64,000 nucleotides of DNA, from assembly GCA_963769425.1 (NCBI GenBank), contig CAVYLP010000003.1:224001-288000 (forward strand). Direction: 5' to 3'. The stretch is from Candidatus Bathyarchaeota archaeon (lineage in GTDB: Archaea > Thermoproteota > Bathyarchaeia > TCS64). The notes under the pieces were generated by a model. It was not told where the DNA came from. It searched no databases and worked only from the letters and a program-made list of their open reading frames with translations. The position numbers and the translations under genes are program-made. Positions 1 to 64,000 of this stretch are shown in pieces. Within the stretch, counting starts at the first letter, position 1. Each line of letters opens with the position of its first letter.

Positions 1-17
1 TGATCGATGGTAGGGAG

Positions 18-1091
18 GTGCTGATACTCTGTAGCAACAACTACCTCGGGTTAACGACCCACCCGAAACTCAAGGAGGCCGCCATCCAAGCGACCCTCAA
101 ATACGGCGTCGGCTCGGGGGCTGTGAGGGCGATCTCGGGTACCATGGATCTGCATATGGAACTCGAAAGAAGGCTCGCCAAGTTCAAGAGATCAGAAGCA
201 TCGCTCACCTACCCGACCGGGTTCCAAGCAAACTCAGGGCTTATCCCCCAGCTCGTTGGCGAGCAAGACCTGATCATCAGCGACGAACTCAACCACGGCA
301 GCATTATCGATGGAGTCCGCCTTTCGAGAGGGGAAAGAACAGTCTACAAACACAACGACATGAATGACTTAGCCAGAGTCCTAAGCGACGCCGAAAAGCA
401 CGTCCCCCCGTACAGGCGGATCCTAATCATCACCGACGGCGTCTTCAGCATGGACGGAGATATAGCACAACTTGATCAAGTCGCTAAACTAGGCGCTGAA
501 CACGGTGCCATGGTGTACGTCGACGACGCCCACGGCGAGGGTGTCCTAGGAGAAGGAGGCAGGGGAATCCTGAGCCACTTCCACCTCGACCATAAGAAAG
601 TACACGTCGAGATGGGGACCTTCAGCAAGGCCTACGGAACTGTGGGAGGTCACATTTCCGGCTCAGAAGACCTTGTAAAGTTCGCGTGGAACAAGAGCCG
701 AACATGGCTACTAAGCTCATCCCAACCTCCTCCAGTAGTGGCATCAACAATAGCCGCGATAGATGTCCTCGAGAAGGAGACGGAGCATGTTAAGAACCTG
801 TGGGAGAACACACGATACTTTAAAAAAGCCGTAGAGGATCTCGGCTTCAACACTGGTATGTCGCAAACACCGATCATTCCGATTATTGTCGGTGAAAGTC
901 ACGTGGCAAAGACGCTAGCGGATAAACTGTATGAGAGGAGCATCTTCGTGGTCCCCATAGTCTTCCCCATGGTATCGCGAGATAAAGCAAGGATCAGGGT
1001 CCAGATGAGCGCCAAGCTAAATAAAGGACAACTGGACGATGTGATATCAAAGCTCGAGACTATAGGACGAGAAATTAAGATAATCGGATAA
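18..1091 (+). CDS. Glycine C-acetyltransferase / 8-amino-7-oxononanoate synthase family PLP enzyme (5' end probably outside window)
   Basis: CSNNYLGL, SDELNHGSIIDG, DGVFSMDGD, DDAHGEG and GTFSKAYG (PLP Lys) motifs. Confidence 0.9.
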   Translation: MLILCSNNYLGLTTHPKLKEAAIQATLKYGVGSGAVRAISGTMDLHMELERRLAKFKRSEASLTYPTGFQANSGLIPQLVGEQDLIISDELNHGSIIDGVRLSRGERTVYKHNDMNDLARVLSDAEKHVPPYRRILIITDGVFSMDGDIAQLDQVAKLGAEHGAMVYVDDAHGEGVLGEGGRGILSHFHLDHKKVHVEMGTFSKAYGTVGGHISGSEDLVKFAWNKSRTWLLSSSQPPPVVASTIAAIDVLEKETEHVKNLWENTRYFKKAVEDLGFNTGMSQTPIIPIIVGESHVAKTLADKLYERSIFVVPIVFPMVSRDKARIRVQMSAKLNKGQLDDVISKLETIGREIKIIG

Positions 1092-1133
1092 ACTTCATCT
1101 TTTGTCTCAGATATTATAGACGTAAATTAATAT

Positions 1134-1914
1134 TTATTTGAAATACTCGGTTATTCGCTTGCCGCCCCTGAGTTTCAAGACCTCGGCACAATACTGGGGC
1201 GACAGTGCCTTGAACTCGTAACCCAAAGAGGCTAGGACCTCCTGTGCCCCATCGGCCAAGGTGGGGGCGACGAGGATTGCACGAACCCTCCGGTTAGAGT
1301 CGAGGTTTATGACGTCCATGTACTTCTTCAGCTGGAGCACCGCCTTCTTTGTCGCCTTGACTCTCTTTATTTCAATGACTGTCAGCACGTTGTCTCTGTC
1401 CACGCCTAACACGTCTATGAACCCGGGGTCGACCGGTTTCTCGCTGGTGATCGGCCTGAAACCCTCTTCGATAATGGATGGCTGGGTTAAGATTGCTTGC
1501 TGCATGTCGTTTTCGGTTGCATAGAGGTTGAACGCGCCGGAGTCTTTCAGGTCGAGTATTGAGACCAGCTTTAAGGCTGGTGAAGGTGATCTCCATGACC
1601 TCGTGGTCCTTCCTACGATAGACGCGTATGACAAGTTTATCGTTCCGAAGCTTCGTCTGGAAGAGGCTACCGGGGGGTTGCCAGTTTACCGGGGAATAGT
1701 CTTTAGGTCGGTGGATTAGGGCTGAGCCATCCGATTTGAGAATGATTAATCGCTCTCCTGGTCCGAGGCTTGAGCTAGCTCTACCCTCGTATTCTACGCT
1801 GCAGTTTCCAGCTAGGATCACCAGCTTCTTGTGAGATATCCCTGACTTCACGACGGTGAGCGCTTCTTCGAGGGAGGGTGCCTCGAGGATGGTCTGCCTC
1901 GGTGCCTTTTCCAA
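1134..1914 (-). CDS. nucS: Endonuclease NucS/EndoMS, split by a +1 frameshift near 1571 (probable assembly indel)
   Basis: N-half CSVEYEGRASSSLGPGERLIILKSDGSALIH..PVNWQPPG; C-half GFIDVLGVD..VIEIKR..AVLQLKKY; removing one A from CTTAAAGCTG joins the two frames. Confidence 0.85.
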
Positions 1915-1916
1915 GG

Positions 1917-2642
1917 TTAGCCCACGCTTGTCACTATCGTCGTCCAAGGTGCGTTCATCTTCAGGTCGGTGAGTTTCAGGTCCTCGATGGCTCCATTTAG
2001 CATGAAGGTGCCGTGGCCGGGGTATATTCGGTCTGGGCATTCAGCGATAAGTCGTTTCAGACTCGTCTTCCACGCAGCAAGATCGAACCCCGGACCATTG
2101 ATGAACCCGAGCCGTCCCGTGGTTGAAGCGATGTCTCCGGTGAAGATCGCTTTTTTTCCATCTCTTTCCGTCATACTAACTGAGATACAACCAGGTGTGT
2201 GTCCGGGGGTATGGATGATGCCGAGATGAGCTTCACCCACGTTTAGATGGTCATTATTCTCAAGAACTCCGTCTAGCTTTGGCGCATTGAACATGATTCC
2301 TCTGGCTTTTGCCATTTCCACGAGAACGCACTCATCGAGGTTAGCTATGGAGTCCGAATCGCTCTTGTGGGCTACCAGTCTACATCCCGTTAGCTCCTTG
2401 AGTTCGTTTGCACCACCGATGTGGTCGAAGTGGCAGTGAGTCAGGATTGCGGTTTTAATGGCTCTCGGATCGAATCCGTCCTCTTTCACATTCGCCAAGA
2501 TCCTCTTTACGCCGAGTCCGCCCCCGGCATCTATGAGGATCGACTCCCCCCCGCAGTCAATCAGGTAGACGTTGCAGTCCCCAGTCGCGGACAAGCCATA
2601 GGCGGAGCCTCCGACGAGATAAACGGAATCGGTCAGCTTCAT
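1917..2642 (-). CDS. MBL-fold metallo-hydrolase
   Basis: THCHFDHIGG, HTPGHTPG, FTGD and PGHG motifs. Confidence 0.9.
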   Translation of the reverse strand: MKLTDSVYLVGGSAYGLSATGDCNVYLIDCGGESILIDAGGGLGVKRILANVKEDGFDPRAIKTAILTHCHFDHIGGANELKELTGCRLVAHKSDSDSIANLDECVLVEMAKARGIMFNAPKLDGVLENNDHLNVGEAHLGIIHTPGHTPGCISVSMTERDGKKAIFTGDIASTTGRLGFINGPGFDLAAWKTSLKRLIAECPDRIYPGHGTFMLNGAIEDLKLTDLKMNAPWTTIVTSVG

Positions 2643-2916
2643 TGAAATCGAATAAAGGTCGCCCGCGGAGGTTAAAAATCGTTGGCTGAGGTCGGAAAAT
2701 GTCATGGACGAGATTCTTGGCCAATGCCTCGCTTCGATCAACCGATCTGCCTATTGAGGCCACGTTCATCTTTCATCAAATTTGCACGCCGTAGGAAATA
2801 GTGTACGAGGATCGAGTCTAGATCGGTGGCCATTGCCTAGGCCTTATAAAATGTATACCTTCAAGATTAAGGCCACAAAATCTATCCAAGAGTCTAAAGA
2901 CCAGAAACTATCACAA

Positions 2917-3093
2917 CTATGTATCAGGGTTAAGGTCCCTAAACTGGGACGTCATCTTGGGAAGATGAACGGCGTTAAACTCCTCCAGCTTATCTGGGTG
3001 TGTTAGCTTAACGTGGAATCTTACGCCACCCGGGCTCGACGATTTCCTGGGGCAGTAAGGGCAGCTAAACTCTCTTGCCTGTTGAGTGCTCAA
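2917..3093 (-). CDS. 58-aa single C2H2 zinc-finger protein (not in the ORF track)
   Basis: Manual translation MSTQQAREFSCPYCPRKSSSPGGVRFHVKLTHPDKLEEF...; C-x2-C-x12-H-x4-H; TTG start preceded by GGAGG. Confidence 0.75.
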   Translation of the reverse strand: MSTQQAREFSCPYCPRKSSSPGGVRFHVKLTHPDKLEEFNAVHLPKMTSQFRDLNPDT

Positions 3094-3194
3094 GCAAACC
3101 CTCCGATTTAAGTATAGTGACTATGGTCTATAACACTTTTTCTCGATCCCAACTTGAGTTTGGATTCGCTTACTCCATCGCTTGGAACATCCAC

Positions 3195-3400
3195 GGCGGA
3201 AAATCGTTATCCCATCCTACTAGGAACCCAACTCCAGCTACTAGGAACCAGACACCGCCACAAGGAACAAGACACCGCTACATGGAACACGTGACCCCGC
3301 TGCTAGGAACAGCCAGACACCGCCACACGGAACATTGACCCCGTAGCTAGGAACACATGACGCCGCCACTAGGAACAGTGACACCGCCACTAGGAACACT
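3195..3400. repeat. Phased degenerate tandem array A1 (9 units, about 21-bp period, core CYACWAGGAAC) headed by GGCGGAAAATCGTTATCC
   Basis: GGAA at 3223, 3244, 3264, 3284, 3306, 3329, 3350, 3372, 3393. Confidence 0.9.
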
Positions 3401-3461
3401 GTCCCATCCACGGGGACAGACTAGGCGAATGCTCCCTATACCCGCTGCCCGGAATTGGCGC

Positions 3462-3690
3462 GGCGGAAAATCGTTATCCTATGCTACAAGGAATCCCATT
3501 CCTAGCTACAGGGAAGAAACTACCAGCTACAAGGAAGAAAATACCCGCTACCAGGAAGAAAGTTCCAGCTACAAGGAAGAGACAATACCAGCTACTAGGA
3601 ATTGAATTCCAGCTACCAGGAAGAAACTACCCGCTACAGGGAAGAAGACAATACCAGCTACAAGGAAGTAAGTTCCAGCTACAAGGAATA
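3462..3690. repeat. Phased tandem array A2 (10 units, TWCC(A/C)GCTAC(A/C/T)AGGAA with mostly 5-bp spacers) headed by the same 18-mer
   Basis: GGAA at 3490, 3512, 3533, 3554, 3575, 3598, 3619, 3640, 3664, 3685. Confidence 0.92.
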
Positions 3691-3709
3691 CGAGTCAGAG
3701 GAGTGGGCC

Positions 3710-4018
3710 ATGCGAGGAAGTACATATTCTCAGACTCTGAGGCTAGGGGATTAACTCGCCGGGGAGACGGAGGACGAGTCATATCCCTACATGCACCCCT
3801 ATCTCAGGGATGAGAGCTTCATAGCCAACCTCTAGGCGAGGCAAACCGGCAAGGCCTTCAACGAGATGGCAAAGCTCCTGTACTTGGCCTCAAAATACAG
3901 GGGGAGCACCTCACTCGTCACGGCCCCCAAGTTCGACCAGGTCAAGAACATCAAGCATCTAACCGACCACCTCCGGCGTATGAAGGCCAGAGACCTGGGC
4001 CTCTTCATACATCGATGA
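3710..4018 (+). pseudogene. Truncated terminase large subunit-like ATPase N-terminus with in-frame stops
   Basis: YPYMHPYLRDESFIANL*ARQTGKAF..LLYLA..LVTAPKFDQ resembles the terminase adenine-binding, Walker A (RQxGK) and 'AP..Q' segments; TAA at 3752, TAG at 3833. Confidence 0.6.
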
Positions 4019-4086
4019 GCGGAACATGAAGCCACGGGAGAGGCTTTAATAATCTAATCGATTCTAAACCACTCCGGTGGCCCCTA

Positions 4087-4443
4087 ATGAGTGAGAAGGA
4101 ATCCAAGGTCATCTGGCTCACCTGCCCCGACTGCGGCTCGAAGATAGGGATAATCCTCTCCGTCGGGAAGGCTACAGCTATAGCCCACCACGTCGAATCG
4201 GAGACGGTTGAGGAGACTGAAAACTGGCCCCCCTCCAGCTTCGAGGAGAAACTCAAAGCAGCCGGCGTCGACACGAGTTTATTAAACATCGAGGACGGCG
4301 AGGAAATGATTCTGGTCAGCCCAAAGAAGTTTCTGGGTGACCTATGGGGTCCGATAAATGAGACCATGCGCTCCCTTAGTGGGTCATGGATAAGGGAGGG
4401 CAGAGATAGTCGATGGGAGATCAAGAAAAACCCAAACCAATAA
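4087..4443 (+). CDS. Hypothetical protein with N-terminal CPDCG zinc knuckle
   Basis: Clean 118-aa ORF, LTCPDCGSKI; TTTAATAA TATA-like box upstream. Confidence 0.7.
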   Translation: MSEKESKVIWLTCPDCGSKIGIILSVGKATAIAHHVESETVEETENWPPSSFEEKLKAAGVDTSLLNIEDGEEMILVSPKKFLGDLWGPINETMRSLSGSWIREGRDSRWEIKKNPNQ

Positions 4444-4573
4444 TATCCATTTCTTTTTAACCCCCATTTTTAGATTATTTTCAACCCAGTTTAGGGTAGG
4501 GTAAACACTTCGAAACTTGCTCGAAAAAAGGGGCTTGACAAGACTTTATTCAGCTAAGGAGCACTTTAAAGCC

Positions 4574-5126
4574 ATGCAACAGGCCAACGCGGTCTACAAT
4601 AACCTCACCATACAAGTTCCTTCAAGAGGGGAGGCAGACAGCCTCCTGCAGGACGGCTACGGGCACATCAAGCGAGAAGAGGTGTTACATCCTAGAACCA
4701 TACGAGGCCCTGTATCTTGTTGAGAAGGAACGCCTCACAGTCATCGACGAGGAAGAAAGGCATATCCTCTCATTCCAGGAGATCCTGAACAGGGAACTAG
4801 TTAACGATCCCATGTTGTGGACGAGGTACATCATCTATAGGGACATAAGGGGGAGGGGATTCGTTGCCAAGTCGACAGCGAAAAATGACGTATCCTTCAG
4901 CGTTTACGAAAGGGGGGATTACCCGAAGAAGGCCCCCAGCTACGAATTATACGCACTGGTCGAAGGAATGCCCGAAACACTGGGACACATCGAAGAAAGG
5001 CTAGTCGAAGTCAGGGACTCCGGGCGGGCGCTTAAACTGGCCGTGATAGATAGAAGAGGAGAGCTTGTTTACTACGGACTTGATAGGCTTGAGCCTGAGA
5101 GACTAGGCGCCGATACACTCGAGTAG
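4574..5126 (+). CDS. endA: tRNA-intron endonuclease subunit (probably the structural one), +1 frameshift near 4670
   Basis: GYG..ILEPYEALYLVEK..RYIIYRDIRGRGF..LAVIDRRGELVYY; no clear catalytic His. Confidence 0.75.
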
Positions 5127-6395
5127 CTTGGAACGCTCAACCTTCACTTGGGCCCCAGTCTTCATATCCCGAATAGTCAGGCATCCTTCCGCGAGCTCAC
5201 GCTCACCGATTATCACGACCTTCCTCACGCCCTTCTTGTCAGCGTACTCCAACTGCTTCGAGAAGCGTCTACCGAGGAGATCGACCACCGTGGAGACTCC
5301 GACCGCCCTCAGGTCTTGAGCGACTTTTATCGCTTCACTTTTCACCGAGTCGGATATCGAGGCGATCAGCACGTCTACTCCGAGCTTGATTTCTTTGAAG
5401 CCTCCCTTTGTCTCTATCAGTGGGACGAGACGATCGATACCGAAGGATATTCCGGTTGCCGGTGTGCTCCCGCCGCCCATGAGATTAATGATCCCGTCAT
5501 ATCTCCCACCTCCAGCGATGCTTCCGTAGTCCTCGTAACCCTCTGCTAGAACCTCGAAGACTGGTCCAGTATAGTAGTCCAGACCTCTAGCGAGGCTGAG
5601 CTCGACAACGATGTACTCGGCGTAGCCAAAGGACTTCGCGTAATTAATTAACTCTCTAAGAGCCTTCAGACCGGCAAGTCCTTCAGGAGAATCAGTAAGT
5701 TTCCCCTCAGTCTCATCCAGAACCTTGGCAGGAGTACCGGTTTGGGCTAGTGATTCTAAGAGTAGATTAGCGGATTCCGCTTCCACGGACAGCTTCGCAA
5801 GCTCCTGGACAACTCCGTCTTTCCCTATTTTCAGCAGCTTGTCCACTGCCCGAATGGCTTCCAATGTGCGGTCCTGTGGAACCCCTGCTTTTTTGATGAA
5901 TGCCTCGAGTATTCTCCTGTCGTTGAGCTTTATCACGAAGCCCTCGAAGCCCATCTTCTTGAGGCAGTCGACCGCGGCAGATAGGACCTCTGCGTCAGCT
6001 ATTGAGCCACTTACACCAACCGTGTCGGCGTCGGCCTGCCAGAACTCTCTGAAACGCTTCTCGCTGGGGTTTTCGTATCTCCAGACGGTCCCCATCGCGT
6101 ACCTCTTGAAGGGCATCTGGAGTTCGCGATGCACGGCCACCACGCGTGCAAGGCTCGTCGTTAGGTCGAACCTGAGTCCAAGCTCCCTGTCCGCCTTATC
6201 CTTGAAGTAGTAGATCTGGTTTATCACGTCCTCCCCGCTCTTCAGCTTGAGTAGCTCCCAGCTCTCGAAGGCGGGTGTTCCCAGGGGCTCGAAGCCGTAG
6301 GCCTCGTAGACCCCCCGTATCTGGTCCAGGACCCAGTTCCTCTTGTACATCTCCTCGGGGAGGAAGTCCCGGGTACCGCGTGGTGGCTGGTACAT
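5103..6395 (-). CDS. hisS: Histidyl-tRNA synthetase
   Basis: PRGTRDF, LRFDLT, RFREFWQ, LARGLDYYTG, GGGRYD. Confidence 0.97.
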   Translation of the reverse strand: MYQPPRGTRDFLPEEMYKRNWVLDQIRGVYEAYGFEPLGTPAFESWELLKLKSGEDVINQIYYFKDKADRELGLRFDLTTSLARVVAVHRELQMPFKRYAMGTVWRYENPSEKRFREFWQADADTVGVSGSIADAEVLSAAVDCLKKMGFEGFVIKLNDRRILEAFIKKAGVPQDRTLEAIRAVDKLLKIGKDGVVQELAKLSVEAESANLLLESLAQTGTPAKVLDETEGKLTDSPEGLAGLKALRELINYAKSFGYAEYIVVELSLARGLDYYTGPVFEVLAEGYEDYGSIAGGGRYDGIINLMGGGSTPATGISFGIDRLVPLIETKGGFKEIKLGVDVLIASISDSVKSEAIKVAQDLRAVGVSTVVDLLGRRFSKQLEYADKKGVRKVVIIGERELAEGCLTIRDMKTGAQVKVERSKLLECIGA

Positions 6396-6668
6396 TTTGA
6401 CCGAGCCTAGATTGAAGGGATACCAGAAAAAGGTTCCGCGTTCACTTGCCGCCGATGTGGTCCTGAAGAAGAGGTCATCTATTCTTTTCCATTAATGCTC
6501 GCTCTCCTCCGGCCTCGACGTAATAGCCTTGGTGATCTTCTCCATGATGTTCAAAACAAGAGCCGGGCTAGAATAGTTAATGACTATGCTAGGTTTAATG
6601 AATCAAAATACTATGTAAGAAAAACTAGTTTCTAAGAAAAAAACCGGGAGTCTCCTTGATCCTCGGTT

Positions 6669-8088
6669 TTACTCGAAGGCTCCGCGTAGGAAGGGGTATA
6701 GGTCCGCGACCTGTTCCTGCACCATCGTCTGGTAGTACTGGTATAGTATGCTGACTGCCAGCAGGGCACCCATTCCGCTTCCGAAGACTCCGAAGAAGTC
6801 AGAGATCGCCGCAAGTGCACCGACGATTGCTCCACCGATGATTGTGATCGTCGGGATGTACCTATTCAATAGGGTCACTATGGGCTGCTTGTTCCTCCTG
6901 AAACCAGGAACCTGCATCCCTGACTCCAGTAGCTGATCTGCCATATCTTCAGCGCCCAGACCACCAATTTCAAGCCAAGTTACACTGAAAATCACACAGA
7001 AGACTATCACGATTAACGCATAGACTAGGGCTCGGAGAGGGGCAGTCAAAACTCCTTGGAGGTACCGGGTGATGTAATATAGTAGACAAGTCCACCTGTC
7101 GCGACTGGTTGGCCATTTGATGCAGTAAGTGAATGTTCCGAGCCAGTTGAGCCAGTTGTTGTCGTTTGCGACGTTCCATTTACTCCAGAGGAATTGACCT
7201 ACCATCTGGAAGTTAGCGAAGAGGGCGTAGGCGAGTATTACGGGTATGTTGGAGACGTAGAGGAGCTTTATAGGCATCCTACCGCGGTAGCCCCGGTACT
7301 GGCTGTGACTTATTGGGTAGCTCAACACGCATGCCCTCGACGTATATCACGAAGAGGAAGACTGCGATGGTCGTGAAGAACCCGATCATGTCCGGCGCCC
7401 CGTTTGCCCTGAAGAACCAGCTGTAGATGGGTACCCTCGTCCAGATTCCTTGGAAGAATGCCACGATGGCACCGTATGCCCTACCATCGTAGTTGATGAA
7501 GCTGAAGCTCATCCACCAGATGTTCGCTGTGATGCCTCCTACGATGAAGAGGCTTATCCCGCTGCCGATACCCCAGCCCTTCTGCACCAACTCATCGAGG
7601 AGCATGATGATGAGTCCCGCGACAAGCAGCTGTGCAAATATCAACAATGCCTTAGTAAGGGTGACTGAGCCGTACTGGCCGCTGACGATGTATAGTGAGG
7701 CCTGGATAATGATCATGACTATGGAGAAGAATTTACTCGCGGTCGTGAATAGCCCGCGGTCCTCTGCGCTGCTCCTATCGAATGATATGATGTCTGAGCC
7801 GGCGAGCAGCTGGATTATCAGTCCAGCTGTCACTATGGGGCCTATTCCGAGCTCCATGAGGGTCCCTCTCGCTGAGGCGAAGATGACCCTGTACGCCGTG
7901 AAGGTGTCTCCTGACGTCGTTACGGGTATCCCGTAGAGCGGGATCTCGGACATGATGAAGTAAATAAGTAGGGCAAGGAGCGTCCAGATGAGCCTGTTTT
8001 GGAAGCTCACCTTTCTCTCCGGTGGCTTTACCTCTGGTATGACCCGGGAGATGGGCTTGAAGAGCTCGAGGAAGCGCAAAGCTATCAC
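6669..8088 (-). CDS. secY: Preprotein translocase SecY (frameshift near 7313 and a garbled segment about 7060-7130; probable assembly errors)
   Basis: LMELGIGPIVTA, DELVQKGWGIGSGISLF, PIKLLYVSNIP, QVPGFRR; follows rpl15. Confidence 0.93.
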
Positions 8089-8510
8089 TCTACTATAGAG
8101 CCGCCGGCTTCCTCTAATTTATTTTTGGCACCAGCGGAAGCGGACTCGACCCGGACCTTGAGCGCTGTGGATATGCTTCCTCTTCCGAGGAGCTTTCCGA
8201 TGCCGACTTCGGCTAGGTCAAGTTCCATTCCACTCTTCAAAGCTTCTGCACCCATAAGCTTTACCGCGAGGTCCTCTAGTTCCCCGATGTTGATCGTGGC
8301 GGGCAGCGGCTTGAGCGACGATGGTGGCACGAAGCCGATGCGCCTGTATCTGTTCGGGTTGAACTTCACGGTTTGGATCCAGAAGTGCTTGTGGCCTCCG
8401 GCGTAGCCCTTTCCTCCTCGGCTGCCGGACTTGCGGTGCTGGCCGACCTGGCCCCAGCCGCAGTATCTCGATCCGCGGTATCTGCGTGTTCTTCTCAGAT
8501 CGTGAGGCAT
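8085..8510 (-). CDS. rpl15: Ribosomal protein uL15
   Basis: RGSRYCGWG..GSRGGKG, KLLGRG; operon position. Confidence 0.95.
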   Translation of the reverse strand: MPHDLRRTRRYRGSRYCGWGQVGQHRKSGSRGGKGYAGGHKHFWIQTVKFNPNRYRRIGFVPPSSLKPLPATINIGELEDLAVKLMGAEALKSGMELDLAEVGIGKLLGRGSISTALKVRVESASAGAKNKLEEAGGSIVE

Positions 8511-8529
8511 TATTTTTCACCTATACTCC

Positions 8530-9003
8530 TTAGCACATTCTCTTGATGAGCTCGTTTATGGCCTCTCCCCTGTAGCCTAGCTCACCGTGGTCGTTGTATG
8601 GACGCTTGACTGTCCTCTTGAATCCCTTCTTTGGGGGGTGCATTCTGAAGAAGGGTTTAATTCCGTTCAGTTGACTGAACTCGATCTCACCGGAGACGAT
8701 CGCATTTGCGAGTTTGTCTAGGCTCTCGTACCCGAGTTCCTTAAGGGACTCCTCGGTGACTTTCTGGTCGCCTACTCGTTTGCCCCTCTTCTCGAGGAGG
8801 GTCTTGACGGTCTCTACGTCAGGCTCGCCCCATGTGAGGTAATCCTTAGCCTTTCTGAGCATGCCTGTGTATGATGAGCTTTCCCTGAGGATCGTAGCGT
8901 AGTTGTTACGTTCCATGCGCAACATGGTGAGGGTGGCCTCGACGGTTTTTCGGGCATCGACGCCGCCTCTTATGCGAACGACGAAGAAAGTTTTGCCTGC
9001 CAT
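8530..9003 (-). CDS. rpl30: Ribosomal protein uL30
   Basis: VVRIRG, FRMHPPKKGF, GELGYRG. Confidence 0.95.
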   Translation of the reverse strand: MAGKTFFVVRIRGGVDARKTVEATLTMLRMERNNYATILRESSSYTGMLRKAKDYLTWGEPDVETVKTLLEKRGKRVGDQKVTEESLKELGYESLDKLANAIVSGEIEFSQLNGIKPFFRMHPPKKGFKRTVKRPYNDHGELGYRGEAINELIKRMC

Positions 9004-9005
9004 TG

Positions 9006-9650
9006 TTACATCGTCCACTCCTGTGGGGTCATGATCTTACTGGTCTGCTTCAGCGCCTCGAATGTGGCGAATGCGAATGAGGTAGTTGTGGTTGTTGTAC
9101 CCGTTGCCTTGGACCAGCAATCCTTTACCCCTGCTAGCTGGAGGACGACCTTCGCTGTGTCGCCGACGACTAGGCCGAGCCCCTGAGGACCTGGTAGGAG
9201 GGTTAGGACAACGCTCCCAGCTTTTCCGCTTACACGGAAGGGTAGGGAGTGATTCTCACCGCAGCCGCATTCCCAGCTACCGCAGCCCCTCTTTATCGGG
9301 TAGAGGTTTAGCTTCGCCATTCGTATTCCCTTCTCAATGGCGTTGCGGACGCGCTTCGCCTTGCCGGTTCCCAGACCGATAAGTCCGTTGCCGTTGCCTA
9401 CCGCGACGACTGCGCGGAACCGTGAGTTCTCTCCGGCGTCCGTCTGCTTCTGGACCATAGCGATGTCGATTACCTCGTCTTTGAGGTCCTGGACTAGGAA
9501 GTCGATTACCTCGACCTCCCTGACCTTGTAGCCCTCGCGGAATATGTCCCCTATGGAGGTGATCTGGCCTTCTTTGACCATCTTGCCAAGCTGTGTGCGG
9601 GGTACCCAGTCCTCTAGCGAGGGGCCTTCTCTATCGTATTGTCTACTCAT
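9006..9650 (-). CDS. rps5: Ribosomal protein uS5
   Basis: WVPRTQLG, VQKQTDAG, RGCGSWEC. Confidence 0.97.
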   Translation of the reverse strand: MSRQYDREGPSLEDWVPRTQLGKMVKEGQITSIGDIFREGYKVREVEVIDFLVQDLKDEVIDIAMVQKQTDAGENSRFRAVVAVGNGNGLIGLGTGKAKRVRNAIEKGIRMAKLNLYPIKRGCGSWECGCGENHSLPFRVSGKAGSVVLTLLPGPQGLGLVVGDTAKVVLQLAGVKDCWSKATGTTTTTTSFAFATFEALKQTSKIMTPQEWTM

Positions 9651-10234
9651 TTTGCCCAGTCCTCCTGGATCTTCTTCTTGGTCTCCTCGAAGTGCTCGGG
9701 GAGAGACTCTGGTCTAAGACCCTTCCTGAGGTAGACCGAGAAGTACTTCTCGTATCCCTCTGGGTCGATTACCTTCGCGTAGTTGGCGATATCTCCGCCG
9801 TTTAACCTCTCCGGCGGGGGTATGACGTCGCTGTCGCAGGGGATGTTGAGCCCCGCGTCGATGGCGCCCTTGACAACCGCGAATATCTTCGAACCCTTCG
9901 TTGGCCTCTTGAGCCCGAGGTCGAGATATGCGGTCTCCACACCCTCTTTGAGTGCTTTGTGGCCTGCGATCAAACCCAGCAGGTATCCCGCGGGGATGCT
10001 CTTACCGCTTGCCTGCCAGCCGTACTTGCTGATCAGCTCGTTTGAGGCGACCTGGGTCAGCACCTTGTCGCCGATTATCTCGGCTTTCACTACCTGTGCG
10101 AGTATACCGTGGTTGGAGGCTCGGACTACGAACCTTGGTTGGTCCGATGTGGCGAGTATCCGCCGGGCCTGGTAGTCAGTCTTTTGTTCCCTTCTTCGCC
10201 TGTATGCGAGTCTGTAGCGTGCGTTTTTAGCCAA
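9647..10234 (-). CDS. rpl18: Ribosomal protein uL18
   Basis: RRRREQKTDY, LDLGL, KGAIDAGL. Confidence 0.96.
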   Translation of the reverse strand: MAKNARYRLAYRRRREQKTDYQARRILATSDQPRFVVRASNHGILAQVVKAEIIGDKVLTQVASNELISKYGWQASGKSIPAGYLLGLIAGHKALKEGVETAYLDLGLKRPTKGSKIFAVVKGAIDAGLNIPCDSDVIPPPERLNGGDIANYAKVIDPEGYEKYFSVYLRKGLRPESLPEHFEETKKKIQEDWAK

Positions 10235-10685
10235 AGCTACGCCTCCTTAATTTCTGCTCGTTGATGTGCCGATCGAGCTCGGCGAGACTGCGGAATTCTC
10301 CGCCTTTTGCCTTCATGTATAGGCTACGGTATGTACTCACGGTGATTACGCGCTGGTCGCGGAGCTCGGTAAGCTTCCTCCTGAGTGCCCTTATGCGGTT
10401 CATCCAGCGGGTCTTCTCTGAAACCTCAGCGAAGGCTTTACCCTTCTTAGTACCCATACCGATTCTTCGTCCAGAGCGCTTCTTCTGCGCCAAGACTCTT
10501 GCGCGACCGCGACTAGTGCCCCTCTCGGGGAGCGCCTTTATAGCACCTTCCCGTATGAGCTTCCGGATCTCAGTCCGAGTGATGGCGCCCTCGACGTCGC
10601 TGATCTTCTCCGGGTCGATCCAGACGCGGTTTACTCCTATCTCGAGGAGGGATGCGGCTAGTCGTCTCTGGTTTGTGAGGTTCAT
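10227..10685 (-). CDS. rpl19e: Ribosomal protein eL19
   Basis: QRRLAA..RVWIDP, YMKAKGGEF. Confidence 0.96.
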   Translation of the reverse strand: MNLTNQRRLAASLLEIGVNRVWIDPEKISDVEGAITRTEIRKLIREGAIKALPERGTSRGRARVLAQKKRSGRRIGMGTKKGKAFAEVSEKTRWMNRIRALRRKLTELRDQRVITVSTYRSLYMKAKGGEFRSLAELDRHINEQKLRRRSFG

Positions 10686-11113
10686 TTCTTTTCCTCCTCA
10701 AGTTCTTCGAAGTCTGAGGGCTTCGCCTTTGGTCCTGCGTTGAGGATCTTTACGCCGAGCTTCTCGGCCTCTTCCAGTATCTGTGCCCTCTTTCTTCCAC
10801 CGACTGTCCCTCCTATGCGTGCGACCTGATTCTCCTTGTCGACGGCTGCTAGGTCGTTGGCGTTTTGGATTAATACCTCTTCCTTGCCGGTCGGGTGAAG
10901 CCCGCGTACAGCGGATGGGCCTCCCCATCCGATGTTGGCTACTTTTGGCCAGCCCTTCTCGTTTGTGCGCATCTTGTTATCGATGCCGCGTGGCTTCCTC
11001 CAACGTGGCTTTATCTTTATAAAGCGCCATGACTCGAAGGCGTTGAACTTGGGACGGCTCTGGCTGAGCTTCTTCCTGACCCTGAGGAGTCTTCTCTTTT
11101 CGGTGTCGCTCAT
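10682..11113 (-). CDS. rpl32e: Ribosomal protein eL32
   Basis: WRKPRGIDNKMR, RGLHPTG. Confidence 0.96.
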   Translation of the reverse strand: MSDTEKRRLLRVRKKLSQSRPKFNAFESWRFIKIKPRWRKPRGIDNKMRTNEKGWPKVANIGWGGPSAVRGLHPTGKEEVLIQNANDLAAVDKENQVARIGGTVGGRKRAQILEEAEKLGVKILNAGPKAKPSDFEELEEEKK

Positions 11114-11120
11114 CGTTCAT

Positions 11121-11654
11121 TTACTCCTTGCTGTAGACGTAGACGCCATCTAGGAACTTTCTCAGGTCCTTGTTGCGTATCTTTGCCCGCGTCTGTATAT
11201 TTGCGGCGGTCTGGCTGACATCGTCTATGTCGATGCCCTCGAGGATTACATCGTCTTGCTTGATGGTAACCTTCGTGTCGCCTAATATGTTGGCGATTCT
11301 GGCCTTCCTCTCGCCGACGAAGTTTTCTATGTGGACTTCCTTTCCAACTACCTTTACGGATGTCGGGAAGTGGACGAAGACTATCTTCATCTTGTAGACG
11401 AAGCCAGTCGATACGCCCTTGATCATGTTATTTACATGTGCACTGATCGTGCCGACGAGGGCGGCTTCTGTTCGCCTCGGGTTCTCGATGCTGAGTTTGA
11501 GGCTGTTGCCCTCCTTGACTATATTGAGCTTGGTGTGAGTGAAGTCCTTGATTATCTTTCCCTTGGGTCCCTGTACTGTTACCTTTCTACCCTCTAGGGT
11601 GAGCTGGATATTCTCCGGTATCTCGACGGTGTTTTCGACTATCTGTAGAGACAT
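11121..11654 (-). CDS. rpl6: Ribosomal protein uL6
   Basis: VQGPKG, HFP, NFVGE, DLRKFLDGVY. Confidence 0.96.
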   Translation of the reverse strand: MSLQIVENTVEIPENIQLTLEGRKVTVQGPKGKIIKDFTHTKLNIVKEGNSLKLSIENPRRTEAALVGTISAHVNNMIKGVSTGFVYKMKIVFVHFPTSVKVVGKEVHIENFVGERKARIANILGDTKVTIKQDDVILEGIDIDDVSQTAANIQTRAKIRNKDLRKFLDGVYVYSKE

Positions 11655-11663
11655 CTTTCTCAC

Positions 11664-12047
11664 CTAGTAGACGTAGGCGATCACGACGCCGCCGACGTTG
11701 AACTCCTTCGCCTGGCGGTGGTCGATGACGCCCTTGGGGGTTGATAGGATGACTGCACCGAGGTCTCGGCTGGGGAGGAAGCGCTTCTCCCACTTTTCCA
11801 TCTCCTTGACCTTCGTGGAGTATCTGGGGTGAACTGCCCTGCATTCGTTGATGCGGCCGAAGAGCTGTACGCGGAACTTTCCCTGCCTTCCGTCGTCTAT
11901 GAACTCAATCTCGCCTATGTAGCCTTTCTGCTGTATGAGGCGGAGGACCCTGCCAACGAGGCCGGAGGCGGGTGTGATTATGCACTCTTTCTTTCGCCTG
12001 CCCTCGTGATTCATTATCGTATTAAGAGCGTTTACTAGTGGGTCCAT
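11664..12047 (-). CDS. rps8: Ribosomal protein uS8
   Basis: GYIGEIEFIDDGRQG, ILSTPKGV. Confidence 0.96.
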   Translation of the reverse strand: MDPLVNALNTIMNHEGRRKKECIITPASGLVGRVLRLIQQKGYIGEIEFIDDGRQGKFRVQLFGRINECRAVHPRYSTKVKEMEKWEKRFLPSRDLGAVILSTPKGVIDHRQAKEFNVGGVVIAYVY

Positions 12048-12052
12048 TCAAA

Positions 12053-12208
12053 TCACCTGTATTTCCTGAAGCCCATCGCGGGGGCCACTTCCCTGAAGCA
12101 TTTCCTGCAGATGTTGAGTCCGTAGCGCCTGATGAGGCCGTTGTGGGTTCCGCATCTGATGCATGCCCTGCTGCCTGGTCCGGTTGTGCGTTTCTTCTGC
12201 TCACTCAT
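12053..12208 (-). CDS. rps14: Ribosomal protein uS14 (51 aa, missed by the ORF track)
   Basis: Manual translation [51 protein letters not shown]. Confidence 0.95.
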
Positions 12209-12740
12209 TGGCTACTCCCACCTCGATGCCGAACTTTGACTTTACGAAATCCATTGACTCCTCGGGTGTAACCTTGTGGCTCTTCCCGATCTTTGCTCTG
12301 GCGTGCTTCTTCTCATCTATGTGGTACCCTGCGCGCTCTACCGTCACCATCACATCCATGCCGGTGATGCCGAGGTTCGGATCGTACCTCGTTCCGGGGA
12401 TGTCGATGTGCTCCTTTATCCCGAAGGCGAAGTTGCCCCACTTATCGAAGCTGCGTTGGTTGATCTTCTTGTTAACGGCTGTGAGCGCCTTCACGAGGAA
12501 GGTTTCTGCACTCTCTCCGCGGAGCGTGACCATGCACGCTATGGGTTCCTTCTTGCGAATGTTGAATCCCCTGATGGTCTGCTTCGCGAATCGTTGACAG
12601 GGTTTCTGCCCTGTAAGCTGCTCCATGATGGTTTGTGCGTGGTCTAGGGGGTCGCCCGAGGCGCCCACACCCATGTTGACCACGACCTTACCGATCCTTA
12701 GAGCCCTCATGGGGTTGGTCTCTACGATTTCGGTTGTCAT
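12201..12740 (-). CDS. rpl5: Ribosomal protein uL5
   Basis: [28 protein letters not shown]. Confidence 0.96.
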
Positions 12741-12741
12741 C

Positions 12742-13473
12742 TCATTGACTCTCCGGTAATGATATCAGCGACTGTGCGACGCCGATGGGGAAGACGTACT
12801 TTGTCAGTGTGCGTATGTCCTCGCCCTTGGCTGTCCTCACGGTCGCCGTCTTCTTCCAGCCCGGCTCGTCGCCGAAGCCAATTATGATTCCTGTTTCACC
12901 CTGGGACCTGCCGCCCGTGATGACGGTCTGTAGCTGGTCCTTGAAGGGGATATGCTCGACTATTTCCTGGGACGGGACCTTGATCTTCAGGACATCGTTG
13001 ACCTTGTAGGGAGCCTCAGTCTTCACGTTGAGGGTCCTACCGTCGTGTAGCCTTAACTGTGTCACGTTGTTCCTAAGGGTTGTCTTGCCTATGATCCTGC
13101 AGAGTTTGAATCCGATCTCGTCTCCCTTGATCTGGTGTAGGGCTAGGCGTCCCCCCTTTGCGGGGAGGACGCGGTAGCTCTCACCAGCGTCGGGCAGGGA
13201 TATGACGTCCATGAGGCCCACGGGGAACTTCTCGTCGAGGCGTGCTTTACCGTCGATCTTGATCTTCCCCTGCTTGGCGATCATGGAAGCCTCCCTGCGT
13301 GTTGAGGCGTATCCAAGCATGTCGCGGAGTAGAACCGTGACGGGTATGGATGTGCTGAAGTTGTGTGGCCCTGGACTCGTGTTTATGGACCAGACGTTTG
13401 CCTTCCTATGGATTGTCCAGAACGTCGGTGCCTGCTGCCTCTTCAAATGTCTTGTTGGTCCTTTTCTACCCAT
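12742..13473 (-). CDS. rps4e: Ribosomal protein eS4
   Basis: HLKRQQAP, PGPH, FPVGLMDV. Confidence 0.96.
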   Translation of the reverse strand: MGRKGPTRHLKRQQAPTFWTIHRKANVWSINTSPGPHNFSTSIPVTVLLRDMLGYASTRREASMIAKQGKIKIDGKARLDEKFPVGLMDVISLPDAGESYRVLPAKGGRLALHQIKGDEIGFKLCRIIGKTTLRNNVTQLRLHDGRTLNVKTEAPYKVNDVLKIKVPSQEIVEHIPFKDQLQTVITGGRSQGETGIIIGFGDEPGWKKTATVRTAKGEDIRTLTKYVFPIGVAQSLISLPESQ

Positions 13474-13475
13474 CT

Positions 13476-13859
13476 CTACTCCTCCTTAGCCTTGAAGCCC
13501 TTCCTCTCGAGGATCCTCTTCCTCCAGTCATCGTCGAGGTCGAGCTTCGTGATCATTACGTTCTCGGCGCGTATCGGTATCTGCACGGTTGATCCGTCTA
13601 GGCGGGTCCTTGTGACTCCCTCGACGTAGACGCGGGAGCTCTTGGTGTTTACCCTGAGGACCTTTCCCTCGGTGAGCTTCCGGTCACCCTTCGTGATAGC
13701 GACGGTGTCGTTCTCGATGACTGGCATCGTCCTCGCGCCGTACTGGGTCTTGAGATTCGGTGATAGCGGGGCAGAAATGTACCGCCTCCTAACCTGTACA
13801 GGGGCATTTCTCTGCTGCTTCCTGACAGTCGAAGGCTTTGTGTTGCCTACTTTGTTCAT
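13476..13859 (-). CDS. rpl24: Ribosomal protein uL24
   Basis: KQQRNAP, SAPLS, VYVEGV. Confidence 0.94.
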   Translation of the reverse strand: MNKVGNTKPSTVRKQQRNAPVQVRRRYISAPLSPNLKTQYGARTMPVIENDTVAITKGDRKLTEGKVLRVNTKSSRVYVEGVTRTRLDGSTVQIPIRAENVMITKLDLDDDWRKRILERKGFKAKEE

Positions 13860-14282
13860 TTAGACTACCACCCTCGCTGTTGTTCCGAGGCGCGCGAAGC
13901 GTTCAACTGCTTCCTTTGCGACTGGTCCCTTGACGTCCGAGCCCCTAAGGGTTCCCTCGGGTGTGAGTATGACGGCTGCGTTGTCCTCGAATTGGATCCA
14001 GGTGCCATCCTTACGCAGGTATGGCTTTCTCTGGCGGACGATGACCGCGTTGAACATCTGTCGCCTCATCTCGGGCGTACCCTCGCGGCAGCTTACCATA
14101 CAGAGATCGCCTACGCTAGCTATCGGTAGCCTGCGGCGTCGACCTTTATAGCCGAAGACCTGAATGAGGCGTAGTACACGTGCACCACTGTTGTCAGCGC
14201 AAATGAAGACGGAGCCTGATGTGAGGCCTCCGCTTATCTTTCGACGAGGTATAATTTTTCTCTTCCCCGTTCTCTTACTCAT
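13860..14282 (-). CDS. rpl14: Ribosomal protein uL14
   Basis: ADNSGA, FEDNAAV, GPVAKE. Confidence 0.96.
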   Translation of the reverse strand: MSKRTGKRKIIPRRKISGGLTSGSVFICADNSGARVLRLIQVFGYKGRRRRLPIASVGDLCMVSCREGTPEMRRQMFNAVIVRQRKPYLRKDGTWIQFEDNAAVILTPEGTLRGSDVKGPVAKEAVERFARLGTTARVVV

Positions 14283-14286
14283 TCAT

Positions 14287-14604
14287 TCACGCCTCCTCGC
14301 CTAGTTTTTCTACGACGCAGAAGGACTTGGTCTTACTGAGTGGTCTGCACTCAGCGACGCGGACCCTTTCGCCCTTCTTTGCGTCGATGCATGGGGGGTT
14401 GTGTGCGGTGATGCGGCTGCTCGCTCGCGCGTAGCGCTCGTATTTCCTGTTGAATCTGGTGTAGTCGATGCGGATAACGACGGACTTTGACATCCTGTCG
14501 CTAACCACCACACCGTCCAATACCCGCCCCCTCACCGCTAGGGAGCCGTGGAATGGGCAGTCTGGGTCACTACACTCGTTCTCGGGTCTTTTAAGACTCA
14601 TCAA
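14287..14604 (-). CDS. rps17: Ribosomal protein uS17
   Basis: CPFHGSLAVRG, ECRPLSKTK. Confidence 0.96.
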   Translation of the reverse strand: MMSLKRPENECSDPDCPFHGSLAVRGRVLDGVVVSDRMSKSVVIRIDYTRFNRKYERYARASSRITAHNPPCIDAKKGERVRVAECRPLSKTKSFCVVEKLGEEA

Positions 14605-14616
14605 AACCTTTTCGCC

Positions 14617-14901
14617 CTACCAATTTCGTCTCGGCTTCTTCTTTACGCGGTCTTCTGGTCGACCGATGAGGTTCTTTCCCTCTACCTCAACCAAGGTTCC
14701 GCCCAGGTTGAAAATGAATGACGCCTCACCCTTAGCGATTATCTTATCGACTCCTTTCTGATTGAGTGTGAGGGTGTTGCGCGTCTCGTCTGTGATTATT
14801 CCCTTAATTCTCTTCTGACTTTTGTTGGTGCCACCGCTGATCCTCGCGTCGAGCCCGATGAGCTCGTGGCGGGTAATGTTGTCAGCGGTGAGCGGCGTCA
14901 C
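14617..14901 (-). CDS. rnp1: RNase P protein subunit Rpp29
   Basis: HELIGL, DETRNTL, GRPEDR. Confidence 0.93.
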   Translation of the reverse strand: MTPLTADNITRHELIGLDARISGGTNKSQKRIKGIITDETRNTLTLNQKGVDKIIAKGEASFIFNLGGTLVEVEGKNLIGRPEDRVKKKPRRNW

Positions 14902-15104
14902 TGCTTAGACGCCTCCTCGTGGATGATGGTCTCCACTCTGGCGACTGCCTTTTTCAGCGCCTTGGCCCTTCCGGGGTTCTCAACTGAGCCACCCGCGTTA
15001 ATCAGTGTCCTGATCTTTGATAGCTCGGTCTTAAGCTCCACGAGCTTCTCCTTTCTCTGCTCGGGGGTCATCTCTCTAATCTCTTCGAGCCTTAATACTG
15101 GCAT
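14898..15104 (-). CDS. rpl29: Ribosomal protein uL29
   Basis: EIREM..ENPG..KKAVARVET. Confidence 0.94.
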   Translation of the reverse strand: MPVLRLEEIREMTPEQRKEKLVELKTELSKIRTLINAGGSVENPGRAKALKKAVARVETIIHEEASKQ

Positions 15105-15989
15105 TTACTTTTCCTCCTCGTCTTTCTCTGGATCAGACTCGGGCTTCTCCTCTGTCTTTTCCTCGGCGGGGGGAGTCTCCGGCTCGGTCTTTGGCTCCTC
15201 TACCACTGCTTCCTCAGTGGTGTGGACTTCCGGCTCGGAGGGTGTCTCCTCTGTCTTTACCTCTTCAGGAGTCTCTACAATAGCCTCGGGCTGCTCAGCG
15301 GGTTGGGCCACCTCTTCAGTTACAGGCACCTGCTCCACGTCTGGTTCAACGCCCTCTGGCATGTAGACTTCCTCCTCTGGGTACTCGATCTCTGGGAGGT
15401 CCTTTAGTGAGATCTTGTCTGGGAACTTAGCGTCTGGCGGGATGATGTTGACCGTTACGCCTAGTATGCCCCTCTTTTGTTTGACGTGTATCGTCGCGTG
15501 GCGGAGGTATCTCTTGGATGGTTCGCCAGCCTTCGGGATGTATCCCTCGCTCACCTTCTCGAATCTCGCCCTTGCGCTCCTTATCGGGCCTTTGAGTATG
15601 ATTTCGCAGCCTAGTGCGCCGCTGTCCATGATCCTGCGAAGGCTCCAGAAGATGCTCCTGCGGAAGTGGACACCACGCTCGAGGGCGTTGGCGACCCTAG
15701 CTGCCATGATGTGAGGGTTGAGCTCCGGAACCTCGATCTCCACGACGGTGATCTGGGGGTTGACTAGGCCTAGCTTGTGTTCAAGTTTCTCGGAGGCGTC
15801 CTTGATGGCCCTGCCTCTCTTGCCTATTACTCTTCCAGGCCTCATCGTGTAGAGGTTGATCTGGGCGCCTAGCGGCGTCTTTGTGAGTGTGATTCCGCCG
15901 TAACCGGCCTCTTCGAACTCCTTAGAGAGGAGTTCATCGACCGCCATGCGCTCCTTGTTGTCCCGGATGATTCTCTTGACTACTGACAA
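15105..15989 (-). CDS. rps3: Ribosomal protein uS3 with long acidic C-terminal tail
   Basis: RPGRVIGKRG, LERGVHFRR; E/P/T-rich last about 95 aa. Confidence 0.96.
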   Translation of the reverse strand: MSVVKRIIRDNKERMAVDELLSKEFEEAGYGGITLTKTPLGAQINLYTMRPGRVIGKRGRAIKDASEKLEHKLGLVNPQITVVEIEVPELNPHIMAARVANALERGVHFRRSIFWSLRRIMDSGALGCEIILKGPIRSARARFEKVSEGYIPKAGEPSKRYLRHATIHVKQKRGILGVTVNIIPPDAKFPDKISLKDLPEIEYPEEEVYMPEGVEPDVEQVPVTEEVAQPAEQPEAIVETPEEVKTEETPSEPEVHTTEEAVVEEPKTEPETPPAEEKTEEKPESDPEKDEEEK

Positions 15990-15991
15990 GC

Positions 15992-16453
15992 TTACACTTC
16001 CTCAACCGCGACCTCGATGTGGGTCAGGTGCCTGAAATATGGCGATGCCCTTCCGAAGGCCCGCGGTATGAACTTCCTTATTCTGCGACCCCTATGCGCC
16101 GCGATGTGTGTGATCTTTAAATTCTCGGTGTCTAGCCCCTTGAACTCGGCGTTCGCCTCTACGGCGTCTAGAACTCGGAGGATCTCCCCCGCGGCTTTCT
16201 GCGGGTATCTGCCTGCGTCAAAGCCTTGTGCCTCTGCTCTGTGTGGCACTTTGAGCTTGTACCTATAATATGGTACTGGTTTCTTGAGCTCAACGACATC
16301 TTGCAGCGTCTCCTTTGCTTTATCGAGCTTCATGCCCTTTATGTAATTGCAGATTTCTCTGGCAGCCTTTGGCTTAATTCTAAGATCCCTGCCGCTGGCT
16401 ATTGCTGTCTTGTCCGGATCTAGACCTGTGACCGAGTATCTCCAGGATGGCAT
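15992..16453 (-). CDS. rpl22: Ribosomal protein uL22
   Basis: GRYPQKAA, ANAEFKGL, PRAFGRA. Confidence 0.96.
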   Translation of the reverse strand: MPSWRYSVTGLDPDKTAIASGRDLRIKPKAAREICNYIKGMKLDKAKETLQDVVELKKPVPYYRYKLKVPHRAEAQGFDAGRYPQKAAGEILRVLDAVEANAEFKGLDTENLKITHIAAHRGRRIRKFIPRAFGRASPYFRHLTHIEVAVEEV

Positions 16454-16483
16454 ATGCGCACCGTTCGCCTTACTTGAAATCGG

Positions 16484-16506
16484 GACTTTATATAAAAACG
16501 TTATCT
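16484..16506 (-). promoter_or_regulatory. Internal TATA promoter upstream of rpl22 within an AT-rich 226-bp gap
   Basis: Minus strand GATAACGTTTTTATATAAAG about 35 bp before the rpl22 ATG. Confidence 0.6.
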
Positions 16507-16679
16507 AAATTCGTGTGAGAAGCGATCATATAGAGGATTATTATCGGTTCTTTCTATTATGTGTCTGTGAGGGGTTTTCTAATGATTATTTTGAAGTTTT
16601 TATCATGCAGTTATTTATGAATAATATTAATGTAGATAATTTTGAAAATATTAACTGAATAAAATAAGCTGAAGTGAAA

Positions 16680-17063
16680 TTACTTCAGCGGGATGTACAT
16701 CGAGCTTCTGGACGCGCCGATGCCTGGCTTACCGTGGCGGACTAGCTTGTTTGTAATAACGAACTCGCCCAAATAGTGGCCTAGCATCTTCTCGTTGATC
16801 CTGATCTCGACGAAGGCTTGGCCGCTGTGGACCAGGATTATCTTTCCTATCATCTCGGGTAGGACGACCATGTCCCTTGCGTGAGTCTTTATTGGTTTGC
16901 CATTGTCCTGCCTGAGGCGCTCGAGCACGATTCTCTGCTCATTACTGAGACCCCTGCGTAGGCTCCTCCTCATGCGGCTAGGCAGGAGGTTGATGAACTC
17001 GTCCATTGACATGGCCTTCAGGTCGTCTACGCTTCGTCCCCGGTACATGAAGTTCTTTGGCAT
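16680..17063 (-). CDS. rps19: Ribosomal protein uS19
   Basis: IKTHARDM, MLGHYLGEF, GASRSS. Confidence 0.96.
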   Translation of the reverse strand: MPKNFMYRGRSVDDLKAMSMDEFINLLPSRMRRSLRRGLSNEQRIVLERLRQDNGKPIKTHARDMVVLPEMIGKIILVHSGQAFVEIRINEKMLGHYLGEFVITNKLVRHGKPGIGASRSSMYIPLK

Positions 17064-17104
17064 TCGTCTTCACTCCATCATGTCGCTTTATTTAATCGTG
17101 CCGG

Positions 17105-17842
17105 TTACTCCCTCTCCCTCTTACGCTTTGAACCGCCCTTGCCCGAGGTTCTCGCGGCGATGAGTCCGACTTTAGCTCCTGGGGGCATTCTGCGTCCTAC
17201 CGTCGTTGATTTGCCTGGGCGCCTGTGGCGGCCACCACCGTGCGGGTGGCTCGCGGCGGTCATCTTTACGCCGTGCGCTGTCGGGAAGACCTTGTTGTTG
17301 GCCATTGCGGCGTGGTATACCTCGCCTGCCTTGAGGCGTGGCTTCTCGAGGCGGCCTCCGCCCGAGATGACTCCGACGGTCGCGCGTGAGTCTGCGGATA
17401 GAAGTATGCTCTTCTTTGATGGGAGCTTTACGACGGTCTTGCCCATGTTGTGGGCGATGACTGTCGCGTATGCTCCTGATGCTCTTACGATCCTTCCTCC
17501 GTCGCCGGGCTTGATCTCTAGGTTGTTGACGAGTGTTCCCTCTGGTATTTTTCCGAGTGGAATTACGTTCCCGACCGAGAGAGGGGCGTCTGCGCCTATA
17601 ACGATCTCCTGGTCGACGTGTGTGCCCTCTGGGGCCGCGGAGTAGAATGTCTCGCCGGTCGTCAATTGGATGACGGCCAGGGGTGCCATGCGCCCGGACT
17701 CGTGTACGATGTCCTTGATGGTTCCTCGCATCGACTCGGTTGAGACGGGGGGGTATCTTGCCTGTGCGATTTTGCCCGTGTGTGCACTTTGGAAGACGGG
17801 TGTTCCGCGTCCTCTACGTTGGACCTTTATTCGTTTTCCCAT
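17105..17842 (-). CDS. rpl2: Ribosomal protein uL2
   Basis: QRRGRG, PGDGG, HPHGGG, KVGLIAAR. Confidence 0.97.
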   Translation of the reverse strand: MGKRIKVQRRGRGTPVFQSAHTGKIAQARYPPVSTESMRGTIKDIVHESGRMAPLAVIQLTTGETFYSAAPEGTHVDQEIVIGADAPLSVGNVIPLGKIPEGTLVNNLEIKPGDGGRIVRASGAYATVIAHNMGKTVVKLPSKKSILLSADSRATVGVISGGGRLEKPRLKAGEVYHAAMANNKVFPTAHGVKMTAASHPHGGGRHRRPGKSTTVGRRMPPGAKVGLIAARTSGKGGSKRKRERE

Positions 17843-17851
17843 TCATCACAC

Positions 17852-18112
17852 CTACAGTATACCGAGCTTTATGGCGACCTCTGAGGCGCTGAAGCCTTCC
17901 GTGAGTTTCACGAAAGCCTTCTTCTTACCCTGCCTGTCGATGAGGGTATTAATCTCCTTCGTCTCGACCTGGTAGAGTTCCTTGATTGCTTTGGCGATGT
18001 CCTTCTTCGTTGCCTCGCGGTTAACTATGAAGATGAGCTTGTTCTCGTTCTCGATCATGTATACGCTACGCTCTGTCATCGTCGGGTACATTATGACGTC
18101 TTGTGCCTGCAT
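17852..18112 (-). CDS. rpl23: Ribosomal protein uL23
   Basis: TER..ENENKLIF, GKKKAFVKL. Confidence 0.95.
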   Translation of the reverse strand: MQAQDVIMYPTMTERSVYMIENENKLIFIVNREATKKDIAKAIKELYQVETKEINTLIDRQGKKKAFVKLTEGFSASEVAIKLGIL

Positions 18113-18114
18113 GT

Positions 18115-18879
18115 TTATTCCTCCCAGGTCTCGTCGAGGGCGGTGAAGGCTGACTTGGCCCAGATGACTAGTCTACCGGGGTTTGCCCCGGGGGCTAGGA
18201 GCTCGGCGTTAAGGTTTCTGAGAACGGTTACATCTACGCCTGGTAAGTTCCTCGCGGCCTTTGTAATGCCTTTATCCTCGGATATGATGATGAGTGGGCC
18301 CTTGCCTATCTTTTTACCCCTTCCCCTCATGTTCCCCCTGCCGGCGCGTGTACCCTTCCGGTCGGCGCGCTCGACGTCAGCCCATACGCCGATCTTTGTG
18401 AAGATGTCCTCGACCTCCTTGGTCTTCTGGACATCTTCGAGGGAGTCGTCAAGGACGAGGGGTAGTTGTGTGACGCCTGCGATGTTGTGTCCGCGTGCTG
18501 CGACGATCTCCTTGTTGGCTGATGCTGCGATGCCGGAGCGGATCGCTAGGCGGCGTTCCTTCTTGTTGATCCTCTTGACTGTGACCTTCTGGGACATGGG
18601 CGGGGTAGATTGGTGGCCACCGACTGCCTGTACGGCGAAGTCGGCTTTCCCGCTCTGCTTGAGGCGGGGCAGCCTCGCCTGACCGTGGCCGGTCCCCCTG
18701 CTGAGTGCTGTGTTTCTCTTGCCCGCGAGAGGGTCCCTGCCCTGTGGCTGGAAATCGTGGCTCTGCTGGGCAATGACGGCCCGCCTTATTACCTCCGGCT
18801 TAATTGGGGTGTCGAATATCTTTGGGAGGTCGATCTCATCGATCTTTTCGTTGGCGAGGCTTAGTACTGGGACCTTCAT
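18115..18879 (-). CDS. rpl4: Ribosomal protein uL4
   Basis: GTGHGQARLPR, RAGRG, LAPGANPGRL. Confidence 0.96.
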   Translation of the reverse strand: MKVPVLSLANEKIDEIDLPKIFDTPIKPEVIRRAVIAQQSHDFQPQGRDPLAGKRNTALSRGTGHGQARLPRLKQSGKADFAVQAVGGHQSTPPMSQKVTVKRINKKERRLAIRSGIAASANKEIVAARGHNIAGVTQLPLVLDDSLEDVQKTKEVEDIFTKIGVWADVERADRKGTRAGRGNMRGRGKKIGKGPLIIISEDKGITKAARNLPGVDVTVLRNLNAELLAPGANPGRLVIWAKSAFTALDETWEE

Positions 18880-19886
18880 TGCGTGTTCTTCTCCTTACCC
18901 CACTCTGTTCCTATGTATGTTACCTGTGGAGCGGTCTTCGGGTAGGTCGTCATCCTTACGGCTTTCCTCATGCGGATGAGCCTCTTGGGAGTTCCCTGGA
19001 CGCTTCCCTTTATGACGACGTATTCGCTCTTGATTGGGCCGTATCTGTTGAAGCCGCCTGCGGGGGATACTTTGTTGCTGTCGTTGCCGAGTAGTAGGAT
19101 GCGTTTGTTGAAGTCGACGCGCTGGTGGCTTCCCATCTGGCCTGCGCGTGCTACGTGTGGGTGGATTGTCCTAGGGGCGACTGGTGCGATTGAGGCGACG
19201 CTCCTGACGGATTTACGGGACTTGTTCTGTTGGATGCGGACTCCGAATCTTTTGACTGGGCCCTGGAATCCTTTGCCCTTTGTGACTCCGGAGAGGTCGA
19301 TAGATTCACCGGGCTTGAAGACCTGTGAGGCTGACACGGTTTTACCGAGCAGTCCCTTGGCGTACTCAAGTTGCTGGTCGATGCTTCCGCCGCCGACCTT
19401 TATCTCGACGAGGTCGGGCGTGTTCTTCGCCATAGAGGCAAGCTTGGGCTGCGTGGCAGCTAGGATCCTGATCTCCTTAGCCTTGTCGATGGAGGAGGCG
19501 AGTTTCTCAAGCTCCTTTGCGGTGTCGGAGGTCTTCTTGATCTTTGTCGCCCTGATGAGATCCTTTGTGGGATCGGTCATCCAGGCCTCCGTAATGACCT
19601 TGTAGCCGTCGTATGTAGCTCGGTAGGAGCGTATGGCGCATACAAGCATCGGTGGGGCCTCGATAACGGTTGCCGCGACCTTTACTTCTTGTCCGAACTC
19701 GGGGACCTTTGCCCTGTCCTCTAACTGATATAGGTGGGTCATCCCCGCCTTGTAACCTGCGAAGCCTAGGAGCTGGGGACCTTCTGTGACCTCCGGCCAA
19801 TGCTGGATGCGTCCATTAAAATGGCTTGCCCTGCGTCTAGGATAGAATGACTTTGATCCTTTTCTAGGTGAACGTGGCCTAGGCAT
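18876..19886 (-). CDS. rpl3: Ribosomal protein uL3
   Basis: GFAGYKAGMTH, TKGKGFQGPVKRFG, RAGQMG. Confidence 0.97.
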   Translation of the reverse strand: MPRPRSPRKGSKSFYPRRRASHFNGRIQHWPEVTEGPQLLGFAGYKAGMTHLYQLEDRAKVPEFGQEVKVAATVIEAPPMLVCAIRSYRATYDGYKVITEAWMTDPTKDLIRATKIKKTSDTAKELEKLASSIDKAKEIRILAATQPKLASMAKNTPDLVEIKVGGGSIDQQLEYAKGLLGKTVSASQVFKPGESIDLSGVTKGKGFQGPVKRFGVRIQQNKSRKSVRSVASIAPVAPRTIHPHVARAGQMGSHQRVDFNKRILLLGNDSNKVSPAGGFNRYGPIKSEYVVIKGSVQGTPKRLIRMRKAVRMTTYPKTAPQVTYIGTEWGKEKNTQ

Positions 19887-20007
19887 CGTAGCCTCTCCTT
19901 ACTTTTATTAGCTGTATGGAATCAGCGAGTCTTGCATTTAAATGATTCGTATATTATGTTACAATCCACTTTATCGCCTCTTTTGGGTGGAGGTGGCTTG
20001 TATGTGT

Positions 20008-20625
20008 TTATTTTGGTTGTTTATGCTCGTTTTCGGCCCTTTTGGGGTATGGGCAAACATCGTTTAGCGGGCATTCGTGGCATTTAGGGTTGAGTGCCCG
20101 GCACACGTCTCGCCCGAACTGGATGAGCTTGATGTGGGTATCGAGGAACTTGTTTGGAGTAGTGGCATCCTCTAACGTCAATCGGATAGTGTCGTAGCCG
20201 GCGTTGCTTGGTACAAGCTCCAATCTCTTCGCTATCCTTGCTATGTGGCGATCGACGGGGAGGACGTCCTTCCCGGCGTTGAAGAGCAGGACGACGTCCG
20301 CGGTCTTCTCGCCCACACCCGGGAGGGACATGAGCGCCTCACGAGCCTCGGGGTAAGGCTTAGCGACGACTGCTGAAAGATCACCGTCATAGAGTTCCAG
20401 GACCTTCTCCGATACCTGCTTAATGGTTCTACTCCGCTGGTTGTACATCCCGGCGGGCCTGATGGCGTTGGCTATATCCGATTGGCTTGCCCTCGATAGG
20501 TTTCGCGGAGTGACGCCGACGCTCTCTTCTAGTCGCCTGTAGGCCGTTTCCTCGTTTCTCCAGTTGGTGTTCTGGCTTAGAATCGTCCTGATGAGAGACT
20601 TGAAAACGTCACCACCGCTGGGCAT
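20008..20625 (-). CDS. nth: Endonuclease III (HhH-GPD, 4Fe-4S); start may lie slightly upstream
   Basis: ILSQNT, LPGVGEKTA, PVDRH, C-x6-C-x2-C-x5-C. Confidence 0.92.
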   Translation of the reverse strand: MPSGGDVFKSLIRTILSQNTNWRNEETAYRRLEESVGVTPRNLSRASQSDIANAIRPAGMYNQRSRTIKQVSEKVLELYDGDLSAVVAKPYPEAREALMSLPGVGEKTADVVLLFNAGKDVLPVDRHIARIAKRLELVPSNAGYDTIRLTLEDATTPNKFLDTHIKLIQFGRDVCRALNPKCHECPLNDVCPYPKRAENEHKQPK

Positions 20626-20668
20626 CCAGCGCCGAGGGTAGAGCTCCTGGACCCTTAGGAGGGCCTTC

Positions 20669-21913
20669 TCAGCCCTCTTCGTCCTCGTCTTCGTCGTCTG
20701 TGTCAGGGTCTCCCACTACCTCTTCGGGGTCCTCTATCGGCTCGATTATAACGGGTGGCTCGACTGGTTCCAGTGGCCTGTCCTTAAGGTCCTTGATCTT
20801 CCACGCGATTAAATCCAGTAGTCCGTTGAGGTTTGTTCTCTTGTCTGCTGATACGGTCGTCCATGGTATGTCGTAGTGGTCGAGGCTTAGCTCTTCCTCG
20901 ATGTTTTTCACTGTGTCTGCTGGCGCCTTGTCCACCTTGTTGAATACGAGGATGACGCGCTCTGTCGGGACGCCGATGTCGCGTAGCAGGCTGATTCCTT
21001 CGCTGAGTTTGAGCTGTAGGGTGAGCGGTGGGTCGGTTATCTCGAATAGCAGGATGACGACGTCGGCGCTTCTTATGTCCTCGAAGTTGATCTGGAAGCT
21101 CTTTATTAGGCGGTGGTCGAGGTCGAGTACGAAGCCAATCGTGTCGATGAACATGACGGTTGTTTCGGGGTCGATGTACCGTTTCGAGTATTTGCTGCTG
21201 AGTGTTGTGAATGGGCGGTCGCTTACTGGTTTGTGTTCGCCGGTCAGTGCGTTGAATAGGCTGGTCTTCCCAGCGTTGTAGTAGCCAGCGATGCATATCG
21301 TGGGGTAACCTAGCTTCTTGCGGTTCTCTATCTGTTGTTTCTTCTCGACGACCATAGCTTGTATGTTTTCCTTGATGTCTGACTGGCGTCTCGATATCTC
21401 CCTTAGTTGTCCGCGGAAGCCGTACTCGCCGCCGCTGTGGAAGAAGGGGCGGTCGTGGGTGAAATGTATGTTTGCTGAGAGCTTGTAGAAGGGCGCGAGC
21501 TTTTCGAGCCTAGCGGACTCGATCTGTAGCTTGCTGAGGTTGTCCGATGCCATCTGGTCGAATATCTCGAGCGTCAACTCATATCGATCGATGACATCGC
21601 AGGCCGTTCCCTGTATAAGGTTGAGTTTCTGGCTACTCTTGAGCAGGTTGTAGAAGACTACGAGTTGAACGTCGTGTTTCTCCGCCTGTCTCTTGATCTC
21701 GCCGACTTTTCCCTTGCCTATGCAGTATTTCTCGAAGGGGCGGTATCGAGTTTGGACTACTTCGCCGACGACCTCTATTCCGAGTGCTTGGACGAGTGCT
21801 TTTAATTCGTCAAGTCTGACTCGATAGACCTTGTGGTCGTGGACGTTTGTTTTTAGCATGACGATAATGGCTCGTCCCTTGAGGGCGTCCCTTGGTCGGA
21901 CTTCTTCAGGCAA
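20669..21913 (-). CDS. hflX: GTPase HflX
   Basis: GKGK, IFDQMA..KLQIE, GYYNAGKT, PFTTL, DTIGF, NKVD. Confidence 0.92.
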   Translation of the reverse strand: MPEEVRPRDALKGRAIIVMLKTNVHDHKVYRVRLDELKALVQALGIEVVGEVVQTRYRPFEKYCIGKGKVGEIKRQAEKHDVQLVVFYNLLKSSQKLNLIQGTACDVIDRYELTLEIFDQMASDNLSKLQIESARLEKLAPFYKLSANIHFTHDRPFFHSGGEYGFRGQLREISRRQSDIKENIQAMVVEKKQQIENRKKLGYPTICIAGYYNAGKTSLFNALTGEHKPVSDRPFTTLSSKYSKRYIDPETTVMFIDTIGFVLDLDHRLIKSFQINFEDIRSADVVILLFEITDPPLTLQLKLSEGISLLRDIGVPTERVILVFNKVDKAPADTVKNIEEELSLDHYDIPWTTVSADKRTNLNGLLDLIAWKIKDLKDRPLEPVEPPVIIEPIEDPEEVVGDPDTDDEDEDEEG

Positions 21914-22281
21914 TGTTTGTGTAGTGGTGTTGGTGAACGTTTCTTAAAAAGCATCCATCGCTCAGCGAGTTGGACATTTATTACATCTTTATGTAATAGG
22001 TCGTAAATTTGTTTAGCCAAACTTTTATTTGAGATATTTTAAAACTTCTTTTCCGTGTAAAGAAATTATTGGCGCGTGTATAAGATTACCTCCTTCCCCC
22101 TCGTTATTTTTAGTTGTTTCACAATCCAGTATCTATTGATAAAATATTTCAAGTCTATGAAGGATATATGGAATCATTAGAAAGGATATCTGGTAATCTC
22201 ATGCTACCTTTGCATTTTCGCTCATCTGATTATACTCCGTGTCCAGAAGCTAATGGAAACAATCGGGAAATTAGAGGTAGT

Positions 22282-23502
22282 CTAGTATGTAGTGTGAATA
22301 TGGGAGTTCCACTTTGGAAATATAATTTCGATGATCTGCCTATACTCGGGCTTAATCATGACATCAGGATACTCTACCTCTAATTCGTCTATGCTTCGGT
22401 AGCCGAGGAGCATCTTAGGGAAAACGCGAGGGTTCACCCTGATATCCTCTCTCTGCTCACTCTGGCTTTGATCGACTTTTACGACGATGCCGTTCTCGAA
22501 TGTCAATGTAATGGTGAAAACGTAGAGGTTGAGCGGGATTGAGCCTGTGTATCCATGTAGAGGAGAGCGTTTGATCCTTTCTTTGAACACCTGCTTGATC
22601 TTCTCTAGGAGTTGTATATAGTTGATAACCTTCATCTGCCATGCGTATGGACGTCTCTTCGAGGCGCTGAGATCAAAGAGATACTTGCTGAACGGCTCGC
22701 TGTATCCCTCACGAGAGACGAGTCCAGTCGCTCCGTTTTCTTCGCCAAGTCTTCGGAGGAACGCTGCGATCATCGCGGATGTGGCCTTGTTTGCTTCCGT
22801 AATCTCGTGTAGGAGAACAGCCTTTCCCTCGATGCCTGCTCTAAAATAGGCGATAATTTCGTCACTAATCCTCACGGCGTAGGTTGTGCTCTTATGCTCC
22901 CCGACGATTCCAGCTTTCTCCTGTGTTGCCCACTCCCGGGGGCTCCTCATGCTGTGAATCAGATACTTTCTCTGAGACGTTTCGAGGAGGTTCATGGCCA
23001 CTGGAATCTCATCAGGCTGTAGGGGGGAGATATTGGATGTCGTTTGAGTCGGTAATTTAGCTAGGGGGATCGTCACCCCCTCGTCTAGCGTCACCGAGTA
23101 CTCATACCCGAACTGTCTATAGAAGTAAGGTATCCCCTCAATCGCCGCGAGGTCGTACCCGTCCTCCCGGGTGCGTTTATCGAACTTCGCGTTGAGCAGT
23201 CTCTGGAGCCCCCTATGCCTATAATCGGGATGTGTGGCGACAAGCCCCATCTCAGCTACACTGAGGGGTACGTCCCCGAGGCTCCAAGTCATCGGTATCA
23301 GGTTCAGCGTCGCCACCATCCTGTCGCCATCCCAGAGTGAGAAGAAGTTGCGAGGGGTCATCCCGGGATGAGTATCGTAGAGGCGCCTGCCTAGGACATC
23401 TACCCCCTCATTGGGGAACGCGAGACGCAGCAATGAGGCGTACTTTTCGAGGGCGTGCTCGCCTTCGATATAGCTGAACTTGTATTGGGTCGTCCCGGGC
23501 AC
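22282..23502 (-). CDS. GNAT acetyltransferase, Eis-like architecture
   Basis: VATHPDYRHRG, FYRQFGY; SCP2-like C-terminus. Confidence 0.8.
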   Translation of the reverse strand: MPGTTQYKFSYIEGEHALEKYASLLRLAFPNEGVDVLGRRLYDTHPGMTPRNFFSLWDGDRMVATLNLIPMTWSLGDVPLSVAEMGLVATHPDYRHRGLQRLLNAKFDKRTREDGYDLAAIEGIPYFYRQFGYEYSVTLDEGVTIPLAKLPTQTTSNISPLQPDEIPVAMNLLETSQRKYLIHSMRSPREWATQEKAGIVGEHKSTTYAVRISDEIIAYFRAGIEGKAVLLHEITEANKATSAMIAAFLRRLGEENGATGLVSREGYSEPFSKYLFDLSASKRRPYAWQMKVINYIQLLEKIKQVFKERIKRSPLHGYTGSIPLNLYVFTITLTFENGIVVKVDQSQSEQREDIRVNPRVFPKMLLGYRSIDELEVEYPDVMIKPEYRQIIEIIFPKWNSHIHTTY

Positions 23503-23527
23503 CGAATACGCTGAGGTGGGTCCGAGT

Positions 23528-24781
23528 TTAAGCCTTTATCAATTCATTGACCCTGTCGAGGAGCCTTCTCGCTATCTCCTTCTTCGATGTGAGGGCGATA
23601 TGGAGGACATCCCGCTTCGGGTCAATTATGTAGACCTCGTTCGTGTCGACGTTGAAGCCACGGTTCTCCTTGGAGACGTCGTTGGCGACTATGAGGTTCA
23701 TCTTCATCTCCTTGAGGCGCTTGTAGCTCCTCTCGATCAACTCCTCCTCGGTAATGTCATACTCGGCCTTGAAGCCAACGAGGAAGACCTTCGGATCGGC
23801 CTTCTTGACCTCGGCTATCACCTTGGGGAGGGCTTTGAGTTTGAGGGTCCACTCCCCCTGGTTAGAAGGGGTCTTCTCCATTTTCCTGTCTGCGGGTCCC
23901 CAGTCGGAGGCTGCTGCGGATAGTATGGCGGCGTCGTACTTCTTCGCCTTTAGCTCGCCGACGACCGCGTTGAGCATCTCCTCCGTTGTCTCAATCTTGA
24001 CGACCTTTGCGTTCGGCGGGGGTTGGGCCGTGGCTGGGCCATAAACTAGGGTGACCTCCGCACCGCGTTCTAGGGCGTCTTCGGCGATGGCTACACCCAT
24101 CTTCCCGGAGCTCGGGTTGGTGATGTAGCGGAAGGCGTCGATATAGGCACGCGTCGGGCCAGCGGTGATTAGGATTCGCTTCCCCTTGAGGTCCTGTAGC
24201 TTCGTCAGCTTCTTGACCACGGCGGCGACGATCTCCTCCGTTCCGGGTATCTTCGCTTTTCCCTCCTCGAATCGGGGCATCAGCACCTCCACGCCTATGC
24301 TTTGGAGTTTGCGGATATTCTCGTTGACTATAGGGTGCTTGTACATACTCGCGTGCATTGCGGGGGCGATTATCACGGGGATGCCCGCACCGATGGCAGT
24401 AGTGAGCAGCGTCGTCACGGGTGTGTCGTCGATGCCCACTGCGACCTTTCCGATCGTGTTGGCGGTGGACGGCGCGACGAGTATGAGGTCCGCGTGTTCA
24501 CTGTGCTCGCCGCCGTATTGAACGTGCTCGATTTCCCCCGTCAACTCGGTTACGACAGGGTTACCCGTTGACCAGTGGAACATATCTGGGTGGACGACGT
24601 GCTCCGCCATCTTCGACATGACCACGTAGACGTCCGCGCCGAGGCGCATCAGCTCCCGAGCGATGTCCGGGCTCCTGATCGCGGCGACGCTACCAGTCAC
24701 GCAGAGTACAATCTTCTTCCCGAGAAGAGCGTGGGACTTCGTCCCGATGATCGACTTAGATGTATGCTCTCCGAATGCCAT
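23528..24781 (-). CDS. coaBC: Bifunctional PPC decarboxylase/PPC synthetase
   Basis: VTGSVAA, APSTAN, APAMH, TAGPT, NPSSGKMG, VGFKAE. Confidence 0.95.
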   Translation of the reverse strand: MAFGEHTSKSIIGTKSHALLGKKIVLCVTGSVAAIRSPDIARELMRLGADVYVVMSKMAEHVVHPDMFHWSTGNPVVTELTGEIEHVQYGGEHSEHADLILVAPSTANTIGKVAVGIDDTPVTTLLTTAIGAGIPVIIAPAMHASMYKHPIVNENIRKLQSIGVEVLMPRFEEGKAKIPGTEEIVAAVVKKLTKLQDLKGKRILITAGPTRAYIDAFRYITNPSSGKMGVAIAEDALERGAEVTLVYGPATAQPPPNAKVVKIETTEEMLNAVVGELKAKKYDAAILSAAASDWGPADRKMEKTPSNQGEWTLKLKALPKVIAEVKKADPKVFLVGFKAEYDITEEELIERSYKRLKEMKMNLIVANDVSKENRGFNVDTNEVYIIDPKRDVLHIALTSKKEIARRLLDRVNELIKA

Positions 24782-24862
24782 CCCAGTCTCATGGCTTACG
24801 GCAACGGGTCTGTCTTTTAACTTTTTACAACAAATCTCCCTTTGGCTCAATTGGGGTGAGGT

Positions 24863-25000
24863 TTAGAGGTTCTCCAGCTTCTCTTCGATCTCGCTAAGGC
24901 GCTCCATGATCTCCTCGAGCTTTTCCTCGATGGTGTCGATCTTGTCGATTAGACCGGCTACCTCGACCTCGAGGTCGTTGACCTTTTTTTCCTGACTCAT
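24863..25000 (-). CDS. 45-aa coiled-coil protein (not in the ORF track)
   Basis: MSQEKKVNDLEVEVAGLIDKIDTIEEKLEEIMERLSEIEEKLENL; TTTATAAA box upstream. Confidence 0.65.
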   Translation of the reverse strand: MSQEKKVNDLEVEVAGLIDKIDTIEEKLEEIMERLSEIEEKLENL

Positions 25001-25070
25001 GCACACTAGTCTCCGGTTCTGCGTTGATTGGCTCTCTTTATAAATTTAACTGGGTTAGGGTCGGCTGCGG

Positions 25071-25568
25071 CTAAGTGGTCCTCTTTGCGTTTTTGAGGGC
25101 GTCGGTGTACCACTTGGTGTCTTCCTCCGCGTAGCTGGACACGTTGGATCGAAGGGACTTTCCCTCGTTGCTGAGGATCACGACCTCCTTGATCTGGCTG
25201 TTCATTATCTTGCGGCGGCAGCGCTGGCAGGGGACAGCCATCGTTAGTTTGCCGTCCCTGTCCTTGCCTGCTATATAGAGTGTGGCTCCGATGCGGTCCG
25301 AGCGGTTGCTGTTGATTATGGCGTTCTCCTCCGCGTGGACGGCGGGGCAGTAGTCATACGCGGCGCCCTGCGGTGACTCCATCTCGTCCTTTATGCAACC
25401 GACCTCGTAGCAGTTTACGACGCCCCTTGCGGTGCCGTTGTAGCCGGTCCCCACGATGGTGCTGTCCTTCACGATGACCGCCCCAAACTTACGCCTCGTG
25501 CACGTTGAGCGCTCCGCAACGCTGAGCGCGATGTCTAGGAAATACCTATCCTTATCCGGCCGATCCAT
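25071..25568 (-). CDS. dCMP deaminase / ComEB family Zn deaminase
   Basis: RSTC..GYNG..HAEENAI..PCQRC. Confidence 0.9.
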   Translation of the reverse strand: MDRPDKDRYFLDIALSVAERSTCTRRKFGAVIVKDSTIVGTGYNGTARGVVNCYEVGCIKDEMESPQGAAYDYCPAVHAEENAIINSNRSDRIGATLYIAGKDRDGKLTMAVPCQRCRRKIMNSQIKEVVILSNEGKSLRSNVSSYAEEDTKWYTDALKNAKRTT

Positions 25569-25635
25569 GGCTGAAGAATCGGAGGTTCGGATAAAAAGCC
25601 TTCCAGCCACCGGCGGAAAACGTTTATCGCTTAAC

Positions 25636-25748
25636 CCCTCCCCCGAGTACTCAGGCGGGCGATGATGACTTTGCCCTTCTGAATCCGTGATGAGGATCTT
25701 GAGTTTGGAGCCCGCCGCTCACAACCTTCATAACATGAGTCGGGGAGA
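25636..25748 (+). ncRNA. C/D-box-like small RNA
   Basis: Stem GGCGGGC/GCCCGCC, C box ATGATGA, D' CTGA, C' GTGATGA, non-canonical D; outer helix; promoter-like GGCGGAAAACGTTTATC immediately upstream. Confidence 0.6.
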
Positions 25749-25769
25749 CTGTATCCACGGTGAAAGAAT

Positions 25770-25952
25770 ATGCCGTGGATAGAGGTCAAATGGTACGCCG
25801 GTAGGGACAAGGCCACGAAGGCCAAGACTATGGAGCTGCTAACGAAGGCGATGTGCGAGGCCGTTGGGTGCAAGCCCGAGGCAGTCAGCGTCGTCTTCTA
25901 CGACGTCGAGAAGTACAACTGGGGCAGCGCCGGGAAGCCCTACGGCAATTAG
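25770..25952 (+). CDS. 4-oxalocrotonate tautomerase family protein
   Basis: Catalytic Pro-1, GR..K, VSVVF..WG.AG. Confidence 0.88.
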   Translation: MPWIEVKWYAGRDKATKAKTMELLTKAMCEAVGCKPEAVSVVFYDVEKYNWGSAGKPYGN

Positions 25953-27554
25953 TCCGGCTAACTCCCTCTTTTTAACCGCGTTCTCCAGCTCGGAGATCAC
26001 GCTCTCTTTTCCGATAAGCGAGATGTATGGTCCGAGCCTGGGTCCCTGGCTTTTTCCGAGCAGAACCCTGTAGACAATGGGGAAGACGTCCCGCGGCTTC
26101 AGGCCGTTCTCCTTCGCCGCGTTGAAGGCCACGCTCTGTATCTCCTCCGGCGTGTTCGCCTTCCTCAACTCAGCTATGACTGCCTTCACAATCATGGCTT
26201 CGGGTTCGGTTAGTGTAATCTCTGGGAGCTCTTCGGCGAAGTCCTCCACCCAGTTCATGGCGTAGCCTATCCGCTTCGAGAGCCCGTTCTCGGTCTTGTC
26301 TAGGTATCCGTACTCCCTGAGCTTCGACGTGATGAACTCGACCTCCGAGCCCCTCGGGGCGAGGCGCGCGAGCTTCAGCACGAGGTTGTAAGGGACATGT
26401 ACCTCAGGTTCCTTCGGGGGCTTTAGCATCCAGCAGTACTCGAATAAGCCGGATGACTGCGCCTTCTCCATCTCGTTCAAGGTCTTTGCCTTCCCAAAGA
26501 AGGCGTCCTCAGTGTCGTCGAGCTCGTCCATGTGGGTGGGTATGTCCTCGACGCTCCCGTTCTTCGTGCCGACGAAGCGCTTGAAGATGAGGAGATTGAG
26601 GGACTGGGGCGAACCATAGTGGTACCATACCTGCGGGGTGAATACGTTGCCAGCGGACTTGCTGATCTTCTTTCCGCCGCGGTCGGTGAACATCTCGTAC
26701 TGGACATGCATGGGCGGCTCCCAGCCGAGTATCTCGCGACATATCCTGTCGTTGACGCGTACACTGTCGGCGATGTCCTTGCCGTATGCCTCGAAGCGTA
26801 TGTCGAGGGCCCTCCAACGGGCGGCGAATTCTACCTTCCAGCTGAGCTTCCCATTGCCTGTGAGTATGTCTACCTCGCCCTTGTGGCCACAACCCTCCAG
26901 CCAGTTGCCGCGTACCTCCATCCCGTTGCACTCGTACTCGATAGTGTGGGACTCGGGGTGGTACTTCGTGGCGTGTGTGGTGTAGATTCGCCCGCACTTC
27001 TCGCAGACGACGAAGTAGGGGAGCTCCTCCGTGTACTTCTCTTGACCGATCTCGTCCTCGATGATCTTCCCAACCTTCTCGTGGTTGTTCATGATGGCGA
27101 GGATCTCATCGTCGAAGACGCCCTGCTTGTAGCACTCGAAGCCGCTCATGAAGTGGTAGTCGGCGCCCGCGGTGTCTAGGGCGGCGAGTAGCTGACTCGT
27201 CATGTGTGCTCCGAAGCTCTTGTGGCACTCGCCAGCTGGGTCAGGGATGGTGCTTACCGAGTAGCCGAGCCACTTCTCTAGTTCTTTAGGGAGCCCCGCG
27301 GGGACCTTCCTGAGACCATCTTTGTCGTCGCTGAATGCGATTAGCTCCGCGTCATATCCCTGGACCCTACAGCCGAGGGCGACAGCGTAGTTACGAAGTG
27401 CGTCGCCGAGGCTCCCGATGTGCGGGAACCCTGAGGCGCCGAGGCCGCTCTCCGTCCTGATAAGCTTTAGGCTTCTGCCGAGCTTCTTCTCCCTTTCTAT
27501 GAGTTCCGAGGCGGCCTTGTCGTACCACGTGCCTTTACCGATGATCTCAGGCAT
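25839..27554 (-). CDS. lysS: Class I lysyl-tRNA synthetase (true stop probably near 25958)
   Basis: GASGFPHIGS, KLSWKVEFAARW, YGKD, KISKS, QGPRLG. Confidence 0.95.
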   Translation of the reverse strand: MPEIIGKGTWYDKAASELIEREKKLGRSLKLIRTESGLGASGFPHIGSLGDALRNYAVALGCRVQGYDAELIAFSDDKDGLRKVPAGLPKELEKWLGYSVSTIPDPAGECHKSFGAHMTSQLLAALDTAGADYHFMSGFECYKQGVFDDEILAIMNNHEKVGKIIEDEIGQEKYTEELPYFVVCEKCGRIYTTHATKYHPESHTIEYECNGMEVRGNWLEGCGHKGEVDILTGNGKLSWKVEFAARWRALDIRFEAYGKDIADSVRVNDRICREILGWEPPMHVQYEMFTDRGGKKISKSAGNVFTPQVWYHYGSPQSLNLLIFKRFVGTKNGSVEDIPTHMDELDDTEDAFFGKAKTLNEMEKAQSSGLFEYCWMLKPPKEPEVHVPYNLVLKLARLAPRGSEVEFITSKLREYGYLDKTENGLSKRIGYAMNWVEDFAEELPEITLTEPEAMIVKAVIAELRKANTPEEIQSVAFNAAKENGLKPRDVFPIVYRVLLGKSQGPRLGPYISLIGKESVISELENAVKKRELAGLIAVGLPGAAPVVLLDVVEDDADCLGLAPNGLAHRLR

Positions 27555-27628
27555 CCATCTCTACCTTCGAATACCTACCATGGATTGTTTTAAAAAGGGT
27601 TCGCCGCCCCGAATCGCTTAAAGGGATA

Positions 27629-28312
27629 GTGGGTGGATCGTTCTCCGTGAAGTCGAAAGAGGGCAGGCCGATCCTGACCTACGTCATCATCGCGGCGTCC
27701 GCGCTCGTGATGCTCCACGAGACGATCCTCCCCGCATCGGCGGCGAGCCTACTCTATGACGAGTACGCCCTCAACCCAAGTTACGTCACCCACGGGATGC
27801 GGATCGTAAGCATCGTCTCATACATGTTCCTCCACGCGGACTGGGTCCACCTGATACTCGACAGTTTCGCGCTCTGGGGGGTCGGGACCATAATGGAGAG
27901 GGAGATCGGCTCAGCGAGGTTCGGGATCGTCTTCCTCGCCTCGGGCGTGGTCGCGGGCCTCTCACACGTCGTTTTAAACTCCGGCTCGACAATCGCCCTC
28001 GTGGGTGCCTCCGGTGCCGTGTTCGGTACCCTCGCGACTCTCTTCCTCCTCAGCCCATTTAAGAAGACCACCATCTTCGTCGTCCCGCTCCCTGCAATCA
28101 TGGTCGGCGTACTCATGGTCTCAGTCGAGCTAGCGAGCTTCGTCTGGGCAAGCGGGACACTCGCAGCCAACGACGTTCAGGTGATCGGCTTCGTGACCGG
28201 CGCTGTACTGTCTTTCTGGATCGACGCGAAGCGGGCGCTGAAGTGGCTTGTCATAGGGGTGGGGGTCGCGATAATTATTTACATGCTCGGGATGTACCTC
28301 GGCGTCATCTGA
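27629..28312 (+). CDS. Rhomboid-family intramembrane protein, catalytic His apparently lost
   Basis: MFLHADWVHL, VGASGAVFG; TM6 reads DVQVIGF instead of xAHxGG. Confidence 0.8.
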   Translation: MGGSFSVKSKEGRPILTYVIIAASALVMLHETILPASAASLLYDEYALNPSYVTHGMRIVSIVSYMFLHADWVHLILDSFALWGVGTIMEREIGSARFGIVFLASGVVAGLSHVVLNSGSTIALVGASGAVFGTLATLFLLSPFKKTTIFVVPLPAIMVGVLMVSVELASFVWASGTLAANDVQVIGFVTGAVLSFWIDAKRALKWLVIGVGVAIIIYMLGMYLGVI

Positions 28313-28997
28313 GGCTGAGCAGCGCTTCGGGTAGATCTTGCATCGACTTGATCGTAGCGTCGGGCTTCGCTGCTTCCATCGCCACCTTGTTCGTGAAGTA
28401 GACTGGAATCGCGATAGTCCTAGCCCCCGCTGCCTTACCCGCCAGCACGTCGTTGTGGCTGTCACCCACCATCACGCCGTCTAGTGGGTCTACACCCATC
28501 TCCTTGAAGCAGGCCAGAACCTGGTCGGGGTGGGGCTTCATGAGCAGGCCAGGGGTTCTACCGACAACGGATTGGAAGAACTGGGAAACCTCTAGTCTAT
28601 CGAGAATCTCCTTCGCAACGCCACCCGAGTTCGAGGTGCAGACCGCCATTTTAACCCCCTGATCCCTGAGCCATCCCAGCGTCTCACGGGTCCCCGGCAT
28701 GAAACCGCACATCTCGATCCCCTCGGCCTCGTAGCCGTCCAGCACCCCCCATATTCTACCGCGCAGCTCCTCGATCTCCTCCCGAGACTGCGTAGTTGCG
28801 AGCCGGGTCTCCATCTCGTGGATCAGGTTGAAGAGACCCTTAGAGGTGCAGCTCGAGATCATTTCCTCGCTGCAACCGCACGCCCGGTAAGCCCCGACAA
28901 CTTCCTCCTGTGCCTCCCTCCACCTGACATGCTCACCAAGGTCGATGAGTGTGGCGTCCAGATCGAATACTATACCTTTGATCTTTAAGGGAGTCAA
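28305..28997 (-). CDS. HAD-family hydrolase (phosphoglycolate phosphatase-like)
   Basis: FDLDATL, TSN, KPHP, VGDSHND. Confidence 0.9.
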   Translation of the reverse strand: MTPLKIKGIVFDLDATLIDLGEHVRWREAQEEVVGAYRACGCSEEMISSCTSKGLFNLIHEMETRLATTQSREEIEELRGRIWGVLDGYEAEGIEMCGFMPGTRETLGWLRDQGVKMAVCTSNSGGVAKEILDRLEVSQFFQSVVGRTPGLLMKPHPDQVLACFKEMGVDPLDGVMVGDSHNDVLAGKAAGARTIAIPVYFTNKVAMEAAKPDATIKSMQDLPEALLSLR

Positions 28998-29037
28998 GAC
29001 GAATGCGGAGAGTGGGTTCAGGTTATTTATAGTTGTG

Positions 29038-29115
29038 TGGAGCCCCGGGCGGGATTTGGACCCGCGATCTTTTGCTTACCAAGCAAACGCTTTAGCCTGG
29101 CTAAGCCACCGGGGC
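29038..29115 (-). tRNA. tRNA-Thr(GGT), CCA encoded
   Basis: Acceptor GCCCCGG/CCGGGGC, anticodon arm TTTGC-TTGGTAA-GCAAA. Confidence 0.93.
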
Positions 29116-29404
29116 GAACAATCATAAGCACAGGGAGGATTGATTTTAAGCTTATCCCGCTTAGAATAGGGGTCTAAATGAAAAAGGAAATAGACGCCAG
29201 CCTTTCGTCAATGAGTGTGTTTTTCTAGTTACTAAATAACTGATATTATAGACTATTTTCCCTAACGCGGCGATTATCAACGTCCGTAAAAATCGTGTAA
29301 TAAACCCGAGTGAAACTGAGTGAAAATGATGCGAAAGTAATTTCTGATTAATGCCATTATATTTATATACTCAGAAATTATCCTATTTGTGGGGCTGATT
29401 AGTA

Positions 29405-29641
29405 GTGGCTCAGGTTGGTTCTAAGCGAGCGATGGTCGAGCGCATCGTGCAGACGACCCGCGAGGAGGCGGCATCCAAACGCAGGAGCGTGGAGACCATC
29501 GACCCGATCATCAAGGTCGGGCGAAGGATGTACCCGTACCTCTCTGATCGTGATCTCCTCGACTGCGCATCTACCGCCCTTCGTGTCATCCTCAGCAAAA
29601 AGGGGTCAGATCCCCTCCAAATGACCCTTGTCACCTACTGA
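29405..29641 (+). CDS. Small hypothetical protein
   Basis: 78-aa ORF, TTTATATA box about 40 bp upstream. Confidence 0.6.
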   Translation: MAQVGSKRAMVERIVQTTREEAASKRRSVETIDPIIKVGRRMYPYLSDRDLLDCASTALRVILSKKGSDPLQMTLVTY

Positions 29642-30467
29642 GTCCGGCTAGTTCCCGCACCTTGTCCATGTTCTGGTAATCGCTGCGTCTGCTATCTATC
29701 GGCGTCTCCATTATCAGGGGTCTCTTGGCTAGTTGGCTCACGAGTATGCGGCGGAACCCTTCCACTCCGATCTTGCCGAGTCCAATATGATCGTGGTGGT
29801 CAACCCCTGAGCCGAGTTCACCAAAGGAGTCGTTTAGATGGACGAGTTTGAGCTTGCTGAAGCCGATTGTCTTCCTTAGTACCCGAAGCGTCTGGGCGAG
29901 GCCATCCTCTGTTGCTATATTGTAGCCTGCCGCGAACGTGTGGCACGTGTCAAGGCAGAACCCGAGCTTCTTGCTCCCAAGTTCGTTGATGAGGTCGGCT
30001 ATATAGCCGAAGTTTGACCCCATATGACCTCCCGAGCCTGAATCGTTCTCAAGGAGTATCATGGAGCTGTCCTCGTCGACTGCTTGTCCAAGGGCCTGTA
30101 TAAGACGCAGCCTCCCACCCTCGGCGCCCGAGCCCACGTGGCTCCCGATGTGGGTCACGATGTACAATATACCTAACTCCTTGCACCTCTCAGTCTCCTC
30201 GATGAGTGCGTCTACGGATTTCTTGTAGATGGTGTCGCTTGGGCTGGCGAGATTTGGGAGGTAGGGCATGTGGGAGAAGACAGGGCCTATCCCCGACTCC
30301 CTATGCTTTCGGCGGAACACCCTGACCTCATCTGGGTTGAGGGGCTTGGACTTCCAAGTCCTCGGGTTCCGGGTGAATATCTGGAAGGCTGTGCACCCGA
30401 GAAGTTGAGCCCTGTCGAAAGACTGGTCTATGGAACCGGATATTGAGACGTGAAAGCCCAGCTTCAC
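29631..30467 (-). CDS. nfo: Endonuclease IV
   Basis: GFHVSI, QIFTRNP, HMPYLPNL, LEN, DTCH, HLNDS, DHHDHIG, MET. Confidence 0.93.
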   Translation of the reverse strand: MKLGFHVSISGSIDQSFDRAQLLGCTAFQIFTRNPRTWKSKPLNPDEVRVFRRKHRESGIGPVFSHMPYLPNLASPSDTIYKKSVDALIEETERCKELGILYIVTHIGSHVGSGAEGGRLRLIQALGQAVDEDSSMILLENDSGSGGHMGSNFGYIADLINELGSKKLGFCLDTCHTFAAGYNIATEDGLAQTLRVLRKTIGFSKLKLVHLNDSFGELGSGVDHHDHIGLGKIGVEGFRRILVSQLAKRPLIMETPIDSRRSDYQNMDKVRELAGLSR

Positions 30468-30513
30468 GATTGAGATAAAGGTCTCCGGGGTATTAAAAGT
30501 GGGAGAAGAAGGG

Positions 30514-31857
30514 CTACGATGCCTTCTTGACCGCCTTCTCGAGGATCTCCATCCCAGAGTCTAAGATGTCGTCCTCGATGGTGAGCGGCGGGTGGAGGCG
30601 TACGCAGTTGTTGTAGAGCCCAGCCTTTAGGATCATTAGGCCGCTGCTGAGGCAGGTCTTGATGACCTTGCTGCTCGCGTCGGGGTTGGGAGTCTTGGAC
30701 TTCTTGTCCGTGACGAACTCCATCGCGAGCATTGGGCCTAGTCCCCTGACGTCGCCGATGATCTCGTACTTCTCCTTCATCTCCTCAAGCATCGGGCGTA
30801 GGTGCTTGCCCATCTTGGCGGAGTGCTCCACAATCTTCTCGCGCTTTATTAACTCAAGCACTTTAAGACCCGTTGCACAGGCGATCGGGTTGCCACCGTA
30901 GGTGCCGCCCATGCTGCCTGGGTAGGTGTCCTTCATCAACTCATCCTTAGCGACCACGCAGCTGAGGGGGAGGCCAGAGGCGATTGCCTTGGCCATGGTC
31001 ATGATGTCGGGCTCGATGCCGTAGTGCTCGATTGCCCACATCTTGCCGGTGCGGCCGAAGCCCGTCTGGACCTCGTCGATGATCATCTTAATGCCGTGCT
31101 CGTCGGCGAGCTTCTTCAGTTCCTTGAACCAGTCGAGTGGCGGTGTGATGAAGCCTCCCTCGCCCTGAACTGGTTCGGCGATTATCGCGCCGACGGTGGA
31201 GGGGTCGACCTGTGTTTTGAAGATGCTGTGTTCTATGTGTTCGATGCATGCGTGTCCGCAGTCTGGGTACTCGACGTGGAATGGGCATCTGTAGCAGTAG
31301 GCGTAGGGCGTGAAGTAAACGCCGGGTACAAATGGTCCGAAGCCTACCTTGTATGGGTCCCACTTGCCCGTGAGGGTCATAGCCATCCACGTCCTGCCGT
31401 GGAAGCTGTTCTCGAAGCTCAGTATGTTCGGCCTCTTAGTCCCCTGGCGGACGAGCTTTACCGCGTTCTCGACGGCCTCGCTCCCACTATTCAGGAACAT
31501 GGCCCTCTTCTTGTAAGTGCCAGGTGTGACCTTCACCATCGCCTCAGCGAGCTTCACGTATGGCTCGTAGTTGACGACGTGTATGCAGCCGTGGATGAGC
31601 TTGCCCGCCTGGTCGCAGATCGTGTCGACGATCTCCTGTTTGCAGTGGCCTAGGCTGACGACGCCTATTCCGCTCGTGAAGTCGATCAGGGTGTTCCCGT
31701 CGACGTCCGTTACTAATGCGCCCTTTGACTCGGCTACACCGATGGGCTGTGTGAGGTAGACACCCGGCGGCACGAACTCGTTTCTCTCCGCGAGCAGCGC
31801 CTTGCTCTTTGGGCCGGGTATCTCTGTGATGAGGTTAGGAACCTTCGCCTTCGGCAT
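30514..31857 (-). CDS. Class III aminotransferase (4-aminobutyrate aminotransferase-like)
   Basis: SGSEAVENA, FHGRT, EPVQGEGG, DEVQTGFGRTG, AKAIASG. Confidence 0.9.
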   Translation of the reverse strand: MPKAKVPNLITEIPGPKSKALLAERNEFVPPGVYLTQPIGVAESKGALVTDVDGNTLIDFTSGIGVVSLGHCKQEIVDTICDQAGKLIHGCIHVVNYEPYVKLAEAMVKVTPGTYKKRAMFLNSGSEAVENAVKLVRQGTKRPNILSFENSFHGRTWMAMTLTGKWDPYKVGFGPFVPGVYFTPYAYCYRCPFHVEYPDCGHACIEHIEHSIFKTQVDPSTVGAIIAEPVQGEGGFITPPLDWFKELKKLADEHGIKMIIDEVQTGFGRTGKMWAIEHYGIEPDIMTMAKAIASGLPLSCVVAKDELMKDTYPGSMGGTYGGNPIACATGLKVLELIKREKIVEHSAKMGKHLRPMLEEMKEKYEIIGDVRGLGPMLAMEFVTDKKSKTPNPDASSKVIKTCLSSGLMILKAGLYNNCVRLHPPLTIEDDILDSGMEILEKAVKKAS

Positions 31858-31930
31858 GTTCCATCGACTATGGTTCCTTGATTCAGCTAATAACGGTAAT
31901 GGTGAGTAAAAGTGGCGAGAGGGAGGGGGT

Positions 31931-32870
31931 TTATGCGACGGTGAGGGCTAGGACCGCCTTCTCAGTGTGCATCCTGTTCTCGCCCTCATCGAAGACTACG
32001 CTGTGAGGTCCCTCGATGACCGAGTCGGTCATCTCCTCGCCGCGGTAGCCGGGGAGGCAATGCATGAAGACGCTATCGGGCTTCGCGAACTTGATAGTCT
32101 CGTCATTGATCTGGTACTTGGCGAAGGCGACCTTGCGCTGCTCGATGTCCTTGTGCCCCATGCTGTGGAAGGTATTGGCGTAGACCACGTCGGCGCCCTT
32201 CAGCGCCTCCTCTAGGTCGTCGGTGACGACCATCTGGGTCTTGCCGATGCTGGCATGCTCCTCCGCGAACTTTGTTATCTTGGGGTTCGGTGCCCAGCCC
32301 TTGGGTAGTGCGATGTAGCAGTCCATACCTAGGAGGCTGCTACAGGTCATGAGGCTGTGGCAGACGTTCCACGGGTCGCCGACGTAGGCGAGCTTGTAGG
32401 CCCTTGATGTGGCCCTTGTGCTCTCGGATTGTGAGCATGTCGGCGAGGCCCTGGCAGGGGTGCACGAGGTCAGTTAGCGCGTTGATGACGGGGTTCTTCA
32501 TGTACTTGGCGTATTCGTCGACGATTTCCTGACCGTAGGTGCGTATAACGAGTGCGTCGCAGTACCTGTCGAGAATGCGCGCCGTGTCCTTGATGGGCTC
32601 GCCGCGCGCCAGCTGCATCGTGTCGGGTGTCGCGTAGAAGCTCTGCGCCCCAAGGTGGGCGATGCCCGCTTGGAAGCTGAAGCGGGTACGCGTGCTATTC
32701 TTCTCGAAGACCATGGCGATGGTACGCCCCGCAAGGTAGTCGTGAGGTTCCTTCATCATCCGCTTATACTTCAGCTGCTGGGCGACGTCCAGCATGTAGG
32801 TGATCTCGAGGGGTGAATAGTCCATAAGGGTGAGGAAGTCCTTTCCGAGGAAGCGATCCTTCATACTCAT
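31931..32870 (-). CDS. Ornithine carbamoyltransferase-like transcarbamylase, +1 frameshift near 32397
   Basis: STRTR, HPCQ, YVGD, HCLP, ENRMH; removing one base restores KGLKLAYVGDPWNV. Confidence 0.88.
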
Positions 32871-32970
32871 TACAGGTCGTGGTATGATCCATCTAGAACG
32901 TCTTTAACATTAACGGTCGCGGATGTGGCACGGGTTGCTGCAACGATAGATAACGGAAAAAAAGTGCTGG

Positions 32971-33069
32971 GTGAACCTACAGACGCAGCCTCAGGCCTGT
33001 CCGAAGTGCGGGAATGCCCTCAAGCCCGGTCAGAAATTCTGCAACATTTGTGGCGCTCAGTTACAGTAG
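32971..33069 (+). CDS. 32-aa zinc-ribbon mini-ORF or gene remnant
   Basis: CPKCGNALKPGQKFCNICGAQL. Confidence 0.5.
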   Translation: MNLQTQPQACPKCGNALKPGQKFCNICGAQLQ

Positions 33070-33071
33070 GG

Positions 33072-33536
33072 CTACTTCCAGTCCCCGAGCGCCTTCCTTA
33101 TGTCTAGTATCTTGCCGTAATGGTAGGCGTTATGCTCGACGATTATCATGAGCTCGCGCAGGTAGGTGTTCTCGGTCTGCGGGACCATCGAGAGAAGGTC
33201 GATCTCCGTGTTCTTCGCTAGTTTTATTGCCCTCCTCTGATCTTTGAAGAAGCCATCAAGCGACTTTTTCCACTCCTCATCTGTCGGTTTATGCCCTGTT
33301 TCGGGCCAGAATCCTATCGGCCACTCCGTAGGCTTCCAGTCTGGATCGAGTGCGAAGTCAAGGAGGTCCTTCTGCGCTCTGCGAATGTGCTCCAGCTCCT
33401 CGTAGACGGAGTGCAGGGCCTTGTTCGGTCTCACCCCTCTGAGTTCGGGTTTCATGCCGTCGAGCCCGGCCTTGTAGTCGACAAATGCCTGACCGCCCTT
33501 AAGCGATAACACGAGATGTTCTCTAAAAGCGTCCAT
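33072..33536 (-). CDS. DinB-family protein
   Basis: HSVYEELEH..HNAYHYG. Confidence 0.8.
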   Translation of the reverse strand: MDAFREHLVLSLKGGQAFVDYKAGLDGMKPELRGVRPNKALHSVYEELEHIRRAQKDLLDFALDPDWKPTEWPIGFWPETGHKPTDEEWKKSLDGFFKDQRRAIKLAKNTEIDLLSMVPQTENTYLRELMIIVEHNAYHYGKILDIRKALGDWK

Positions 33537-33599
33537 TCAATGCACCTGCCTAGGTGGTGGGTGCAGGATGGATATTAAAGTGAATATTGAGGTGGGAGT

Positions 33600-34802
33600 T
33601 TAGGCGCGCCACTCGCGACCGAGGACCTCGCGGCTGATGATGACTTTCTGTACGTTCGCCGCGCCCTCCGCGCCGATACAGTAGCTCATCAAGCCACGGA
33701 GACCCATCTCGAGGGGGCACTCCTTGGTGTAGCCGTAGGCGCCCATCCAGAGGAGGACCCTGCGGAACACGTCTAGCGCGTGGTGTGGTGCGAGGTACTT
33801 GCACATGCCGAGGTATTTGCTCACCTCGAGGGCATCGAAGGTGCCGTGCTTATACTTCTGGTCGAGCATCCATGCCGTCTTGTAGACGAGGCTCTTGATG
33901 GCCTCGTGGTGGGCCGCCATGTCAGCTAGGTCGAACTGCACTCCCTGGAACTTGGCGATCGGCTGGCCGAAGACCTGACGCTGCTTTATGTAATCCATGC
34001 CTAGCTCCATCGCACGTGAAGCCGCGCCTATGCAGCTGGCGGAGACCATGACGCGGGCCGCGTCGAAGCCCTCCATCGTGTAGTAGAAGCCCTTGCCCTC
34101 CTCGCCGAGGAGGTACTCCTTGGGGAGCTGGACGTCGGTCATCTTGAATCCGCCGGTGCTGATGGCCATCCTGCCCATGTTATCGAAGCGCTTCGTTATC
34201 TCGACGCCTGGGGCGTTGATTGGCATGAATAGGGCGCTCATGCCCTTGTGGCCCTTCGCGCGGTCGGTGTAGCCGGAGACGAAGTAGCCGCCGTTGATCT
34301 CGGTGGCCTCGGCGGTGCCGCTGATGTAGCACTTCTCGCCGTTGAGGAGGTAGCCCTTGTCGTTTTTCTTGATCATCGTCTTGAAGCCGGCGACGTCACT
34401 GCCGCCCCCGGGCTCCGTGGCGCCGATCCCTATGAACGACTCACCTCTCGCCGCCTTGCGGAGGCACGCCTCTCTGACGGGCTCCTGCGCATACTTGTCG
34501 ACGACGAAGCCCCAGCTCGCCTGAACGAGGTAGAAGACGGGGGACGCTACGGAGATGTCGGCGTAGCCGAGCTCCTCGGCCCCGATGGTGGCCGTGATCC
34601 AGTCTGCGCCTGCGCCGCCGTGCTCCTCGGGCAGCGTGAGACAGAGAAGACCCAGGTCGCCGAGCCCCTTCATGAAGCTCTTAGGGATCTGGTGCTTCGT
34701 GTCGTTCTCCCTGACCTGCTCTAGTGTCAGGTTCTTCGAGAGCCAGTCCTTTACTGACTCGCGGAACAGCTGCTGCTCTTCGGTGAATGAGAAGTCTATC
34801 AA
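33600..34802 (-). CDS. Acyl-CoA dehydrogenase
   Basis: TEPGGGSD, LNGEK, RQVFGQPI..FQ, GAYGY. Confidence 0.93.
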   Translation of the reverse strand: MIDFSFTEEQQLFRESVKDWLSKNLTLEQVRENDTKHQIPKSFMKGLGDLGLLCLTLPEEHGGAGADWITATIGAEELGYADISVASPVFYLVQASWGFVVDKYAQEPVREACLRKAARGESFIGIGATEPGGGSDVAGFKTMIKKNDKGYLLNGEKCYISGTAEATEINGGYFVSGYTDRAKGHKGMSALFMPINAPGVEITKRFDNMGRMAISTGGFKMTDVQLPKEYLLGEEGKGFYYTMEGFDAARVMVSASCIGAASRAMELGMDYIKQRQVFGQPIAKFQGVQFDLADMAAHHEAIKSLVYKTAWMLDQKYKHGTFDALEVSKYLGMCKYLAPHHALDVFRRVLLWMGAYGYTKECPLEMGLRGLMSYCIGAEGAANVQKVIISREVLGREWRA

Positions 34803-34951
34803 CGTTACAACCCTCTGTTTTTGCTGTCTGAGCGCCCCGACGATATTTAAGCACTTCGTCATGAGACGAATACGGGTTCGACGTGAGACGATTCCATTCT
34901 TCGGCAACGATTAATACCCAATCGGACCAAGCTTGAGGCGTGGGTTTCCTG

Positions 34952-36121
34952 ATGAAGATACTTGTACTCGGGATGGGCCTAATGGGGCCGACCGTCGCCA
35001 AGGATTGTGCCGGCGACAAGCGTGTGGAGAAGGTAACGGGCTGCGACATCGACGAGTCGAAGCTGCAGGCGGCTAAGAAGTACGTTGACAGCAAGAAGTT
35101 CGACACGAAGAAGGCGGACTTGACAAGCCACGAGTCGCTCGTCGCCGCTATGAAGGGCTACGACGTCGTGGTGAACGCTTCCTCTGCGAAGTTCAGCATG
35201 GGCGTCCTAAAGGCCGCCATGGAAGCGAAATGTAACGTGGAGGATCTCGCCGGCGGAGGATATCCGCTCGACGGCCCCATCTACAAGGAGGTGGAGAAGG
35301 CCGGGATCACAGCCATCCCCGGGAGCGGCGTCGACCCGGGCCTCATTGACCTTCTTTGCGGGCAGGCGATGGAGTACATGGACGATGTGGAGGACGTTAA
35401 CTTCGCCTGCGGCGGCCTACCAAAGGACCCTAAGCCACCGCTCGACTACAAGATAGTCTTCGGCGGCACCCGGATGCCCATACGCCCCGGCAAGGTCCCA
35501 ATGATCGTAGACGGCAAGGTCCAAGAGATGGATAGATACAGCGAGGTCGAAGGCATCTTCGTCAACCAATACCCGGAGATGGAAGCATTCATCGACGGCT
35601 TCCCCTCCAGCCTCCTCAACCTCTGCCAGGAGAAGAAGGTCAAAAACTTCCGCGGCAAAACGATCAGGTACAGCGGCTTCGTTGACAAGCTCATGTTTCT
35701 CCTCGACCTCGGCGTTATCAGTAGCAAGCCAATCACCTACCAAGGGCGGGAGATCGTGCCCATTGACCTCTTCCACGAGCTCGTCTACCCCATCATAAAG
35801 TTCGACGAGGCAGCGGGGGACAGGGACATCACCGTCCTACAGGTAAGCGTATCTGGGAAGAAGGGCGGGATCGATATCGACGTCAACTACGAGATGCTTG
35901 ATGAGTACGACGAGAAGGCCGGTGTGACCTCGATGGCGAAGACCACGGGCTTCACCGCCGCCATAATCGCCCGTATCCTCGGAAGCGGCGCAGTAAAGAA
36001 GAAGGGCATACAGTGGCCCGTAAGAGTCATCAGGGGCGAACTATTTGAGGAACTCCTAAGCAGCCTCAGGGAGAGAGGCGTCGAGATAACAGAGACTATT
36101 ACGAAGACCCGTGGCGTCTAA
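34952..36121 (+). CDS. Saccharopine dehydrogenase-family oxidoreductase
   Basis: GMGLMG Rossmann, GVDPG, CGGLP, KTIRY, SMAKTTG. Confidence 0.87.
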   Translation: MKILVLGMGLMGPTVAKDCAGDKRVEKVTGCDIDESKLQAAKKYVDSKKFDTKKADLTSHESLVAAMKGYDVVVNASSAKFSMGVLKAAMEAKCNVEDLAGGGYPLDGPIYKEVEKAGITAIPGSGVDPGLIDLLCGQAMEYMDDVEDVNFACGGLPKDPKPPLDYKIVFGGTRMPIRPGKVPMIVDGKVQEMDRYSEVEGIFVNQYPEMEAFIDGFPSSLLNLCQEKKVKNFRGKTIRYSGFVDKLMFLLDLGVISSKPITYQGREIVPIDLFHELVYPIIKFDEAAGDRDITVLQVSVSGKKGGIDIDVNYEMLDEYDEKAGVTSMAKTTGFTAAIIARILGSGAVKKKGIQWPVRVIRGELFEELLSSLRERGVEITETITKTRGV

Positions 36122-36333
36122 GCTACTACAGACGCTGGGGCCGGCGTCGGCTCCTTCCTTCTATAATACAGGTAGATGCCCACCGCGAGGATGGCGGGCA
36201 CATGGAATATGCATACCTCGAATATCGGGTCCATGAACATGTACGCCGAGCGCTGAACAACGAACAGTACCACTGATATTAGGCCGAGTATGATGGCAGT
36301 CGTCCTCCAGGAGTTAAGGTCCGTAGGGTTCAA
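36118..36333 (-). CDS. Small two-TM membrane protein
   Basis: Two hydrophobic segments in a 71-aa ORF. Confidence 0.6.
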   Translation of the reverse strand: MNPTDLNSWRTTAIILGLISVVLFVVQRSAYMFMDPIFEVCIFHVPAILAVGIYLYYRRKEPTPAPASVVA

Positions 36334-36376
36334 CGGCTATGAGTGACAGCTTCCGGGGTAAAAAGGCTTCACCGGG

Positions 36377-36619
36377 TCAGCGCAGGTCGACGAGTGGGAT
36401 GTCCTGGTGTGAGCCGTCGGGCAGCGTCCTCCTGATGGTCATGGGGAGGACCCCCTCGTTTAGCTCCGCTAACGCGATGTCGATCGGGTCGCTGACCCTT
36501 TGTGGTAGTTCGACCAAGATTGGTGCCCCCAGCGATACCTGTAGCGCGCGTGCGCCTACGATCCTCGCCCTCTCGAAGCGCGTGAGCTTCGGCGGGCCAA
36601 TCATGACGTTTCCACTCAT
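36377..36619 (-). CDS. rpoK: RNA polymerase subunit Rpo6 (K)
   Basis: [24 protein letters not shown]. Confidence 0.96.
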
Positions 36620-36809
36620 CGTATTTACCTTCACAAAGCATAGATCTTAGGCAGCGCGTTAAGTGTGCAGGATGCGGTTCGACCGGAGTCATGTTCACAC
36701 AAAGTTGCCACCACGAAACTAACCTAGCAAACCAGATACTCTCAATATAAACATGCCTATTAACCTTTCAGAATTAACACTAATCTGAAAATTGGGTGGG
36801 ACGCCAAGT

Positions 36810-37724
36810 CTACTTCTCAGCTACAACCTTGTTCTTGATGGAGCCGATCTTCTCGACGCCCACCTCGACTATGTCTCCGGGTTTGAGGAGGCCGAGCGGG
36901 TGAGCCATGCCAACGCCCGATGGGGTGCCTGTGGCGAAAATGTCACCGACCTCGAGGGTTATCCCCGCGGACAGGGTGGCGACAATCTTCTTGAGGTTGA
37001 AGATCATGTCACTAGTATTCGTGTGCTGCCTCTCCTCACCGTTGACCTTGCACCAGAGATCAAGGTCCTGCGGGTCGCCGACTTCGTCCCTCGTCACGAT
37101 CCAGGGGCCCATTGGGGCGAACGTGTCGAGGCTCTTTCCCCTGTACCACTGCTGGTGCTTCGACTGCAGGTCCCTGGCGGAGACGTCGTCGAAAGCCATA
37201 TAGCCGGCGATATAGTCGTAGACCTTCTCCTCGGGGATATTCTTCCCCTTCTTCCCGATGACGAAGGCGAGCTCAGCCTCGTAGTCGAGCTTTTCGGTGA
37301 CCTTCGGGTAGATTATGTTATCGTAGGGTCCCGTTACAGCGGTTGGAGGCTTTGTGAAGTAAATTGGTACTGGCGGCAGGTTTGGTGCTGCTCCACCCTT
37401 GCTCCCCTCCTTCACGTGCTCAGCGTAGTTCAGCCCAAGACAGACGATGTTTTTTCTCGGCCTCGGTATCGGGGCCATCAGTTTCGCTTTCTTGAGGGGG
37501 GTGAGATATTTGGAGCCTTCTGCGGCTTTCATCGCCTTCTTCGCCTCGACCAGACCCCTGGAGCCAAGGTCGAGGAAACCGAGCATGTCGAGAGGAGCGA
37601 CCTTTACGCTCTTGAACGAGTCTCCGAGATGCGCCTTGAAGGCTGCATTTAGGTCGAGCACATCGTCGCCTACGACTGCGCCGATACTGATGTTTTTCCC
37701 GAATCGATAGGTTACGAGTTTCAT
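36810..37724 (-). CDS. Fumarylacetoacetate hydrolase family protein
   Basis: CLGLNYAEH, DYEAEL, DVSARD, TGTPSGVG. Confidence 0.92.
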   Translation of the reverse strand: MKLVTYRFGKNISIGAVVGDDVLDLNAAFKAHLGDSFKSVKVAPLDMLGFLDLGSRGLVEAKKAMKAAEGSKYLTPLKKAKLMAPIPRPRKNIVCLGLNYAEHVKEGSKGGAAPNLPPVPIYFTKPPTAVTGPYDNIIYPKVTEKLDYEAELAFVIGKKGKNIPEEKVYDYIAGYMAFDDVSARDLQSKHQQWYRGKSLDTFAPMGPWIVTRDEVGDPQDLDLWCKVNGEERQHTNTSDMIFNLKKIVATLSAGITLEVGDIFATGTPSGVGMAHPLGLLKPGDIVEVGVEKIGSIKNKVVAEK

Positions 37725-37786
37725 GCCAATCCCTTAATGCAACATGCTCGGGTTTTTAACACCATACGGTAAACGGTAGGATCGAG

Positions 37787-38176
37787 ATGGAAATCAAGAC
37801 ACACGAGGAGATTTCGCAGACGCTTGTTGGTATCCCACTAGAGGTCGTGGACGGGGTTAGGGCTGTTGCGGAGCTAACCGCGACTGGTGAGATGGCTGCG
37901 GACTCGACTGGACTCATCCATGGGGGATTCACCTTCGGCCTCGCAGACTACGCCGCGATGCTCGCAGTCAATCACCCGAACGTGGTGCTCGGCCAGGCTC
38001 AAGCGAAGTTCACCGCACCAATCCGTGTCGGTGAGACGATGAAGGCCGAGGCCATTGTCACGAAGAGAGAGGGGAGAAAAAGTGAGGTGAACGTCGAGGT
38101 TAAGGTGGGGGACAGGAAGGTATTCACTGGGTCGTTTACCTGCTATACTCTCGACAAACACGTTCTTGATATATGA
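37787..38176 (+). CDS. PaaI/hotdog thioesterase
   Basis: GLIHGGFTFGLADYAAM. Confidence 0.85.
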   Translation: MEIKTHEEISQTLVGIPLEVVDGVRAVAELTATGEMAADSTGLIHGGFTFGLADYAAMLAVNHPNVVLGQAQAKFTAPIRVGETMKAEAIVTKREGRKSEVNVEVKVGDRKVFTGSFTCYTLDKHVLDI

Positions 38177-38243
38177 CTGGAAATCGATGCAAAAAAATAG
38201 GCTAATTCTTTTATATTGCCCGTCGTTAATAGACGGCATTCAG

Positions 38244-38636
38244 GTGCGATCAAAATTGACAATCGTTATCGACCCCTCAAAGGAAGGTCTCGAAAAAGTC
38301 CTCAGGGACTACCAGATCGAGGCACTGCAGATCATCTGGAACAGCGACAATAAGGGCATGACCTCACGCGAGGTCTACCAGGCGGTCAACAAGTCGCTCG
38401 GGAGTAAGACAATCTCAAGGGCCTCCATAATCAACTTCCTCAACGATATGTGCGACGAGGGAGTCCTGAAGTACGAGGAGGAGACCTGCAAGGGCGGGAC
38501 CCGTAGGAAGTACTTCACCGGACTTGACGAGCTTGGTTTCAAGAAACATGTGGCCAAGGTTGTATTCAAGAGTCTCATGAAGGACTTCCCTGTGCAGACA
38601 AGGGAAGCCGTCGAGGAAGTCATCAACGACAACTAG
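38244..38636 (+). CDS. Winged-helix DNA-binding protein (BlaI/CopY-like)
   Basis: IIW..MTSREVY..ISRASIINFLNDM..GVL..KGG. Confidence 0.75.
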   Translation: MRSKLTIVIDPSKEGLEKVLRDYQIEALQIIWNSDNKGMTSREVYQAVNKSLGSKTISRASIINFLNDMCDEGVLKYEEETCKGGTRRKYFTGLDELGFKKHVAKVVFKSLMKDFPVQTREAVEEVINDN

Positions 38637-38687
38637 GCGAGAAAGCCTAAGCTTCTTTTAATCTGTAACATCACTCTTCTCCCAGAT

Positions 38688-38900
38688 ATGCGTATTATCG
38701 TCGACGTCAAGGCCGAGTCCCGGGAGGAGAGCGTGGAGGAGATAGGCGAAGGCCACTACCTTGTGAGGGTTAAGGAGCCCCGCAAGAAGGGGAAGGCGAA
38801 CGTAGCTGTCCTCAAACTGCTGAAGAAGCATCTGGGTAAACAGGTCGCTCTCGTCTCTGGGGCGACTTCGACCACAAAGATCATTGAGGTCGAGGAGTAA
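38688..38900 (+). CDS. DUF167/YggU family protein
   Basis: VKEP..GKAN..SGATS..K. Confidence 0.85.
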   Translation: MRIIVDVKAESREESVEEIGEGHYLVRVKEPRKKGKANVAVLKLLKKHLGKQVALVSGATSTTKIIEVEE

Positions 38901-38933
38901 GGAACTTAAACACAAGAGGGGAAACGTGGAGGC

Positions 38934-39569
38934 ATGACAAAGATAACCGAGCGCATCAGGGGCGTAGCAGTCTCCCTCGCAGACGGCCTCAGCACCATGG
39001 TCTATATACTCAAATGCGAGGGGGGGCTCATTCTTATAGACGTCGGCTTCACCCCCCTCTGCATCGAGAATATCGATGCAGAGCTGCGCGATATGGGGGA
39101 GAAGTGGGACAGCATTAAGCTCATACTCATCACACACGCCCACGGCGACCACATAGAGAACCTCCAAAAGGTCCTCGAACTCACAGGCCACCCAGAGGTG
39201 ATGCTTGGAGCAGGAGACATGGACGCGCTGAAAGAACAGACAGGCGTTGAGGCTGACATGGGTTTAGAGCAAGGCGACATCATCGACGCCTGCGGTGGCA
39301 TAGAAATTATAAACGTACCAGGCCACTCCGAGGGCAACCTTACCTATTATATCCGCGAGGAGAAGGCTATGATAGTCGGGGACACAATCTTCGGCGACGA
39401 TGACGGAAATCTCTACACCCCACCCGCTAAGTACAGTGACGATGCCGAAATGGCGAAACGGGAGATCAAGAAGCTACTCGACTACGATTTCGACAAACTC
39501 CTCCTTGCACATGGTAAGAATATACTTAGAAACGCGAAAGAGGAAGTCGAGAAACTGGCGAACTCCTAA
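38934..39569 (+). CDS. MBL-fold metallo-hydrolase
   Basis: THAHGDH, PGHSEG, GD, HG. Confidence 0.88.
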   Translation: MTKITERIRGVAVSLADGLSTMVYILKCEGGLILIDVGFTPLCIENIDAELRDMGEKWDSIKLILITHAHGDHIENLQKVLELTGHPEVMLGAGDMDALKEQTGVEADMGLEQGDIIDACGGIEIINVPGHSEGNLTYYIREEKAMIVGDTIFGDDDGNLYTPPAKYSDDAEMAKREIKKLLDYDFDKLLLAHGKNILRNAKEEVEKLANS

Positions 39570-39862
39570 CCGAGCGCAGCTATTACATCTTTGACAACTT
39601 TGCCCGGTTCGAGGCCGAGTTGCTTCGCCTTTGTTGTTGCAGCCTTTATCGGGGCGTTGAGGACATCGTCAAAGGTCTTCACTCCGCTCACGATGGCTGC
39701 AGCGGAGCCGAACTTCTCGGCGGCTTCTATATTGAGGTAACCGCACATGACGTAGCCCTTGGCTCCCTTGATTAGGAGGAGTGGTGGCGCGTTCTCGGGT
39801 AGCGTCGACTTCATCGCCTGGAAAGTTTTACCTCCGATCTCAATCTTCTCGATCTCAAACAT
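39566..39862 (-). CDS. DUF1805/YunC family protein
   Basis: GYVMCGYLN..AAIVSGV..DDVL..LG. Confidence 0.82.
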   Translation of the reverse strand: MFEIEKIEIGGKTFQAMKSTLPENAPPLLLIKGAKGYVMCGYLNIEAAEKFGSAAAIVSGVKTFDDVLNAPIKAATTKAKQLGLEPGKVVKDVIAALG

Positions 39863-40019
39863 ATCTAGTCGATAGATGAGGCTTGGATCTGGAGATTTAA
39901 CCTCTTCGGGGTTAGCCACAGGTGTAAAAACCCATTTTTTTTTATTTATGAACAGTGGCAAAAATTATAGGAACAGGTCCACTGGAGTTGTAGAACTCTT
40001 GAACGACTACATGTTCATC

Positions 40020-40255
40020 GATTCCTAGTGGCAGGTGCAAAAAGTGATGAATTTCCGGGATACCACCCTACTAGGAATCCACACCCAACCAGCCAGTGAG
40101 CCATACCACCCTACTAGGAATCAGATTCCTAGTGGCAGGTATCAGAGGGTCGAGGTGAGCACTCCGCGATTCCACCCTACTAGGTATGGGATTCCTACCC
40201 ACAGGTGCGAGTCATACCATGCTACTAGGAATCCGGTTCCTAGTGGCAGGAATCC
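40020..40255. repeat. Array B: alternating TACCACCCTACTAGGAA / TTCCTAGTGGCAGGWA units on a 22-bp lattice, related to A1/A2
   Basis: Units at 40022, 40061, 40104, 40126, 40170, 40192, 40215, 40237; exact 20-mer at 40060/40103; perfect palindrome 40113-40133. Confidence 0.9.
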
Positions 40256-40487
40256 ACGCGGGGTTAGTTGCCATGAGGAAATTCCACTATTTAATCGCCC
40301 TAAAGGGACACAGGAAGATCCATTCGGGGCTTTCGCACTATCTATTCACTATAGATACACGAGTTCGCCCTGTAATTTTGATTTTTTTCGCAGCTTTTTA
40401 ACCCCCACTCGTCGAGGTCCAGAACAAATAATAATCGGTTAACTGTTGTTAATTAAAATAGAGCTAAAAAGGCTAGCTTTAAGGAAC

Positions 40488-40724
40488 TCAGCCGGATTTC
40501 GATTTGAACATGGTGAAACCGCAGTTTCCGCATGTGTAGCGGTCACCGTGGTCGGCCATGAAGTATCCGCGCCCACACCTGTTGCAGAAGGGCCTCTTCC
40601 TCTCCAACTTACCGTCCTTGATCTCGTACTTCTTGTAGATCGAGTCGGCGCCCTTCTTCGGCTTCTTCTCAGCCGGTTTCTTATCCGCGGGCTTCTTGCC
40701 CTGTGGTGGTGGTGTTTGAGCCAT
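40488..40724 (-). CDS. rps27ae: Ribosomal protein eS31 (S27ae)
   Basis: CNRCG..FMADH..CGNCG. Confidence 0.94.
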
Positions 40725-41068
40725 TACTTCTTCTCCTCCTCAGGCGCAGCGGGGGCGGCGGCGGTGGCGGGCTTCTCCTCGGCCTTCACGGCCTCCTTCC
40801 CCTTGTTGCGGATGATGATATACTTGGGCTCCACTGCCTCCGCCGTCGCCGCGTCGTTATAGACGTGGGCGAGGCCAGTCGTCACCCTTGTACCAGACTT
40901 CGCCTCCAAGACGCGGACGTAGACGTTATCGAGCTCGGTCCTCATTAGGACCGAGATCTCACGCCTGACATCGGCTCTGCTCGGAGTGGAGGCCTCAGTA
41001 ACCTTGAAGGCTAACTCCTTTCTACCAACCACCTTGTTGATCTTGGTGGATGTTAACTCCAGCTTCAC
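40724..41068 (-). CDS. rps24e: Ribosomal protein eS24
   Basis: GRKE, TPSR, AHVY, EPKY..RN. Confidence 0.92.
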
Positions 41069-41071
41069 TGT

Positions 41072-41557
41072 CTATTTCATCTCCATTCGGTTGAGGAATC
41101 CCCTCGCCCAGTCCCGCCTCTCGTCGGAAACGGTCACTACAACAAGCCCCTCGTGGGGCTGGCCGTAGGCTATCACCGATCCGATAGGCATCTCAGCCAA
41201 CAGCGGGAGGACCAGGAGGTCCTCTTCACCTTCCACGACTACCGCCACCCGCCTTTTAAGCGTTACCGCGGCCCGGAGGACGAGCCAAGCCTCCGCGTTG
41301 ATCGTCGCCGCCTCGTTGGGGACGTGTATCTCCTTCAAACCATGCTCGACCGGCTCGACTACGGCCCTGAGCGTCTTGCCATCAACCACAACGATATCGG
41401 GGAACAGCCCGGCGCAGATGAGGTTGGCCGCGACGAAGTCCCCGACAACTGCGAGGAGCGGTGGCTTTACCTTGAGCTTCTCCTTGAGACGGACGGCTGT
41501 ATCCTTCGGCTCACCTCGGTAAAGTTCGCCGAGGGGCGTCTTCAACTCGATACGCAT
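41072..41557 (-). CDS. GTP-dependent dephospho-CoA kinase (DUF359)
   Basis: VGD, VDGKT, GEEDL, YGQP; conserved position after spt4. Confidence 0.88.
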   Translation of the reverse strand: MRIELKTPLGELYRGEPKDTAVRLKEKLKVKPPLLAVVGDFVAANLICAGLFPDIVVVDGKTLRAVVEPVEHGLKEIHVPNEAATINAEAWLVLRAAVTLKRRVAVVVEGEEDLLVLPLLAEMPIGSVIAYGQPHEGLVVVTVSDERRDWARGFLNRMEMK

Positions 41558-41609
41558 AGATTCGGGTAGAAGCAGAGTCTTGATCTGGGGGAGGCTTGGA
41601 TCCTTGTTC

Positions 41610-41795
41610 TTAGCGTATCTTGAGGGCGTAACGCCCCGCCTCTTTGATCTTCATCTTCTCAGCCAACTGGCTCTTGGATGGGTCGAGTATGATGACAAAT
41701 CCGAGGAAGTCCTCGCTTAGCTCCGAGCCCTTGCAGACAGGGCAGACGTTCTCGTCGGTAATTATCTTACAAGTTCTGCAGGCTTTGAGTGGCAT
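41610..41795 (-). CDS. spt4: Transcription elongation factor Spt4 (RpoE'')
   Basis: KACRTC..CPVC..IILDP..GRYALK. Confidence 0.94.
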   Translation of the reverse strand: MPLKACRTCKIITDENVCPVCKGSELSEDFLGFVIILDPSKSQLAEKMKIKEAGRYALKIR

Positions 41796-42370
41796 TACTT
41801 CTTCTTCTCCTCCTTGGGGGCATCCATCGCTTTGACCTCTGCGTCGATCCAATCGATCTTGCCGAGCATCGGCTGGCGAGCCGTGACACCGATCTTGCCT
41901 GAGCTCCTGCCCTTGGGGAAACTGACGGCGACCATCCTCACCCTGAAGAGGTCACCCCTCTGAATGGTTCGCCCGCTCTCCTTGCCGAGGAGGATGCCCT
42001 GCCTCTCATCGTAGCTGATGAAGTCATCCATCAACTGGCTGACGTGTAGCAGCGCGTCCACCGGCCCGATCCTGAGGAAGGTACCGAAGTCAGCGACCTC
42101 GACCACCTCGCCCTCAACAATCTCTTGTAGCTGTGGGAAGAAGGTCATGATGCTGAAGGTAACCTGATGGTGTGTCCCACCGTCACCTGGAACGATGCGA
42201 CCTATGGGGTTGACCTCGACCTTGATGACCGAGATGACGTAACCGAGGTCCTCGTCGACGAGCCCCTCGTATTTACCGCGTAGCTCCTCGTAAGCTGCGG
42301 CGTCGAGTGGCTGGCCGAACTTGTTTGGACTTATCCTGATGGTGTCCTTAAGGGTGACTAGGTTGAACAT
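41795..42370 (-). CDS. rpoE: RNA polymerase subunit Rpo7 (E')
   Basis: GDGG, EGEVVE, GPVDALLHVSQ, RQPMLGK. Confidence 0.95.
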   Translation of the reverse strand: MFNLVTLKDTIRISPNKFGQPLDAAAYEELRGKYEGLVDEDLGYVISVIKVEVNPIGRIVPGDGGTHHQVTFSIMTFFPQLQEIVEGEVVEVADFGTFLRIGPVDALLHVSQLMDDFISYDERQGILLGKESGRTIQRGDLFRVRMVAVSFPKGRSSGKIGVTARQPMLGKIDWIDAEVKAMDAPKEEKKK

Positions 42371-42420
42371 CGCATCGCCTCAATTTAGCCGGGGTTGATT
42401 CATAAAAACGTTCCTGAAGC

Positions 42421-43146
42421 TCACAGTTCTATGAGCACCTCGAAGGACTCCTTGCTGATGATCTCTCCGAGGTCCTTCTTCCACTCGTCGCCGACGGCAA
42501 CTAGGATGTATATCCCCGCGATGTCGGCGCGCTGGTTCCTTACGAGGTCGACGAGCGCCTTCACGGTCTCTCCGCTGCGGACGACGTCGTCGATGATGAG
42601 TATGCTGTCTTTCTTCTTGAGGGAGGCCTTGGGGACGTACATCGTCTTTCTCATCGCCGAGCCCTTGGGGATGAAGGACTCCTCTAGGAAGTCGTTTATC
42701 CCGACCTCTCTGGTCTCTTTCGCGACTAGGAGGTCCACATCAAGGAGATTGGCGACGAGGGTGGAGACGGGTATGCCGTCCACAGCCGCCGTGAGAACCT
42801 TCGTCACGCGGCGCCCCGCGAACTTCTCCATCGCGTAGTTCGCCATGATCTTTAACCAGGTAATCTCCGCGACGAGGGGCGTGTTGTCGAAGTAACCCTC
42901 CTCGTCGAAGTTGATCCTCTTCTTTAGTTCGGCCTTTATGTCCGTTATTTCCATTAGCTTCTCGTATAGGCCCTGGGCCCTGTCGTAGCTCGGGAGGACG
43001 TGCCCCCTCATGTACCTGCTGAGTATTGGCGGGCTGAGGCCGAGGTAGTCGGATAGTTCTTGATATGTGTGACTCTCGCTCGCGACCTTCAGGAGGTCGG
43101 TGATCATCATTCTATATTTTAGTTCCCGTACCCTCGTCTCTGCCAT
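42421..43146 (-). CDS. HTH plus phosphoribosyltransferase protein (PurR-like)
   Basis: N-terminal TYQELS..LSRY..GHVLP; LIIDDVVRSGET. Confidence 0.85.
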   Translation of the reverse strand: MAETRVRELKYRMMITDLLKVASESHTYQELSDYLGLSPPILSRYMRGHVLPSYDRAQGLYEKLMEITDIKAELKKRINFDEEGYFDNTPLVAEITWLKIMANYAMEKFAGRRVTKVLTAAVDGIPVSTLVANLLDVDLLVAKETREVGINDFLEESFIPKGSAMRKTMYVPKASLKKKDSILIIDDVVRSGETVKALVDLVRNQRADIAGIYILVAVGDEWKKDLGEIISKESFEVLIEL

Positions 43147-43170
43147 TCACATCATCCCCAGCTGGCGGAG

Positions 43171-43263
43171 CGGGCCTGAGGGGATTTGAACCCCTGACCA
43201 ACGGCTCTCTTCGACCCTAAGGTCCTAAAAGGCCGACGCTCTTCCTTGCTGAGCTACAGGCCC
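43171..43263 (-). tRNA. tRNA-Lys(TTT) with 19-nt canonical intron (43207-43225)
   Basis: Acceptor GGGCCTG/CAGGCCC; CTTTTA|GGACCTTAGGGTCGAAGAG|A forms a BHB. Confidence 0.9.
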
Positions 43264-43443
43264 ATGGCCCTAAGCGTTAACCCATTAGGACAAACATGGT
43301 ATTTAACTGTTTTTGGTTTTGCTTTAATTGTTTAATATAAATGCACTAATCGGTTAAATTTACACACGGGTGCAAGGAGGGCATAGAAGGGGTACCTCGA
43401 CATACTTATTAGACCGCTCTTGTTTATCCCTCTGTTAATCAGC

Positions 43444-43537
43444 GCGGTCGTAGTCCAGCCTGGTAGGACGCCAGCCCCCCACGAGTGTTTCTCGGGGAAA
43501 GTTGGTGACCCGGGTCCAATTCCCGGCGACCGCACCA
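43444..43537 (+). tRNA. tRNA-Gly(CCC) with 18-nt canonical intron (43482-43499), CCA encoded
   Basis: Acceptor GCGGTCG/CGACCGC; CCCCCA|CGAGTGTTTCTCGGGGAA|A forms a BHB. Confidence 0.88.
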
Positions 43538-43538
43538 C

Positions 43539-44729
43539 TTACTCGGACCTGAGAGCCTCAACAGGGTTGAGATTCGCGGCCCTCCAGGCGGGGTAGATCC
43601 CGGATAGGGTGGAGGTCAGGACGGCGAATCCTACCACCATCACCCCGATCATGGCAGATGGGACGGCGGTGATCCCGACAATCGAACCTATGGCTCCACT
43701 TAGCCCGAATCCTACGAGCACACCCAGTAGACCGCCTATGAGGCCTGTGAATACTGCCTCGGAGATGAACATCAATAAGACGTGCTTGCTCTTCGCTCCG
43801 ATAGCCTTCATGATACCTATCTCGCGTGTGCGCTCCATGACGCTGATGGTCATGGTGTTAATTATCCCGATGCCCGCGACCACGAGGCTTATGGCGGCTA
43901 TCCCGCCGAGGACTGCTTGAATCGAACCTACGACCTGATCCATCACAGCCTTAGCTGACTCGTAAGTCACCGCGCTGTAGCCCTTGCCCATCTTTGTCTT
44001 GATTGCTGCAGCGGTGGATGCGACGTTTTCAATTGAGTCGGCCTGCGCCATGACGTAAGTGAACTGGTTCCCCGTCTCGTAGAACTGTTGGGCGTCTCTT
44101 AGCGACATGGCAATGGAGTCGTCGAGGTTCACACCGAAACTGGCGCCCGTCTTGGCGAGGATACCCACAACGCGCACCGTCAGGGTCTTGTCCACGTCGT
44201 TCACTCTCGTGTTTAGAGTTATCCTATCACCAATGCCTAGGACGGGTTTTGTCTGGTCCTGCGGTAGAGCGACGTTCGCCCCGATTATCACTACGCCGTT
44301 ATCACTCCTGACGAGCCCTCTCCCATCAGATATTTCGGTATTCTGATTGATCTTCTGGTAATCCTCGGTTATGCCGAAAGTCGAGACGCGGTAAATCTTC
44401 CCTTGAAGCGTGTATGTTGCCATCTTGTTCGCAATAATCGGAGTTGCCGCAATGACGTGTTGTACCTTCTCAATGGTTGTAAGGTCCCTTAACGTTAATG
44501 TGCCGATCGACATAGTCCCCCCGGTGAATCCACCGGGGACTACCATGATGTTTTGAGGGCCAAAGATCTGGAGCTGGCCACTGATGTTATCGCTGAGTCC
44601 TTGGGTTATGGAAACGAGGCCGGTCACAGCCGCGCAGCCGATAAGTATGCCGATCAGGTTCAGAGCGAACCTGAATTTCCTCGACCTGACGCTCTCCCAG
44701 GCCGCGCCGAAGATGTCTCCAATGTTCAA
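43539..44729 (-). CDS. ABC transporter permease, MacB/FtsX family
   Basis: LIGILIG, SVMERTREIGIMKAIGA, PAWRAA.L.PVEALR. Confidence 0.93.
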   Translation of the reverse strand: MNIGDIFGAAWESVRSRKFRFALNLIGILIGCAAVTGLVSITQGLSDNISGQLQIFGPQNIMVVPGGFTGGTMSIGTLTLRDLTTIEKVQHVIAATPIIANKMATYTLQGKIYRVSTFGITEDYQKINQNTEISDGRGLVRSDNGVVIIGANVALPQDQTKPVLGIGDRITLNTRVNDVDKTLTVRVVGILAKTGASFGVNLDDSIAMSLRDAQQFYETGNQFTYVMAQADSIENVASTAAAIKTKMGKGYSAVTYESAKAVMDQVVGSIQAVLGGIAAISLVVAGIGIINTMTISVMERTREIGIMKAIGAKSKHVLLMFISEAVFTGLIGGLLGVLVGFGLSGAIGSIVGITAVPSAMIGVMVVGFAVLTSTLSGIYPAWRAANLNPVEALRSE

Positions 44730-44741
44730 GGTTTATTCATC

Positions 44742-46268
44742 TTATTGGAGTCCGAATAGCCTTCTCAGCCAGCCCCATATTCCGCCGTTGTTTGAGGTGG
44801 TCGGGATTACCGTTGATGGGCTAGTGACGGTGAGAGGTAAGCTGATCGTGGCGTTCTGCTGGTTGTTCCTGCTGTCGAGGTACGTGATCCTCAGCTTCAG
44901 GCTATAGTCGCCCGTCGTTGAGCTGTTGCTTATGGCGTACTTCAGCGTGAACGGGACGGGGCTATCCGGGTCTATCGCGCCGATGTACTCGGTGCCGCCG
45001 GCGATCTGCTTAACAGGGCCCTCCGGCAGAACCTGAATCCTCGTGAACTCAACCCTGCCCGTGCCAACCAGCAGCAGGTCCGCCTCAAGCGTTTGAGTGC
45101 TCCCCCTCTCCGCCGTGAGCACAAGGTCCTCCATCAGGGAGAACTGGACGAGGTTCTCGACGGGGACAGTTATCGTCTCCGTTGCTGTGCCCTGAAGGCC
45201 CTTTGCGTCTATGTACTTCACGCTGACCGTTAGCGGGAAGTCACCCGCTGTGGCGGCGCCGCTGAGCAGCAGGATGTACGTGAACTTCGCATTCCCTCCA
45301 ATGGATAGGTCGCCGAGTGATACGGTTGTGGGGTTCAGAGGCGAGATCAGACCCTTGACATCCGGGCTCAGCACGGCCTTCACGTTGTAGACCGCGGCGT
45401 CAGCACAGGATGCCTGCAGGTCAATGCTGAATTGTTCGCCGGGGATGACCTTACTCGGGTTCATGTTCGTTATAGTGATGACTGGGCTCTTCGTCTGGAC
45501 CGCGGTGGTGACTTCCAGTGGGACGCTGAGGGTCTGTTTTGCCTCGATTCCCGAGTCGTTTGTGAACCATGCCTGCGCCGTCAGAGAGTAGGCGCCTATC
45601 GGGGTGTTCTCAAGCGCCTTGATCTTCAACTCATAAGATGTTGATCCACTCGCCTTCAGCTCGGTGAGGTGGTTGTTGATGCCGTCGGTTAAGGTGAGGA
45701 GAGGGCTAGCCGAGGCGAGGGTTATGTCGACATCCTTTACACTAGTGTTTCCCATGTTCTCCACAGTGAGGGTGATCGTGTTCTCCACTCCGGGTGTAAT
45801 CTTGCTCCCAGAGGTTGTTATCCTCAAGGCGGGGAGCGAAGGTTGGTTAACCACGACGGTTAGTGGGACCGTCACGGTCACGATGCCTCTGCCAGCCCGT
45901 AGGTAGCTAAGAGTCATCGTGAGTGGATAGGCCCCAACAGCTACGCTCTGATCGACCATCACGGTAGCTGAGTAACTGGCCGAGGCTCCGATCGCGATCT
46001 TGTTGATGACGTACTGGGATCCATCAAGGATGGATACGCCGGGCGTCGTTGAGCTTATCAGTGCCTCGATCTCGGTGACGTCGAAGTTGCCGCCGTTATA
46101 GAAGGTTATTCCGATGCTTCCCTTGGACCCTGCTGCCAACGAGGTGTTGGTTGTGGTTACCTGGAGGTGGGGGATGTAGTCCTCCGCGTATGTGGTCGCT
46201 ATCTGGCCCGCTAGTAGGCAGGCGAATAGGATCGTTATTAGATACTTTTTTCCGTTCATTTCTATCAC
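44742..46268 (-). CDS. COG1361 S-layer-like Ig-domain protein
   Basis: Signal peptide, repeated beta-rich 'N.G..G.Y.L' modules; lies between ABC ATPase and permease. Confidence 0.75.
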   Translation of the reverse strand: MIEMNGKKYLITILFACLLAGQIATTYAEDYIPHLQVTTTNTSLAAGSKGSIGITFYNGGNFDVTEIEALISSTTPGVSILDGSQYVINKIAIGASASYSATVMVDQSVAVGAYPLTMTLSYLRAGRGIVTVTVPLTVVVNQPSLPALRITTSGSKITPGVENTITLTVENMGNTSVKDVDITLASASPLLTLTDGINNHLTELKASGSTSYELKIKALENTPIGAYSLTAQAWFTNDSGIEAKQTLSVPLEVTTAVQTKSPVITITNMNPSKVIPGEQFSIDLQASCADAAVYNVKAVLSPDVKGLISPLNPTTVSLGDLSIGGNAKFTYILLLSGAATAGDFPLTVSVKYIDAKGLQGTATETITVPVENLVQFSLMEDLVLTAERGSTQTLEADLLLVGTGRVEFTRIQVLPEGPVKQIAGGTEYIGAIDPDSPVPFTLKYAISNSSTTGDYSLKLRITYLDSRNNQQNATISLPLTVTSPSTVIPTTSNNGGIWGWLRRLFGLQ

Positions 46269-46954
46269 TTGAACCTCTTCTCTCCCGCGATCTCCCCGTC
46301 CCGGATCTCTACGAGCCGGTCGGTGGCCTGGGCCACGTTGGGATCGTGGGTGATGAGTACGAAAGTCTTGCCCTGCTCCTGGTTTAGGTGGCGGAGCAGA
46401 CCCATGATCTCCTGACCGGTTTTGGAGTCTAGGTTACCGGTCAGCTCGTCGCATAGGAAGAGTGGTGGGTCATTCGCGAGGGCTCTCGCTATCGCAACTC
46501 TTTGCTGCTCTCCTCCGCTGAGCTGGTTGGGCCTGTGGTCGATCCTGTCGCCGAGCCCAACTGATTCGAGGAGTTTCTTCGCCCTCTCCTCCCTCTGCTT
46601 GTGCGGGGCACCGCTTATAGAAAGTGGGAGCTCCACGTTGTGGAGGGCGTCCATTCTCTGGATGAGGTTGAACTGCTGGAAGATGAAGCCGATCTCCTTG
46701 TTTCTGAGGTCGGCGAGCCCGTTGTCGTTCAACGTCGATATATCTATCCCGTTTATGAACACCTGGCCGGAGGTTGGGCGGTCGAGGGCTCCGAGCATGT
46801 TGAGTAGAGTGGACTTCCCGCTACCGGAGGGGCCCATGATGGCCATGAACTCCCCCTTCTCGATCTTGATGTTGATGTTCTTTAGCACTATAAGTGGGTG
46901 ACCACCCTGAAGATACTCCTTCACTAAGTCACGTGTCTCTATGACGAGTGTCAA
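46265..46954 (-). CDS. ABC transporter ATP-binding protein (LolD/MacB-like)
   Basis: [22 protein letters not shown]. Confidence 0.95.
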
Positions 46955-46956
46955 GA

Positions 46957-47496
46957 CTATGCCTCCAGCTCTGATATGGATTTGTCAAGGTCCTCGAGGC
47001 GCTGTGACATCTTCTTGCGCATCCCCTTCAGGAATAGGAGTCGTGTATCCTTGTCCACGCTCTCGTCGAAGAATCCGATGATGTTTCCGAACATATTAGT
47101 GTCGTCGCCTGCCATCCATGAGAATGATGAAATAATTTTCTTTTTTAACTCAGGAGAAATCCACTTGATGAGCACAGTGATGAATCTGGCGCTGAACCGT
47201 GCGCTGCTCTCCTGGTGTGAGCCTATCTGCTCGAGGAATTTTCGGCCATTCTCGGTTATCTGGTAGAAGTCCACGCCGTCGCGCACAAGTAGCTCAATGA
47301 GGCCTCTTCTCTCGAGACTCTTGAGCGCTGGGTATAGAGTCCCTGTCTTGGGCTCCCAGACTCCTTCGAACGCTTCCTTTATGGACTTGAGCATCTCATA
47401 GCCGTACTTCGGTGAGGCCTCCAGCTGTATGAGTAGCAGGAATTGTAGTGGGCTGATCCTTGGGGGCGTCGGCATAGCGTTTCGGAGGGGGGACAA
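46957..47496 (-). CDS. PadR-family transcriptional regulator
   Basis: YGYEM..GTLYPAL..L..Y.IT..G. Confidence 0.9.
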   Translation of the reverse strand: MSPLRNAMPTPPRISPLQFLLLIQLEASPKYGYEMLKSIKEAFEGVWEPKTGTLYPALKSLERRGLIELLVRDGVDFYQITENGRKFLEQIGSHQESSARFSARFITVLIKWISPELKKKIISSFSWMAGDDTNMFGNIIGFFDESVDKDTRLLFLKGMRKKMSQRLEDLDKSISELEA

Positions 47497-47703
47497 TAGG
47501 TTGACCTCTACCTAGTTGATTTTCTACTAGGGGGCTGGGGCATCTTAAAAACATTATGGACATACGTTTTGACCCCTCTAAACCAAATTAACTAAGCGAA
47601 TTCAACGGATTAATTTGGCATCGTCTTCAAACGAGCGAGTATGTGAGTGCTTGCTGAGCGTGTGTGCTTATCTACGGGTGCCCTACTCAGTAATGCGGAC
47701 ATT

Positions 47704-48585
47704 ATGAAGATTCTCGTCCTCTACGGCTCGGTAGCGAGCAGGAACAGCGAGGAATTGGTCGAGGCCGCGAAGAATAAGGGATATGAGGTCGTCGGGGGGA
47801 AGACATCGGAAGTCTCAAGCGAGGTCTCCCCATCTGGCTCACGGTTCTGGCTTAAGGATATCGAGATAACCGACTTCGATGTGTGCCTTCTCCGTAGCTT
47901 CGGCCCCGGTTCCTGCGAGCAGCTTACCCGGCGTATAAGTCTCATCGAGCACATGGAGGTGGCGGGTATCAGGGTCGTCAATCCCTGCTACGCATTCAGG
48001 AGAGCGAGAGACAAGTACGCGACCCAGTACACCCTCAAGGCCGAAGGACTACCCATCCCCACAACATACACGACGGAAGGCATGTCAGACGCGTACCGAG
48101 TCTCCGAGGCTTACGGGGATTTCATCTACAAGCCGATACTCAGCAGCATGGGGAAGGGTAGCATGAGGTTCACCGACCCCGACCTCGCCTACAACGCCTA
48201 CAAGATGCTGGACAGGTACAGCCAGCCCCTAATCCTCCAGAAGTATGTGCAGAATCCCGGCAGGGACATCAGGGTCTTCGTGATAGGGGACTCAGTAGTC
48301 GGCTCCGCCTACAAGTACAGGGCGGAGGGGAAGTGGAAGACGAACGTTGCTCAGGGGGGGCATATGGTGGAGGAGAAGGTACCAGAGGACATACTTGAAC
48401 TCGGGCTTAGGGCTACACACACGATGGGGCTCGATTACTCGGGTGTAGACATTATTGAGTCGCCGGACGGCCCGATTATTCTCGAGGTGAATGGCTCCCC
48501 CGGATGGCAGGCGCTCAACCTTGCCACAAACATCAAGGTCGCTGACGAGATAGTTAGGTACGCGGTGAGTCTAGTATATGGGTGA
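47704..48585 (+). CDS. RimK-family ATP-grasp ligase
   Basis: RDK, KP..SMGKG, RDIRVFV, WKTN..QGG, EVNGSPG. Confidence 0.9.
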   Translation: MKILVLYGSVASRNSEELVEAAKNKGYEVVGGKTSEVSSEVSPSGSRFWLKDIEITDFDVCLLRSFGPGSCEQLTRRISLIEHMEVAGIRVVNPCYAFRRARDKYATQYTLKAEGLPIPTTYTTEGMSDAYRVSEAYGDFIYKPILSSMGKGSMRFTDPDLAYNAYKMLDRYSQPLILQKYVQNPGRDIRVFVIGDSVVGSAYKYRAEGKWKTNVAQGGHMVEEKVPEDILELGLRATHTMGLDYSGVDIIESPDGPIILEVNGSPGWQALNLATNIKVADEIVRYAVSLVYG

Positions 48586-48952
48586 GAGTCAAGCTAGGAT
48601 CCCGATAGTCGTTAAGATTGCGGGTGTCGGTGAGTCGCTGGGCGAATTGAACCGGTTAACTGCCCCCCTCACTGTCGGTGATATCTTGAAGATGTTGCCG
48701 ATAAATGGGAGGACGGTGCCAGCGCAGGGCTGCGTCTCGATACTCCTCGGGTTGAAGAGGGGTACCGAAAAGGCGGTGACTCAGGTTGAGGAGGGCACCA
48801 TCGTTTACTGGCCTAGGGCGGGGAGCCTCTGCATCTACCCAGAGGCCGCGAAGACGTATGGCCCCGTCAACAAGATAGGAAAAGTAACTGGTAGTCTTGA
48901 GATATTCCGGAACCTGAAGAGCGGTTCCCGAATAATAATAGCTGCCGTCTAG
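48578..48952 (+). CDS. Cyclophilin-like fold protein (TM1367-like)
   Basis: APLTV..LP, GTIVYWP..LCI, PVN.IG. Confidence 0.75.
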   Translation: MGESQARIPIVVKIAGVGESLGELNRLTAPLTVGDILKMLPINGRTVPAQGCVSILLGLKRGTEKAVTQVEEGTIVYWPRAGSLCIYPEAAKTYGPVNKIGKVTGSLEIFRNLKSGSRIIIAAV

Positions 48953-49251
48953 TTGGTCTTGGGGGGGAGGGCGTAGACCCTCAGGTTGTTCGTGTGCGCA
49001 ACGAGTTTAATTGTCCCCTTCTGGTCGAGCTCCTCCAGCATCTTTTTAGCGACGCTGACCTTAAGGTTGAACTGACTCGCAATGGCTGGGGGCGTGATGA
49101 CCTTCATCTTCTTCATCGCGTCCATAAGTTCAGGGCTGTTAGAGTGGATGGCGTCGACGGAGCCAATGAGCTTCTCCTTCTTCTTCTCCTCCTTCGGAGC
49201 CTCGGTGTCCTGCGTCTTCTCCATCTTCTTCAGGCTTTTCTTTCCGGGCAT
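48949..49251 (-). CDS. rps25e: Ribosomal protein eS25
   Basis: MPGKKSLKKMEK..KVITP..IAS..VSVAKK.L.EL..G. Confidence 0.88.
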   Translation of the reverse strand: MPGKKSLKKMEKTQDTEAPKEEKKKEKLIGSVDAIHSNSPELMDAMKKMKVITPPAIASQFNLKVSVAKKMLEELDQKGTIKLVAHTNNLRVYALPPKTN

Positions 49252-49303
49252 GTTGAATCGTGGATTAAGCGAGGAGGGGAGTTGATAAAGGTGACGCCGA
49301 GGG

Positions 49304-52300
49304 CTAAGCTCTGCGTAGGCCGAGAATGAGTTGGAGGCCACCCATCTCGTAGGCACCCGTCTTGGCGTCCTCGGGGGATACGCCCTCCTGAAGCAGGTCG
49401 GAGAGGGTCTCCGTCTTGATGTAGTCGGCCTCCTCCTGAAATACCTCGACCACATCCGGGTCACCGCGGTAGTAGGTCTCTATGTGGTCGTTGATGTCGA
49501 AGTTAGCCTCCTTGCGGAGTGACTGGATGCGGCGGACTATGTCTCTCGCTAGTCCTTCGCTGCTGAGCGATTCGTCGATGGTGGTGTTGACACCGACAAG
49601 TAAGCCGCCCTCCTCCATGATGGAGTAGCCCTCGATTGGCTTTGATTCCAGCTCAACCTCCTCGGGAAGGACTTCGACGAGGCTGCCATTGACATTGAGC
49701 GTGACTGCTTTCCTCCTAGCCAGTGTCTCGGTCTGCTCAGTCGTCATCGCCCTGATGGCATCCGCTACCGCGATGAAGTTTTTACCGTGTTTCTTCCCAA
49801 GGAGTCGGGGCAATGGCTTGGCGATGTAGCTCTGTAGGATGTCCCGCTCGCCGGTTACCTTGACTTCCTTGACGTTTAGTTCCTCACGGATGAATGGTGC
49901 GACCTTGTTAACGATTGGAAGCTGCTCCTTCGAGGCGACTATTATTGCCTCGCTGAGTGGCTGGCGGAGTTTTATCTGGCTCTTTGCCCTCGCCGCGCGT
50001 CCGAGGCTACTCGCAATCATGGCGAGTTCCATCTCCGCCATCAACCCCTCATCTATCTCGGATTCCTGTGCAGTAGGCCAGTCGTTGTGGTGGACGCTCT
50101 CGTGGGCATTCGGCTCGACAGGTCGGACTAGGCGTTGGTACATAGCCTCGGAGACGTGGGGGGTGAGGGGCGCCATGAGCAGGGTGACGGTCTTGAGGCA
50201 CCTGTAGAGTGTCGCGTATGCCGCCCTCTTCTCGTCGTCCGCCTCAGTCTTCCAAAACCGGCGCCTGCTCCTCCTGACGTACCACTTGGATAGAGCGTCG
50301 ACGAAGCGCTCCAGTTCCTGTGTGGGGGTTGAAGCGTCGTAGTTCTCGAGCGAGGCGGTCACGCTCTCGATGAGAGTGTTAAGTCTTGATAGGATCCAGC
50401 GGTCCAACTGCTGTAGGTTCTTCGGCTGCTGTTCTGTGGTCCATTTATCGAGGTTGGCGTAGATGGTGAAGAAGTTGTAGACGTTGAGGAGGGTCATGAA
50501 GTACATCCGCTTCACCTCATTGGCTTTGGTGTAGCCAAAGAGTACGTCGTTCTCGGGCTTAGCGGCGCAGTATATCCAGCGCATTATGTCGGCGCCCATG
50601 GTCTCGGCTGCATCGTCGAACCAGATAGCGTTGCCTCGACTCTTGTGCATCTCCTGCCCATCCTCGGCGAGGACCGAGCCGTGGCCGAGGCAGACCTTGT
50701 AGGGTGTCCTGCGTTCTAGGATGGTGCTCTCGGCGAGCATGGCGTAGAACCAGTTGCGGAACTGGCCGGGGAAGGACTCGGTGATGAAGTCGGCTGGAAA
50801 CCACTTCTCCCAGTAGGCGCGGTCGCTGCGGTAGCGGAGGGTGCTGTAGCCGACTATCCCTGCGTCGAGCCACGGGTTGCCCACCTCGGGGACCCTGCTC
50901 GCGACACCACCGCACTTTTCGCACCTGATCTTTACGGCGTCTATGTATGGGCGGTGTGGGCTGTGTCCCTCGAACTCGTCCCATCCGCTGATCGCCCTGC
51001 TCTTTAGCTCCTCCTTGTCGCCTATGACTATGAACCATCCGCAGCTGCACTGCCATATGGGTAGGGCGAGGCCCCAGTACCGCTTCTTACTTATCATCCA
51101 GTCGTCCATGTTCTGAAGCCAGTCGAGTTCGCGTTTGAGGCCGAACTCGGGTATCCAGCGGACGTTGCTGGCGGAGTCCATTATCTGGTAGCGGAGGCTC
51201 TTGTCTTTCTCTTCGGTGGTCACCGTCTCGTAGGGCTTGTCGAGCTTCTCGCCCATGTTGATGAACCACTCGTTTACGAGGCGGAAGACGAGTTCCGAGC
51301 CGCAGCGCCAGCAGACTGGGTAGCGGTGGGTGATCTTCTGGGTGCGTAGGAGGAAGCCGCGTGCCTTTAGGTCCTCGAAGATGGGCTCGGCGGAGTTGTA
51401 GACGTGTGTGCCTGTGAGCCATCCGAAGCCGGGTGTTATGACTCCGTACTCGTCGAGGGGTGCGGGGGCGGGGAGCTTGTTCTGCTTCCCGAGTTCGAAG
51501 TCCTCTTTTCCCGCTCCGGGGGCGATATGGACGAGTCCGGTTCCCTCAGTCTCGCCTACTGCGTCCCACATGATGACGCGATGCGCCTCGGGTACGCCGA
51601 GCTTCTTGGGTATCTCGAGGTCGTCGTATGGACCAGTGTAGGTCCAGCCGAGCATGTCCCTACCCTTGAGTTCCTCGAGGATGGTGTAGCTGCCCTTCTG
51701 GGTGAAGACGGTGGCGAGGGTACCCTTACTTAGGTAGAGTATCTCTTCTCCGTGTTTGACCTTAACATAGGTTAGGTCTGGGTGGGCTGCGACGGCGACG
51801 TTGCTCGTGAGGGTCCAGGGTGTGGTCGTCCAGATGAGGAGTGAGCCTTCACGGTCCTTGAGGGGAAACTTGACGAATACGGTTGTGTGTGTGATCTCCT
51901 TGTAGCCCTCGGTGACTATCTCGTGTTGGCTTATGCCTGTGCTGCAGCGGGGGCACCAGGGCATGGAGTCCTGTCCCCTGTATATCCAGCCGCGGGTGTG
52001 GCAGCTCTTGAGGGCGGTCCAGATCATGTAGTTGTTCTCGTCGCTTAGGGTGTAGTAGCTGCCCCCGACCTGTGGCATGCCGAGTTGGCCGACGATGTAC
52101 TCGGCGGTGCCGTAGACGGGGCCGTGTGAGCCGACGTATGTGGTCTGCTGCAGGGGGTTGTTCATGGCCTCGGCGAGCTTGCGTAGTTCGTCGGGGTTAT
52201 TCCAGTCGCACCAGTATCCTAGGCGTATGCTCTGCTCAGTCTGGCGGGCGGAGTAGTTGAGGACTCTTTGCTTGCACTTGACGACAAACTCGGCTATGCC

Positions 52301-52636
52301 GTAGGCCTCTATGTCGCGTTTGGTCTGGAAGCCTAGCTCCTTCTCTACCTCTACCTCTACCCATAGTCCCTGGCAGTCGAATCCGTTCTGGTATCGGACG
52401 TCTCTTCCGCGCATGGCCCAGTAGCGTTGCCAGAGGTCCTTGTATGTGCGACCCCATGCGTGGTGGACGCCCATCGGGTTATTGGCTGTGATTGGGCCGT
52501 CGATAAAGCTCCACTTGGGTTTGCCCTCATTGAGGCTACGCCTTTTCTCGAAGGCGTTTGTCTCCCTCCAGAGCTTCTGTACGTCGCGCTCAAGAGCGGC
52601 TATGTCGACTTTACTGTCTATGGGTTGGAAGGTCAT
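49304..52636 (-). CDS. ileS: Isoleucyl-tRNA synthetase, type 2, with GVHH and EMHKS signature variants
   Basis: DGPITAN..MGVHH, WTTTPWTL, GTGLVH.AP, RYWG, EMHKSRGN. Confidence 0.95.
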   Translation of the reverse strand: MTFQPIDSKVDIAALERDVQKLWRETNAFEKRRSLNEGKPKWSFIDGPITANNPMGVHHAWGRTYKDLWQRYWAMRGRDVRYQNGFDCQGLWVEVEVEKELGFQTKRDIEAYGIAEFVVKCKQRVLNYSARQTEQSIRLGYWCDWNNPDELRKLAEAMNNPLQQTTYVGSHGPVYGTAEYIVGQLGMPQVGGSYYTLSDENNYMIWTALKSCHTRGWIYRGQDSMPWCPRCSTGISQHEIVTEGYKEITHTTVFVKFPLKDREGSLLIWTTTPWTLTSNVAVAAHPDLTYVKVKHGEEILYLSKGTLATVFTQKGSYTILEELKGRDMLGWTYTGPYDDLEIPKKLGVPEAHRVIMWDAVGETEGTGLVHIAPGAGKEDFELGKQNKLPAPAPLDEYGVITPGFGWLTGTHVYNSAEPIFEDLKARGFLLRTQKITHRYPVCWRCGSELVFRLVNEWFINMGEKLDKPYETVTTEEKDKSLRYQIMDSASNVRWIPEFGLKRELDWLQNMDDWMISKKRYWGLALPIWQCSCGWFIVIGDKEELKSRAISGWDEFEGHSPHRPYIDAVKIRCEKCGGVASRVPEVGNPWLDAGIVGYSTLRYRSDRAYWEKWFPADFITESFPGQFRNWFYAMLAESTILERRTPYKVCLGHGSVLAEDGQEMHKSRGNAIWFDDAAETMGADIMRWIYCAAKPENDVLFGYTKANEVKRMYFMTLLNVYNFFTIYANLDKWTTEQQPKNLQQLDRWILSRLNTLIESVTASLENYDASTPTQELERFVDALSKWYVRRSRRRFWKTEADDEKRAAYATLYRCLKTVTLLMAPLTPHVSEAMYQRLVRPVEPNAHESVHHNDWPTAQESEIDEGLMAEMELAMIASSLGRAARAKSQIKLRQPLSEAIIVASKEQLPIVNKVAPFIREELNVKEVKVTGERDILQSYIAKPLPRLLGKKHGKNFIAVADAIRAMTTEQTETLARRKAVTLNVNGSLVEVLPEEVELESKPIEGYSIMEEGGLLVGVNTTIDESLSSEGLARDIVRRIQSLRKEANFDINDHIETYYRGDPDVVEVFQEEADYIKTETLSDLLQEGVSPEDAKTGAYEMGGLQLILGLRRA

Positions 52637-52989
52637 CTCTGGTCCTCGGTTGGGTCTAGAATCTTGGTGTCGGGTGGGGTTTGAGTGTTTCGGCTAGATT
52701 TGGTAGTCACCGGACATCATAGGCACCGATAGGGTTGGTTGTTTGTTTCCATAAAAATGTTGTTCATGGGTGTGTGAGGGGGTTTTCCCCATGATCGCCA
52801 TCATCATCATACGTGTTCTTGTCCGGTTGAGTGGGTGACGCGGATGAGGGGGGCTTTTTTTCGCGTCGGTGTGAATTTTCGGGGAGTTTTCTTTGAGTTT
52901 TCGGTATTTGAAGGATGTTGATGGTTTGTATCATCATTCGTCGTATCTGAGCTTATTTATCGGGGTATGTTTACTGATTTTTCTATGGC

Positions 52990-53352
52990 TTAGACCTGTT
53001 TCTCGTAGTAGATGTCCTTGGGTAGCATCCACTCGAACCAGAGCTTGTAGCCCTCGGGTGTCTCCTCGGTACCGGAGGTCATCGCACCGAATAGTCCGGC
53101 GGCTGGGATGAGGCCCATGATCTCCTTGGGGGTGCCCTTTATGTCGCCAACCCAGACGGAGAGGCGGCTGCCCTTGAAGTCGACGAAGTTGATTGTGGCG
53201 ATCGTGTCGAGTTGGGTGAGGAAGTCGGCGACCGCGAAGCCGTCGAAGGTGAACTGTATCCCCATGGCCTTGAACTCCTCTATCTTGGCCGCTAGTTTCT
53301 CGTGCATGGCTACTGGTGTGGCGGGCGGGAACTTATTGCTTGCCGTGGCCAA
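52990..53352 (-). CDS. Hypothetical protein
   Basis: 120-aa ORF with genome-typical codon usage, overlapping the MFS stop. Confidence 0.6.
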   Translation of the reverse strand: MATASNKFPPATPVAMHEKLAAKIEEFKAMGIQFTFDGFAVADFLTQLDTIATINFVDFKGSRLSVWVGDIKGTPKEIMGLIPAAGLFGAMTSGTEETPEGYKLWFEWMLPKDIYYEKQV

Positions 53353-54556
53353 GGCTCATGGCGAGCAGGGCGGCACACCCCGTGGCGGCCGCGGTGATGA
53401 CGAAGACGGACGGCGGGCCGAAGGCACCCCATGAGAAGCCGAAGATGAGCGAGCCCATCATGAGACCGAAGTCCTCGAAGGTGCCGTAGAGGCCGAGGCT
53501 CATCCCCGAGAATTCCTTCGGGGTAGCGGAGCTGTGTATGGCTATGCTTAGGACGCCGAAGCTGAAGGTCGCCGAGACGCCGATGGTGAGGAGAGTGAGC
53601 TGTATGGCGTCGGTGGCGAATGGGAACAGGGCGAAGAGGGCGCACCCGAGGGCGAGTACGCCGAATAGGAGCTTTCTCTTGTCGATCCTGTCGGATATCC
53701 TACCGAGTAGGGGCGTCGCCACGAGACGCGCAGTGGCTGCTATGGTCGCCATGCTGCCGACGGCGATGGTCGTCATCCCCACCCTCTCCGTTGCGTAGAT
53801 GGGGAGGAAAGAGGCGACGACGCTGCAGCCGAGGAAACCGAGCAGGGTCAGTGTGCAGGTCTTCTGGAGGGTTGGTATCCGGAGTAGCTGTCCGAAGCCC
53901 GAGAATAGAGGGCGACGTGCAATTAATGCAGGCGCCCTGTGATCCTTGTTTCTTAGATACGTCACGAGGAAGAAGAGTATGGCAGTCCACACTATGCCCA
54001 TCGAGGTGTAGAAGGCGTACTCGTACCCGTAGCTGGCGGCGATGAATGTACCGACTATAGGGCCGGCTATGTTACCGAGGGTGGCGAAGAAGAACCAGAG
54101 GCTCATGTTGAAGCCCGCCGACTTGCCTGAAGAGGTCTCTGCGATGACAGCGCGCGTCGTAAGCCCCACGATCACCTGTATGGCGCCGAAGATGAACTGT
54201 AAAACAATGAAGAGGGGCAGGAAGGCCTTCATCGTGTAGAGTGGGTATATGAGGCTCGTCAGTACGAGGGCCATGAGGATGAAGTAACCCTTGTTCACCC
54301 TGTCGGAGACTACTCCCCAGACGAACTCCATGAAGAGGCCGGCCGACATAGCCATGGCGAGCAGGCCCCAGTTGGCCACGTCGAGTCCGAGGGCGCGTGC
54401 GTAGAGGGGCATCACGGGGCCATTCAGGGTGAGCGACCACGCCATGTTCCTGAGGAAGAGCACCGCGTAGACCGGCGACAGCTTCTTCAGAGTCTCGTCC
54501 AACCCAGTGGCACCGCTTACTCCCCACAGGGGGTGCACCGACAATTTATCCTTCAC
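53333..54556 (-). CDS. MFS transporter
   Basis: About 12 TM segments; GVVSDR and GRISDRIDKR motif A copies. Confidence 0.9.
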   Translation of the reverse strand: MKDKLSVHPLWGVSGATGLDETLKKLSPVYAVLFLRNMAWSLTLNGPVMPLYARALGLDVANWGLLAMAMSAGLFMEFVWGVVSDRVNKGYFILMALVLTSLIYPLYTMKAFLPLFIVLQFIFGAIQVIVGLTTRAVIAETSSGKSAGFNMSLWFFFATLGNIAGPIVGTFIAASYGYEYAFYTSMGIVWTAILFFLVTYLRNKDHRAPALIARRPLFSGFGQLLRIPTLQKTCTLTLLGFLGCSVVASFLPIYATERVGMTTIAVGSMATIAATARLVATPLLGRISDRIDKRKLLFGVLALGCALFALFPFATDAIQLTLLTIGVSATFSFGVLSIAIHSSATPKEFSGMSLGLYGTFEDFGLMMGSLIFGFSWGAFGPPSVFVITAAATGCAALLAMSLGHGKQ

Positions 54557-54608
54557 GCTCCCCGAGGTGATTTATACTCGTGCAGATGAAATGCTCCGTG
54601 ATTCTGAG

Positions 54609-56207
54609 ATGTATGCCGATCTGGTACTCCGCGGCGGGAAGATCATAACAATCGATGCGAAGGAGTCGACGGCCGAGGCTGTCGCAGTAAAGTATGGTAG
54701 AATAATCGCCGTAGGCAAGGACGGCGACGTGAAGCCGCTCGTCGGACCTAAAACTAAGGTAATTGAGCTAAAAGGGCGGTCCGTCATCCCCGGCCTCATG
54801 GACAGCCACAGCCACATGGCGGATGAGGGCGCGGGTAGGCTCCGCTTCGTCGACCTCAGCCAGGAGGCCGGCGTCAAGACGATAAAGGATATACAGGATA
54901 GGCTCGCCGAGCGCGCAAAGAAGACCCCGAAGGGCGCGTGGATATTCGGTTATCAGGAGGATGACTCCAAGCTCGACGAAAAGAGGCACCCAACGCGTTG
55001 GGAGCTGGACGTCGCCAGCAAGAACCATCCTATCAGCATCTCCACGGTCGGCGGCCACTTCTCGGTCCTCAACAGCAAGGCGTATGAGATGGCGGGCATC
55101 ACCAAGGAGACGCCTGACCCAGTGGGCGGTAAGTTCGACAGGGACGCAAAGGGCGAGATCACAGGCGGAGCACATGAGAAGGCGATAGACATGCTCATCC
55201 CCGCCGAGGCTCAGCTGCCCACCGCTGAGCAGAGTTACGAGGGGGCCAAGTCGATACTCATGGACTGCGCCAGCGTCGGCCTGACCTGCGTTTATGACCT
55301 CGTCGACAAGAGCCAAATCAAGGCGCTCATCGATCTCAACACGAAGGGCGAGCTTCCCATTAGGATGAGGATGGATGCAATCATCGACCTCTTCCCCCAG
55401 CTGAACGCCACAGGGGTCCACCAGATGTTCGGCGACGACATGCTCAGGCTATGCGGTGTCAAGTTCTTCTTCGACGGCGCCATCTCGGCGAGGACCGCGG
55501 CGGTGACGGAGCCCTACTGCGACAAGCCAGGGTTCTACGGCGTCATGTCGACGACGCGGGAGATAGCGGAGGATATGCTGGGGAAGGCGTACGCCGCCGG
55601 CTACAGGGTGAGCTGCCACGCGAACGGGGACAAGGCGATAGCCATGTACCTTGACATCATGGAGAAGCTCCAGGCCAAGTACCCCCGCGAGGACCCGAGG
55701 AACAGGGACATCCACTGCACCGTCATCACGAAGGAGCTTGTGGTGAGGATCAAGAAGCTGGGAATCCTGCCAACCATCTTTGGTCCCTACCCATACTACC
55801 ACGGGGACAAGCTCCTCGTGCCCTTTGGGGCTGAGAGGCTGGAACGCATGTTCGCCGCCCGAACCTTCCTCGACGAGGGTATAATCGTGGCGGCGCACAG
55901 CGACCACCCCTGCGCTCCCTTCCCGCCGCTCATGGCGATACACGCCATGGTGAACAGGACAACGAAGGCGGGGAAGCCCATAGGCCAGAGCCAGCGCATC
56001 TCCGTCATGGAGGCACTGAGGCTCTACACGATCAACTCCGCCTACCACAGTTTCGACGAGGACCGCCTCGGCAGCATCGAAGAGGGCAAACTCGCCGACT
56101 TCGTCATACTCGGCAGAGATATCCTCACCGTCCCCAAGGAGAAGATCAAGGACATCCCTATCGACGCCACAATAGTCGACGGAAAAGTAGTTTACGAGAG
56201 AAAGTAG
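54609..56207 (+). CDS. Amidohydrolase 3 family (YtcJ-like)
   Basis: PGLMDSHSH, KFFFDG, HANGD, SDHP, GKLADF. Confidence 0.9.
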   Translation: MYADLVLRGGKIITIDAKESTAEAVAVKYGRIIAVGKDGDVKPLVGPKTKVIELKGRSVIPGLMDSHSHMADEGAGRLRFVDLSQEAGVKTIKDIQDRLAERAKKTPKGAWIFGYQEDDSKLDEKRHPTRWELDVASKNHPISISTVGGHFSVLNSKAYEMAGITKETPDPVGGKFDRDAKGEITGGAHEKAIDMLIPAEAQLPTAEQSYEGAKSILMDCASVGLTCVYDLVDKSQIKALIDLNTKGELPIRMRMDAIIDLFPQLNATGVHQMFGDDMLRLCGVKFFFDGAISARTAAVTEPYCDKPGFYGVMSTTREIAEDMLGKAYAAGYRVSCHANGDKAIAMYLDIMEKLQAKYPREDPRNRDIHCTVITKELVVRIKKLGILPTIFGPYPYYHGDKLLVPFGAERLERMFAARTFLDEGIIVAAHSDHPCAPFPPLMAIHAMVNRTTKAGKPIGQSQRISVMEALRLYTINSAYHSFDEDRLGSIEEGKLADFVILGRDILTVPKEKIKDIPIDATIVDGKVVYERK

Positions 56208-56233
56208 CCCCGCTTTTCAGGGATTTTTTATAA

Positions 56234-57025
56234 TCAGTACGGACTGACGGGTATCCCATATCTGCCGGTGCTTATGCCGCCGTCGACGCTAAGCACAGTG
56301 CCGGTTATGAAGTCGGCCTGGGGGCTGCAAAGCATCAGGATGGCGTTGGCGATGTCTTCGGGCACCCCTATCCTGTCCCAGGGCGTCATGTTCACCATCG
56401 ACCTGTCGTATGCCGCCTTGCTCGGCGTCTGCTCCTCACCTACCTCGATGAGGCCCGGGGCGACGCAGTTGACGTTGACCTTATGTTTGCCGAGCTCAAG
56501 GGCGAGGCAGTTGGCGAACATGACCATGCCGCCGTTCGAGGCGCAGTAGGCGCCCGCCGCCTCGCGCGCCACCTTCCAACTCCCCGAGGCGACGAAGACC
56601 ATCTTCCCGCCGCGTCCCTGCTTTATCATCTGGCGCGCCGCTAGCTGGGAGCAGATGTAGGCGCCACGCAGCTTCGTGTTCATGTTCCTGTCCCAGATGT
56701 CGTCGGTCATGTCGACGATCTTCATCACGGGGCGGTCGGCGGCGTTGTTTACGAGGATATCTATGCCACCCCATTTTTCGATGAGGGCCTTGAACATCCC
56801 CTCGATCTCGGCCCTGCTCTTCAGGTCCGCCCTGTGGGCGACGACGTTGCCCTTGTACTTGGCGAGGCTCTTCAGGGCGGCATCGAGCCGCTCCTTGTTA
56901 GAGCCATTGATCATCACCTTCGCCCCCGCGTCGAGGAGCATCTTCGCCGTCGCGTAGCCTATCCCCCTGCTCGAACCCGTAACGAGGGCCACCTTGCCCT
57001 TGTAGTCAAACGTGATCATAACCAT
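56234..57025 (-). CDS. SDR oxidoreductase
   Basis: TGSSRGIG, NNA, YCASN (YxxxK Lys replaced by Asn), VDGG. Confidence 0.88.
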   Translation of the reverse strand: MVMITFDYKGKVALVTGSSRGIGYATAKMLLDAGAKVMINGSNKERLDAALKSLAKYKGNVVAHRADLKSRAEIEGMFKALIEKWGGIDILVNNAADRPVMKIVDMTDDIWDRNMNTKLRGAYICSQLAARQMIKQGRGGKMVFVASGSWKVAREAAGAYCASNGGMVMFANCLALELGKHKVNVNCVAPGLIEVGEEQTPSKAAYDRSMVNMTPWDRIGVPEDIANAILMLCSPQADFITGTVLSVDGGISTGRYGIPVSPY

Positions 57026-57087
57026 CAGTCACCAATCGACCGACTTTTCTAATAATACGTTTGGTCGAGAGGGGAAGGTTGGGTGGG

Positions 57088-58596
57088 CTACTTGTTCCCG
57101 GGGAAGACGAGGCTGAGTGGCCCCTGCTTACCCGGTTTGGGCCAGCGGACGGTGACCTCCTTCTGCTTCGTGAAGAAGCGTATGGAGTCCTCGCCGCGTA
57201 TCTGGACATCCGCGAAGGCGGAATTACGGGTGCCGCCGAAGCTGAGGTAGCCCGCAGGCACCGGAATTGGAACATTTATGCCTATCATGGGTACGTCGAC
57301 CTCCAGCTCGAAGCGCCTCGCGGCTCCGCCGTCAGTCGTGAAGATGGCTGTGCCGTTGCCGTACTGGTGCCCGTTGATGAGCGCGAGCGCCTCGTCGAAC
57401 GTCTTGACCCTGACCATGCCAAGGACTGGGCCGAATATCTCCTCTGTGTATATGCTCATCTTCGGCGTGACGTTGTCGAAGAGCGTGACGCCGAGGAAGA
57501 AGCCCTTGGGGCTCGTCGGGTGCTTGAACTTGCGCCCGTCTGCCACAAGCTTCGCGCCTTCCTCAACGCCCTTGTCGATCCATTTAATAATCGCCTCCCT
57601 GTGCTCGGCTGAGTAGATGGGGCCCATGTCTATGCTCGGCTCGATCCCTGGGCCGATTTTGAGTTTCGCAATCCTCTCCTTCATGAGGGGCAAGAGCCTG
57701 TCGCCAGAGTCGCCGACAGCGATGACAAGCGACTGCGCCATGCAGCGCTCGCCTGCGGAGCCGTAGCCCGCCGCGATGGCGGAGTCAGCGGCCAGCTCCA
57801 TGTCGGCGTCGGGGAGCACCACCATGGCGTTCTTCGCTCCCATGTAGCAGCCGACGCGCTTCCCCGCCTTCGTCCCCTTCTCGTGGACCATCTTGCCAAC
57901 AGCCGTTGAACCGACGAACTGCACTGCCTGTATCCCGGGGCTGTCCAGTATGGCGTTCACCGCCTCCCGGCCGCCGTATACAATGTTGAAGACGCCGTCG
58001 GGGAGCCCCGCCTGCTTCCAGAGCTCGGCTTGGAGCTGCGTCGCACCAGGCGTGTGGCTGCTGGGCTTCCAGATGAACGTGTTTCCCGTCATGAGGGCGA
58101 TGGGGTATATCCACATCGGGACCATCGCGGGGAAATTGAAGGGAGTGATGCCCGCTGTGACGCCGAGCGGCTGCCGCAGCGTGCGGACGTCAATAGACGT
58201 TGAGACGTTGGGGGTGTTCATCCCCGCCATGTGCACGGGTAATCCACAGGCGTACTCAACCGTCTCGAGCCCGCGTACGACCTCCCCCAGCGCGTCGGGG
58301 TACGTCTTCCCGTGGTCTCGGGTGATAAGCTTCGCCATTTCTTCGCGATTCTTCCAGCAGAGCTCGCGGAAGGCGAAGAATATTGCGCTCCTCGCGATGA
58401 GCGGCGTGTCACGCCAAGCGGGGTAGGCTTTACTCGCCGCTGCTACGGCTGCCTCGATTTCCGGGGCACCCCCACGTGGCACGCGGGCGATCTCCTCACC
58501 CGTCGCCGGGTTGTAGACGGGCCCCGTCTTCTCGAGCGGGACCTCAACGGCACGCCCGTTTATCCAGTGACTTATGATCGGAATGGCCCTGGACAA
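57088..58596 (-). CDS. mmsA: CoA-acylating (methyl)malonate-semialdehyde dehydrogenase
   Basis: GITPFNFPAMVP, FVGST, GAKN, AGERCMA, EEIFGPV, INVPIPVP. Confidence 0.9.
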   Translation of the reverse strand: MSRAIPIISHWINGRAVEVPLEKTGPVYNPATGEEIARVPRGGAPEIEAAVAAASKAYPAWRDTPLIARSAIFFAFRELCWKNREEMAKLITRDHGKTYPDALGEVVRGLETVEYACGLPVHMAGMNTPNVSTSIDVRTLRQPLGVTAGITPFNFPAMVPMWIYPIALMTGNTFIWKPSSHTPGATQLQAELWKQAGLPDGVFNIVYGGREAVNAILDSPGIQAVQFVGSTAVGKMVHEKGTKAGKRVGCYMGAKNAMVVLPDADMELAADSAIAAGYGSAGERCMAQSLVIAVGDSGDRLLPLMKERIAKLKIGPGIEPSIDMGPIYSAEHREAIIKWIDKGVEEGAKLVADGRKFKHPTSPKGFFLGVTLFDNVTPKMSIYTEEIFGPVLGMVRVKTFDEALALINGHQYGNGTAIFTTDGGAARRFELEVDVPMIGINVPIPVPAGYLSFGGTRNSAFADVQIRGEDSIRFFTKQKEVTVRWPKPGKQGPLSLVFPGNK

Positions 58597-58618
58597 TTAG
58601 GCCGCCCCCTTTTCTATC

Positions 58619-59896
58619 TTACCCAAGCTCCTCGCCCATGACCTCGACGGCGTGGTCGAGCTCCTTCGTCGTGATGACGAGCGGCGGCTGGAACCTCATC
58701 ACGTTCGCCTTGACTCCTCCGGTGCCGACGAGGACGCCCTTCTTGCGCATCCCCTCCTTGAGTTTGTTCGTCTCCTCGGCTGCTGGGGCCTTCGTCTTCC
58801 TGTCCTTGACGAGCTCGACGCCAACCATGAGCCCCTTGCCCCTGACGTCGCCGATGAGCGAGTGCTTCTCCATCAGCTCCCTGAACCTCTTCGTGAGGTA
58901 CTCGCCCTTCTTGGCGCTGCCCTCGACGAGTTTCTCCTCCTTGAATATCTCGAGGTTCGCTATCGCAGCGGCACAGCAGACAGGGTTCCCGCCGAATGTG
59001 GAGAGGTGGTCACCGGGCTGAAGGGAATCACCCACATCACTCCTCGCGATGCAGGCGCTCAGCGGGAAACCCGCTGCTATGCCCTTCCCCATAGTCAGAA
59101 TATCGGGCTTCACATCATAGTGCTCGATGCCGAACATCTTCCCCGTGCGCCCGTAGCCGCTCTGAACCTCGTCGACGATGAGCAGGCTCCCGTGTGTGTC
59201 GAGTATCTTCTTCAGAATCGGGAAATACTCCTTCGGCGGTACGATGATACCGCCCTCACCCATTATGGGCTCCGCGATCAGCGCCGCCACGTTGTCGCTG
59301 CTGTGGTAGTTGATTATGTCCTCGAGCCTCCGTGCGCAGAGCACGCCACAGCTCGGGTACTCCTTCTCGAATGGGCACCGGTAGCAGTAGGCCGCCGTGT
59401 TGAAGCTCACCCCGCTGAGGTACGGGCCCATGTCGTAGCGCCTCCGCTTCGACTGACCCGTGATGCTCAGCGTCCCAACTGTACGCCCGTGGAAGCTGCA
59501 CTCCAGCGCGACCATCTCCTGCTTCTTCGTGAACTTCTTCGCCAGCTTCACCGCCGTCTCGTTCGCCTCAGCGCCACTGTTGCCGAAGAAGGTCTTCACC
59601 AGCCCCTTCGGGCTGATCTCCGCAAGCCTCTCCGCCAGCTCCGTCACCACGGGGCTGTGGTAGACGTACGGGCCATAGTGGATCAGCTTCCCCGCTTGGT
59701 CCTGCACCGCCTTCACAACCTTCGGCGGGCAGTGGCCGGCGTTGACGACGCTTATTCCCGCGAAGCAGTCGAGGTACTCCTTACCCTCCATGTCCACGAG
59801 GGTGGCGCCGTGCCCCCCCACAACAGCAATAGGCTCAAGCTTCGTGAAGCTGAGAATTCTGTACTTCTCGTCCTTTGAGAATACGTCGCTCGACAT
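58619..59896 (-). CDS. Class III aminotransferase (beta-alanine/AGXT2-like)
   Basis: NSGAEANE, FHGRT, EPIMGEGG, DEVQSGYGRTG, TFGGNP. Confidence 0.9.
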   Translation of the reverse strand: MSSDVFSKDEKYRILSFTKLEPIAVVGGHGATLVDMEGKEYLDCFAGISVVNAGHCPPKVVKAVQDQAGKLIHYGPYVYHSPVVTELAERLAEISPKGLVKTFFGNSGAEANETAVKLAKKFTKKQEMVALECSFHGRTVGTLSITGQSKRRRYDMGPYLSGVSFNTAAYCYRCPFEKEYPSCGVLCARRLEDIINYHSSDNVAALIAEPIMGEGGIIVPPKEYFPILKKILDTHGSLLIVDEVQSGYGRTGKMFGIEHYDVKPDILTMGKGIAAGFPLSACIARSDVGDSLQPGDHLSTFGGNPVCCAAAIANLEIFKEEKLVEGSAKKGEYLTKRFRELMEKHSLIGDVRGKGLMVGVELVKDRKTKAPAAEETNKLKEGMRKKGVLVGTGGVKANVMRFQPPLVITTKELDHAVEVMGEELG

Positions 59897-59998
59897 GACG
59901 AATCAAGAATAGTATAGCACTGGCGATAAAAAGGCTGAGACTGGCTACTGCCCGGTGAGGCGGCGGATAATGATGACTAGTCAAGATACGGCCCGCAT

Positions 59999-60274
59999 TT
60001 AGACCCCTTGCTCGATTAACTGCCTAAGCGCGGCAACCTCGCCCTTCAACTCGCTAAGTTCCGCGTCCCTCAATAATGGGGTAGCTACGCCGACAGCCGA
60101 CACGATAACACGGCCCAAACCCATTTTCTCAGTATTCGCGCTATTCTTCAGATACAACTTTGTGAATGCTATATGGCAAACCTCATCAAGATAAAGCAAT
60201 AATGACGCCCTATCAAGACTCGGCTTATCACGCAACTTCTCAAGGAATACCTTGGGCTTTTCAACCGCAACCAA
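59999..60274 (-). CDS. Hypothetical helical protein with C-terminal coiled coil
   Basis: ..LLRDAELSELKGEVAALRQ; lies at the edge of the AT-rich island. Confidence 0.5.
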   Translation of the reverse strand: MVAVEKPKVFLEKLRDKPSLDRASLLLYLDEVCHIAFTKLYLKNSANTEKMGLGRVIVSAVGVATPLLRDAELSELKGEVAALRQLIEQGV

Positions 60275-60373
60275 CTCAGTAAAATTTACAGGCGGAAATA
60301 CCTTACATATTTAGATGTGTCGATGCATGGCGGCCAGGCGTTGCCTCCCCGCGTTAGGATGTAAGTGATAGAA

Positions 60374-60739
60374 CTATGGGATATGCAATGTTTGAATCCT
60401 ATTATGTTTCTTTATCTCATCCTGTGTTTTGTTTTCTTTATCTGCTTTTTTTTGGCAATCATCTTCGTAGAGATATGCTCCTAAAATATTCACTGATTTG
60501 TATTTCACCCCATTCTTGTTAAGCTCATCTTGTTTCTTATTTCTGAATTCTCTTATTGCTCTATCAGTGTATTTCGCGTCTTCCGGTTTAGTGCGGAATA
60601 GAACCAATTTTATTTCAATATACTCGCATTCTGTGATAGATTCCTCAATTGGTTTATCTTGGTAAATGATTTTATAGGGTATCCAATATTTGAATAGTTC
60701 ACCCTCTAAAATGTTATCCGATGTTCTCTTTCCACTCAT
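60374..60739 (-). CDS. Hypothetical protein (AT-rich island)
   Basis: 121-aa ORF with ATG start. Confidence 0.55.
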   Translation of the reverse strand: MSGKRTSDNILEGELFKYWIPYKIIYQDKPIEESITECEYIEIKLVLFRTKPEDAKYTDRAIREFRNKKQDELNKNGVKYKSVNILGAYLYEDDCQKKADKENKTQDEIKKHNRIQTLHIP

Positions 60740-60828
60740 CTCAGGTCGATTAAGGTTTATCAGTCAATGGAGATTAAATTTTCTGTTAGGCGTGTTTAAT
60801 CTCAAATTTTCCATCCGTGGGCGTAAAT

Positions 60829-61053
60829 TCAAGAAAAGGGATTCCAACTTTTCTTCTCTTTACATCTATGATTTTCAGGTATATGGTGCGAAGAACACAA
60901 CACTTTACCGCATTTATGACACTTGTAGGCATTCTCAGATTTAGTTTGCATAAACCGTTTACCACAAAAACTACATCTAAGATAATGGTCACCCTTGATG
61001 GTATTCGACGTATTTGATTTACTAGTTTTTTTAAACCAATTTAGCGGATTCAT
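60829..61053 (-). CDS. AN1-type zinc-finger protein
   Basis: CSFCGK..YKCHKCGKVLCSSHHIPENHRC. Confidence 0.8.
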   Translation of the reverse strand: MNPLNWFKKTSKSNTSNTIKGDHYLRCSFCGKRFMQTKSENAYKCHKCGKVLCSSHHIPENHRCKEKKSWNPFS

Positions 61054-61068
61054 ATCCCCGCCACAAAA

Positions 61069-61626
61069 CGAGAACTGTCAATTTAATATTTGAAACCTTG
61101 GCGAGCGAGCGCACCCGATCCTCATCATGATAGTCTATTAATAAATTTTTAATATAAATGGAGTTCTAAATAAAAAAAGAGGATAGTATTGAATCTTAAT
61201 TCTATTATTTTTCCGACTGTTATCGTAGTTATATGTGTTGCCCTCCACGAATTAGGTCATTTTACAATGGCTAAATACTTTAAAAGATCAGCATGGTTTA
61301 GAGTAGGAAAAGTAAAAGGTATCCCTGCCATCATCACGTCTCATAAAAGAGAATTTGAGATTCATACTTATGTAGATTTGAAAAGGGCATTTAAAGAAGA
61401 GATTAAAATAACTCAAGCAGGTCTTCTAAGTGTAGTTTTACCACTATTCTTAATTTGTCTTTATCCCGCATTCTGGCAATTCTTTTTTATTGTCATCTTA
61501 CTTTTTATGATTTATACTATTTGGGAAATAGAATTTATAATTAATATCGAAGTCGAAAAAATTGAGAAATATAGTCTTTTCTGAATATTTGCATTAAGGC
61601 GAGAACTGTAAATTTAATATTTGAAA
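61069..61626. repeat. 27-bp direct repeat pair (26/27 identical) bracketing one gene
   Basis: CGAGAACTGT(C/A)AATTTAATATTTGAAA at 61069-61095 and 61600-61626. Confidence 0.85.
61189..61584 (+). CDS. Small membrane HExxH protein (M50/S2P-like)
   Basis: TM segment followed by LHELGH; further TM segments. Confidence 0.7.
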   Translation: MNLNSIIFPTVIVVICVALHELGHFTMAKYFKRSAWFRVGKVKGIPAIITSHKREFEIHTYVDLKRAFKEEIKITQAGLLSVVLPLFLICLYPAFWQFFFIVILLFMIYTIWEIEFIINIEVEKIEKYSLF

Positions 61627-61640
61627 TTTAGTACATATTG

Positions 61641-62177
61641 TTAAGCGAATAGTAAGGAAGGGTAGAAATAATAACTCCAATAGTTTATGCCAATTAAAAT
61701 AATGCTTAATATAATTAACATATAGAATGGTTTATGATCATTAAATATTCTAGCCATATAGTTTCTCCATCGCATTTTGAGTTCTGGTTTATTCTTATAT
61801 TTCCCAGTTCTTTGAGAAAACTCAGAGGCCGCTCTTTTTAAAAGATATAGTTGACTAAAATCGTAATTATCTGAATATTTTCCTTTTTTGCTCTCCTCTT
61901 TATTCGCTTCTATAAATCCTTCCCCAGTATATGTTTTAACATACATAACTGCCTCAATAAGGATTGAATAGTATCCTGCTCTGAGTAAAAAATAAGTCAT
62001 ACTTAAAAGAGACATCAATATAAACACAAAGAAGTTAAAATGAAAAGTGCTTATTATATCCCGCGCACCTAAAAGGGCTATTACTGTAGCTACCAAATAG
62101 CCAATATGAGCATGACTTTTTTGAGTAAACAAATTAATTAAAGTTGATCGAGTATTTTCTAATTCGTCCGCTACCAT
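61641..62177 (-). CDS. Hypothetical membrane protein (AT-rich island)
   Basis: 178-aa ORF with three hydrophobic segments. Confidence 0.6.
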   Translation of the reverse strand: MVADELENTRSTLINLFTQKSHAHIGYLVATVIALLGARDIISTFHFNFFVFILMSLLSMTYFLLRAGYYSILIEAVMYVKTYTGEGFIEANKEESKKGKYSDNYDFSQLYLLKRAASEFSQRTGKYKNKPELKMRWRNYMARIFNDHKPFYMLIILSIILIGINYWSYYFYPSLLFA

Positions 62178-62365
62178 AATGTTTCAAATACAAGTTAATT
62201 ATTAAAAATTATCGGGCATCGGGGTCGAGATATAACATCTCCCAAAGAGTGGCCCCGGCGTCCTCCATTTACTAAAAATGATGCGCGCGCGCCGAGGTGG
62301 CAGCGGCTCTCTGATACAACTCGATCGAGGAGAGTTCCGGGTGGGTGCTCATGAAACTAGGGGGC

Positions 62366-63160
62366 TCACGGCAGCGGTTGGAGCTCGCTCGGGAGTGGCT
62401 CGTGCTCCACCCAGGCCCTGATCATGGCGGCGAAGAGGTCGGGCTTCTCCATCCCCCAGTTGTGCCCGACGCCGGGGGCGACGACGCAGGGCACACCGGG
62501 GTGCTCCCCCCGAATCATGCGCGCCGACTTACTGATCAGCCCCGACTCCATCTCCCCGCAGACGACCAGCAAGCCGGACGCATCGGCTATGCTCGGCAGG
62601 GGGTAGGTCATGCTCTCCACGATCACCTGGGTGTAGAAGTCTGGGGTCATGAGCCTAGTGTCCGCCCTGAACTCGGCCTCGTACTCATCCGGGACGCTGA
62701 GCTGCCTCATGTTGGCGTGCACCATGAAGCCGGTGTTCTGGATGGGGGAGTACAGGAGGATTACCAGCTTCAGTAGGGGAGCCATGAGCCTTACGCTGCC
62801 GCTCGGCGACGTGTTCGTTCCGCTGACGATAACCCTGTCCATTAGCTCAGGGCACGTGCTCAGCAGCTGCAATGCGACCTGGCCGCCCAGGGATAGACCA
62901 ACGACGTGGACACGACCTATGGGGACGATTCCCCTGATTAGATTCGCGACCTCATCGGACGCCTTACTTATACTGATTGGGCCGTCAGCCGGGCTCAGCC
63001 CGTGCCCGGGCAGGTCCGGGACTATGCAGCGGTACCCGGGGAGCCTCTGGACCTGGGGGAGCCACGACCAGCCACTCATGCCACCCCCTGGGATGAGAAC
63101 GATCACCGGCGCATCCGAGGGGCCAGAATCCAAGTAATGTAGCAAGGAAACGCCCATCAC
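62366..63160 (-). CDS. Alpha/beta hydrolase
   Basis: DLPGHG, GLSLGG nucleophile elbow, GH. Confidence 0.88.
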   Translation of the reverse strand: MMGVSLLHYLDSGPSDAPVIVLIPGGGMSGWSWLPQVQRLPGYRCIVPDLPGHGLSPADGPISISKASDEVANLIRGIVPIGRVHVVGLSLGGQVALQLLSTCPELMDRVIVSGTNTSPSGSVRLMAPLLKLVILLYSPIQNTGFMVHANMRQLSVPDEYEAEFRADTRLMTPDFYTQVIVESMTYPLPSIADASGLLVVCGEMESGLISKSARMIRGEHPGVPCVVAPGVGHNWGMEKPDLFAAMIRAWVEHEPLPSELQPLP

Positions 63161-63164
63161 CCCT

Positions 63165-63983
63165 TTATTTTGGGCCAGATGACTTCGCAGCCTCCTCTTT
63201 GAGCTTCCACTTCGTGTACTCCATGAGGCCGATTATATTTGGGATGGCGGTCCTGCGCCTGCTGTCGTCTTCATCGATGCTGAGGCGGAGGATGGGGTCC
63301 TGCTCCTTTAGTAAGTCCCAGACCCCGTTCAGGTCCATCCCCTCTTTCACGCCACGCTCAACGATCTCGGCCCAAGTCTGCAACTCCCCCCTGTAGAACC
63401 TGAGCTTCTTCACCGCATCGTAGGCGTAGCCGAAGTGGCTGTAGCAGACTATCTCGGGACGGAGGTCGATGAGCTTGTCGAGGGTCTCGATGGCTTTGTC
63501 GGTGTTGAAGGGGGGTGGCGTTATTGGGAAGTTGTTCCCACTCCTCTTGTTGAAGCTCCCCCCGCAGTCCCCAAGGATTATTATCTTGTAGTCGGGCTCC
63601 CAGAAGCTCTGCCCGTGGCTCGCGTGCCCCGGCGTCCAGAGAACCTTGAGTGTCGCCCCCTGTAGATCGAGGACCTCCCCGTCCTTCGACTCCTGGATCT
63701 TCATCGGGTTCAGCCCCTTAACTTCCCCGTACTTCTCGTAGGCGGGGCCGAAGAACTGCTTCGCGGAGGCAGCGAGTCGACTAGGGTCGACTAGGTGCTC
63801 CACCGCCTTCGGGTGGGCGTAGACGTCGGCCTCGGGGTGTGCCTCTATGAGCTTCCACGCGCCACCGCCGTGGTCGAGGTGGATGTGGGTGAGCCCAACA
63901 TAGCGTAGTTGCCTTATCCCCAGCTCGCGAAGCCCCTCGATGGCGCCGGGTATCTGGGTCGTCGGTCCAGGGTCGATGAGCAT
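63165..63983 (-). CDS. MBL-fold metallo-hydrolase (5' end probably outside window)
   Basis: THIHLDHGGG, TPGHASH, GD, SHFG. Confidence 0.88.
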   Translation of the reverse strand: MLIDPGPTTQIPGAIEGLRELGIRQLRYVGLTHIHLDHGGGAWKLIEAHPEADVYAHPKAVEHLVDPSRLAASAKQFFGPAYEKYGEVKGLNPMKIQESKDGEVLDLQGATLKVLWTPGHASHGQSFWEPDYKIIILGDCGGSFNKRSGNNFPITPPPFNTDKAIETLDKLIDLRPEIVCYSHFGYAYDAVKKLRFYRGELQTWAEIVERGVKEGMDLNGVWDLLKEQDPILRLSIDEDDSRRRTAIPNIIGLMEYTKWKLKEEAAKSSGPK

Positions 63984-64000
63984 AGGCTCCTCCCCCTTCA

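Follow-up and report, generated by a model that had tools for sequence, protein, structure and literature searches.

Promoter-headed tandem arrays dispersed in a bathyarchaeal genome: a possible control region of a decayed virus-like packaging operon

Why should an intergenic region of an archaeal chromosome carry two blocks of short direct repeats, each opened by the same promoter-like sequence, and what could such blocks be for? The region belongs to the window, by which we mean the whole stretch of 64 000 nucleotides that was analysed (positions 224001–288000 of contig C3), in an archaeal genome of 2.55 Mb that is 91% complete and consists of six contigs. The surrounding genes include a ribosomal-protein cluster, SecY and HisRS. 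The G+C content of the window is 0.50–0.61 except at 60001–62000, where it falls sharply to 0.347. Two 94 nt tRNA genes (43170–43263, minus strand, and 43444–43537, plus strand), for one of which ARAGORN gave no anticodon, probably carry introns.

Both blocks are read on the plus strand. The first consists of header 1 (3195–3212) and array A1 (3213–3396), and the second of header 2 (3462–3479) and array A2 (3480–3688). The two 18 bp headers are BRE/TATA-like boxes that are identical letter for letter, as already reported in the preliminary description, and two further exact copies are present in the genome. A1 contains nine GGAA-ended units of 20–23 bp, the cores of which end in CCGCCAC or CCGCTAC and lack a TWCC arm; it is closed by a 7 bp stem with a 7 nt loop (3399–3419, plus strand), which was read from the sequence and is present in both the minimum-energy and the centroid folds. 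A2 contains ten units of 21–24 bp with the core CC(A/C)GCTAC-NN-GGAA and a 65 bp (three-unit) super-period. Tandem Repeats Finder reports period-21 arrays at 3240–3401 (7.6 copies, 72% matches) and 3504–3688 (8.6 copies, 76% matches), with super-periods of 43 and 65 bp on top of the 21 bp period. The successive GGAA spacings are 25, 21, 20, 20, 22, 23, 21, 22 and 21 bp in A1 and 25, 22, 21, 21, 21, 23, 21, 21, 24 and 21 bp in A2. The 25 bp step, the first past the header in A1 and A2 alike, was lacking from the otherwise correct lists of the preliminary description. In the interval 3195–3700, 17 of the 21 successive GGAA steps measure 20–24 bp, compared with 0.08 on average and never more than 2 in 2000 mononucleotide shuffles, which bears out the proposed 21–22 bp period: the arrays are real and far beyond chance.

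The units were originally described as 19 quasi-palindromic TWCC-N8-GGAA sites lying on one face of the DNA, and both statements need to be revised. There are indeed about 19 GGAA-ended units, but fewer than half of them are quasi-palindromic: the plus strand of 3195–3690 contains nine exact TWCC-N8-GGAA matches (eight in A2, one at 3439 between the blocks and none in A1), of which only three have genuine TTCC…GGAA ends. The conserved element of the units is instead an asymmetric core, CNSCYASNNGGAA, with 14 matches in the region, compared with an expectation of 1.28 for the entire window. The phasing with respect to the helix is approximate, as the core-to-core spacing averages 21.9 bp and the sites consequently drift off one helical face by ∼6 bp across A2.

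A 110-codon frame (3481–3813) runs through A2 and could be taken for a repeat-containing protein-coding gene. However, the frame begins inside the TATA-like box, units of 20–24 nt shift the frame from one unit to the next, all three frames are long and open since T is scarce, and there is no Pfam match; a coding repeat is thus hardly credible and the earlier assignment of the region as noncoding stands. A CRISPR array was likewise rejected, as it had been before, since only 5–9 variable bases separate the cores of units that are 20–24 bp in total, compared with repeats of 24–48 bp and unique spacers of similar length in CRISPR. Single-base differences in unit length should be regarded as soft, several genes in the assembly being split by frameshifts. 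Within the window, the genes for NucS and SecY both fall into two overlapping frames (positions 1134–2040 and 6669–8088); elsewhere in the genome, those for RpoB, an MFS transporter and an amidohydrolase are split, and these interruptions look like long-read assembly indel errors rather than pseudogenes. The arrays as such are unlikely to be an assembly artefact, to judge from their sequence context, because near-identical composites sit in different unique flanks.

Three features had been missed in the preliminary description: the arrays belong to a dispersed family, they are part of an insertion specific to this genome and they correspond to the region upstream of a small gene and a terminase gene of a virus-like element. 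Searches of the 2.55 Mb genome by blastn with positions 2500–4500, by motif scans and with a covariance model based on sequence alone revealed 18 loci with a total of 24 arrays, in addition to promoter modules without long arrays. All of the arrays share the header and the unit core CC-N-S-CTAC-NN-GG, whereas their flanks are array-specific. The header opens every array and is followed by 8–13 units; its segment AAAA-N-CGTTAT-N-C is invariant in all 16 aligned cassettes. The bases past the GG of the core differ from array to array (GGAA, GGTACC, GGATCA, GGTATA or GGAGTCGGAA). Core-to-core spacings over the 24 arrays have a mean of 21.9 bp and a standard deviation of 1.15 bp (n = 128), with 54 spacings of 21 bp, 33 of 22 bp, 20 of 23 bp, 16 of 24 bp and four of 20 bp. 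The composite of A1 and A2 is 95.5% identical over 534 bp to C6:762648–763179, and A2 is 94.9% identical to C6:900231–900482 (blastn). Contig C3 also contains an unrelated tandem repeat at 4668–6013 (127 bp × 10.5 copies, 92% matches).

The family is very restricted in its distribution. The exact two-core pattern matches this genome 51 times but none of 60 relatives; a search of 185 579 species genomes returned 29 loci and one of IMG/VR two matches, all of them single and chance-like. The sequence-only model R1 has 57 matches in this genome, nine in the congener G002, where the arrays are short (3–6 units), and one weak match in each of four other genomes, so that five of the 60 relatives searched have matches and 55 have none. 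In the portion of the literature on archaeal promoter-headed tandem repeats that was available nothing comparable was found, which is no proof of absence from print. Judged by sequence comparison, the window arrays are one copy of a dispersed lineage-specific family. Higher-order periods of 43–109 bp are common among the arrays and, together with the array-specific unit variants, are read as an indication of concerted evolution within arrays.

REP/BIME-like elements mobilized by a RAYT/IS200-type transposase have some resemblance to the arrays, in that the opposite strand of the core shows GTAG ahead of a short palindrome and that the GGTACC and GGATCA types have short inverted arms. However, the units are direct rather than alternating and show no excess folding (z scores of −0.3 to −0.9), and the Y1 transposase family (PF01797) has no match in the 91%-complete genome, while the control search was positive in six of 14 known genomes; we therefore give this explanation almost no weight. 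Neither fixed ends nor target-site duplications of a mobile unit could be defined at the array loci examined. The remnants of the neighbouring upstream ORF (ending …KAYLYW…) are variable, with lengths of ∼20 to 60 codons, and because of this variable extent no transposon-like boundary can be drawn.

In a MAFFT alignment with G012, G008 and G002, which are the closest relatives by the flanking MBL-fold protein (79–87% identity), positions 3153–4034 (plus strand, ∼880 bp) form one block that is missing from the same intergenic region, between the MBL-fold gene and the gene for ZnF118. This region is ∼480 bp long in the three relatives, where it aligns with the rest of the window sequence, and the relic as a whole occurs at this site in this genome only. 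An empty site was found in relatives at all three array sites examined (MBL–ZnF118, RLI–AP endonuclease and S15–Ham1). At the latter two sites the host promoters are intact and arrays are present in this genome only; at S15–Ham1, G002 contains a gene of the small79 family introduced below together with a TerL gene (75% identical to that of this genome), where this genome has arrays only. The neighbouring zinc-finger gene, that of ZnF118, had been put forward as encoding an array-binding partner. This candidate was rejected, as relatives with the empty site retain the gene together with its promoter, and the gene is hence not tied to the arrays. Immediately upstream of the insertion, positions 2770–3150 are roughly 80–90% conserved by eye in three congeners and include a TATA-like box; the segment has no Rfam match and may correspond to a small RNA or small ORF that has escaped annotation.

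The sequence downstream of A2 indicates what the inserted block was part of. The order in the window is array A2, a stump of a small79 gene and a stump of a terminase large-subunit gene (terL). The small79 stump (3715–3753, plus strand) comprises 13 codons, RKYIFSDSEARGL, read against the consensus MRxYIFTxxERRRLxxWL; its frame is open to 3813 and most of the gene has been deleted. The terL stump (3776–4006, plus strand; located by tblastn) covers residues 17–96 with one in-frame stop and is 70% identical over 80 residues (E = 2.9e-24) to the intact TerL encoded at C2:93277–94683, for which the matches are phrog_2 (6.1e-34) and Pfam Terminase_6N (4e-8). According to a regular-expression search, arrays at six loci are succeeded by an N-terminal stump of small79; reading by eye adds the window, C2:143.2k, C5:80.6k, C4:178.0k and C3:290.5k. 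The recurrent post-array translation R-K-Y-I/V-F-T-x-x-E-R-R-R-L matches intact genes of 79–130 residues in this genome. This stump is the only recurrent downstream feature, the downstream genes differing at every array locus. Several arrays are preceded by the 3′ remnant mentioned above; it has a weak GNAT match and derives from an ORF that fuller copies carry ahead of small79. The window contains another relic of the array family (40020–40350, or 39915–40350 in its wider span, plus strand), in which inverted cores alternate with direct ones around an A/T-rich promoter-like box and the first four codons of small79 come next; its likeness to the TerL C-terminus is weak (tblastn E = 0.55).

Intact small79 genes lie just upstream of terL at four loci (contig C2 of this genome, C49 of G002 and the metagenome loci L181 and L188), with a second small ORF between or beside the two genes. 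Matches to small79 are most numerous in this genome (six) and in G002 (seven), the same two genomes that are highest in array matches. The locus at C2:93277–95193, with intact small79 (94957–95193), the second small ORF and terL, is ∼700 bp from an apparent tRNA-gene fragment (by eye), a possible integration site; because its downstream ORFs have no PHROG head or tail matches, the locus may represent a short remnant instead of a complete provirus.

The intact loci also suggest what the repeated unit was before it was repeated. A header-like sequence occurs 60 nt before the small79 start in G017; in G002 (contigs C47 and C19) a TATA-like box and then one or two cores just precede small79, and both L180 and L181, from metagenomes, have a BRE/TATA-like box with one core-like CAGCTAC directly behind it. 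No array was found at any of 12 loci in the genus or 17 metagenome loci with intact small79, where at most one or two cores are present or none is visible. As homologous small79 promoters carry no more than this, the arrays are best read as the amplified form of a promoter-proximal element that normally occurs in one or two copies. Since intact small79 genes are mostly without an array, as are the relatives of TerL in IMG/VR (none of 40 has such arrays and none of the 40 has small79), the arrays would not be required by the virus. A viral collection searched with a five-row small79 alignment yielded no relative.

We consider that the blocks represent the upstream control region of the small79–terL packaging operon of a decayed tailed-virus-like element, in which a promoter-proximal binding site has been amplified into a phased array. 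This is our preferred explanation, to which we assign about an even chance of being correct. Each block would then consist of a BRE/TATA promoter followed by 9–10 tandem units of ∼21.9 bp, the conserved 12 bp core of which, CC-N-S-CTAC-NN-GG, would natively lie downstream of the TATA box, in one or two copies ahead of the start codon of small79. The core is proposed to be a double-stranded DNA-binding site of a small dimeric protein of the element, for which small79 is the obvious candidate, and amplification of the site would have produced a roughly phased array on which the element's protein could bind cooperatively. Its purpose might be to mark the DNA for the terminase, in the manner of pac or cosB, or to shut or open the operon promoter, in the manner of ParR–parC or omega. 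The array site does adjoin terminase genes and overlaps both the promoter and the first part of the small gene upstream, as pac and cos sites do; arrays of this kind are not, however, present in the related viruses and elements that were searched, namely the 40 TerL relatives and 17 metagenome loci referred to above. This scarcity counts against our explanation, as do the drift in spacing and the lack of a recognized DNA-binding domain in small79. An operator or protein-loading array, both raised in the preliminary description, remains the best functional guess from the sequence. The copy in the window is most likely to be a relic, as its genes are gone, and at most it would titrate the protein of a related incoming element.

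Among the competing explanations, the most serious is that the arrays are functionless minisatellites: slippage and unequal crossing-over would have amplified a promoter-side segment of integrated elements, leaving neutral debris. The periods of 43, 65–66 and 109 bp and the array-specific variants are the signature of concerted evolution, the arrays are lineage-specific, the adjacent genes are stumps and homologous promoters elsewhere have 0–2 cores, all of which would fit. Against this, the core is conserved across at least five array types with diverged flanks, array lengths cluster at 8–13 units, and 18 array loci persist while the rest of the element is almost gone. We thus regard neutral debris as unlikely. 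A point against our preferred explanation is that simple decay does not account for the 18 array loci beside two terL stumps (and one intact terL gene) in this genome. Repeated deletions that remove the genes may account for the excess of arrays over terL, as may a search that was biased toward arrays.

The excess would also be explained if the host kept arrays with promoter and gene start for its own use, whether as decoys that titrate a small79-type protein of an incoming virus or as pseudo-pac sites for the packaging of host DNA by a resident or helper capsid (GTA-like or lateral transduction with defined starting points). With terL surviving as a stump at only two places beside the 18 array loci, such retention deserves mention, although we judge it to be quite improbable.

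The candidate protein, small79, belongs to a family with 179 cluster representatives at E ≤ 1e-3. None of 67 members has a Pfam match in the small79 region, there is no PHROGs match, a protein atlas gave no usable match, and the comparison with PDB sequences revealed no relative (a single chance row with E = 0.32); no recognized DNA-binding domain was found. The predicted model (pLDDT 85.6) has an extended N-terminus followed by two helices. Foldseek searches of the PDB with either model returned nothing at E ≤ 0.001, and the best Z score of a wide VIA-align search was 4.7, among generic helical hairpins. The protein is predicted to form an intertwined homodimer with an ipSAE of 0.79, compared with 0.00 for the best of three controls, with at least 95% contact agreement between runs and a partner pLDDT of at least 87. 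The ipSAE mark is reached by 20 of 30 solved homo-pairs and one of 23 single chains, counts that are roughly applicable here because a custom alignment was used. The strand–helix–helix order of the model is that of ribbon–helix–helix proteins, which makes this fold a topological guess. One protein of 588 residues (P0029) contains eight tandem stretches that match the small79 profile, so that the small79 domain also exists as an internal repeat.

A BRE/TATA position weight matrix was derived from the upstream regions of 42 tRNA genes (consensus GGAAAGGTTTTAAATC, beginning ∼40 nt ahead of the mature end). With scores of 4.4–9.0 bits (5.9 for header 1 and 6.2 for header 2), compared with a median of 11.1 and a minimum of 3.6 for the tRNA genes, the headers fall within the range of tRNA promoters of this genome, in keeping with their earlier description as promoter-like. 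As 14 372 of 5.1 million genome positions reach the threshold of 6.2 bits, however, the scores are compatible with a promoter but not distinctive. The resemblance of the header to a sequence at 25612 was also correctly noted. The box there lies ∼26 nt upstream of C, D′ and C′ box-like motifs, which we take to be of the C/D-box type, and they make the segment 25612–25720 a probable C/D-box sRNA gene, which Rfam did not list at the gathering score.

If the header fires, the array could be transcribed into an unstructured 5′ leader or noncoding RNA, the CUAC-NN-GGAA motifs of which would bind a protein or RNA and act as a sponge or in leader control of small79 and terL. This explanation draws on the promoter-like header, which opens each array at its 5′ end and always in one orientation, on the near-identical box that precedes the C/D-box-like sRNA at 25612 and on the position of the arrays between promoter and small79 start, where they would be transcribed if the promoter works. 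Furthermore, no run of four or more T residues occurs in the 5667 nt of sense strand that the 24 arrays comprise, against ∼13.6 expected, which would suit read-through transcription; the contrast is inflated by the non-independence of repeated units. On the other hand, the RNA folding of the blocks is no better than that of dinucleotide shuffles (z scores of −0.92 for A2 and −0.27 for A1 on the plus strand and −0.64 for A2 on the minus strand), cores also occur inverted upstream of the promoter-like box, where they would lie outside the transcript, and no CsrA was found in the genome. Arms such as TTCC/GGAA, TGATCC/GGATCA and GGTAC/GTACC prompted the idea of hairpins, but A1 and A2 give no folding signal. 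Rfam reports nothing in the array region at gathering thresholds over the whole window, and four chance-level rows for 2750–4100 at E ≤ 10. A transcribed repeat RNA is thus unlikely. The CsrB-like sponge advanced in the preliminary description was rejected, there being no match to PF02599, no excess structure and no Rfam match, and a ToxI-like type III toxin–antitoxin system was rejected owing to the lack of a conserved toxin gene downstream, where the genes differ from locus to locus. Recognition of double-stranded DNA, as proposed for the amplified operator, is favoured by the inverted cores in a position where they would not be transcribed, by the first core copy, which abuts the TATA box, and by the absence of a structure signal in the array RNA.

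An iteron-type replication origin or a chromosome or plasmid centromere, which the ∼21–22 bp direct repeats arranged in blocks had first called to mind by their resemblance to plasmid iterons and parC-type centromeres, fares much worse, even though a gene for a small, predicted dimeric protein is associated. The sole Orc1/Cdc6 (Cdc6_C) match is on another contig (C1:24396–24674), and none of 89 flanking ORFs at 11 loci matches a named replication-initiator or partition-ATPase family, some generic AAA, ABC and SMC matches aside. No AT-rich unwinding element adjoins the blocks and the number of arrays (24, at 18 loci) is too high for origins, so that this role, although suggested at the outset, is very improbable.

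These observations bear on annotation, since 'iteron-like' arrays need not mark origins, and they are a clear example of the way in which an archaeal chromosome acquires lineage-specific minisatellites from virus debris. Should the core be a protein-binding site, it would constitute a rare candidate for the DNA-recognition region that serves the packaging or late operon in an archaeal tailed virus, with a ready candidate partner from an uncharacterized family (179 clusters) and a natural amplification series, from 1–2 up to 13 copies, that is suited to the study of cooperative binding.

Several known systems resemble the arrays in part. Plasmid iterons and archaeal ORB arrays share the direct repeats and the ∼22 bp period, but an adjacent initiator gene is lacking here and the arrays are found at many loci. 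CsrB/RsmZ sponge RNAs and ToxI repeat RNAs also combine a promoter with short tandem repeats downstream of it that share a conserved motif; here, however, there is no CsrA, no hairpin-displayed motif and no conserved downstream toxin gene, and the period is 21–24 rather than ∼36 nt. The pac site of the Bacillus phages SPP1 and SF6, which is the recognition site of the small terminase, is similar in that a promoter, direct repeats and the start of a small gene upstream of terL are combined here too. It differs in that SPP1 has few short boxes rather than 9–13 tandem units of 21–24 bp, and in that small79 is a candidate small terminase at most, a second small ORF being present beside it and terL. 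In phage lambda, cosB contains R sites upstream of the Nu1–A genes, with three 16 bp sites and an IHF site. These binding sites of the small subunit lie immediately upstream of the terS–terL genes, in a position comparable to that of the arrays; in contrast to lambda, there are ∼10 tandem units here and no cosN-like nick site was identified.

In ParR–parC of plasmid R1 and the omega operators of pSM19035 (heptads), ribbon–helix–helix dimers bind direct-repeat arrays at a promoter, with repeats of 7–11 bp. Here also contiguous, roughly phased direct repeats are situated at a promoter beside the gene for a small protein that is predicted to be dimeric, and the small79 model has the strand–helix–helix order and a predicted intertwined dimer. 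The repeats of these systems are nevertheless much shorter than the ∼22 bp units of the present arrays, small79 has no fold match, and the cooperative binding of those systems is here a proposal by analogy. Among the systems considered, the ParR–parC and omega operator arrays appear to be closest in form to the arrays. In our judgement there is an even prospect that the arrays are a lineage-specific variant of the direct-repeat recognition or operator regions that head a viral packaging operon, with the copy in the window as a relic.

Follow-up and report, generated by a model that had tools for sequence, protein, structure and literature searches.

Phage packaging sites of the pac/cos kind, such as SPP1/SF6 pac, have short repeats just upstream of, and extending into, the small gene before the large terminase gene, and the R sites of lambda cosB are comparable packaging-recognition repeats. 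The SF6 small terminase's DNA-binding domain reportedly showed little specificity for the pac repeats. In plasmid centromeres and iteron arrays, exemplified by R1 parC, the omega heptads of pSM19035, and F sopC, about ten phased repeats are bound cooperatively by a small dimeric protein. CRISPR repeats measure about 23 to 50 nt and alternate with unique spacers of about the same size. Bacteria are well known to carry families of interspersed repeats, whose source, to our knowledge, is usually obscure. BOX has the modular build boxA-boxB(n)-boxC, with a variable number of the internal tandem subunit. According to PMC3049150, the pneumococcal BOX, RUP, and SPRITE elements are small interspersed intergenic repeats of one species and its nearest kin, judged to be parasitic and slow in turnover.

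Here, we describe a repeat family of a bathyarchaeial genome that, by analogy, appears closest in kind to such species-restricted interspersed repeats and, in position and makeup, to phage pac/cos sites. A full-text literature search for such arrays in archaea returned nothing relevant, the papers listed being on CRISPR or viruses; within that search, we know of no printed description. The copy that we analyzed, at 40020-40282, is probably a virus-derived dispersed modular repeat, whose units would be double-stranded DNA sites from a control or packaging-recognition region.

Repeat units in the DUF1805-rps27ae gap

The window is a 64,000-nucleotide stretch (G000:C3:224001-288000, with C for contig) of genome G000, which comprises 2.55 Mb in six contigs and is 91% complete. 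Positions without a contig name refer to the window. Rereading the sequence bore out the layout that the original prediction had given for 40020-40255, including its exact repeats and palindromes. The 20-mer ATACCACCCTACTAGGAATC is present in exact copies at 40060 and 40103, and the 17-mer GATTCCTAGTGGCAGGT (repeat family D2) at 40020 and 40124; two further copies of the 17-mer, at 40190 and 40235, are degenerate. Two palindromes are near-perfect: the first, ACTAGGAATC/GATTCCTAGT, has its arms at 40113-40122 and 40124-40133 (inverted repeat I11), and the second has them at 40220-40231 and 40237-40248 (inverted repeat I5). The same inverted geometry opens block A2 of a second locus in the window, locus A, where CTACAAGGAATCCCATTCCTAG lies at 3484-3505. 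Both TCCACTGGA at 39978 and an A/T run at 39930-39970 are present to the left of the array.

In total, 40020-40252 contains seven units with a CTAC-NN-GGAA core, including three inverted pairs. A position weight matrix (PWM) made from 19 units of locus A only (3190-3700) found six sites of 16.2-19.1 bits and a seventh of 8.8 bits here; at least 16 bits are reached at only 171 positions of the 2.55-Mb genome, both strands counted. The matrix from locus A thus recovered the second locus, and the claim that the two loci share one motif holds. The features of the gap are as follows.

40020..40282, plus strand: B element, one copy of a dispersed element of about 190-280 bp (alignment of copies)
39970..40019, plus strand: possible trace of the 3' end of viral gene U, including TCCACTGG at 39978; tentative, from alignment columns of ..Y-x-Y-W codons in other copies and alone not significant
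40020..40037, minus strand: unit 1, PWM 17.2 bits; core TTCCTAGTGG, minus-strand reading CCACTAGGAA
40038..40061, plus strand: A-rich, leader-like segment, GCAAAAAGTGATGAATTTCC... (alignment of copies)
40062..40079, plus strand: unit 2, PWM 16.2 bits
40105..40141: inverted pair 1, unit 3 on the plus strand (40105-40122, PWM 16.2 bits) and unit 4 on the minus strand (40124-40141, PWM 19.0 bits); I11
40144..40260, no strand: segment absent in a strain variant, with 5 letters instead (joint 40143->40261, one contig each in runs X1, X2, and X3)
40171..40206: inverted pair 2, degenerate (GGTAT / TTCCTACCCAC); plus-strand unit with PWM 8.8 bits, D1/D2 copies of 70-76%
40216..40252: inverted pair 3, units on the plus strand (40216-40233, PWM 18.2 bits) and the minus strand (40235-40252, PWM 19.1 bits); I5
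40273..40282, plus strand: ATGAGGAAAT, first codons (M-R-K) of gene Y, all of Y that remains at the window copy

The B element has a sharp left border at 40018-40020, and its right border lies at 40282 by comparison with the closest copy, C3:378738-378999 (93.6% identity over 264 bp). There are at least 11 substantial and at least 5 partial copies in the genome, all starting at the same GATTCCTAGTGG... border. The right borders vary, and block content is mosaic across copies, with break points at repeated motifs. When five pairs of copies were compared at their borders, no target duplication, direct repeat, or shared target motif was found. A C/D-box reading of GTGATGA...CTGA within the element was dropped: most copies have GTGATGT, and the spacing does not fit what we take to be the box consensus.

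Environmental contigs revealed variation at this site. In the three runs with the joint 40143->40261, 117 bp are exchanged for five letters. A contig of 1114 letters from a fourth run (X4), differing at 55 of them, extends from the MBL gene across DUF1805 and into the element up to 40120, and another contig covers 40230-40712. We conclude that strains about 5% diverged carry the B element at the same place. Furthermore, the summed depth over 40010-40157 was 57-73 (runs X1 and X2), compared to about 10 in most flanking bins, which is a multicopy depth, and loose contig ends with other flanks begin at 40017-40020.

A dispersed and lineage-restricted array family

Genome wide, the PWM had 387 matches at 11 bits, compared to 215 with the reversed-matrix control, and 231 of the 387 fell into 26 clusters. 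Together with two weaker B-like loci, these clusters make up about 28 arrays. This count, in which 40020-40255 is one of about 28 intergenic arrays, substantiates the proposal that the motif belongs to a dispersed family. Indeed, 27 of the 28 arrays lie outside open reading frames (ORFs) of at least 150 amino acids (aa), although such ORFs cover 78% of the genome. With the relaxed core C[TC][AG][CG]NNGG[AT][AT], the next neighbor on the same strand was 21-24 bp away in 117 cases, compared to 6 with a reversed-core control; harmonics of this lattice appeared at 39 and 43-45 bp, and 14 inverted pairs had a start-to-start offset of 15 bp.

Two architectures were found. In type A, a block comprises up to about ten units, all in the same orientation, and is opened by a leader, GGAAAA(A)(T)CGTTAT(A/C)CC, which has 21 matches in the genome, at least 18 of them directly followed by a unit. 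Each block has a unit flavor of its own (GGAAC, GGAAG, GGAAT, GGTAC, GGTAT, GGATC, or GGAGT). Type B, to which the locus at 40020 belongs, is the element of 190-280 bp with alternating inverted pairs. A locus holds 4-23 units, and composites of blocks reach 870 bp, for example at C4:107354-108223. The 10-nt core and the leader are conserved, while the 11-nt linkers diverge between blocks.

The family is lineage restricted. A two-unit tandem pattern, found 40 times in G000 (reversed control, 0), was absent from all 40 related genomes, 17 of them congeners, many of the 40 being fragmented metagenome-assembled genomes (MAGs) in which repeats are possibly underassembled. DUF1805 was located in 14 of the 17 congeners, with rps27ae adjacent in 13 of these 14 loci, and in all 13 the gap between the two genes is shorter than in G000: the aligned gene parts are 26-160 nt apart in ten, 334-457 nt apart in three, and 530 nt apart in G000. 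No unit was present in the five of the 13 gaps that were inspected (G002, G008, G015, G006, and G012). In the synteny check called for by the original prediction, gene adjacency was thus kept in 13 of 14 loci, and the element was absent from the inspected gaps. The gaps of G002 and G008 hold a small ORF on the minus strand and are homologous to the G000 gap only over the last approximately 90 nt beside rps27ae. Because only these 90 nt align, we conclude that the G000 element, with about 200 nt of other sequence, replaced the small ORF. The insertion was thus accompanied by a deletion, and the copy in this gap would be a lineage-specific insertion in place of a small gene.

Beyond the relatives, a metagenome scan with leader plus unit yielded 14 stretches, of which 4 were real arrays. 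Two of them (L193 and L194) come from one sample and resemble arrays of G000 itself: L193 shares 94.7% identity with the flank of the array at C6:260 kb over 1,688 nt, and L194 matches array sequence only. The other two (L191/L183) belong to another organism, with 74% nucleotide and 83% protein identity to G000 at C6:401 kb, and show this same core and this leader at a site that lacks an array in G000. A three-unit pattern matched 91 stretches in genome_contigs, with titles mostly of bacterial MAGs plus one Methanosarcinaceae; these were 50-58 nt long, which is the length that the pattern permits, and on their titles we took them as unrelated. The same pattern matched 7 stretches in viral_contigs.

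In its makeup, the G000 family is similar to BOX, being dispersed, intergenic, variable in subunit number, and limited to a species and near kin, without being homologous to it. BOX differs in being bacterial and unrelated in sequence; moreover, we know of no demonstrated viral origin for it, whereas the flanks of the G000 arrays identify a virus junction as the source. A CRISPR array was ruled out by the period of 21-24 bp, the 10-nt core, and linkers of about 11 nt that are alike within a block.

The viral junction as the source of the arrays

Upstream of many arrays, on the array strand, we found an open frame ending ...L-S-Q-[ST]-K-x-Y-x-Y-W, which we named U. Downstream, there is a start M-R-x-Y-[IV]-F-T-x-x-E-R-R-x-L, which we named Y. 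The U remnant corresponds to the last approximately 70 codons of an ABC-ATPase/GNAT-like gene and the Y remnant to the first codons of its gene. Profiles from relatives, searched on the array's strand only at E values of 0.01 or below, detected U upstream of 6 and Y downstream of 6 of the 28 arrays (9 of 28 with either). A separate search added C3:378 (E value of 1.8e-6), where the same ten bases as at 40273-40282 run on into a Y pseudogene, so that at least 10 of the 28 loci have remnants; four further loci gave weaker matches (E values of 0.03-0.09). At the window copy, where only 10 nt of Y are kept, the U match was not significant in the profile search. Every U and Y remnant shares the strand of its array, and the order is the expected one: end of U, array, start of Y. 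Locus A, too, is followed by a Y remnant.

3200..3690, plus strand: locus A, with 21-22 bp units in two blocks, each of one orientation and opened by the leader GGAAAATCGTTATCC, at 3200 and 3467
3710..3754, plus strand: Y remnant downstream of locus A (M-R-G-S-T-Y-S.., stop at 3752), profile match with E value of 0.033
3836..4018, plus strand: fragment of a large terminase (TerL) gene, Walker A region, with 16 identities in 35 residues against positions 73-107 of the TerL from a related virus

The TerL fragment had an E value of 2e-7 in a single comparison, and locus A as a whole is 95.5% identical over 534 bp to C6:762648-763179. The ATPase gene is not intact in G000; what was found of it are fragments corresponding to residues 440-511, at array loci. 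G000 does have one intact-looking Y-TerL pair (C2:93304-95193), whose 400 nt of upstream sequence showed no tandem units. A TerL pseudogene lies at C6:24151-25410.

In relatives, U is the C terminus of an open frame of 490-568 aa directly upstream of Y. The protein has an ABC-type ATPase domain (PF00005, 1.7e-10) and a GNAT-like stretch just below the Pfam cutoff (20.1 versus 20.7 bits); PADLOC gave only generic P-loop matches for the ATPase. Y, of about 80 aa, starts 10-75 nt after U, and the gene order is U-Y-(85 aa)-TerL, so that TerL lies two genes past Y (PF03237, 1.3e-9; PF17289, 5.5e-11). Further neighbors of U and Y are a tail tube-like gene, a tape measure gene (PF10145, 3e-36), an 834-aa fiber gene, and the gene for the 85-aa coiled protein. 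Head-tailed viruses of Bathyarchaeia are described in PMC10848311. Among six IMG/VR contigs with the ATPase gene, TerL was adjacent, on either side, in 4 of the 5 records searched, and the gene order around TerL differed among these viruses. Two of the six contigs end 51-90 nt past the ATPase gene, yet TerL is upstream of that gene there. A reading of the U-Y junction as a genome end is weakened by the varying gene order around TerL.

A provirus remnant of the congener G002 has a minimal version of the arrays. Its junction between the ATPase gene and Y contains one unit in inverted orientation, ATTCCCAGCCAC, an A/T run, and a pair of direct units at a distance of 21 bp, CTACTGGGAA and CCACTGGGAA, followed by a Shine-Dalgarno-like G run and the Y start. 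This junction aligns with the first approximately 70 nt of the B element, both for the window copy and for the copy at C4:352 kb. According to the alignment, the A-rich segment at 40038..40061 has its homologue in the A/T run that separates the ATPase/GNAT-like gene from Y in the congener provirus remnant. More distant viruses have other short palindromes at the junction and a GGAAAAATTATAAC...GTTATAG stretch resembling the leader. From the minimal version in G002 and the alignment of the junctions, it follows that the repeats are native to the junction and were amplified in the G000 lineage. The junctions of related viruses are only 10-75 nt long and without arrays, and long arrays were not seen in any intact virus; in line with this, TRF found no comparable arrays when applied to the surroundings of Y or U homologues, both in relatives and in IMG/VR contigs. 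Judged by the order of the remnants, the copies carrying U and then Y fragments represent a contiguous junction and not the two ends of an integrated element. We conclude that the repeat family is dispersed, modular, and lineage restricted and that it derives from the noncoding junction that precedes Y and TerL in a head-tailed virus.

The junction resembles a phage pac region in several respects. The repeats lie at the small gene that precedes the large terminase gene, as seen in the gene order of the relatives, in the remnants, and in the G002 junction, and the G000 module, like pac regions, spans a promoter-like leader and the first Y codons. In contrast to pac/cos, there are not few but 4-23 units per locus and about 28 copies in the host chromosome; arrays were not seen in an intact virus, and Y would be a small terminase by position. 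The position would fit phage packaging-recognition repeats and also a site for a late-operon repressor. As for Y itself, its structural model is helical (H8-20, H25-57, and H69-82; pLDDT 81). Foldseek with this model gave best E values of 8.4 (PDB) and 0.8 (BFVD) and nothing at 0.001 or below; a PDB sequence search with the Y profile gave a single match (E value of 0.39), and PHROGs gave none below 0.06 for the winged helix-turn-helix (wHTH) protein encoded at 38244-38636, Y, and U. A search for the Y family yielded 79 clusters, every one hypothetical. Single family members matched Pfam Terminase_7 (E value of 0.043, one paralogue) and RHH_9 (E value of 0.041). In G000, Y paralogues are located at C4:351851-352123 and C2:94954-95193.

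Putative duplex sites and the competing readings

The original prediction had favored sites on double-stranded DNA over RNA repeats as a reading of the units, and this is still the most economical reading. We infer that the units are protein-binding sites on duplex DNA because the 10-bp core is conserved while the 11-bp linkers drift by block, because the spacing is two helical turns and both orientations are used, and because the variants CTAC, CTAG, and CCAC alter one hairpin arm without compensation. In agreement with this, RNAalifold detected no covariation (term of +0.14, double change in 2 of 22 pairs).

According to our preferred explanation, a virus-derived repeat of putative duplex sites, the source would be a short noncoding junction in the virus packaging block, between the end of U and the start of Y, a gene for a small helical protein ahead of the large terminase gene. 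In G000, this junction would have expanded into arrays whose 21-22 bp units share the core CTAC-NN-GG[AT][AT]. In type A arrays, blocks of one orientation follow a promoter-like leader, and in type B arrays, the units form alternating inverted pairs. The module would now occupy about 28 intergenic sites, often with a few codons of U and Y. The units would be bound by a sequence-specific virus protein acting at the junction, for which the candidates are a packaging recognition subunit (Y, in the small-terminase position) and a packaging-operon repressor. Spaced by two turns, the bound proteins would lie on one face of the helix.

The amplification could also have left a decaying relic, virus-derived satellite-like DNA that grew by slippage and unequal recombination and has no present function. 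The mosaic blocks with their break points, the 117-bp length variant among strains, and the pseudogene state of the flanking genes would all suit such a relic, and the pneumococcal elements are judged parasitic on similar grounds in PMC3049150. However, core and leader stayed conserved despite divergence of the linkers and recur in another species at another locus, and the junction alone of the virus was found at many places, as far as a search for other virus-gene fragments, covering TerL, shows. We therefore regard a functionless relic as possible but rather unlikely. Another proposal is that the arrays act as RNA, for example as a protein sponge, as processed small RNAs, or as a long 5' leader of Y. 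The leader sequence, GGAAAAA-CGTTATAC, would be an archaeal BRE/TATA-type promoter. The type A blocks run strictly in one orientation behind it, with a unit directly following at least 18 of the 21 leader matches, related viruses have a similar A-rich TTATAA/GTTATA stretch just upstream of Y, and the B element has a folding z score of -4.6. But any inverted repeat gives a strong fold, type B uses both orientations, the hairpin arms show neither covariation nor compensation, and at gathering score Rfam found two tRNAs only in the 64-kb window, with no match over the arrays. Taken together, function as RNA appears improbable to us.

A nonautonomous transposon similar to a miniature inverted-repeat transposable element (MITE), with the units as subterminal sites of a transposase supplied in trans, would be short, multicopy, intergenic, lineage specific, and noncoding, and so is the G000 family. 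The sharp left border and opposed terminal units (inverted repeat I4, 40020-40033 versus 40220-40233) also resemble a MITE; the 14-nt arms of I4 are 93% identical, but any alternating unit pair yields such arms, and right borders differ between copies. Moreover, the five pairs of copies share neither a target duplication nor a common target motif, no transposase or integrase family recurred when the 1128 ORFs lying up to 5 kb from the 28 arrays were clustered, the right ends vary, and the internal lattice and the carried gene fragments, ordered as in the junction, are foreign to a MITE. The insertion at 40020 was not clean, since it came with the loss of a small gene. For these reasons, a MITE-like family appears improbable to us; termini of a known MITE or insertion sequence, which the original prediction had named as speaking against it, were not found. 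As a side observation, D-aminoacylase-like amidohydrolases are encoded near 5 of the 28 arrays; we take this as a large family met by chance.

The original prediction had suggested a host chromosomal system for segregation, chromosome organization, or replication, in which centromere-like, origin-linked, or nucleoid sites are bound by a host protein such as the wHTH protein encoded at 38244-38636. Phased tandem iterons in both orientations do resemble plasmid centromeres and iterons. This claim was not supported by the comparison with 40 relatives, in none of which the tandem arrays were found, and the inspected syntenic gaps lack units; in addition, virus gene remnants flank the arrays. In the neighbor-gene clustering, no par, partition, or replication genes recurred near the 28 arrays, and the many chromosomal copies and the origin in a virus packaging block set the family further apart from plasmid arrays. 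A link to an origin was not supported either: in the genome at its 91% completeness in six contigs, the only Cdc6/Orc1 (Cdc6_C match) is at C1:24396-24674, 86 kb from the nearest array (C1:110218) and on another contig than the window. The lack of adjacency to orc1/cdc6 speaks against an archaeal origin with ORB elements, and the ORB-core-like TCCACTGGA (39978) aligns with the Y-x-[YH]-W codons that end U in other copies, weakly so for the window copy. The wHTH protein is BlaI/PadR-like by weak Pfam matches below the cutoff. Its gene belongs to a conserved block (wHTH-small gene-MBL-DUF1805) and was found at full length in 10 of 14 congener loci (65-95% identity) and in part in 1 more. As no tandem-unit arrays were found in these congeners, we conclude that this syntenic host gene does not encode a dedicated partner of the units. 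A paralogue adjoins the B-like element at C4:352 kb, which may be coincidence; only two of the four close paralogues are within 1.5 kb of an element. A host chromosomal system is thus very improbable.

The viral source of this family is unusually clear; its function and its mobility are what we infer. If the units still bind a viral protein, the genome would harbor a virus signal for control or packaging in dozens of copies, with consequences for transduction, conflict between virus and host, and the plasticity of bathyarchaeial genomes. That the arrays are working recognition sites for viral packaging or replication control, seeded around the host chromosome, seems to us a long shot. If such sites work, a resident or visiting head-tailed virus could package from about 28 chromosomal places, and packaging from the arrays would amount to built-in lateral transduction or satellite-like hitchhiking; conversely, the arrays could be decoys that soak up the viral protein. 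As a caution, phased "iteron-like" arrays in housekeeping gaps may not be chromosome-maintenance sites. We know of no cultured virus-host system for Bathyarchaeia, and the arrays provide a concrete DNA motif and a few small candidate proteins. In summary, the flanks of the arrays point to their source, the junction that precedes the terminase genes in a head-tailed virus of archaea.

The DUF1805-rps27ae gap and its surroundings

In the congeners G002 (locus L131) and G008 (locus L130), the gap between DUF1805 and rps27ae holds a short ORF on the minus strand, about 100 aa long. Comparison with these loci (window 40290-40440) revealed that our genome lacks this ORF and that the array element occupies the gap. 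At 40046-40052 and 40122-40126, a GTGATGA and a nearby CAGA/CTGA resemble C and D boxes. This resemblance was judged to be chance: their spacing is wrong for such boxes, and GTGATGT replaces GTGATGA in most other copies. Two tRNAs were detected in the window, and the longer one may contain an intron.

tRNAs in the window
43171-43263, minus strand: tRNA match, 93 nt against a 71-position model
29041-29115, minus strand: second tRNA

Genes adjoining the large terminase

In archaeal head-tailed viruses, a gene adjoining TerL, the large terminase gene, on either side, encodes a protein of 490-568 aa that combines an ABC-type ATPase domain with a GNAT-like stretch (L152:181-1758; L148:187-1779; IMG/VR loci L175-L180). 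Its best PADLOC matches, mad3, mad8 and LmuB, were at P-loop level only. In related viruses without unit arrays, two short inverted repeats lie in the gap between this gene and Y, the small gene preceding TerL; one of them is the perfect 24-bp palindrome CATGTTAATGGATCCATTAACATG (L152, about 1715-1745, G027; L165, about 5765-5795, G029).

TerL copies in the array-bearing genome
C6:24151-25410: TerL pseudogene with four stops
C2:93304-95193: intact-looking Y-TerL pair

No tandem units were seen in the 400 nt that were read ahead of the Y gene on C2. This pair is possibly a provirus.

Amidohydrolase and winged-helix genes

Within 5 kb of 5 of the 28 arrays, we found a D-aminoacylase-like amidohydrolase gene or fragment (near C1:110 kb, C2:143 kb, C4:107 kb, C6:495 kb and C6:520 kb); at C6:520426, the array abuts one such fragment.

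Winged-helix gene in the window
38244-38636, plus strand: BlaI/PadR-like winged-helix (wHTH) gene, strongly conserved and syntenic among congeners

Its look-alike clusters in the Atlas include tailed-virus members, and three closer paralogues are present in the same genome (C6:946 kb, C4:352 kb and C4:370 kb). The paralogue at C4:352 kb is the divergent neighbor of an ATPase/GNAT-like gene remnant, an element like that in the DUF1805-rps27ae gap and an intact Y gene.
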